Source: a virus
Taxonomy: Duplodnaviria; Caudoviricetes
Direction: 5' to 3' (one strand)
Virus record (IMG/VR): IMGVR_UViG_3300030372_003985
Location: 1 to 30,231 of that record
DNA length: 30,231 nucleotides
This document shows positions 1 to 30,231 of the stretch, one piece after another. The notes under the pieces were generated by a model. That model saw nothing but the letters and a program-made list of their open reading frames with translations. It had not been told where the DNA came from and ran no database searches. Made by a program: the position numbers and the translations under genes. How positions within the stretch are numbered: position 1 is the stretch's first letter; the number at the start of each line of letters is the position of its first letter.

Positions 1-99
1 CTTAATTCCTTGATATCAAGAGTGGAGAAAGGGATCGCAAACTTCTTAGGTTTTCCCTACAATGAATCCTTGCTTTCGCCTACACTTGAATCAACGACA
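1..99. repeat. Terminal direct repeat copy 1 (circular assembly overlap)
   Basis: 1-99 is identical to 30133-30231, and a gene reads in frame across the junction. Confidence 0.97.
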
Positions 100-537
100 T
101 ATACTTTTTATGTTGATGCACCAATTCACTCTGATGTTTATACTCTTCAATTACCAATCTCACCAGTAACAAGCATTACAAGTATTCATGCCGATGGAAA
201 CCGTGAATATGGTAGTGATACTTTGGTGGATTCTTCTACTTATGATCTTGATCAAAAGTATGGAAGAGTGATTCTTAAACCACAATCAGTCACCCGATAT
301 TTTGTGTCATCTTATCGAGGAAACAAAGTGGTTTGTACAGCTGGGTTTGCAACTGCACCTTCCGATCTGGAACATGCAATTTGTATCCTGGCATCAATGG
401 CACAACGAAATAAAACAAATCAAGGAAAAGAATCTTTGACTTCAAGAAACGGTTCAATCAAACTTACTCCAAAAAATATGCCTTTAGAGGTCAAGGAGTA
501 TCTTTGGCCATATCGATCACCAACTGCAATTCTTTAA
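1..537 (+). CDS. Head-tail connector/adaptor, 3' part (true start ATG 30058; 203 aa across the junction)
   Basis: Directly follows the major capsid on the circle. MALVSASTLREYL start and GFATAPSDLEHA motif resemble gp6/gp15-like connectors. Confidence 0.75.
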   Translation, partial: LNSLISRVEKGIANFLGFPYNESLLSPTLESTTYTFYVDAPIHSDVYTLQLPISPVTSITSIHADGNREYGSDTLVDSSTYDLDQKYGRVILKPQSVTRYFVSSYRGNKVVCTAGFATAPSDLEHAICILASMAQRNKTNQGKESLTSRNGSIKLTPKNMPLEVKEYLWPYRSPTAIL

Positions 538-545
538 GGTGGTCC

Positions 546-914
546 ATGAAGCTAAAAGATTTTATTAAAAGACTTTTTAAAAGATCAGATCGTCTAGATG
601 ATGAGTTACACAAAAAGTTAGCATTTATTTCAAGACGCTTACAAGATCGCGCCAAGTTAAATGCAACAATCGATCCAAGAAAAAGAACTGGTAGGTTATA
701 CGATTCAATAACTGCTAAGGCTAAGAAATCGGAAAATGGAACAAGTATAACTTTGATGGCTGGATCTGCATCCGTCAATTACGCTGGTTATGTTGAGTTT
801 GGAACTTCAAGAATGTACCCAAGATTATATCTATCAAGAGCACGTGAACAAGTGGAAGAAACACTTCCAGATGAATTGAGAAGATTGGCTTCTATTTATT
901 TGAGGACTATTTAA
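546..914 (+). CDS. HK97 gp10-like neck/tail protein
   Basis: RTGRLYDSI and YAGYVEFGTSRM motifs. ATG 546 follows an AAGGTGG RBS, so it is preferred over 504. Confidence 0.8.
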   Translation: MKLKDFIKRLFKRSDRLDDELHKKLAFISRRLQDRAKLNATIDPRKRTGRLYDSITAKAKKSENGTSITLMAGSASVNYAGYVEFGTSRMYPRLYLSRAREQVEETLPDELRRLASIYLRTI

Positions 915-915
915 C

Positions 916-1371
916 ATGGCTGATAGTCGAATAGTAAAGATCCACAAAAAGATAGCCGAGTTGGTATCCGTCAATTTTGCTGGTGGTCATTCCGGTCTTG
1001 ACTTCTCCAATCGTGGATTCAGATTTGTACAACTTGACAACATCATGATTCCTTCAGTTGGAATCAAGTTTGTTGATAGTCTTGAAGAAAACACAAATGT
1101 TACTCTTGGTCGTTATCGTGGAACTGCAATATTTGAAGTTTATGCTTTTTGTGGTGGAACTACCAATGAAGCAAGAACCGATAGTGCTCTGAATGCTTGT
1201 TCAGATATGATCAAAGCCATAACTGCAAACCGTCAATTAAGTTTGGGAACAGATGTCGATGATGTCATGTGTGATTTTATGTCAATCGATGGTGATGTTC
1301 TTGGAGTTGATGGTGTTGGCATTGGCTATATACGTGTTAAAGTGTTTTATCAATCAGATGATGGAGCATAG
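916..1371 (+). CDS. Putative tail terminator/completion protein
   Basis: 151 aa, lying between the gp10-like gene and the tail tube gene. Call rests mainly on synteny. Confidence 0.55.
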   Translation: MADSRIVKIHKKIAELVSVNFAGGHSGLDFSNRGFRFVQLDNIMIPSVGIKFVDSLEENTNVTLGRYRGTAIFEVYAFCGGTTNEARTDSALNACSDMIKAITANRQLSLGTDVDDVMCDFMSIDGDVLGVDGVGIGYIRVKVFYQSDDGA

Positions 1372-1373
1372 AA

Positions 1374-2147
1374 ATGACTTGGTATTCAGAAAGTTGGAAA
1401 AGAAGATATCCCATAACAGTCAATGTTCTTGGTGGTGCTGAAACATCAGGAAGTCATGATGTTGAAGTCGTGTTTCCTTCTGATTGGGATGAATTTTGGG
1501 AAAATATTCGTTCAGATGGTTTTGATATTATATTGACTGATTCAATGGGTACGCTTCAAACCTTTAGAAGAACAACCTTCAACTTTGCCAACCGACAACT
1601 AACGTTAGCTGGTGATTCTGTAACATTCGCAAACCAGAATAGCATGAATCTTGTTTATGTCTATTTTAACAATCCAGATCAAGCAAGTGATCTGCAAAGT
1701 GCATTTGCTCCAAGTTCAGCAAAAACCGGAAAAATATATCTTAATGCTCCAGCCAACAGAATAGTAACACAACCAAGCCAGAGAACGGGAACAACAACCC
1801 CAAACTTTGTCTTTCAGAAAACCGCAGATGATGAAGTATATATCTGGTTCAGAGTTGCTTCTTTGTTGGGTTCAAGAATAGCACCTTACAACGATAAACT
1901 TGATTTTGAATCTCTTGATTATGTTAAGATTCAATCACTTGATACAAGTGGAACAAATGACACTGGAAGATATAGTGATGCTTTGACTGTTTTTGTTCCT
2001 GGCTATGTTGGCGTAAATGTCAAAGCAGGAAACAACAATACTGACTATACTGTGGTTTGTGAAATTAGAACAGTAGCAACTGGACCCTTTAACCAAACAA
2101 TAAGCCTTCGGTGTTTGTTGCAAATTAGAAATCTTTTACCAGTTTAA
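1374..2147 (+). CDS. Virion structural protein with DUF2341-like N-terminus
   Basis: W..SW.RRYPITV and FWENIRSDGFDI resemble DUF2341-type domains. It sits in the neck/tail operon. Confidence 0.5.
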   Translation: MTWYSESWKRRYPITVNVLGGAETSGSHDVEVVFPSDWDEFWENIRSDGFDIILTDSMGTLQTFRRTTFNFANRQLTLAGDSVTFANQNSMNLVYVYFNNPDQASDLQSAFAPSSAKTGKIYLNAPANRIVTQPSQRTGTTTPNFVFQKTADDEVYIWFRVASLLGSRIAPYNDKLDFESLDYVKIQSLDTSGTNDTGRYSDALTVFVPGYVGVNVKAGNNNTDYTVVCEIRTVATGPFNQTISLRCLLQIRNLLPV

Positions 2148-2159
2148 GGAGAATAAAAA

Positions 2160-3134
2160 ATGCCTATACAATTTGGAAGAAATGCTTTTGTTAATGTAAG
2201 CAATACACCAGAATCAACTTATGGATCTGTAAGTGGTGCAACTTATAACGTATACAACAGAATCTTTTCTTGTTCATTACAGAAAACACAAACCAGAGAA
2301 CAAGTAACACACTTGTCGACTTCCAATGGTGCTTTCAGTCGTGCACAGTTTGCAGTTCAAACTGAAGTTTCTGGAACGGTAGAAATGCCTTTGATGTATG
2401 AAGGATCAGGTGTTTGGTTAAAATATGCACTTGGCGATTCTGCTACAACTGGAGCAGGACCATACAACCATGCTTACAACCCAAACACTACAAACCTTGC
2501 TTCTTTTTGTATGAAGTTTCAAAGGGGTACTGGTGGAATGGAGTTGTTCAAAGGTTTAATGGTTTCCACAATGACCATATCTTGTGCAGCCGGTGAAGAA
2601 GCCCGGTTGAGTTGTGATCTGATTGGTCAAGATTCAGATGCAAGAGCCGGATCAATATCTCCTACTTTTGGAACAGGTGCTCAAGTATTACACAATCAAG
2701 CCGATTCAACCGCTTTGAGATATACTCCAGATGGCGGATCTCTTGAACAATACACACTCCGATCTTTTGAGTTTACACTTGATAACAAACTTGAAGATAG
2801 AAGAACACTTGGATCATTGTTGACTTCTTCTCCTGCGGTTACTGATATCCGTGATGTTACTATATCTTGTGTAGCCGATCTTGAAGATGAAGCAATCTAC
2901 AACCATCAACTTGATGGAACATCTGGAACACTCCAAATTCATTTTCAAAGTGGTGCAGATGAATTAACAATCACTTTGTACAATGCTGTTTGTATGGAGT
3001 ACAGTGATGAAGTTAATTCAGTTGGTAGGTTGGAAAGATCTTTCACCTTTAAAGGCTTGGCTGATTCAACTGGATCGGGTGAAGCATGTAAGATTGAAGT
3101 TGTGAATGGTGATTCCTCTGCGGTAAGCAACTAA
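2160..3134 (+). CDS. Major tail tube protein
   Basis: 324 aa, Ser/Thr/Gly-rich, strong AAGGAG RBS, SFEFTLDNKLE motif, upstream of chaperones and tape measure. Confidence 0.8.
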   Translation: MPIQFGRNAFVNVSNTPESTYGSVSGATYNVYNRIFSCSLQKTQTREQVTHLSTSNGAFSRAQFAVQTEVSGTVEMPLMYEGSGVWLKYALGDSATTGAGPYNHAYNPNTTNLASFCMKFQRGTGGMELFKGLMVSTMTISCAAGEEARLSCDLIGQDSDARAGSISPTFGTGAQVLHNQADSTALRYTPDGGSLEQYTLRSFEFTLDNKLEDRRTLGSLLTSSPAVTDIRDVTISCVADLEDEAIYNHQLDGTSGTLQIHFQSGADELTITLYNAVCMEYSDEVNSVGRLERSFTFKGLADSTGSGEACKIEVVNGDSSAVSN

Positions 3135-3187
3135 CAAAATAGTAATACATACCAAAGAAATAAATAAATTAATAAGAATATTTTGAT

Positions 3188-3212
3188 ATTTATTTTTCTA
3201 TAACTTATGTTC
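3188..3212 (+). promoter_or_regulatory. Upstream motif ATTTAT-N4-YTAWARCWWATGTTC, copy A
   Basis: Ungapped match to 16799-16823 and 22170-22194. Each copy ends 15-21 nt before a start codon. Confidence 0.5.
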
Positions 3213-3232
3213 CTTTTATGAGTGAGATCTAA

Positions 3233-3730
3233 ATGAAAGACATACTACAAAAAATCATAACTAATTCAAGATGGACATATCCGATTTTTGATGGTCAAAT
3301 AATCATTGAGGGTCGGATTTTATCACCACAAGAAGCTGAGATCTGTGGGTTGAGTTCTGCATTGATAGCCAAGTCAATCATGAGTGAACAACATCTTAGA
3401 GACTTGGCCCGACTACAAACAAAAGAAGAACCAAAAGAAGAAGATGATTTTGATGAGGTCATGAGACTTCTTCAAGGGTTTGATGCTGATAAGATTTTGG
3501 AGATGGCTGAAAGTCAAGATAAGATTCTTGTCAACTGTGTAAGAAGAGCATCAACTGACCAGGGAGTAAAGTGGCAAGACTTCAGATTGGTTCTGGATGA
3601 GTCAAAACAATCAGCCGTTCAAAATCGTTTGTGGATTGGTATGCTACCAGACAAAGACAGAAAAGCAATGATCGATCTTTGTATGCAAGGTCACAAGAAA
3701 GCAGATGAAGCAATTAGGAGGTCACTTTGA
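3233..3730 (+). CDS. Tail assembly chaperone (gpG-like)
   Basis: Lies between tail tube and tape measure and ends in a frameshift-like cassette. Confidence 0.75.
   Translation: MKDILQKIITNSRWTYPIFDGQIIIEGRILSPQEAEICGLSSALIAKSIMSEQHLRDLARLQTKEEPKEEDDFDEVMRLLQGFDADKILEMAESQDKILVNCVRRASTDQGVKWQDFRLVLDESKQSAVQNRLWIGMLPDKDRKAMIDLCMQGHKKADEAIRRSL
3716..3730 (+). other. Putative programmed +1 frameshift site (prfB-type)
   Basis: AGGAGG TCA CTT TGA: internal SD, 3-nt spacer, CUU-UGA. The +1 frame is open to 3950. Confidence 0.75.
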
Positions 3731-3950
3731 AGCGGATAAAGAAATGTTTCAAATCTATAATTCTCTTTCAAGGGCTTATAGTTGTTTACCTTCTGATCTG
3801 CTTGGGTTAAGTTGGCATCAGCTACTTTTCAATCTTCAATGTTTGCAAGTAAGATCTGATAGTCTACAAAAGATGATGAAGCAAAGTAACCGAAAAAAGG
3901 CTATGTTGTTTCCAGTTATATCAATGACTGATCTTGTTGATATTTTGTAA
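3729..3950 (+). CDS. Tail assembly chaperone extension (gpT-like; predicted 238-aa fusion)
   Basis: +1-frame ORF overlapping the chaperone stop and ending just before the tape measure. Contains a CLPSDLLGLSW segment typical of gpT-like ORFs. Confidence 0.65.
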   Translation, partial: EADKEMFQIYNSLSRAYSCLPSDLLGLSWHQLLFNLQCLQVRSDSLQKMMKQSNRKKAMLFPVISMTDLVDIL

Positions 3951-3959
3951 GGTGTAAAG

Positions 3960-6461
3960 ATGGCTAATGTTGTTGAATATGTTCTAAAGATAACCGGTGG
4001 AAAATCACCTGAAAATATTAAAAAGATAGCCAAACAATTAAAGACCACTTTGAAAGATCTGAAAAAGTTTGGTAAGCAATCGACAAAGACTTTTAATGAT
4101 TTCAGAAAGAACTCCAAGAAAGCCAGTGAAGCAATCAAGGGAATGCAAGGAGCATTTACAAAATTATCAATTGGTATCGGTGGAACAACCGCAGCCTTCA
4201 TCGGAATGAATAAAGTGATTGCTGATTCAATCAATGAGATTGTTGATGCTTCAACCAGATCAGGAATTGCAACTGAAACACTTTCAGGTTTAAGGCTTGC
4301 AGCCGAGGGAAGTGGGAAGTCTTTTGCGGATCTGGAACAAGGTCTAGATTCATTTAGTAAGAAGATGCTTGATGCTACAAAGGGAACAGGTGAATCTGCA
4401 AAGATGTTTTCCACTTTGGGTATTTCGATAAAAAACCAATCTGGAGAACTAAGAGATTCAAACAGTGTCTTCACTGAGACAATAAAAAAGCTTTCAACAA
4501 TGGAAAACCAAACTGAAAGAAACGCTTTGGTTATGAAATTGTTCGGTCGCTCTGGTCGTGCCTTAATTCAATCTGGAGCAATAGAGGACTTGGATTCTTT
4601 TATTGGTAAAGCCAAAGAACTTGGCCCAGCACTTGATGAAAATGGAATTCAAAAGGCTGCGGAATTCCAAAGAGGAATGGCTGATTTTAAAATCGCATCG
4701 ATCGGAGCACTTCAAACAATCGCAGAAGGCATAACCGGGGAAAAGGGACTTGGTCCTTCTTTGTCTTCTTTGGCTGAGGATCTTAATAATTTCGCTGGTG
4801 GGTTTAAAATTTTCTTTCAAGGTTTGCATGATGCCTTTGGTGGCTTGTTGATATTTCTTGATGACTTGAAAGGTGAACTTGAAGGAGTTGAAGCCGTTAT
4901 CATGAGAACATTCTCTGTTCTTCCAATTGAGAAGTTTCTCTCTGGTTCAGTTGCTGGGTTTGGTGGTGGTGCCTTTCAACAAAGAGTTGCAGATCCATCT
5001 TTGCAAGGTATAAGTCCGGACTTTTTAGAGAAGGCCAAACAATTTGAACAACAACTAACAGATAACCAAGAGAAAGGAATCAAGACCAGAGAAGAAAGGA
5101 TCAAAGAAGGGGAAAAGACAAAGTTAGCAATATACAAAGAAACACTGAAAAGAAGACAAGAGCAGATCGCAAAAGGTGATGTAAAAGATTTTCAGGCAAT
5201 CAATACACAAATACTTCAACTAAGATCCTCCGCTATAAGATTGGGTCAATCAACAAAAGAAGTTGATTTACTATTTGAGGCATTTAAAAAACTGAGAAGC
5301 CAAACAAAAGGAGTAGATGTTTTACAGTTTGGATCAACTGGTGGTGGTGGTGGAAAGCCACCACCAGCATCAACTGCATTTATTGATTTTCAGAAAAAAC
5401 TTGCTAAGAATCTAGATGAAGCAACCAGAGCCTTTGAAAGGCAACAAAAAGAAATTGGCCAGGCTAACAATACATTTTTACAACTGAAGAAAACAGTCAA
5501 TGCAATAGGTAAGACCGAAAGACCTTTTCAAGATGTTATTGATGATTTGGATGAAACAAAGAAGAGGTTCAAGGAACTTGGTCAAAGTACAATTCCGGTA
5601 ATCGATCTAAAAATGCAAGTTATTGAGTTAAGAAGGGAAGTTGAAAAGTTGGCCACAACAAAAACGGCTATCAATATCACAACTGACATAATTGGAATTG
5701 CTGGTGGTGATATTCTTGGTGGTATTACTGGAATACTTCAGAAAACATTGAAAGGTCCAGCCTTGGAATTGCTGGGTCCTGTTTCAGGTGCGATTGGTGG
5801 TTTGGTTTCATTTGGCCAAGGTATGCAGCAAGCAGCCGATCAAGCGATAGCAAAGAGAGAAGAAAAGCTTGGAAGAAAGCTAACTGAAGAAGAAAGAACC
5901 AAGTTATCTGATGTAGCAATGAGAAGAAAGGCAGAACAAGACGTCAAGCAGTTTGCAATGGCCATTGAGGTTGGTTTGAGAATGCTACCACAAATACTTT
6001 TTGAAGTCTTGCCTCCTCTGTTTATTGATCTTGGTGCGACTATTGTAAAGGCGTTGCTTGAATTGCCATTCAGAATTGGAAAAGCAATTATTCAAGGTCT
6101 TTTTAATACTGGCGCAAAGATAGCCGAGGCACCATTAAATATTATGAAGGGTTTAGCTGACTTCTTTGGGTTGGATTCAAAAAGAAGCGGGGGGAGAATG
6201 ATAAGTGCGAGAAGGGGTTTAAGATTCACAGGATCTTCTGATACCATGGCTCAACTTCATCGGAATGAATATGTTGTTCCTGAATCCGGAGCAAGACCAC
6301 AAGCAGTCGAAAGAATCATGAATCAACAATCAGGATCTGGAATAAATATTACAATCAATGCTGATATTGTTGAAAGAGATGCAGTTGAAACTTTGGTTCG
6401 CAAAATAGAACAAAGGTTTCAGAACTTTGGAACCATGCAATCAACACTTTTCGCGGGTTAA
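3960..6461 (+). CDS. Tape measure protein
   Basis: 833 aa, helical Ala/Gly/Lys-rich, KLFGRSG motif, AQLHRNEYVVP C-terminal motif, canonical position. Confidence 0.9.
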   Translation: MANVVEYVLKITGGKSPENIKKIAKQLKTTLKDLKKFGKQSTKTFNDFRKNSKKASEAIKGMQGAFTKLSIGIGGTTAAFIGMNKVIADSINEIVDASTRSGIATETLSGLRLAAEGSGKSFADLEQGLDSFSKKMLDATKGTGESAKMFSTLGISIKNQSGELRDSNSVFTETIKKLSTMENQTERNALVMKLFGRSGRALIQSGAIEDLDSFIGKAKELGPALDENGIQKAAEFQRGMADFKIASIGALQTIAEGITGEKGLGPSLSSLAEDLNNFAGGFKIFFQGLHDAFGGLLIFLDDLKGELEGVEAVIMRTFSVLPIEKFLSGSVAGFGGGAFQQRVADPSLQGISPDFLEKAKQFEQQLTDNQEKGIKTREERIKEGEKTKLAIYKETLKRRQEQIAKGDVKDFQAINTQILQLRSSAIRLGQSTKEVDLLFEAFKKLRSQTKGVDVLQFGSTGGGGGKPPPASTAFIDFQKKLAKNLDEATRAFERQQKEIGQANNTFLQLKKTVNAIGKTERPFQDVIDDLDETKKRFKELGQSTIPVIDLKMQVIELRREVEKLATTKTAINITTDIIGIAGGDILGGITGILQKTLKGPALELLGPVSGAIGGLVSFGQGMQQAADQAIAKREEKLGRKLTEEERTKLSDVAMRRKAEQDVKQFAMAIEVGLRMLPQILFEVLPPLFIDLGATIVKALLELPFRIGKAIIQGLFNTGAKIAEAPLNIMKGLADFFGLDSKRSGGRMISARRGLRFTGSSDTMAQLHRNEYVVPESGARPQAVERIMNQQSGSGINITINADIVERDAVETLVRKIEQRFQNFGTMQSTLFAG

Positions 6462-6464
6462 AAA

Positions 6465-6701
6465 ATGATTGAATTACCTGAACATTTAGATGAGTGCTTG
6501 GTTCAAGGACCAAGAGAAGAATTCGATAAGGCTATAATTGGCTATATTGAAGTCGGACCAATGACAAAGGTTTTATATGACTTTGAAAAGGTGATTGATA
6601 TCCTTTGTCAAACCATGACTAGAGATGAAGCAATTGATTACTTTTGTTATAATATGCGAAATGGTGAAGTCGCATATTTTAATGAATTGGATGGGGTTTA
6701 A
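6465..6701 (+). CDS. Small acidic hypothetical phage protein
   Basis: Fills the gap between tail genes with 2-3 nt spacing. Confidence 0.7.
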   Translation: MIELPEHLDECLVQGPREEFDKAIIGYIEVGPMTKVLYDFEKVIDILCQTMTRDEAIDYFCYNMRNGEVAYFNELDGV

Positions 6702-6703
6702 TT

Positions 6704-7567
6704 ATGGGTGCAAAGTTTTATTTTTATCCTATGCCTGTTGCTAATCATCTTGTCACTATTGATTTGGGTGAAGATTTGGCCGAGTACTATTCTGAAATGG
6801 AATACACAAAAGAATCAGCCCAATCAATGAACGGTAAGATTCATCAAACCACAACTTTGAATAGAGAAGTGATAACTATTGTTCGAGATCGAATGAGTGG
6901 TGGTGAAGATCTCGCTCATAAGCTATATGCTCTTCAGAATCATTTGGATCGTGGTTATAGTGTTTGCTTCGCAGCCGATCACACAAAAACATTTTGTCAT
7001 CCTCTTTCAAAGAATCCGGTTGGTGGTGATAACAGTATCAAGGTTCATGGAAATCCTTTTATCGGAATGACTGGAAGCACTTCGCCAACTGCAAACGATT
7101 ATTTTGTAATCGAAAGTCAACCGCCTGCAATGATTCAAGAGATTCATAAAGTTTCTTCCGTTCATGCAAGTTATACACCGGCAACCGGTGGCATAATCTA
7201 TCCAGTGAACAACATAAACTTCACTTATCCATCAATTGCATTCATGCGTCACTATCGTTTTCACCCAGTTCTGAAAAGACATCCAGCCGATATCGGAAAA
7301 TCGATTGTAACAAATGAACACGGTTTGCTCTGGTCATTGGAGTTGAGACTTACTCCAGATTATGAAAACTACTTTGGTTTTCATCCGAATCAAGAGAATG
7401 ATGTTCCTTCTGGTTTGCTTCAAGATGGTGTAACACTTGGTCAAGAACAGATCTTTGAAAGGCCATCAGTTAACCTCGATAACCCTCCACAACTCAATGA
7501 AATTAATTCCAATCATGATTTCAATAACAATCTTCCATGGAACAATTGGCGAAACTGGGGACAATAG
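6704..7567 (+). CDS. Putative distal tail/tail tip protein
   Basis: 287 aa downstream of the tape measure; synteny only. Confidence 0.5.
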   Translation: MGAKFYFYPMPVANHLVTIDLGEDLAEYYSEMEYTKESAQSMNGKIHQTTTLNREVITIVRDRMSGGEDLAHKLYALQNHLDRGYSVCFAADHTKTFCHPLSKNPVGGDNSIKVHGNPFIGMTGSTSPTANDYFVIESQPPAMIQEIHKVSSVHASYTPATGGIIYPVNNINFTYPSIAFMRHYRFHPVLKRHPADIGKSIVTNEHGLLWSLELRLTPDYENYFGFHPNQENDVPSGLLQDGVTLGQEQIFERPSVNLDNPPQLNEINSNHDFNNNLPWNNWRNWGQ

Positions 7568-7570
7568 AAA

Positions 7571-9178
7571 ATGGCTTGGGATTCTGATTTTGCAAAGGCA
7601 CTTGGTGAAAGCACAGTCGAACCAAAGTTTGCTTTGAGATTCAACAACTTACCTGATTTTATTGGGGATTCTTTAACTTTGACCGGTGGATATAATCAAC
7701 TTGGTTATCCTTCTATTGATAGCCGTGGACCTTCTTTCCGTGGGACTTCTGTAATTCCTCAAACTTGGAATGTTTCATTTGGTTCTTTTACTGTTCCTTT
7801 GGCTGGAGATATAAGACCGATCTTTCCAACTGTGAGGAAAGGATCAATCGCTGAGTTATTTGCTGAGGTCAATGGTATTGTTGAAAGAATAGCAGTTGGG
7901 CAACTGAGAAACATAAGAGGGTTTGGGGTAAAGTGGACTCTTGATTTTGTTGATCTTCTTTCTGCAATGACGGCAAGAGCTAGTGGTAAAATCGGATCTG
8001 ATTTTGATGGTAACGATCCAGATGAGTTTTCATATTTTCCCCTTGTTGGAAAAGAACAAGAGGTTACATCAAATTGGAATAAAACAGGTTCAAATTTTCC
8101 AACTCAAATTAGCGTTGATGATGTAAGACCCTTTCAAGATGTAGGCGATTCAGATTATCGAGTTGCTAAAGTTGTAAGTGGTTCAACTACTTTCTATGTA
8201 AGATATACAAGCACAGTTGTAACAAGTGCTCCAGCTGGAAGATTGAATCTTGCCTTTACGCATACTGACACTTCAATTGTTTACCCTGGGACTGAAGCAT
8301 GTGTAAACACAAGTTCAGGATCAAAGATCACTTCAGTTGGTTTACTGAATGGTGTTCCTTGGAGAATATTCGCTTACATTATGCTTTCCAGATCTGGAAG
8401 TGGTTCTCCAACGTTCAACAAATATGATCCGCTTCACAACTTTGGCGCAGCCTTCACGCAAAACATGTTTGATTATGGTGATGCAGACAATCAAAAATAT
8501 ATACAGTCATCTAATGAATCGGCTTCTCCTTATGATTGGTCTTATGTTTTCAATTCTCCATGGAACAATGGAATCAGAACCTTGATTGATACAAGTGCTC
8601 TTTGTGGTCAATGGCCAACTTGGAAACAGAATTCTGTAACTTGGAGAGGGTGCCAAGATCCAGATCAAGCACAAAACATTGAGGCCTACATAACAACAAA
8701 AGACATCATCCAAATTACCAATATCGATATCTTCGATCCAAACAACAAGAGCACCTTTTACCGTTCAAAGAATATCTATGGTTTAACATCTGCGAGCGCA
8801 ACATTATCAAACTCCAAGAGTTCTACAACTGGTGAAGCGATAGCACTTCCAGCCGAGTCATTTAAAGAAAGAAATGTTCAGTTTGTATATGGTTATGATC
8901 CAAACACAGAACAAACAGATCGGCTTCGTTGTTCAATTGGTGATCTGAATCGTCTTTTTGTTTGGGATACAAATGTCTGGAGCAAAATATCCTTGCAAGT
9001 TAAAATGAAATATGCGAAACTTACAGCAGGTGATATCATCGAGATCCAGAGCGAATACCTGAGAACCTATGCAACATCAAATCCTTTTACAACTACATAT
9101 CGGGCTATGGTGTTAAGTGTTGATTGGTCATTCCTCTCTTCAAGATGTAATCTACAAATCGCAATCATAATAAAGTAG
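7571..9178 (+). CDS. Putative tail hub/tip protein
   Basis: 535 aa, beta-rich, C-terminal LTAGDIIEI...MVLSVDWS pattern typical of tail-tip hub proteins. Confidence 0.6.
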   Translation: MAWDSDFAKALGESTVEPKFALRFNNLPDFIGDSLTLTGGYNQLGYPSIDSRGPSFRGTSVIPQTWNVSFGSFTVPLAGDIRPIFPTVRKGSIAELFAEVNGIVERIAVGQLRNIRGFGVKWTLDFVDLLSAMTARASGKIGSDFDGNDPDEFSYFPLVGKEQEVTSNWNKTGSNFPTQISVDDVRPFQDVGDSDYRVAKVVSGSTTFYVRYTSTVVTSAPAGRLNLAFTHTDTSIVYPGTEACVNTSSGSKITSVGLLNGVPWRIFAYIMLSRSGSGSPTFNKYDPLHNFGAAFTQNMFDYGDADNQKYIQSSNESASPYDWSYVFNSPWNNGIRTLIDTSALCGQWPTWKQNSVTWRGCQDPDQAQNIEAYITTKDIIQITNIDIFDPNNKSTFYRSKNIYGLTSASATLSNSKSSTTGEAIALPAESFKERNVQFVYGYDPNTEQTDRLRCSIGDLNRLFVWDTNVWSKISLQVKMKYAKLTAGDIIEIQSEYLRTYATSNPFTTTYRAMVLSVDWSFLSSRCNLQIAIIIK

Positions 9179-9182
9179 CAAA

Positions 9183-10259
9183 ATGAAAAGTAAAAAGTTG
9201 AAGTCAAGAGATCTTCTTACAAAATACAAATCGGTTATAAAGTTTTATTTTGATAATGGATATGGAAGAACAAGAGCTACAAGGCACTTCAACAAGACCC
9301 AAAAAGAAACTGTTACTCTTTGGGTAATGGAAACAGCACTGAGATCGATAAGAAAAGAGGTCAAGTTAAAAGAAGAATCAGAATACGAAGAAGAAGATCT
9401 TGAAATTCTTGATATACTAGAACACAAGAAGAAGATTCAGCTTCGAAAGTTTAAGAAGCAAAAAGACAAGACTATTGTCTTGCTTCCAACTGATCCTTTT
9501 GGTTTGTGGTGCATTGGTGATCCTCATCTTGACAATGATGGTTGTGCTATTCTTGAATTGATGGCACAGATGAAGTTGGTCCAGGAATCAAAAGCAACAA
9601 TCTATTCTGGATGCGTTGGCGACTTAAATGATAACTGGATTGGTAGGCTTGGAATCTTGTATCAGAACACGAGCATCACGGCCGAGGATGGTTGGAAGTT
9701 GAGCAAGTGGTTTCTTTCACAATTGGAATGGTTATTTTTTGTTGGTGGCAATCATGATGCCTGGGCAAACAGAGCAGGCATCAATCCTCTACAATGGTTG
9801 TGTCAACAATGTAGCGTAAAAGTATATGGTGAAGATGAAGTCAGAGTTGAGATCCAGTGGATAGATGATCCAAGTCTTGAAGAAATAACCATCTGCGCAC
9901 GACATGACCACAAAGGCAGATCTTGGTTTCATCCTACTCATGGACCAAACAAAGAATCAATGCTTGATGGAAAAGGTCATGTTTTTATATCTGGTCATAT
10001 TCATTCTTGGGGATATCTCCAAACTGAACAACGACATGGAAGGGTAACCCATGCAATCAGAGTCAAGGGTTACAAACAGATTGATAGTTATGCAAAGAAG
10101 AATCAGTTCTATACACAACAACATGGATCAAGTTGTCTTATTGTAATCAATCCGAAAGACACAACCCCTTCAAGAATACAAGTCTTTTGGGATATTGAAG
10201 CGGGTGTTCAGTATTTGGAATACCTGAAAGTCAAGAACAAGAACATAACAAAGAAATAG
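9183..10259 (+). CDS. Calcineurin-like metallophosphoesterase with basic N-terminal domain
   Basis: Motif set GDPH, GDLND, GNHD and GHIH. Confidence 0.85.
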   Translation: MKSKKLKSRDLLTKYKSVIKFYFDNGYGRTRATRHFNKTQKETVTLWVMETALRSIRKEVKLKEESEYEEEDLEILDILEHKKKIQLRKFKKQKDKTIVLLPTDPFGLWCIGDPHLDNDGCAILELMAQMKLVQESKATIYSGCVGDLNDNWIGRLGILYQNTSITAEDGWKLSKWFLSQLEWLFFVGGNHDAWANRAGINPLQWLCQQCSVKVYGEDEVRVEIQWIDDPSLEEITICARHDHKGRSWFHPTHGPNKESMLDGKGHVFISGHIHSWGYLQTEQRHGRVTHAIRVKGYKQIDSYAKKNQFYTQQHGSSCLIVINPKDTTPSRIQVFWDIEAGVQYLEYLKVKNKNITKK

Positions 10260-10303
10260 ATAAATTTTTATATTTAATTATTTATTTATTTTTTTTGTTA
10301 TTT

Positions 10304-10378
10304 AGAGTAATATTCCTACACAGTTTAGTAAATACATGTTATAATAGTACATGTAAGAAGGAACTTACAAACAACAAA
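10304..10378 (+). promoter_or_regulatory. Promoter/leader of cassette 1
   Basis: AGAGTAATATTCC box and extended -10 TGT-TATAAT (TATAAT 10340-10345). The 40 bp at 10339-10378 are identical to 23728-23767. Confidence 0.75.
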
Positions 10379-10390
10379 AAGGAAAAAACA

Positions 10391-10690
10391 ATGGAAAGAA
10401 GAAAAACAAAAACAACTTATGAATTTCAAATAAATACCCATGATAAATATGGAGATATTTTAAACTGTGATGTCACTTCTGATTCAAAAGAAGCTTTAAA
10501 TATTGCTGAGATGGAAAAAGAAAATATGGAAAATGGTCAATATCTTAGCGTTGAGATTGTAAAGTTTATCCAATATTTTGAAGGAGATTTTCTTTACAAC
10601 CAAGAAAGAATAACAGAGCCGGCTTTACCAAAAAGGTTAAAAGCTAAAGCAAAAATGATAGAAGCTTTTAACGAAAAACAAAAAGCATAG
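10391..10690 (+). CDS. Hypothetical protein (moron-like, 99 aa)
   Basis: ATG 10391 after AAAGGA RBS, flanked by its own promoter and terminator. Confidence 0.8.
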   Translation: MERRKTKTTYEFQINTHDKYGDILNCDVTSDSKEALNIAEMEKENMENGQYLSVEIVKFIQYFEGDFLYNQERITEPALPKRLKAKAKMIEAFNEKQKA

Positions 10691-10709
10691 AAAGAAAACA
10701 AACCAAACC

Positions 10710-10733
10710 AAAAGGCCCGAAAGGGTCTTTTTT
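10710..10733. terminator. Intrinsic terminator, probably bidirectional
   Basis: AAAGGCCC-GAAA-GGGTCTTT plus T-run between convergent genes. Confidence 0.85.
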
Positions 10734-11568
10734 ACTTTGTAATCTTGTCAATGAGTTTGGTAAGGTCCAGACCTCCACAATCAATTTTTCCTTTGACCAG
10801 ATTGTAATGATGAATAAAACCTTGATACTGAAGATTGACAGAAGCCGGATGAACTGTTCCAAATTCCAACCCATTCTTTTTTGTTGGTGTTTGGAATGGT
10901 ATATCATAAGCGATATGTATTCCTTTCCATAACTGGAGAAGTGATTTTATTTGTGCCGGATGAAAATCAAGATGATCTTCAAGTGTTCTTCCATGGACTT
11001 TGGCACCCTTCACAATCTTCCTTGGATTGGTCTTGTCTTGATATTTGAGATAGTAAGGATTGCAGATCTCAACTCCAACAGAATAATTATTCCACGTTCG
11101 ACCACCAGCATGAAAAGCAACATGATTAGCATTCATGGTTTGATATATTGCTCCATCTGCATCAATAAGAAATTGCGAACTGAGTTTTCTATTGTTCAGA
11201 ATCTTGATTGTATCTAATGACTTTCTACAAACATCCCAATGATTAACAAACAACCTTACATCACGATCAGAGTAGTTTTCACGATAGCAACCTTTCTTGG
11301 ATGCGTACCCTCCTTCATCATTCCACAAAACAACTTTGGCTTTGATCTTTATATGCTTCAATCCGCAGACAATATAATTTTGTTTATGAATCCTTTGTTC
11401 TCTAAGATGCTTAACGGTTTTGGGTCCACAGAAACCATCTGCTCTCAATCCGTTATCTTTTTGGAATTCTTCAATGTTCTTTACCAATTCAGAACCAAAC
11501 TTTTCACACCCGAACCAACCCGGATTCCATCCGTGATCGTGCGCACTCTTTACATTGTAACTTGTCAT
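10732..11568 (-). CDS. Endolysin: PG-binding domain plus N-acetylmuramoyl-L-alanine amidase (Amidase_2)
   Basis: FQKDNGLRADGFCGPKT (PG-binding). VNHWD, SQFLIDADG, HAGG...N..SVGVE and HH...KIDC amidase motifs. AGGAG RBS. Confidence 0.88.
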   Translation of the reverse strand: MTSYNVKSAHDHGWNPGWFGCEKFGSELVKNIEEFQKDNGLRADGFCGPKTVKHLREQRIHKQNYIVCGLKHIKIKAKVVLWNDEGGYASKKGCYRENYSDRDVRLFVNHWDVCRKSLDTIKILNNRKLSSQFLIDADGAIYQTMNANHVAFHAGGRTWNNYSVGVEICNPYYLKYQDKTNPRKIVKGAKVHGRTLEDHLDFHPAQIKSLLQLWKGIHIAYDIPFQTPTKKNGLEFGTVHPASVNLQYQGFIHHYNLVKGKIDCGGLDLTKLIDKITK

Positions 11569-11600
11569 GTTGTTGATCTCCTGCTATATTTGACAATGTA

Positions 11601-11837
11601 ATGATAACAAAAAAAATACATACTTGGTGGGATCGTTTTATGTTGTGGTTGGAAGTGGTCAAAATTTTGATAAAACATGCAAAGAATATTAATAAAGAAC
11701 TGAAACAAGAAAAGAGTAAATCAGATTCAGATAGTCCTGGGGTGCTCACAAGAGAAGAAATCTCTGAAGTGGTTCTTGATAATTTACTTGATGCAATTCC
11801 TGAAGTTGTAGATATTTTTCATAAAAGAAAGCGGTAA
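11601..11837 (+). CDS. Hypothetical protein
   Basis: ORF closely followed by the gene at 11842; start uncertain. Confidence 0.6.
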   Translation: MITKKIHTWWDRFMLWLEVVKILIKHAKNINKELKQEKSKSDSDSPGVLTREEISEVVLDNLLDAIPEVVDIFHKRKR

Positions 11838-11841
11838 GGTA

Positions 11842-12114
11842 ATGAGCACCCAAGAAGAAAATCCTTTTGGTTGGTTGAAACATGTTACTGGTCCAGCTGG
11901 TGCATTGGTGGTTATGGTGTTTGGGATATACTTCTTGGGTCAATTCATCGATCGAATGGCCAACCGTCACTTCGAAGCAATTGATTCAATGGTTGAAGAC
12001 AACAAAGAAGCCAGGGATCAGCAAAACGAAAATATGATGAAACTTACCGAAAATGTAAATGAACTGAGTAAGCAAGTTGAAAAAATAAAAGAGTGTTGTA
12101 ACGAAAAAAATTAA
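11842..12114 (+). CDS. Single-TM coiled-coil protein, holin-like candidate
   Basis: GALVVMVFGIYFLG hydrophobic segment followed by a coiled coil, near the endolysin. Confidence 0.5.
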   Translation: MSTQEENPFGWLKHVTGPAGALVVMVFGIYFLGQFIDRMANRHFEAIDSMVEDNKEARDQQNENMMKLTENVNELSKQVEKIKECCNEKN

Positions 12115-12167
12115 TTTATTTTGTTCCATATTTGAAACTCAACCCGTGTGTAGGCTGGAGGTCAAAA

Positions 12168-12329
12168 ATGAATGAATATAAACTAAAGGCATATACAAAA
12201 TCGGGTGAATACATAGAACAATCTTTGGATGACTTTTATGAGATCGATCAGTTCTTGTTTGAGATCGGCGATCAACTTTCATGGTGTATTGTTGTTCGGT
12301 GGGATGGCATTACATACAAATACGTATAA
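12168..12329 (+). CDS. Hypothetical protein (53 aa)
   Basis: ATG 12168 preceded by GGAGGT. Confidence 0.65.
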   Translation: MNEYKLKAYTKSGEYIEQSLDDFYEIDQFLFEIGDQLSWCIVVRWDGITYKYV

Positions 12330-12354
12330 TTCCGAAATAGTCGTTGTTTTATAC

Positions 12355-12383
12355 TTTACAATAGAGTAATATTCCATTATATT
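12355..12383 (+). promoter_or_regulatory. Sigma70-type promoter with AGAGTAATATTCC box in the spacer
   Basis: TTTACA-17-TATATT, followed by AGTACAT as in the other two cassette promoters. Confidence 0.7.
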
Positions 12384-12407
12384 AGTACATATAAAAGGAA
12401 AACAACA

Positions 12408-12827
12408 ATGGCAAAAAGAAGAACTGAAAAGCGTAAACCCGGTAGTTGGATTTATAAACCAACTCGCCAAGCAATCTATCTTCGTGACAACCACACCTGT
12501 TACTGGTGTGGAGCAACTGAAGAAGATGGTTCTCAACTTAGTCTTGATCATTTGGTTCCTTGGATCAATTATGGAAAAGATAACCATCGGAATCTCGTTA
12601 CTTGTTGCAGAAAGTGCAACTGTAAAAGAGGCGACAAAAAACTAAAACAATGGTATCAGGTTCTTGAAGATGAGTTTGGAAAAGACCAAGAAGAGATCCA
12701 AGAAATCAAAAAGAAGATTAACAAGGTTCGCCGATCTTCAGATTCTTCCATTAAAAAATTAAGAGATGTTGTAAATGGCAAAAAGCCATATTGCAAACTT
12801 ACACCCGGTCATTCATTGGCCAAATAA
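12408..12827 (+). CDS. HNH endonuclease
   Basis: RD..TCYWC, SLDHLVP and NLVTCCRKCN motifs. Confidence 0.9.
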   Translation: MAKRRTEKRKPGSWIYKPTRQAIYLRDNHTCYWCGATEEDGSQLSLDHLVPWINYGKDNHRNLVTCCRKCNCKRGDKKLKQWYQVLEDEFGKDQEEIQEIKKKINKVRRSSDSSIKKLRDVVNGKKPYCKLTPGHSLAK

Positions 12828-12842
12828 CAAAGAGGGAAAATA

Positions 12843-13328
12843 ATGGAAATTGAATATAAGATTAATTTTGATATTGTTGACGACAAAATATTCGTCAACT
12901 GTCCAAACTGCGAACATAGTTTTCAGTTGGGCCATCTTGAATGGTCGGCTATAATATGTCCATCATGCAAGTGTGTTCTTCGTCAAGAAGAAGATGAAGA
13001 AGATTCAGAAGAAGAGGAAACAGAAGTGTTCGATACAAAAGATGGCAAGGCCAAAATTCCATGTGTGATTATTGCTAAGAAAGAAGAAGATCTTCTTGAA
13101 GTTATGACGCCAACAGATGCACTTATATATTTGAGATCACAAGATTGTGATGAGAAGATTAATCTTGTAATGGAAGGTGAATTTACAATTGGAATGCAAA
13201 AACTTGTGGATATCTTAATTTGTCATCCTGAATTTTTCCCTTGTTTGGATGTGGCAATTGATTCAGATCCACGAGATCGAAAAATAAATAGATTGCTCAT
13301 GAGAGCAAAAAAACAACCTGAGAACTAA
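12843..13328 (+). CDS. Zinc-ribbon acidic hypothetical protein
   Basis: CPNC and CPSC pairs; GAGGG RBS. Confidence 0.7.
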   Translation: MEIEYKINFDIVDDKIFVNCPNCEHSFQLGHLEWSAIICPSCKCVLRQEEDEEDSEEEETEVFDTKDGKAKIPCVIIAKKEEDLLEVMTPTDALIYLRSQDCDEKINLVMEGEFTIGMQKLVDILICHPEFFPCLDVAIDSDPRDRKINRLLMRAKKQPEN

Positions 13329-13371
13329 TCTCGGGTACATACCAAATAAATAAATAAAAAGGAAAAATAGA

Positions 13372-13713
13372 ATGAAAATAAAACAAGAATATATTGTCAA
13401 TTTAAAAGGCAAGAACTTCATCACTTTTGCCGGTCTTCTTTCAATGGCCCATGAAAACGGTTTGACTTCTTTAACATCAACACCAGTCTTTGAAGATCAT
13501 GAAAAAGGAATTTATATCTTTCGAGCAGTTGCAATTGGTGTTCGTGGTGATCAGATAATCAAGTTTGAAGATGAAGGTGATGCCATGCCTTACAATGTTG
13601 GTAAGATGATAAAACCCCATATCAGAAGAATGGCTTCAACTCGTGCTATGGCTAGAACGCTCAGATTGTACAATGGAATTGGTATGTGTAGCTTAGAGGA
13701 AATTGTAAGATGA
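13372..13713 (+). CDS. Putative single-strand annealing protein-like (Rad52/RecT-type) small protein
   Basis: FITFAGLL..AH and RMASTRAMARTLR...GIG...EE resemble phage annealase motifs. The CDS is solid; the function is tentative. Confidence 0.45.
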   Translation: MKIKQEYIVNLKGKNFITFAGLLSMAHENGLTSLTSTPVFEDHEKGIYIFRAVAIGVRGDQIIKFEDEGDAMPYNVGKMIKPHIRRMASTRAMARTLRLYNGIGMCSLEEIVR

Positions 13714-14036
13714 GTAAAGTAAAAATTCCAAACTTTCTGAATTATTACAGTTTCAAATGGTGCCTAGAGTATCTTTTGAATTGGTCAATCGAATCAATAG
13801 AAAAAGACCATAAACAGATTTCTGAATATTTTGAAACACTAGTTGGAGAAGAAGAAGGTACTGAAGAGGAAAATCAAAAACTTGCCAACCATATCTTTGA
13901 ATTGCATTGGCGAATGGCTGGTGCACAATTCGCTTTGAAAGCAATCAGAGATAACCAAGTTCCACAAATAATAGAAAAGTTGGAAGTGGAAATTAAAAAA
14001 GTAGAAGAAAATGAAACAGCAATACCATTGGTTTGA
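13710..14036 (+). CDS. Hypothetical protein
   Basis: ATGA overlap with the upstream gene. Confidence 0.7.
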   Translation: MSKVKIPNFLNYYSFKWCLEYLLNWSIESIEKDHKQISEYFETLVGEEEGTEEENQKLANHIFELHWRMAGAQFALKAIRDNQVPQIIEKLEVEIKKVEENETAIPLV

Positions 14037-14088
14037 TAAACTTCTCTTCGTCTTGTTCTGGTTGTCTATCTTGGTATACATCATCTAA
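14011..14088 (+). CDS. Putative 25-aa membrane peptide MKQQYHWFDKLLFVLFWLSILVYII
   Basis: Read from the sequence (below the ORF-track cutoff). Overlaps the upstream gene end and stops before the terminator; RBS is weak. Confidence 0.45.
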   Translation: MKQQYHWFDKLLFVLFWLSILVYII

Positions 14089-14109
14089 GATTGACCAAGA
14101 GAAAATAAT

Positions 14110-14138
14110 AAAGGCTGCATGTAACATGCAGCCTTTTT
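14110..14138. terminator. Bidirectional intrinsic terminator
   Basis: AAAGGCTGCATG-TAA-CATGCAGCCTTT perfect 12-bp stem between convergent operons. Confidence 0.9.
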
Positions 14139-14158
14139 GTTTTGTAATCAGGTTGTGA

Positions 14159-15796
14159 TTATATCATGTATTTAACGATGATCTTGTCACCATTTGGAGC
14201 AGCCCCAAAAGTGATACGACAAACACCACCAGTTCCACCAGTACGAGCAACTGAATATTCTGCTTCATCAGAAGGAGATCCAACCTTTTGACATAACAAA
14301 CCATTTCTGAAAACAAGAATTGCATCTTCGAATCCGGCTGCGACTGCATTGGAAAAGTCATAAGTTGTAGAACTTGTTCCAGTATATACTTCTTGAACCC
14401 ATTGAAAACCACACTTTGCGAGAGTAACCGCGTCATCGGCTATTTTTACAGTCAAAACCGAATTTGCAGAAAGCTCAGTTGATCCAATTGCATCGTCTGC
14501 AATAGCTGCGGATGTTACAGAATTTGCCGCTAACTCTGTTGCTGTAATTGCAGCCGATCCAACCTTGAGACCAGATCCAGACTTGGCTAAAGTAGAACCA
14601 TCAAGAGCAAGGTTAACATTCATCGAGGCACCAAGAGCCAAAGATCCTAAAGCAGCAATTCCATCACCAGCGTTTAAAGTAACCGCAGAAGATTGAAGTT
14701 TTGCATTAGTGACGGCTGAATCTTGAATGGTAGCAGTTGCAACGGCGTTAGAGTTCAAACTCAACGCACCAGAATCGGCAAGAGTTGCATCTCCAGAAAC
14801 CTGAACAAAGGCTGGTCTATTTGATGAGTTACCAACCATTATTCGGGCTTGGTCCATGGCTTGAAGTTTTGCAAGAGTAACATTCGCATCAGTGATCTTG
14901 TTTGTGGTTACAGAGTTGGAAGCTAATTTTGCTGCTTGAAGAGAAGCATCAGCGACATCAATTCCAGATCCTGAAACAGCGATTGTATTTGAAGATCCTG
15001 CTTGAACTGCAAGAGTAGAAGATCCACCAAGAGCAGCCGATCCACCACCAGTCAAACCAGCACCAGCCGTTAAAGTGATTGCGCTATTCTGAAGTTTTGC
15101 ATTGCTTAAAGTACCAGAAGAAACCATTGCATCAGTGATTCCAGCCGCCTTAATTTCAAGTTGACCGGATCCATTGAAGCCAACAGAGGAATTATCAATC
15201 TTAACTGAGAAGGTGTTCCCGGTTAAGTCCATACCTTTTGTTCCATCTGCTTGACGACCACCACCAGTAGCAGAGAACAAAATCCAATTTTGACCACCGA
15301 AGTTTGTAAGAGTAGCACTTTGTTGATAAGCATTTGATTCAAAGGTGTTTCCTTCTTTAATGAAAACGGCTGCACCATCTTGTAGCTCACCAAAAGCATC
15401 TGCATCGGCTGCACGTGTTAAAGCAGATCCAGATCCATTAAAAATGTAGATTCCGTCTTCAGATCCGGTAGATTGCTGATCAAGCAAAATGCGATCCTCA
15501 TTTGCTGCACTAAGTGTTACACCGTCAATGGCTGCAGGTGCTGAACTGATATCAATGTTTCCTGTTGCTTTGACACGACAAGCAGCCTTCCAAGAAAGAC
15601 CATTGATAGCTGAATCGAGTTGTGATTTTCTTACCAACTGATTCGGAGAACTGGCATCGCTAGATGTTGTCGGTATGGCCCCAAAAGAGAAAACTTGAGA
15701 AAGGTCCAACTTAGCTGGTTGAATGGTTGAGTTTGCGATCTTGGAATTGCTTACTGCAGAATCCTTGATCTGGTTACCTACGATTTGAATGGGCAT
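14159..15796 (-). CDS. Fibre-like virion protein
   Basis: WKAACRV..IDGVTL..DRILL..Q..GIY fibre domain, many VTxAKL-type ~10-residue repeats, C-terminal VFRNG...ITF..AP..D beta domain, GAGGA RBS. Confidence 0.75.
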   Translation of the reverse strand: MPIQIVGNQIKDSAVSNSKIANSTIQPAKLDLSQVFSFGAIPTTSSDASSPNQLVRKSQLDSAINGLSWKAACRVKATGNIDISSAPAAIDGVTLSAANEDRILLDQQSTGSEDGIYIFNGSGSALTRAADADAFGELQDGAAVFIKEGNTFESNAYQQSATLTNFGGQNWILFSATGGGRQADGTKGMDLTGNTFSVKIDNSSVGFNGSGQLEIKAAGITDAMVSSGTLSNAKLQNSAITLTAGAGLTGGGSAALGGSSTLAVQAGSSNTIAVSGSGIDVADASLQAAKLASNSVTTNKITDANVTLAKLQAMDQARIMVGNSSNRPAFVQVSGDATLADSGALSLNSNAVATATIQDSAVTNAKLQSSAVTLNAGDGIAALGSLALGASMNVNLALDGSTLAKSGSGLKVGSAAITATELAANSVTSAAIADDAIGSTELSANSVLTVKIADDAVTLAKCGFQWVQEVYTGTSSTTYDFSNAVAAGFEDAILVFRNGLLCQKVGSPSDEAEYSVARTGGTGGVCRITFGAAPNGDKIIVKYMI

Positions 15797-15837
15797 TTGT
15801 TATCCTCATGAGTATGACCACAAGGATTCAAAAGTCC

Positions 15838-16089
15838 TTATAGCCTAAAATAAATTACATGTAATGTATCCGATGTTTCTGGAACAAAGGAAGTTCTGAA
15901 GCGGGTACTACTGAGGAGGGTGATCTCGTTTCCTACTCTTTGAAGTATCCCATTCCAATATACAAGCAATGTACCTTTTTGAAAAGGTTTTATTTGAAAT
16001 TCGTTATTGGTTCCTGTGATTTGGGAACTTATATCTTCACTTACAAGTGATTCCGTTATTTGTCTTGTTTGTCTATATGATATGGGCAT
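15838..16089 (-). CDS. Small beta-sandwich virion protein related to the fibre C-terminus
   Basis: LLVYWNGILQ...SFVPETSDTLHVIY parallels ILVFRNGLLC...TFGAAPNGDKIIVKY. Confidence 0.65.
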   Translation of the reverse strand: MPISYRQTRQITESLVSEDISSQITGTNNEFQIKPFQKGTLLVYWNGILQRVGNEITLLSSTRFRTSFVPETSDTLHVIYFRL

Positions 16090-16091
16090 GG

Positions 16092-16490
16092 TTAGAACTC
16101 ATTCGCTTCATAAGTAACAAAGATCTCTGAGACGTTACAAGATCCAGAATCAACCTTGACGAAGATGTAAAATGTTTCAGTTTCACAATACAACAAGGCA
16201 TCAATATCTATTCCAACTGATCCTTCTGTTGTGGTAGTTAATCCATTGTCAATAGATCCAGATGTATTTTGAATTACTATTTTGTCTCCAGCTGCATCAG
16301 ATGTCATTTTAAATTCAATAGTTGAAGCTGATGATATAGATTGTAGTAGGAATCTTAGCGTTCCAACCCTTCCAAGAAAGTATTTACTACTAGAGTGTGA
16401 AAGTGTAACTGAAGTCTTTTTGTTGACATCAAAATTGGTTCCAACTGAAGTTATCGAACCATCTGCAACTGAAAAATTATATCTACCCAT
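16092..16490 (-). CDS. Putative small virion/decoration protein
   Basis: 132 aa, Ser/Thr-rich and beta-rich; first gene of the fibre operon. Confidence 0.6.
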   Translation of the reverse strand: MGRYNFSVADGSITSVGTNFDVNKKTSVTLSHSSSKYFLGRVGTLRFLLQSISSASTIEFKMTSDAAGDKIVIQNTSGSIDNGLTTTTEGSVGIDIDALLYCETETFYIFVKVDSGSCNVSEIFVTYEANEF

Positions 16491-16511
16491 CTTTTGATCC
16501 CGAAAAAGATG

Positions 16512-16545
16512 AAAAAAGGGTTGGAGCCAATGACAACCCCAACCC
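16512..16545 (-). terminator. Terminator/attenuator-like hairpin upstream of the fibre operon
   Basis: Minus strand reads GGGTTGGGGTT-GTCATT-GGCTCCAACCC-TTTTTT. Confidence 0.55.
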
Positions 16546-16798
16546 CCAAAAGGAAAAACGTGTCATAGAATAAACACCCTTGGATCGTATCATAAAAAAC
16601 CTATCAGTGCAAATGTATCCAAATGTAACTGATCACAAGTTTTACATAATAATATCGTGGAATACTTGCAATATTACAATATACTTGTTAAGTTTTTACA
16701 TGTAATGAAAACATGTTTTACTTACCGTAAAAACTTAACAAGTGACACAATGACAGGAACATACGTTTTAGAAAAATAAATATTAAAAATTATTATTA

Positions 16799-16823
16799 AT
16801 TTATTTCTTTAAAGCAAATGTTC
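16799..16823 (+). promoter_or_regulatory. Upstream motif copy C
   Basis: ATTTATTTCTTTAAAGCAAATGTTC, matching the copies at 3188 and 22170. Confidence 0.5.
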
Positions 16824-16840
16824 AAACAAAGAGGAAACAA

Positions 16841-17698
16841 ATGGAAAATAAAGTCATGAGTAAAATAACAATCACCGAAAAGATAAAGTCTCTTCCAAGA
16901 GATGAGCGTTTATTCTGTGCCTTATTCAATAAATATCGTTGGTTAAGTGAACCCAATAAGCATCCTCTCACAACTTATCGAGGATTCGAAAATCCGAATA
17001 TGCTGGATCTTGAGTTTGAACTGATCGAGATTGATAACTATTTGATGAACCATGCAAGGCAAAAAAACACCAGTCGAATATGGTATAAAGATTCTTGGGT
17101 TGAAGGAATCCAAAATTGGTTGAAGAAGACCAAGAGGGTCAAGGTCAATCCTGATCTCTTTGTGTCAATAGATGATATGGTCGAGAAAGACGAAGAGGAA
17201 AAAGAAGAACTTGAAGGTTTAGAGAAAGGTTTTCAAGAAGCAATTAATTGCTCTTGGGAAGACTTCTATTGTAGCGATTGGGATGATGTTCTTGCTTACA
17301 TAGTTGGAGATCTGAATCAAGCAGAACTTATAAGTGTTTGGTGGGGTCCAGGCTCTGATTATATCCGAAGCCGAGTAATGAAAAGCAAAGATAAAATCAA
17401 ACACCATAATGAATTCTGTGGTTGGATCTACTCCCTAAAGAATGTTCCTGATATCGTTGGAACTTATATCGTGGGGATTTGGGCTGGAGAATATGATGTT
17501 GAAATCCTTGGTGAGGACTATCCACCAAAAAAAGAACTGGTTCAAGTTGAATCAAAAGAACAAGAACCACAAGAAGAAAAGGTTTGGGGTACCATTCCAG
17601 AAGATATGATTCCAGATCCTGAGAAAGACGCAGTTGTTTCTTTTACCGAACTAAAGGAACAGTTGATCAACAGAATGCAAATGAAGAGAGGAGAATAG
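16841..17698 (+). CDS. Hypothetical protein, possible replication initiator-related
   Basis: GAGGA RBS. DLEFEL..IDNYL...W...IQNWLKK loosely resembles phage replication-organiser domains; adjacent to the largest AT-rich gap. Confidence 0.4.
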   Translation: MENKVMSKITITEKIKSLPRDERLFCALFNKYRWLSEPNKHPLTTYRGFENPNMLDLEFELIEIDNYLMNHARQKNTSRIWYKDSWVEGIQNWLKKTKRVKVNPDLFVSIDDMVEKDEEEKEELEGLEKGFQEAINCSWEDFYCSDWDDVLAYIVGDLNQAELISVWWGPGSDYIRSRVMKSKDKIKHHNEFCGWIYSLKNVPDIVGTYIVGIWAGEYDVEILGEDYPPKKELVQVESKEQEPQEEKVWGTIPEDMIPDPEKDAVVSFTELKEQLINRMQMKRGE

Positions 17699-17699
17699 A

Positions 17700-18131
17700 A
17701 TGTTAATTCCATGCCGTCATTGTGGCAAGTTGGGAAACAAACCAACTGCCACAAACATAAAAAATATGGTTTGCGATCATTGTGGTGCGCAAACCATGAA
17801 AACCGAACCAAACAAGATAATTACGTCTTGTGAAGAGTGCGGGCTTGCTCAGCAAATACCAATTGATCAATATGATTACTGGAGATGTAAAAGTTGTGGT
17901 GCTAAGCAGAATCATCCAATCAAACGCCCGATCAATGGTGCTGGTTATGGGTTTAGTGTCGAAGTCTCGAAGACTACGATTAATTTACCTAATGATCTTA
18001 TGAAAGCACTTGATGATCATCTTGTTCAGATCAATCATTGGGAGGGTCTAAAAAAAAATCGACCGGCAAAAGTAAAGAGAGGTCAATTTATCAGAATGCT
18101 CTTGAAACAACACTTCGGATTCAAACAATAA
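17700..18131 (+). CDS. Double zinc-ribbon plus ribbon-helix-helix-like DNA-binding protein
   Basis: Four CxxC motifs; KTTINLPNDLMKALD...RGQFIRMLL is an RHH pattern. Confidence 0.6.
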   Translation: MLIPCRHCGKLGNKPTATNIKNMVCDHCGAQTMKTEPNKIITSCEECGLAQQIPIDQYDYWRCKSCGAKQNHPIKRPINGAGYGFSVEVSKTTINLPNDLMKALDDHLVQINHWEGLKKNRPAKVKRGQFIRMLLKQHFGFKQ

Positions 18132-18139
18132 ATTGAGAG

Positions 18140-18300
18140 GGTGTGGTTGAAGGTGAGATCGTTGGGCCTACTCCAACCACAATGGCCCATCACACCATAA
18201 CACAAAAATAAAAAAAAGTCGGGTTTGCTTATCAATCACTTTCAAAAACTTGGCCCGTTGTTCCCCAAAAAAATTAAAACCCGACTCCCGGTTGATCCGG
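18140..18300 (-). ncRNA. Candidate structured RNA/regulatory element
   Basis: Interleaved helices 18142-52/18171-81 and 18163-68/18184-89, plus a 10-bp stem 18217-26/18277-86. G-U pairing favours the minus strand. Confidence 0.35.
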
Positions 18301-18329
18301 AATTAGAAACATAACTGATAAAAAAGAAA

Positions 18330-18545
18330 ATGAAAACACAAAAAGATCAATTTGAAAAATATAGAAGAATGGCACGACATCTATTTCATCAAAGTTTTGG
18401 AAAAAAATCTTATGTTGTTGTTTGTTCAGAGCCTTTATATTTTGGCAAAAGAAACAAGAAGTTCAGAGTGTTTGAGAAAAGCACATACACCAGTCATTCA
18501 AAAATAAAACGAAAATACCCCTATGAGGTCTTTAGATATGAGTAA
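18330..18545 (+). CDS. Basic hypothetical protein
   Basis: 71 aa; its end overlaps the next gene start. Confidence 0.6.
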   Translation: MKTQKDQFEKYRRMARHLFHQSFGKKSYVVVCSEPLYFGKRNKKFRVFEKSTYTSHSKIKRKYPYEVFRYE

Positions 18546-19176
18546 AAAGAAACAACCCGCTGCGATCTATATGAACATTGACGATCTATATCCAGCACCT
18601 GACAACCCAAGAGTCAATGACCATGTTGTTGATAAAGTGGTGCGATCAATTCAACTTCATGGATTCGCCGCGCCAATCGTTGCAAACCTTCAAGGAGAAA
18701 TCTTGGCCGGTCATACAAGATGGAAAGCCGGCAAGAAGATCGGTATGGAAAAAGTTCCAGTTCGTCAAATGGATTTAACAGGTGATCAAGCAAGATTGTA
18801 TCGAATAGCCGACAACAAACTTTCTGAGTTTGCTGATTGGGATGAGGGTATGTTGAAAGAACAATTGGCGAACCTTGAAAAGGCTTTTCCGGTTGATATT
18901 GCTGATCTCTTTACTGATGATGAGTTGGAAGAAATCTTAACATCAGCAGATCAATTATGGAGTGATGCTCTTGACGCACTTCCTGAAGGGGAAAAATCCC
19001 CTTACCAGCAAATGACATTCTCATTACATGATATGCAGGCAGAAGTTATTCAGGAGTCAATTAAATTAAGTAATAAAATTCATTCGTATGCAGACTTTGA
19101 AAACACAAATAAAAACGCAAACGCTTTAACTCGAATTTGTGAAGTCTTCTTATCTTTGGAGCGTAAAAATGGGTGA
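18538..19176 (+). CDS. ParB/Srx-like N-terminal domain protein
   Basis: NPRVN, SIQLHGF..PIV, ILAGHTRWKA and YRIADNKL motifs. ATG 18538 preferred. Confidence 0.88.
   Translation: MSKKKQPAAIYMNIDDLYPAPDNPRVNDHVVDKVVRSIQLHGFAAPIVANLQGEILAGHTRWKAGKKIGMEKVPVRQMDLTGDQARLYRIADNKLSEFADWDEGMLKEQLANLEKAFPVDIADLFTDDELEEILTSADQLWSDALDALPEGEKSPYQQMTFSLHDMQAEVIQESIKLSNKIHSYADFENTNKNANALTRICEVFLSLERKNG
18557..18929 (+). repeat. ParB-domain duplication (second copy 20071-20443)
   Basis: Colinear 373-bp diverged direct repeat at offset 1514, with mostly synonymous differences. Confidence 0.95.
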
Positions 19177-19981
19177 GGCAAAAAAAATTATTGTTAAACC
19201 AATTTCTTCAAAAAGAGCAAGAGATATTGTGAAAAAGTTTCATTATAGTGGAAAAGTGTGTAACAATAGCAACTTCCATCTTGGTGTTTTTTATAAGGGA
19301 GTTCTTGAAGGTGCAATTCAATTTGGTCCGCCAATTGATAAGAGAAAGTTAATTCATCTTGTGCCCGGAACAAAATGGTCTCAAATGTTAGAGTTAAATA
19401 GAATGGCTTTTAGTGATGTTCTTCCCCGTAACTCTGAGTCAAGAGCTATGGGTTATGTTTTTAAAATGTTAAAAAAACACAGGCCAGATATAAAGTGGGT
19501 TGTTTCGTTTTCAGACGCTACTCAATGTGGGGATGGTGTAATTTATCGTGCATCTGGATTTATTTTAAGTGCAATAAAAAGAAGTGATAATTTAGCCAAG
19601 CTACCCAATGGGGATGTTATACATAAAATGACGTTGCATTCAAATCCATTGAAAAAACGAGCAGAGTTAGGTAACAAATCTTTTTATGATGTGACAGGGG
19701 GGAAGTACAATTGGAAGTTATATTGTAAAATTGCAAATGCTGTTATTTTGCCGGGTTACCAATTGCGATATATTAAATTTATTGATGCTTCTTGGGAAAA
19801 AAAATTGACAGTAACACCAATTCCTTTTAATGAAATACCTACACATGTAAAAATGTATAAAGGAAAAAAAATAATGCGGTTGCCTGATAAGGAGGCCTCT
19901 GGGGACCACCCAGAGAAAGGCGGTGCGAACCCGACCCAGCCGCTCCAATTTTTACAGGTGTCTAATGAAAAGAAAAAATAA
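19169..19981 (+). CDS. mom: Mom-family (GNAT-fold) DNA adenine modification protein
   Basis: HYS, GAIQFG, LELNRM, PRNSESR and VSFSD...G.G.IYRASGF match the Mu Mom-like family. ATG 19169 follows GGAG. Confidence 0.8.
   Translation: MGEAKKIIVKPISSKRARDIVKKFHYSGKVCNNSNFHLGVFYKGVLEGAIQFGPPIDKRKLIHLVPGTKWSQMLELNRMAFSDVLPRNSESRAMGYVFKMLKKHRPDIKWVVSFSDATQCGDGVIYRASGFILSAIKRSDNLAKLPNGDVIHKMTLHSNPLKKRAELGNKSFYDVTGGKYNWKLYCKIANAVILPGYQLRYIKFIDASWEKKLTVTPIPFNEIPTHVKMYKGKKIMRLPDKEASGDHPEKGGANPTQPLQFLQVSNEKKK
19876..19947 (+). tRNA. Non-canonical tRNA-Gly(ACC)-like element inside the mom 3' end
   Basis: Acceptor stem GCGGTTG/CAGCCGC with T discriminator and CCA. Anticodon arm CTCTGG-GGACCAC-CCAGAG. T-arm GGCGG-TGCGAAC-CCG(A)CC. 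Short D-arm CCT/AGG. Confidence 0.72.
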
Positions 19982-21713
19982 AAGTAATCCAAAGAAATCG
20001 TATCTTGAAAGCCGGCCGGAATCAGTAAAAAGATCCATATCGGCCATCAAGCAAGGAGCAACCATTGAATCCGCCGCGATCTACATGAGCATTGACGATC
20101 TATATCCAGCACCTGACAACCCAAGAGTTAACGATCATGTTGTTGATAAAGTAGTTCGGTCAATTCAGCTTCATGGGTTTGCATCACCAATTGTTGCAAA
20201 CCTTCAAGGTGAAATCTTAGCCGGTCATACCAGGTGGAAAGCAGCCAAGAAGATCAACATGGAAAAAGTTCCAGTTCGCCAAATGGATCTAACAGGCGAC
20301 CAGGCGAAGTTGTACAGAATAGCCGACAATAAGCTTTCTGAGTTTGCTGATTGGGATGAAGATATGCTCAAAGAACAACTTGCAGATCTTGAGAAGGCTT
20401 TTCCTGTTGACGTTGCTGATCTCTTTACTGATGATGAGTTGGAGGAGTTGTTGAGTGACAAAGAGGATTTTCAACTTGAAGAAGAGCCCGATTATTCAAA
20501 CGAGAATGAACACGATCATTTTGATCAACCAACTGAATCAAGATTCAAGACTGGTCATGTTGAGGAAGTAGGAAGACAAAAAATAATTTGTGGTGATTGT
20601 ATCGAAGTTCTTAAGTCAATGCCCGATAACTCAGTTGATGCAATCGTTTGTGATCCTCCTTATCAGATTGTGTTCATGGGTAAAGACTGGGATCAAGAGT
20701 TTGATACTGAAGAATGGGCCCGTCAATGTTTGCGAGTACTCAAGCCCGGTGGACACTTGATCGCCTTTGCAGCCACAAGAACAATTCACAAGATTATGTA
20801 TTCACTCGAGAATCAAGGATTTGAAATTCGGGATCTGATAAGTTGGATTTATTTTTCTGGCTTTCCAAAAAGTCATAATGTATCAAAAGCAATTGATAAA
20901 CACTTTGGAGCAGAAAGAGAAGTTGTTGGAATAAAAGAAAGGAATAATAGTCAAGTATTTACAGAAATAGGTCAATTGAAAGCTGAAAAATTTATATACT
21001 CAAAACCAGCCACAAAAGAAGCGATCAAATACGATGGTTGGGGTTCAGCACTGAAACCAGCCCAAGAGCCAGCCGTTCTTTGTAGAAAGCCACTTGAAAA
21101 AGGTTTGTCTATTGCGGAGAATGTTCTGAAGTGGGGGACTGGTGGATTGAATATTGATGCTTGTAGGTTTGGTTATGGTGATCCTTGTTGGGTTGGTGAT
21201 ACAAGTGAGCGCAAACCAATAGAAGCGAAAATAAATCCAAATGCAAAACATAAGAATATTGATGGTAGAATGCAAAAAAACACCAGTGATCTAATTATTG
21301 ATAATTGGTCACCAAAAGGAAGATGGCCCGCAAATATATATCAGTGTCCAAAAGCATCAAGAGGTGAAAGAGAAGAAGGGTTGGAAGATCATAAAAGCAG
21401 GTGGAATTCTGCTGTTGAACATGCCGGAGTTGGCACAAAGGCTCTTAATAATCCAAGAGCCGGTGCTGGGAGAACAGCAAATGAAGTTAAGAACTTTCAT
21501 CCTACTGTTAAGCCGGTGAAATTAATGAGTTGGTTGGTTCGGTTGGTAACTCCGATCGATGGAATAGTAGTTGATACCTTTTGCGGATCTGGAACAACTC
21601 TTGTAGCTACTGAACTCGAAGGAAAATATCAAGGAGTAGGGATTGAGATGAATCCGGAATACTGTGATATTATTTTTGGGAGGGTGAAACATGCCAGCAA
21701 AAAAGAAAAGTAA
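19965..21713 (+). CDS. Chimeric TerS-N / ParB-like / beta-class N6A-N4C DNA methyltransferase
   Basis: DPPY precedes HPTVKP and DTFCGSGTT. Contains the ParB repeat and an N-terminal copy of terS. ATG 19965 preferred over 19923. Confidence 0.88.
   Translation: MKRKNKSNPKKSYLESRPESVKRSISAIKQGATIESAAIYMSIDDLYPAPDNPRVNDHVVDKVVRSIQLHGFASPIVANLQGEILAGHTRWKAAKKINMEKVPVRQMDLTGDQAKLYRIADNKLSEFADWDEDMLKEQLADLEKAFPVDVADLFTDDELEELLSDKEDFQLEEEPDYSNENEHDHFDQPTESRFKTGHVEEVGRQKIICGDCIEVLKSMPDNSVDAIVCDPPYQIVFMGKDWDQEFDTEEWARQCLRVLKPGGHLIAFAATRTIHKIMYSLENQGFEIRDLISWIYFSGFPKSHNVSKAIDKHFGAEREVVGIKERNNSQVFTEIGQLKAEKFIYSKPATKEAIKYDGWGSALKPAQEPAVLCRKPLEKGLSIAENVLKWGTGGLNIDACRFGYGDPCWVGDTSERKPIEAKINPNAKHKNIDGRMQKNTSDLIIDNWSPKGRWPANIYQCPKASRGEREEGLEDHKSRWNSAVEHAGVGTKALNNPRAGAGRTANEVKNFHPTVKPVKLMSWLVRLVTPIDGIVVDTFCGSGTTLVATELEGKYQGVGIEMNPEYCDIIFGRVKHASKKEK
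19981..20077 (+). repeat. Diverged copy of the terS 5' end (21707-21803)
   Basis: KSNPKKSYLESRPESVKR(S/F)ISAIKQGATIESAA is present in both proteins. Confidence 0.95.
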
Positions 21714-22146
21714 TCCAAAGAAGTCATACCTTGAATCAAGACCGGAATCAGTGAAAAGATTTATATCGGCTATCAAGCAAGGTGCAACCATTGAATCCGC
21801 TGCAGGATTCGCTGGTCTTTCTGTTTCAGTAATTTACCACTATCTCTCAAAAGGTAGGCAAGAGGAAAAAGGGATATACAAAACATTCTTCGATGAGTAC
21901 AAAAAGGCCAAGGGTTCTTTGATGTTGAAACATCTGATGATCATACATAAAGCAGCCGAGAATGATTGGCGGGCATCAAAATATATTCTCGAATCACAGT
22001 TCGGAATGGTGCCACAATACAAACCAGAGATCGAGATCAATATCAATTTTGAACAAGCAGACACAAAAGACTTGATAGAACAACTGAAGAAAACAGATGA
22101 TCTCTTGAACCTTAAAGGTCCGATCATCGACATCGAAGAAGAATAA
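21691..22146 (+). CDS. terS: Terminase small subunit
   Basis: HTH-like IESAAGFAGLSVSVIYHYL and DWRASKYILE motif; directly upstream of terL; GGAGG RBS. Confidence 0.75.
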   Translation: MPAKKKSNPKKSYLESRPESVKRFISAIKQGATIESAAGFAGLSVSVIYHYLSKGRQEEKGIYKTFFDEYKKAKGSLMLKHLMIIHKAAENDWRASKYILESQFGMVPQYKPEIEININFEQADTKDLIEQLKKTDDLLNLKGPIIDIEEE

Positions 22147-22169
22147 AATATAAATAAATAAATATTGAA

Positions 22170-22194
22170 ATTTATCTATCTAAAACAAATGTTC
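22170..22194 (+). promoter_or_regulatory. Upstream motif copy B
   Basis: ATTTATCTATCTAAAACAAATGTTC before terL. Confidence 0.5.
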
Positions 22195-22208
22195 CTGAGA
22201 ATGTCATT

Positions 22209-23684
22209 ATGACAAAAAAGCAGACCGATCTTCGTGACCAGGTCAAGTTGAGAAACCAACTTCTTGAAATACAGAAGAACACACCATTGGCTCTTGCGAA
22301 GTTGTGGACCCCTCATTGTCATCGGTTTGATGGTTTGGCCTCGAAGTCAAAGAGAAAGATAGGTTGTGGCAAACCTATGGAAAGAGTTAAGGGAAATATC
22401 TGGGAGTGTTCCACATGCAACATTCAAGAACAAAGAACAAGCCAACAAGATCCCTTCTTTGATCTTGGCCAAGAAGCTACAAGTGTGTTTGGTGGAAACA
22501 GAGCAGGAAAATCTGAGATCGGTGCAATGTTTTCAGTTGCCACTTGTGCGGGCTCGGATGAATGGTGGGTCCGTCAATGGTTGGAGAACAATAATTTGCC
22601 AATCGATATTGTTCCAAAGAAACCAAGTGATGTTATGGTGAGTGCATTATCATATTCTGATGCGCTTGCTTACGTAAGACCAAAGATCACAAAATATCTT
22701 CCAGCTGGTTGTAAGTTCAAAAACTGGAATAGTCACAATCGGGCCAAAGTTATTTTGCCAAACGGCGGATCGATCATCTCAATGAGTGCTGATTCCGGTC
22801 GTAAGAAATATCAAGGAATTGGAAATATCAAACTGGCTTGGTTGGATGAAGAACACCCACAAGACATATTCGAGGAGTGTTTGCTTCGTGTGGTTGATGC
22901 ACGTGGTCAGGTACTATTGACAATGACGCCTCTTTTGGGAATCACTTGGCCAAATGAATTGTTTGTGAACACTGAGAAAACCGAATCATTCAAGTATCAC
23001 TTTCTTTCTGGTCTTGATAATCCATGGGTAAGTTCTGTCAAGATGAGGAAAGCAACCGATCACCTTTCTGAAGCATCTCAACAATCAAGATTATATGGTA
23101 GGTTCACAAACCAAACAGGATTGATCTATCCTGAACTTGATAAGAAGATTCATATTATCAAACCTTTTGAGATCCCTAAAGAATGGCCCCGGTATCTTTC
23201 TATTGATTTTGGAGTTGTTAATCCTTTTGCCTGTTTGGTAATTGTTCACGATTCAAAAGACAATACAATCTATGTTGTTGATGAGTACTTCAAAAAGAAC
23301 CAAACCACGATCTACAATGGAAACGAGATCAACAGAAGATTCAAGGATAAGTATGGACCTTTTGAATATGTCGTTTGTGATCCTGAGGATAAAAATGGAA
23401 GAATGCTTCTTACTCGACATTGTGGATTGTACAATAAACCTGCGCCAAAAAGTATGGGGGTTGTGAATACGATAAATCTTTTGAAAGAACGGTTGAAGCT
23501 ACAAGCAGATAACAAACCAAGGCTTTTAATTTTTGATCATTGCAAAGAGTTGATCCGTGAATTCAGATTGTACTCTTGGAAAAAGAACAACCAGAAAGAC
23601 CAGCCCAAAAAAGAGAATGATCATGGTCTTGATGCGCTTAGGTATTTGGTTGCTTTTCTTTATAAAATGAGCTTACATATTTAA
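22209..23684 (+). CDS. terL: Terminase large subunit
   Basis: Walker A GGNRAGKS, Walker B AWLDE, MTP coupling motif, nuclease SIDFG and NDHGLDALRY. Confidence 0.95.
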   Translation: MTKKQTDLRDQVKLRNQLLEIQKNTPLALAKLWTPHCHRFDGLASKSKRKIGCGKPMERVKGNIWECSTCNIQEQRTSQQDPFFDLGQEATSVFGGNRAGKSEIGAMFSVATCAGSDEWWVRQWLENNNLPIDIVPKKPSDVMVSALSYSDALAYVRPKITKYLPAGCKFKNWNSHNRAKVILPNGGSIISMSADSGRKKYQGIGNIKLAWLDEEHPQDIFEECLLRVVDARGQVLLTMTPLLGITWPNELFVNTEKTESFKYHFLSGLDNPWVSSVKMRKATDHLSEASQQSRLYGRFTNQTGLIYPELDKKIHIIKPFEIPKEWPRYLSIDFGVVNPFACLVIVHDSKDNTIYVVDEYFKKNQTTIYNGNEINRRFKDKYGPFEYVVCDPEDKNGRMLLTRHCGLYNKPAPKSMGVVNTINLLKERLKLQADNKPRLLIFDHCKELIREFRLYSWKKNNQKDQPKKENDHGLDALRYLVAFLYKMSLHI

Positions 23685-23691
23685 CAATAAA

Positions 23692-23767
23692 AGAGTAATA
23701 TTCTATTGCGGGGCGTGAAAATACTGATTATAATAGTACATGTAAGAAGGAACTTACAAACAACAAA
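23692..23767 (+). promoter_or_regulatory. Promoter/leader of cassette 2
   Basis: AGAGTAATATTC box, TTGCGG-17-TATAAT (23706-23734), and a 40-bp repeat shared with 10339-10378. Confidence 0.8.
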
Positions 23768-23776
23768 GGAAAACAA

Positions 23777-23995
23777 ATGAGTAATTACAGAATAGAAAAA
23801 TGGTGTGAAAAGGTTCAGATTATACTTCGTGAAAACAATAAATCTTTTGAAAAAACATATCTTGTATACCATAAACCCACTGATACTGTTGGTGTAGTTA
23901 TTGATGAAGGCGAAAATTTTTACAGCGTTCTCTGGCTTGATGAAGATGAAATTGAACCAGATATGATCGGAAAGAGCTTAGTGAGTTTAGTATAA
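23777..23995 (+). CDS. Hypothetical protein
   Basis: AAAGGA RBS downstream of the promoter. Confidence 0.8.
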   Translation: MSNYRIEKWCEKVQIILRENNKSFEKTYLVYHKPTDTVGVVIDEGENFYSVLWLDEDEIEPDMIGKSLVSLV

Positions 23996-24003
23996 ACTTT
24001 AAC

Positions 24004-24042
24004 CAACCCGGACCTCTTCGGGGGTCCACAACAAAAAGGAAA
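24004..24042 (+). repeat. 39-bp intergenic hairpin+RBS repeat, copy 1
   Basis: CAACCCGGACCTC-TTCG-GGGGTCCACAACAAAAAGGAAA; one mismatch against 24274-24312. Confidence 0.92.
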
Positions 24043-24048
24043 AAATCA

Positions 24049-24270
24049 ATGACATTTGTAGAAGAAAAATATGAAGCGGGTGAGATCATCTATCCAGTGG
24101 ATTTTGAAGAAGTATTAGAAGAGCTACATGTAGAAGATATTGATCTGGATGAATACTTTGAAGCAACCATTGATCTTTTAGATCTTGAAACTGGATTTCA
24201 GGTAACCGTTCTGTTGTCTTGGTGGCTTGATCATAACCTCGATCACAACTTCATCATTATTAACGACTAA
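24049..24270 (+). CDS. Highly acidic hypothetical protein
   Basis: AAAGGA RBS; strongly Asp/Glu-rich 73 aa. Confidence 0.8.
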   Translation: MTFVEEKYEAGEIIYPVDFEEVLEELHVEDIDLDEYFEATIDLLDLETGFQVTVLLSWWLDHNLDHNFIIIND

Positions 24271-24273
24271 CAA

Positions 24274-24312
24274 CAACCCGGACCTCTTCGGAGGTCCACA
24301 ACAAAAAGGAAA
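24274..24312 (+). repeat. 39-bp intergenic hairpin+RBS repeat, copy 2
   Basis: GGACCTC-TTCG-GAGGTCC perfect stem. Confidence 0.92.
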
Positions 24313-24319
24313 CAACAAC

Positions 24320-24391
24320 ATGGAACAGATCAAAGACACAATATCAGCAATCAGCTTTTTTATATTTCTCTACATTCTTTTTGGGGTTTAA
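24320..24391 (+). CDS. 23-aa membrane peptide MEQIKDTISAISFFIFLYILFGV
   Basis: Read from the sequence; it has the same hairpin and AAAGGA RBS as the neighbouring gene. Confidence 0.65.
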   Translation: MEQIKDTISAISFFIFLYILFGV

Positions 24392-24393
24392 TA

Positions 24394-24522
24394 ATGATCA
24401 GAATCACATACAAAGATGGGTCATACCTTGATATGGATATGACAATTTCATCAGCTACAAAATTCTTGATGTCGATAATCATTTGCGACAAAGACAAAAT
24501 AGAGAAGATTATTACAGTATGA
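24394..24522 (+). CDS. 42-aa hypothetical protein (MIRITYKDGSYLDM...)
   Basis: Starts 2 nt after the previous stop and has an ATGA overlap with the next gene. Confidence 0.6.
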   Translation: MIRITYKDGSYLDMDMTISSATKFLMSIIICDKDKIEKIITV

Positions 24523-24764
24523 GCACAAAACAACAGATAAGGAAAAGCCAAGACTTTGACTTCTACAAAAAGAAGTCAAAGTTTGTTGGTGGTATCCTGA
24601 GAAACAGAATTCCTAAAGATTGTGAAGTTATACTTATTCGGTCTGAAAAGACCGGTAAATATCTTCAGTTTGAAAAGATGGAGATTGTTGATAAAGATTC
24701 CATTTGGTACAAGAGTGCATCGCTCGCCTTGGTTCTTGAAATCAAAAGAGACAACATGATATAG
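24519..24764 (+). CDS. Basic hypothetical protein (81 aa)
   Basis: ATG 24519 is coupled to the upstream stop; the ORF ends before the terminator. Confidence 0.7.
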   Translation: MSTKQQIRKSQDFDFYKKKSKFVGGILRNRIPKDCEVILIRSEKTGKYLQFEKMEIVDKDSIWYKSASLALVLEIKRDNMI

Positions 24765-24787
24765 ACTTCAACCAACCACAAACCAAT

Positions 24788-24809
24788 AGACTCGAAAGGG
24801 TCTTTTTTT
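24788..24809 (+). terminator. Intrinsic terminator of cassette 2
   Basis: AGACTC-GAAA-GGGTCT plus T-run, similar to the 10710 terminator. Confidence 0.85.
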
Positions 24810-24924
24810 ATTTTCTTTTTCCAGTGATTTATTTATTTCAAACGTATCTTTATTTTTTCCCTCAATCCTTTGACAATCTTCTTAATGAAAAATGGTATAT
24901 AAGAATGAGATCAAGGATTGAAAA

Positions 24925-25272
24925 ATGGATAGTGAATTATTAAAATATGCTCTTGATTTTGGTACAATGGGCATCATGGCCTACATCTTCTTTTGGTTGT
25001 ACTTGAGGCAACAAAAAAAGATCGATGAGATGCTTGTTAACCAAAAAGAAGAAGAAGATCGAATTCGAAATCGCTGGTCTGCGGTTATAGAAAAATACGA
25101 CAAAGAGAAAGACGAGTTGATTAAGGAACGTTTGGAATCACTGGTCAAATTAAAGAATGAAGTATATAATCTGAAAGAGATTAACGAGAAGCAAGACAAG
25201 CAACTCTTTCAAGCAATTGAAGAGCTTAAACTTCTCAAAACAGAAATACAAATACTGAACAGGGAAAAGTAA
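24925..25272 (+). CDS. Single-TM coiled-coil protein, BhlA/UviB-like holin candidate
   Basis: FGTMGIMAYIFFWLYL TM segment followed by a long coiled coil; AAGGA RBS. Confidence 0.5.
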   Translation: MDSELLKYALDFGTMGIMAYIFFWLYLRQQKKIDEMLVNQKEEEDRIRNRWSAVIEKYDKEKDELIKERLESLVKLKNEVYNLKEINEKQDKQLFQAIEELKLLKTEIQILNREK

Positions 25273-25273
25273 T

Positions 25274-27325
25274 ATGTCTATCTGGAAAACCTTTACCAGT
25301 TTCTTCACAAGATCAGCCAAGATTGAGATGAAACCAGAGAAAGAAAATCTTGGAGCATCATGGGGTTCTTCTCCAAATGGAGTGCAAGCACCTTTTCCAC
25401 CAAAAGAATCTTTGAACGCATATTCAGAACATGCTTATCTTTATGCAGCCGTGACAAGAGTATCTGAAGATCTTGCAGCGTTGCCTTTGGTTCTTACAAA
25501 AGGAAAAGGGAAGAACAAGCAGATTATTACCGATCATCCTGTTCTTGACCTACTGAAACAACCCTCTTCAAATGTTGATGGTTATCTCTTTCGTCAACAG
25601 GTGGTCATGGATCTAATTTTGAATGGGACTTTCTGGATTCTGAAATTGGGAAAATCTGAAATACCAACTTCATTGATTAGACTTCATCCAGAAGAAACCA
25701 AGTTCAAGACAGACGATAAAAAAGGATTGGTTGGGGTAATAAATAATAGTTATGGTCAATCAGTTGAGTATCCGATCGATCGTGTTCTTCTTGGTCGTGG
25801 TCCTACTTATTCAAAAGGTCCACAATCAAATTATGGAACACCAGTTGTTCAGCCTTTGTATCAGGAACTTCTTGCAGACGTAAACGCTATGATGCTTGCC
25901 AGTACTTCAAGCAAGTCCGGTAGACCAGATGTTGTAATTTCTCCAAAGTCAGAAGATGACATTTGGCCAAAACAAACAAGAGACGAAATAATCAATAGCT
26001 ATCAATCAATGGCAAAGGCTGGTGGTGTGATTGCTTTGAGTGGCCAAGCAAATATCGATATGTTGAATTTAAAACCAAAAGACATGGAGTACAAAGAAAG
26101 TCGTGTGTTTGCTCGTCAATCTATATCCGCAGCAATTGGAATTTCGCCTTCCGTTCTTGGTTTGCCTTCTGCAAATTATGCAACTGCTCTGGAGCAAAGG
26201 AAAACATACTGGACCAATCAAATGATGAAGGCCCGAAAGATTGATGTTGTGTTTACACAGTTGGCGAAGTTGTGGGATCCGTCTTTTGAAATCTATCATT
26301 CATTTGCAGACATTGAAGCACTACAAAATAGGGATCAAGCACTTCAAAGAATTAAGCTACATATTGAAAATGGCATGAGTGTTTCAGATGCTTATAGTTA
26401 TGAAGGTTTGGAAGATGCACCTTTTGGTCAAATGGAAGAGCCCGAACCAAAACCAATTGATGAGGAAAGTAAGAATATTCTCTTGCAATTAATTACGAAA
26501 AATAGCGAGGAACGTGATCTGAAGTGGAGATCATGGATTGAAGAAAGACAAGGACCAGCAGAAAAGCAGTTTTTGGATGCTTCTAATTTATACCTTTCCA
26601 AAAGTAAAAAGTTAGTTCTGAAAAAATTTAATCAACTGAAAACAAAATCACTGATAACGATCCACGGTGATCCTCTTCAGTATTTCGAACGTGACATATC
26701 GCTTACAACAGACATGATCACACCAGAGGAAAAAAGAGAAATCCTTCAAGATACAATGGGTCGAGTGTTTGAACAGCAATTCAACCAAACCAATGAAAAG
26801 GAACTTGTAAGCATCTACCAGAAAGCAAGAAGGGATCTTGATATTGCTCCAACCACAAACCCGAAAGTAATTGGTAACTTTCTTGAAACCATGAATAACA
26901 ACTTGATGAGAACAACGATCAAAGAAGTGAACAAGGTGATCAACAAAGGAATTGGTGAAGGTCTTTCAGTCAGTGAAATCAGATCCAATATTAACAACTC
27001 CAAAGTGTTTGATGTTGGAAGAGCAAAAAGAATAGCGAGAACTGAAGCAACAAAATGTATCAATGCAGCGCAACTGAATGCAATGAACCAAGCAGAGAAT
27101 GATGGAATACCAATACAGAAAGAATGGATCAGTGAAAGAGATGATTCTGTTCGTGAAGCCCATGCAGAACTTGATGGTCAAGTTGTGAACGTCAATCAAA
27201 ACTTTATTGTTCCAGCTGGAGAATATGCAGGTGAACAAACCATGACCCCTTGTCAATTTGGTATTGAGTCTCTAGATGTCAATTGCCGTTGTGTCGTTGT
27301 TTCAGATGTTCAGATTCAAGAATAA
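25274..27325 (+). CDS. HK97-type portal fused to a MuF/SPP1-gp7 head morphogenesis domain
   Basis: YAAVTRVSEDLAALP, LLKQP, DLILNG and IGISPSVLG (portal). RIARTE, KEWISERDDSVREAH and NCRC (MuF). Confidence 0.9.
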   Translation: MSIWKTFTSFFTRSAKIEMKPEKENLGASWGSSPNGVQAPFPPKESLNAYSEHAYLYAAVTRVSEDLAALPLVLTKGKGKNKQIITDHPVLDLLKQPSSNVDGYLFRQQVVMDLILNGTFWILKLGKSEIPTSLIRLHPEETKFKTDDKKGLVGVINNSYGQSVEYPIDRVLLGRGPTYSKGPQSNYGTPVVQPLYQELLADVNAMMLASTSSKSGRPDVVISPKSEDDIWPKQTRDEIINSYQSMAKAGGVIALSGQANIDMLNLKPKDMEYKESRVFARQSISAAIGISPSVLGLPSANYATALEQRKTYWTNQMMKARKIDVVFTQLAKLWDPSFEIYHSFADIEALQNRDQALQRIKLHIENGMSVSDAYSYEGLEDAPFGQMEEPEPKPIDEESKNILLQLITKNSEERDLKWRSWIEERQGPAEKQFLDASNLYLSKSKKLVLKKFNQLKTKSLITIHGDPLQYFERDISLTTDMITPEEKREILQDTMGRVFEQQFNQTNEKELVSIYQKARRDLDIAPTTNPKVIGNFLETMNNNLMRTTIKEVNKVINKGIGEGLSVSEIRSNINNSKVFDVGRAKRIARTEATKCINAAQLNAMNQAENDGIPIQKEWISERDDSVREAHAELDGQVVNVNQNFIVPAGEYAGEQTMTPCQFGIESLDVNCRCVVVSDVQIQE

Positions 27326-27391
27326 TATTTTGATATTATATTTTATTTGATATTTATTTATTTATTTGGTATTAAGTAGTAGGGGATAAAC

Positions 27392-28585
27392 ATGCAATTC
27401 AAGCAGATCCAGATCAAAAAGTACTCCAAGCAACAAGATGATAAAGTTACTTTTATCGCTTCAACTGATGATGTTGATCGGTATTCAGATATCATAGATC
27501 AAGATTCTTGGTTGTTGGAGAACTATAAGAACAACCCGGTTATTCTTTTCAATCACAACTCTCAATCTTTACCAATTGGAAGGGGTCATCCAAGAATAGA
27601 GAATGGTAAATTGATGATTGATGTTGAGTTTGATATGGAAGATGAACTTGGCGCAAAGATTGCAAACAAAGTCAAGAATGGATTTATGAATGCTGTTTCA
27701 GTTGGCTTCAATCCAAAGAAGGCAATTGAGAGAAGCGATCTTCCAACTGAACACAAATATTATGGTGAACGAGGAATGTTCTTTCAAGAATCCGAATTGT
27801 TAGAAGTCTCAGTTGTAACCATACCAGCAAATGCCTCAGCGATTGCAGCCAAGAATTTAAACCTTGAATTACTCATTGCAAAGTTGTTTGATATGACAAA
27901 GAAAGAATATATGGAAGATGAAAAAGAAGAACCAAAGGAAAAGGCGGTTCTTGAATTAGATGAAGATCAGATCTTACTCGTCAAAGATATAATTGCTGGT
28001 TTGCGCTCTGCGGTTGAGATGCACCAGAAACAAGCCGATCTACTTCAAGACATGATCGATATGAAACAACCAGAAGAAGAATCTGATTATGATGAAGATG
28101 AAGATACTGAAGAAGAAAAGTATCATGATGAAGAAGACGAAAAAGAAGACAAGTATCTTATCAAGAAAACCGACTTCCCAAAGAAGGGCGATGATGAAAA
28201 GATAAGCATGCGAAATTCAAACCACAAAAGCTTTCCTTTAGATTATGCAAAAAGAATCAGAGAAGACTATCCTGAGATTTGGCGCAAAGGTGGAAACATT
28301 AAAGGGAATGCACAGTTTGCGATCTTGTCAAAGATTCAAGATGAGAACAATGGTGTTCCAAAGACCAAGAGCCAAGAAGATGCAATCAAGTTGCGTGAAG
28401 CATGGGCGGCAAGGCACAAAGAAGATTTTCTTTTGGCTGGTGTAGTGGCACAAATGAAATGGTTAGTTATTGGTTCTCGTGGGTTGTCTCATATGAAAGA
28501 AGTGATCAACGAAGAGATCAAAAAGCAGAATGATAAAAGTTTAAACCAAGCCTTATTGGCTGAACTACTCAACAATGGAGAATAA
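27392..28585 (+). CDS. HK97-type prohead protease with acidic linker and extra C-terminal domain
   Basis: LFNHN, AVSVGF and LLEVSVVTIPAN motifs. Confidence 0.9.
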   Translation: MQFKQIQIKKYSKQQDDKVTFIASTDDVDRYSDIIDQDSWLLENYKNNPVILFNHNSQSLPIGRGHPRIENGKLMIDVEFDMEDELGAKIANKVKNGFMNAVSVGFNPKKAIERSDLPTEHKYYGERGMFFQESELLEVSVVTIPANASAIAAKNLNLELLIAKLFDMTKKEYMEDEKEEPKEKAVLELDEDQILLVKDIIAGLRSAVEMHQKQADLLQDMIDMKQPEEESDYDEDEDTEEEKYHDEEDEKEDKYLIKKTDFPKKGDDEKISMRNSNHKSFPLDYAKRIREDYPEIWRKGGNIKGNAQFAILSKIQDENNGVPKTKSQEDAIKLREAWAARHKEDFLLAGVVAQMKWLVIGSRGLSHMKEVINEEIKKQNDKSLNQALLAELLNNGE

Positions 28586-28589
28586 AATC

Positions 28590-30053
28590 ATGTCAAATGA
28601 TAAATTGGCCAATGAAGCCCGACAAATAATTGACGGTATCCGCCGACACCAGGTAAGCAGCGAGAACAAACTTTCTAATGTAGAAAAGCAAGTTGCAGAT
28701 CTTAAAACAGCCGTTCAGAAAATGACTGAAGCCCAAGAAAAGCCAGTTGTTATTGAAGGTCAAGATGATGACTTAAAAAAGTTTATCCGTAAAGATGGAA
28801 CACTTCGATTAATGACTGAAAAGTCTAGCGTTAATGTTGCTGGTTACGGAATGGTTAATATCACTGAAAAAGGTATTTTGGATACTGATAAAAACTTCAG
28901 TAACTGGCATAAAGAGTTTAAAGATCTATGTGCTACAAAAGCATTCTTGAAAACCTTGGTAACTGATACGCCAAAGACTGATGCAAAGATTATCCGTCAT
29001 TTAGAAGGTGCTCCAAGATTTATGCAACCAGTTATTCAAAAAAGCCTTTATGATAGTGCTGGAGTTGGTGCTGAGTTTGTTCCAGATGAATTCCGTGATG
29101 CCTTATATAGTCAATTCGTTACTCCTTCTCGATTGGCTGATATGTTTGAAAAGGTTCCTGTGGAAAGAAACACTGTATTGATTCCAAGATTGAATTATGG
29201 TGGTCGACCTTTTAAACGTGGATCAGTTACTTCTGATACTCCACATGCTGATGCTTTCCGGGCTTCAACTCCACAAACAGCCCAAGCAAGTATTTCAATA
29301 TCTGGTTTTGCAACTCGTTACCGTGTTGATATGGACCTAGTGGAAGACTCAGCCTTGCCTCTTATCAGTACTTTATCCCAACAAATCTATAACGATCTTG
29401 TTGATGCTGAGGAAGATTGCATAATCAATGGTGATACTCGAAACTTTGCCGCTTCTCAAGACCCCGGAAGAAACAACTGGGACCCACGTGGTCGTTGGGC
29501 TGGTGGAACCTTCCTTGATGGTTCAGATCATCGACAAGTTTTTGATGGTTTAAGACGTTATTCAACATTAAAAACAACAAAATACGATATTAACGGTGCT
29601 CTAACCGCAGCCAAGATTCTTGAACAGATGGCTACTCTTGGTGAGATGGCTGCTCAAGATCTTGTATTAATTACTTCTCCGGAAATGTTTGTTGATCAAA
29701 TTTTACCATTAGATCAAGTGTTGACTTTAGATAAGTATGGTCCAGCCGCTACAATATTGAACGGTTCTTTGGCTTCTATCTTTGGAATGCCCATTGTTCT
29801 TAGTCGTTATGTTGATATTAAATATAATGCTGGTGGTGGTTATGACCATGTAACAACAGATCGATCTGGAATCTTAATTGCAAATATGTCTTCTTACAAG
29901 TTGTACGAGAAACAAGGAATTGCAATTGAAACAGCACGAGAGCCAGCATCCGGAGCGATGGAAATTGTTTCTACTCTTCGTCGGGTCTTGAATTCTCCAG
30001 ATCAATCAACAGCCAAGAATGTTTCTTGGGGTTATAACACTGTAACATTCTAA
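28590..30053 (+). CDS. Major capsid protein (HK97 fold)
   Basis: N-terminal coiled coil, GAEFVPDEF, INGD and SIFGMPIV motifs. ATG 28590 has a GGAG RBS; 28575 is the alternative start. Confidence 0.92.
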   Translation: MSNDKLANEARQIIDGIRRHQVSSENKLSNVEKQVADLKTAVQKMTEAQEKPVVIEGQDDDLKKFIRKDGTLRLMTEKSSVNVAGYGMVNITEKGILDTDKNFSNWHKEFKDLCATKAFLKTLVTDTPKTDAKIIRHLEGAPRFMQPVIQKSLYDSAGVGAEFVPDEFRDALYSQFVTPSRLADMFEKVPVERNTVLIPRLNYGGRPFKRGSVTSDTPHADAFRASTPQTAQASISISGFATRYRVDMDLVEDSALPLISTLSQQIYNDLVDAEEDCIINGDTRNFAASQDPGRNNWDPRGRWAGGTFLDGSDHRQVFDGLRRYSTLKTTKYDINGALTAAKILEQMATLGEMAAQDLVLITSPEMFVDQILPLDQVLTLDKYGPAATILNGSLASIFGMPIVLSRYVDIKYNAGGGYDHVTTDRSGILIANMSSYKLYEKQGIAIETAREPASGAMEIVSTLRRVLNSPDQSTAKNVSWGYNTVTF

Positions 30054-30057
30054 AATT

Positions 30058-30231
30058 ATGGCTTTAGTTAGTGCATCAACATTAAGAGAATACTTACCTG
30101 AGATCGCTGGTAACACAGCGATCGATGGTGAGCTTAATTCCTTGATATCAAGAGTGGAGAAAGGGATCGCAAACTTCTTAGGTTTTCCCTACAATGAATC
30201 CTTGCTTTCGCCTACACTTGAATCAACGACA
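30058..30231 (+). CDS. Head-tail connector, 5' part (continues across the junction to 537)
   Basis: ATG 30058 gives MALVSASTLREYLPEIAGNTAIDGE, in frame with position 1. Confidence 0.85.
   Translation, partial: MALVSASTLREYLPEIAGNTAIDGELNSLISRVEKGIANFLGFPYNESLLSPTLESTT
30133..30231. repeat. Terminal direct repeat copy 2
   Basis: Identical to 1-99. Confidence 0.97.

What the first reader, a model, noticed from the sequence alone, without database searches (positions are those of the whole stretch)
19876..19947. A non-canonical tRNA-Gly-like RNA hidden in the 3' end of a Mom-family DNA modification gene
Seen: a 72-nt GC-rich cloverleaf in otherwise AT-rich coding DNA. It has a 7-bp acceptor stem GCGGUUG/CAGCCGC, U discriminator, encoded CCA (19945-47), anticodon ACC (19905-07) and a T-arm GGCGG-UGCGAAC-CCG(A)CC. 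Established: G1-C72, C2-G71, U73, C35 and C36 are bacterial GlyRS identity elements, and all are present. Ribosome-related features are altered: no U8, G instead of U33, short D-arm, GUGC instead of GUUC, and a bulged A in the T-stem region that EF-Tu reads. The Mu Mom product is a glycinamide-type adenine adduct. From memory, to be verified: Mom was reported to use glycyl-tRNA-Gly as donor, and staphylococcal non-proteinogenic tRNA-Gly species also carry GUGC. Inference: this is an enzyme plus co-encoded RNA cofactor, charged by host GlyRS but withheld from translation, supplying glycine for DNA hypermodification. The C-terminal peptide MRLPDKEASG...GGANPTQPLQ would be a by-product of the RNA. 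Excising the RNA would also remove the mom stop codon, which could couple processing to expression.
Basis: partly seen in the sequence, partly recalled or inferred. Interest (0 to 1): 0.96.

Follow-up and report, generated by a model that had tools for sequence, protein, structure and literature searches.

The report
Phage Mom gene with private tRNA-Gly
A marine phage hides, inside the end of its gene for a Mom-type DNA-disguising enzyme, a conserved but deformed glycine-tRNA look-alike that sits beside Mom genes in many other phages and is likely the enzyme's own glycine carrier, kept away from protein synthesis.

Summary
Confirmed. Window 19876-19947 is a tRNA-Gly-like cloverleaf inside the 3' end of a Mom gene (PF25680; fold matches Mu Mom 8bv8). 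ARAGORN and Rfam miss it; a model built without it finds it exactly (51 bits, next hit 9). It belongs to a covarying RNA family: 155 of 176 related Mom loci carry it. Searched from the RNA side, elements with the bulged T-stem lie beside mom in 111 of 113 loci with full flanks, against 1 of 59 for ordinary tRNA-Gly ends and 2 of 54 for the same T-arm without the bulge. Glycine identity (G1-C72, C2-G71, U73, C35, C36) is kept; decoding features drift (ACC is the commonest anticodon; U33, U8 and the D-arm are often lost). The RNA sits 3', 5', antisense or in tandem. Best reading (0.65): a processed, glycylated donor for Mom, hidden from EF-Tu. Expression, charging and transfer are untested; Mu and 11 other cultured Mom phages lack the RNA; Mu's essential R151 is replaced. 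Correction: the stop codon lies 31 nt beyond the CCA, not inside the RNA. Not found in print; this scan noted such pairs before on other DNA.

The parts
19876..19947 (+). tRNA-Gly-like RNA (72 nt), short-D-arm form, anticodon ACC, encoded CCA
   Evidence: R1 65.9 bits (window in seed); independent R2 51.4 bits
19876..19882 (+). acceptor stem 5' strand (G1, C2, G3)
   Evidence: pairs with 19937-43; positions 3-7 covary
19883..19895 (+). reduced D region: 3-bp hairpin starting directly at position 8, no U8-A9 linker
   Evidence: short D region in 44 of 149 Mom-first elements
19897..19915 (+). anticodon arm: 7-bp stem, loop GACCA; ACC at 19905-07, G33, G32-C38 paired
   Evidence: C35 C36 in 119 of 119 seven-base loops, 32-38 paired in 115 of 119
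19919..19936 (+). 18-nt T-arm with GUGC loop and bulged A (19934) between pairs 51-63 and 50-64, the family's diagnostic mark
   Evidence: bulged A in 134 of 149; kept in untranslated copies, 15 of 17 after the stop and 7 of 7 antisense
19937..19947 (+). acceptor 3' strand, discriminator U73 (19944) and CCA (19945-47)
   Evidence: U73 in 118 of 118 descriptor hits that did not ask for it; CCA in 86 of 118
19169..19981 (+). mom: Mom-family GNAT, 270 aa; residues 236-260 are read through the RNA
   Evidence: PF25680 E 4e-50; phrog_1384 E 7e-47; 8bv8 E 2e-23; Foldseek E 4.5e-18; pLDDT under 50 at 239-255 and 263-270
18523..19176 (+). ParB-like partner gene, stop overlapping the mom start
   Evidence: PF02195 E 2e-7; a ParB-like gene lies within 1.5 kb upstream in 103 of 109 related Mom loci
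19965..21713 (+). downstream chimeric gene: copy of terS 5' end, copy of the ParB domain, N6/N4 DNA methyltransferase (ATG 19965; longest ORF starts 19923)
   Evidence: 86% DNA identity to both source genes
21691..23684 (+). terminase small (21691-22146) and large (22209-23684) subunits; the module heads the packaging operon

Best explanation
The phage carries a conserved glycine-tRNA look-alike inside its Mom gene, and this RNA is likely cut out of the late transcript, loaded with glycine by the host synthetase and used by Mom as a private donor to modify phage DNA. Shown: the RNA structure, its glycine identity set, its drift at decoding positions and its two-way linkage to mom. Known for Mu only: Mom transfers glycine from Gly-tRNA-Gly to adenine N6 in dsDNA (PMC13219725). 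Inferred: (1) transcription with the ParB-mom-terminase operon; (2) release by RNase P and 3' trimming at the encoded CCA, or CCA addition where it is not encoded; (3) charging by bacterial GlyRS; (4) poor EF-Tu binding because an A is bulged between two of the three EF-Tu specificity pairs, and poor decoding because of the closed 32-38 pair and lost U33; (5) Mom therefore draws on a pool that the ribosome does not drain. In this phage a transcript cut at the RNA's 5' end would leave mom without a stop codon, so each transcript would give either enzyme or cofactor.
For: Covariation: 96.4% of cells paired, 18 of 21 pairs with two-sided changes, 0 of 500 shuffles reach the score, slid controls 36-45% (rows chosen for pairing, but the D stem was not demanded and is 83% paired). 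In the RNA-first set, where the pattern left acceptor 66-69 free and fixed no 5' strand, 98.5% paired (fitted to the model). Identity: among 149 non-redundant Mom-first elements G1-C72 149, C2-G71 149, U73 148, CC in the loop 149; these are the bacterial glycine determinants (PMC9976931). Drift: ACC 66, UCC 42, CCC 10, GCC 1 of 119; U33 39 of 119, against U33 59 of 63 and ACC 0 of 63 in ordinary viral tRNA-Gly; N34 changes at least 57 times on a 179-row tree. Gly-tRNA-ACC is described as universally absent from genomes (bioRxiv 10.64898/2026.05.15.725136). EF-Tu reads pairs 49-65, 50-64, 51-63 (PMC3239215). Linkage: Mom-first 155 of 176 clusters (16 without, 5 truncated); RNA-first with both flanks of 1 kb or more 54 of 54 (GUGC) and 57 of 59 (GUUC), controls 1 of 59 and 2 of 54. 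Acts like a trans gene: 8 antisense, 17 after the stop, 6 distant, 2 upstream without overlap, two tandem intergenic copies in cultured phage Y8A. Active-site H58, Y59, R111, S124, D149, Y159 of Mu are kept.
Against: No RNA data of any kind. Mu Mom works with all three E. coli tRNA-Gly, so a private donor is not chemically required; 12 of 13 cultured Mom phages and 11 of 11 Mu-like contigs lack the RNA in the DNA fetched, as do 16 close relatives. Mu R151, essential in vivo, aligns to T118 or Q119 here, so activity and target base are unproven. The window RNA lacks a normal G10 and D stem and has G50-C64, whereas Thermus GlyRS also reads G10 and C50-G64. Engineered Gly-tRNA-ACC works in E. coli, so ACC alone does not exclude translation. 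Overlap with the mom frame is common (120 of 139 sense 3' copies; 40 of 41 5' copies), which a pure trans donor does not need. 50 of 149 lack an encoded CCA.
Confidence: 0.65

Rival explanations
1. Cis control of a toxic gene: the cloverleaf is a tRNA mimic in mom mRNA that is bound by Mom or GlyRS, or cut by RNase P, mainly to limit Mom output; glycine donation is absent or secondary.
For: Mom is lethal when overexpressed and tightly regulated in Mu (PMC7261163). The RNA overlaps the mom frame at either end: 120 of 139 sense 3' copies and 40 of 41 5' copies, often holding the start codon.
Against: Antisense, distant, post-stop and tandem intergenic copies keep the same features. U73 and CCA matter only at a free 3' end. 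The 5' arrangement changes only 3 times on a 117-row tree, so its shared frame can be descent; an independent 5' move (L001, L241) does not overlap mom.
Confidence: 0.15
2. Buffer or decoy: the RNA is a glycine tRNA that refills the translational pool drained by Mom, or soaks up or resists host anti-tRNA defences, without being Mom's substrate.
For: Some family members are close to canonical (ARAGORN of 194; Rfam tRNA reaches threshold on 3 of the elements in 10 loci). ACC could read GGU, the commonest glycine codon of this phage (243 of 494).
Against: Ordinary phage tRNA-Gly genes, which would refill the pool, are not linked to mom (1 of 59). The linked form has the T-stem bulge, closed anticodon loop and frequent loss of U33, U8 and the D stem.
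Confidence: 0.11
3. Dual coding: the conserved element is (also) a functional peptide, GGxxPTxxL, at either end of Mom.
For: 68 of 120 top homologues end in the motif; 81 of 94 read-through cases use one frame although 37 and 54 are open in the other two; the 5' class uses the same frame.
Against: Every conserved residue is forced by a paired or tRNA-conserved base; silent positions covary (51-63 pair intact in 79 of 79) and free codons vary widely; the tail is predicted disordered and is lost or reframed repeatedly.
Confidence: 0.05
4. Integration-site remnant, decayed tRNA or chance fold.
For: tRNA-Gly 3' ends are common attachment sites, and several control loci look like that; the lone fold has z -1.95.
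Against: Full-length covarying cloverleaf, fixed bulge not seen in host tRNA-Gly, two-way linkage to mom; no integrase among the 25 window proteins scanned.
Confidence: 0.01

Closest known systems
Bacteriophage Mu Mom with host Gly-tRNA-Gly (PF25680; PDB 8bv8; Silva et al. 2026, PMC13219725)
   Same: Family, fold (TM 0.59/0.70, 32% identity), six of the seven listed active-site residues.
   Different: Mu has no such RNA and uses any host isoacceptor; R151 is replaced by a TQCGDG motif; ParB-like partner and position before terminase instead of com-mom at the genome end.
Non-proteinogenic tRNA-Gly of Staphylococcus with Fem transferases (PMC12256121, PMC4574755, PMC9976931)
   Same: GlyRS-type identity with an altered T-stem and elbow, serving a GNAT-fold transferase outside the ribosome.
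   Different: Those are cellular, all UCC, use pair substitutions and lie in tRNA/rRNA operons; this one is viral, uses a bulge, has a free N34 (mostly A), often loses the D stem, overlaps its enzyme's coding frame, and the predicted acceptor is DNA.
Canonical tRNA (Rfam RF00005) and phage-encoded tRNA-Gly
   Same: Cloverleaf, acceptor identity, CCA; near-canonical family members show descent from tRNA-Gly.
   Different: The window copy is not detected by ARAGORN or Rfam; ordinary phage tRNA-Gly are not linked to mom.

Membership tests
Mom (PF25680) | Profile match above the curated cut-off | tested here: met
   170.7 bits, cut-off 27.1
Mom (PF25680) | GNAT fold of Mu Mom | tested here: met
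   Model pLDDT 86.5; 8bv8 best hit, E 4.5e-18, next entry 1e-5
Mom (PF25680) | H58, Y59, R111, S124, D149, Y159 | tested here: met
   H25, Y26, R78, S91, D116, Y126
Mom (PF25680) | R151, essential in Mu | tested here: not met
   T118 or Q119 by alignment; also absent in 38 distant RNA-linked Moms and several cultured ones, so it is a Mu-clade residue, not a family-wide one
Mom (PF25680) | Forms 6-NcmdA from Gly-tRNA-Gly | not testable with these tools
   needs nucleoside LC-MS
Canonical translational tRNA-Gly | Bacterial glycine identity G1-C72, C2-G71, U73, C35, C36 | tested here: met
Canonical translational tRNA-Gly | U8, 4-bp D stem, U33, open 7-nt anticodon loop, uninterrupted 5-bp T stem, TΨC loop | tested here: not met
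   all altered in the window copy; ARAGORN and RF00005 negative
Non-proteinogenic tRNA-Gly (staphylococcal type) | Altered EF-Tu contact pairs in the T-stem | tested here: inconclusive
   G49-C65, G50-C64, C51-G63 with a bulge between the last two; the EF-Tu table read has no bulge data
Non-proteinogenic tRNA-Gly (staphylococcal type) | UCC anticodon, chromosomal operon, Fem transferase partner | tested here: not met
   ACC, phage, Mom partner: works like, is not a member
Non-proteinogenic tRNA-Gly (staphylococcal type) | Charged by GlyRS, weakly bound by EF-Tu | not testable with these tools
   needs biochemistry

The most novel reading that the evidence does not exclude
A widespread, unannotated class of phage RNA cofactors: tRNA-Gly-derived glycine carriers, marked by a T-stem bulge, that are written into the coding sequence of their own DNA-modifying enzyme. 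Their Mom partners, which have lost Mu's R151, prefer or require this RNA, forming an enzyme-tRNA pair orthogonal to the ribosome, and excision of the RNA from the mom message sets the ratio of enzyme to cofactor.
Probability: 0.35. Interest if true: 0.93.

Novelty: new variant of a known kind. Interest (0 to 1): 0.82.

Why it matters
Mom was only just shown to take glycine from charged tRNA, and the authors ascribe it to host tRNA. If many phages supply their own ribosome-excluded donor, then DNA hypermodification has a dedicated RNA cofactor, phage tRNA catalogues miss a whole family (ARAGORN of 194), and the conserved tail on thousands of annotated Mom proteins is an RNA read as protein. 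It offers a natural EF-Tu-evading tRNA design and a direct test in a cultured phage (Psychrobacter phage vB_PmaS_Y8A). It may also explain why some Mom homologues would fail in E. coli screens when expressed without their RNA (inference).

Tried and rejected
No RNA holder listed for 19100-20100, so expression is untested. BLASTN of the 72 nt against 50,697 phage records gave only chance hits. Promoter and terminator scans of 16000-22500 are at shuffle level (19 against 17.4; 7 against 4.5). PF25680 search of the 4 records behind mom-less RNA loci found nothing, but they are 19-83% complete and the control never rang. R1 hits in three bacterial genomes whose mom lacks the RNA were looked at: two are ordinary tRNA-Gly, one is a canonical-looking tRNA printed only in part, one could not be judged from the slice printed; R1 scores ordinary tRNA-Gly at 35-51 bits, so it is not fully specific. 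Five of six minus-strand descriptor hits were false (no U73 or CCA). GUGC in staphylococcal tRNAs not confirmed. No protein complex job was run: the tool cannot take RNA. A beta-clamp-like motif in 5'-class N-termini (motif recalled, from no call) was not pursued; the window lacks it. Trees are FastTree, with weak deep support, and the second is sampled RNA-first, so no order of gain or loss is claimed.

Full report
Setting. The window is a whole 30,231-nt phage record with direct terminal repeats, 100% complete by CheckV. DNA runs that hold the stretch are marine. The host is unknown. The finding lies in a co-oriented run: ParB-like gene 18523-19176, mom 19169-19981, a ParB-methyltransferase chimera, then terminase, portal, protease and capsid.

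Observation. The 72-nt cloverleaf is present as described. Alone it is only modestly stable (z -1.95), and ARAGORN, Rfam and RF00005 miss it. A covariance model built from 82 other sequences, none closer than 74%, returns exactly 19876-19947 at 51.4 bits, the next hit in the genome scoring 9 (those rows had been aligned with model R1, whose seed included the window). The mom stop codon is 31 nt beyond the CCA.

The enzyme. PF25680 at E 4e-50; Mu Mom is the only PDB sequence match and the best fold match. H58, Y59, R111, S124, D149 and Y159 of Mu are kept; R151, essential in Mu, is not. Silva et al. (PMC13219725; I read the abstract, sections 9, 10, 13, 14, 38 and term searches; of four supplements one was searched, three could not be read) show that Mu Mom moves glycine from Gly-tRNA-Gly to adenine N6, accepts all three E. 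coli isoacceptors and rejects Gly-tRNA-Ala. The terms tRNA-like, cloverleaf and encoded tRNA do not occur in its main text.

The family, from the Mom side. Four scans gave 245 loci (three were cut at the best 80), 216 with the window after removing duplicates. A descriptor demanding only GC...GC ends and paired stems gave 118 plus-strand hits: U73 in 118, loop-centre CC in 109 (the other 9 took a shifted register), CCA in 86, the bulged T-arm in 117. I aligned 84 of them, chosen for clean register and diversity, and built R1. Pair counts: 96.4% paired, 18 of 21 pairs with two-sided changes, slid controls 36-45%. Of 176 Mom clusters at 90% identity, 155 have the RNA, 16 do not, 5 are truncated; 139 lie just 3' on the sense strand, 8 antisense, 2 just 5', 6 further off. 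The 16 negatives stay negative with filters off; they fall in a clade dominated by gut Firmicute prophages, and one keeps a decayed remnant. Among 149 non-redundant elements: G1-C72 149, C2-G71 149, U73 148, CCA 99, bulged A 134, U8 49, short D region 44; in 119 seven-base loops ACC 66, UCC 42, CCC 10, GCC 1, U33 39, 32-38 paired 115. Ordinary viral tRNA-Gly: U33 59 of 63, 32-38 paired 23 of 63, ACC 0 of 63. The first two pairs were demanded when the seed was chosen, so their invariance is not an independent result.

From the RNA side. Earlier notes of this scan reported odd tRNA-Gly of T4-like phages that mostly occur without mom, so I tested the reverse link. Patterns for the bulged T-arm plus 3' end were scanned in IMG/VR (80 of 119 and 80 of 120 loci had flanks). 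A Mom gene is nearby in 65 of 71 and 65 of 69 unique loci, and in 54 of 54 and 57 of 59 with both flanks of at least 1 kb. Of the 42 weaker neighbours in the first set, 41 pass the Pfam Mom cut-off and one is a truncated fragment. Controls: ordinary tRNA-Gly ends 1 of 78 (1 of 59 with full flanks); the same T-arm without the bulged A, 2 of 54. The two full-flank exceptions are L404, near a weak DruA-like hit (E 3e-4, below cut-off), and L440, where the RNA sits between ParB and a terminase-like gene without mom. The patterns came from Mom-linked elements, so this tests this family, not every odd tRNA-Gly.

Limits of the link. The RNA implies Mom, but Mom does not imply the RNA: 12 of 13 cultured phages with Mom-like genes (Mu among them) and 11 of 11 Mu-like contigs tested (of 44 fetched) lack it in the fetched flanks. 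The exception, Psychrobacter phage Y8A, has two unannotated tandem copies between the mom stop and terS.

The peptide. 68 of 120 top homologues end in GGxxPTxxL. It is the T-arm and acceptor read in one frame: silent positions are fixed or covary (51-63 pair intact in 79 of 79), free codons vary, and the bulge persists in untranslated copies. The tail has pLDDT under 50 and changes state at least 35 times on the tree. Unexplained: 81 of 94 read-through copies use this frame, and 40 of 41 copies at the 5' end of distant moms overlap the ORF in the same frame. Descent can explain the frame (3 changes of arrangement on 117 rows), but the persistent overlap keeps cis control alive as a rival.

Mechanism. 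The kept positions are the bacterial GlyRS determinants (PMC9976931, passages). The altered ones are those used by EF-Tu (PMC3239215, listing and passages) and in decoding (general knowledge). Gly-tRNA-ACC is called universally absent, though functional when engineered (bioRxiv 10.64898/2026.05.15.725136, passages). Staphylococci keep EF-Tu-evading tRNA-Gly for Fem transferases (PMC12256121, PMC4574755, passages). I therefore read the RNA as a processed private glycine donor for Mom (0.65), ahead of cis control of a lethal gene (0.15; toxicity from PMC7261163, passages), buffer or decoy (0.11), functional peptide (0.05) and remnant (0.01). RNase P release, CCA addition and tmRNA rescue of the stop-less message are inferred from general knowledge; none was tested.

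Novelty. Nine library searches found no description of a tRNA-like RNA beside mom; passages of the Mom preprint, a jumbo-phage review and a Rhodococcus phage paper do not mention one. The library lacks most subscription journals. Rfam has no such family; only near-canonical members reach RF00005. This scan has noted similar pairs on other genomes; look-ups by sequence and by place returned nothing. Verdict: a real, widespread, undescribed RNA family tied to Mom; new variant of the dedicated aminoacyl-tRNA donor theme; interest 0.82.

Noticed in passing
window 19965-21713: Chimeric gene: about 102 nt 86% identical to the terS 5' end, 379 nt 86% identical to the upstream ParB-like gene, then an N6/N4 methyltransferase; it looks like a recent insertion between the RNA and terS, so this phage has both Mom and a methyltransferase.
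   Followed up: partly
window 18523-19176: A ParB-like gene precedes mom in 103 of 109 related loci; it may be a third part of the modification module, next to the packaging genes.
   Followed up: partly
L372, L381, L388, L428 and other 5'-class loci: Where the RNA overlaps the mom start, its anticodon arm reads as QLSF, QLTF or LPLFQ, resembling a sliding-clamp motif (recalled); many of these have 8-nt anticodon loops.
   Followed up: no
L404:626-1804 and 3001-3073: A bulged RNA lies 1.2 kb from a weak DruA-like GNAT rather than a Mom; the RNA may serve other GNAT families.
   Followed up: partly
L440:3001-3069: RNA between a short ParB-like gene and a terminase-like gene with mom missing (record 46% complete).
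   Followed up: partly
L107:3734-3793: Decayed copy lacking the anticodon arm after a mom in a gut prophage clade where the RNA is often lost.
   Followed up: partly
L089, L097, L102, L124, L179, L039, L186, L178: Eight of 176 loci hold two Mom ORFs; in L097 and L124 a single RNA lies about 820 nt downstream of the first.
   Followed up: no
L003, L005, L025, L045, L051, L053, L180: RNA inverted relative to mom, so it needs its own promoter; these copies are near-canonical yet keep the bulge.
   Followed up: partly
window 19869 (run X5, loose end): One contig of a related phage diverges just after the MYKG codons into a stop, apparently without the RNA at this place; single contig, weak.
   Followed up: no
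window 9183-10259: Gene among the tail genes matching a PHROG labelled DNA repair exonuclease (E 5e-28), with no Pfam hit.
   Followed up: no
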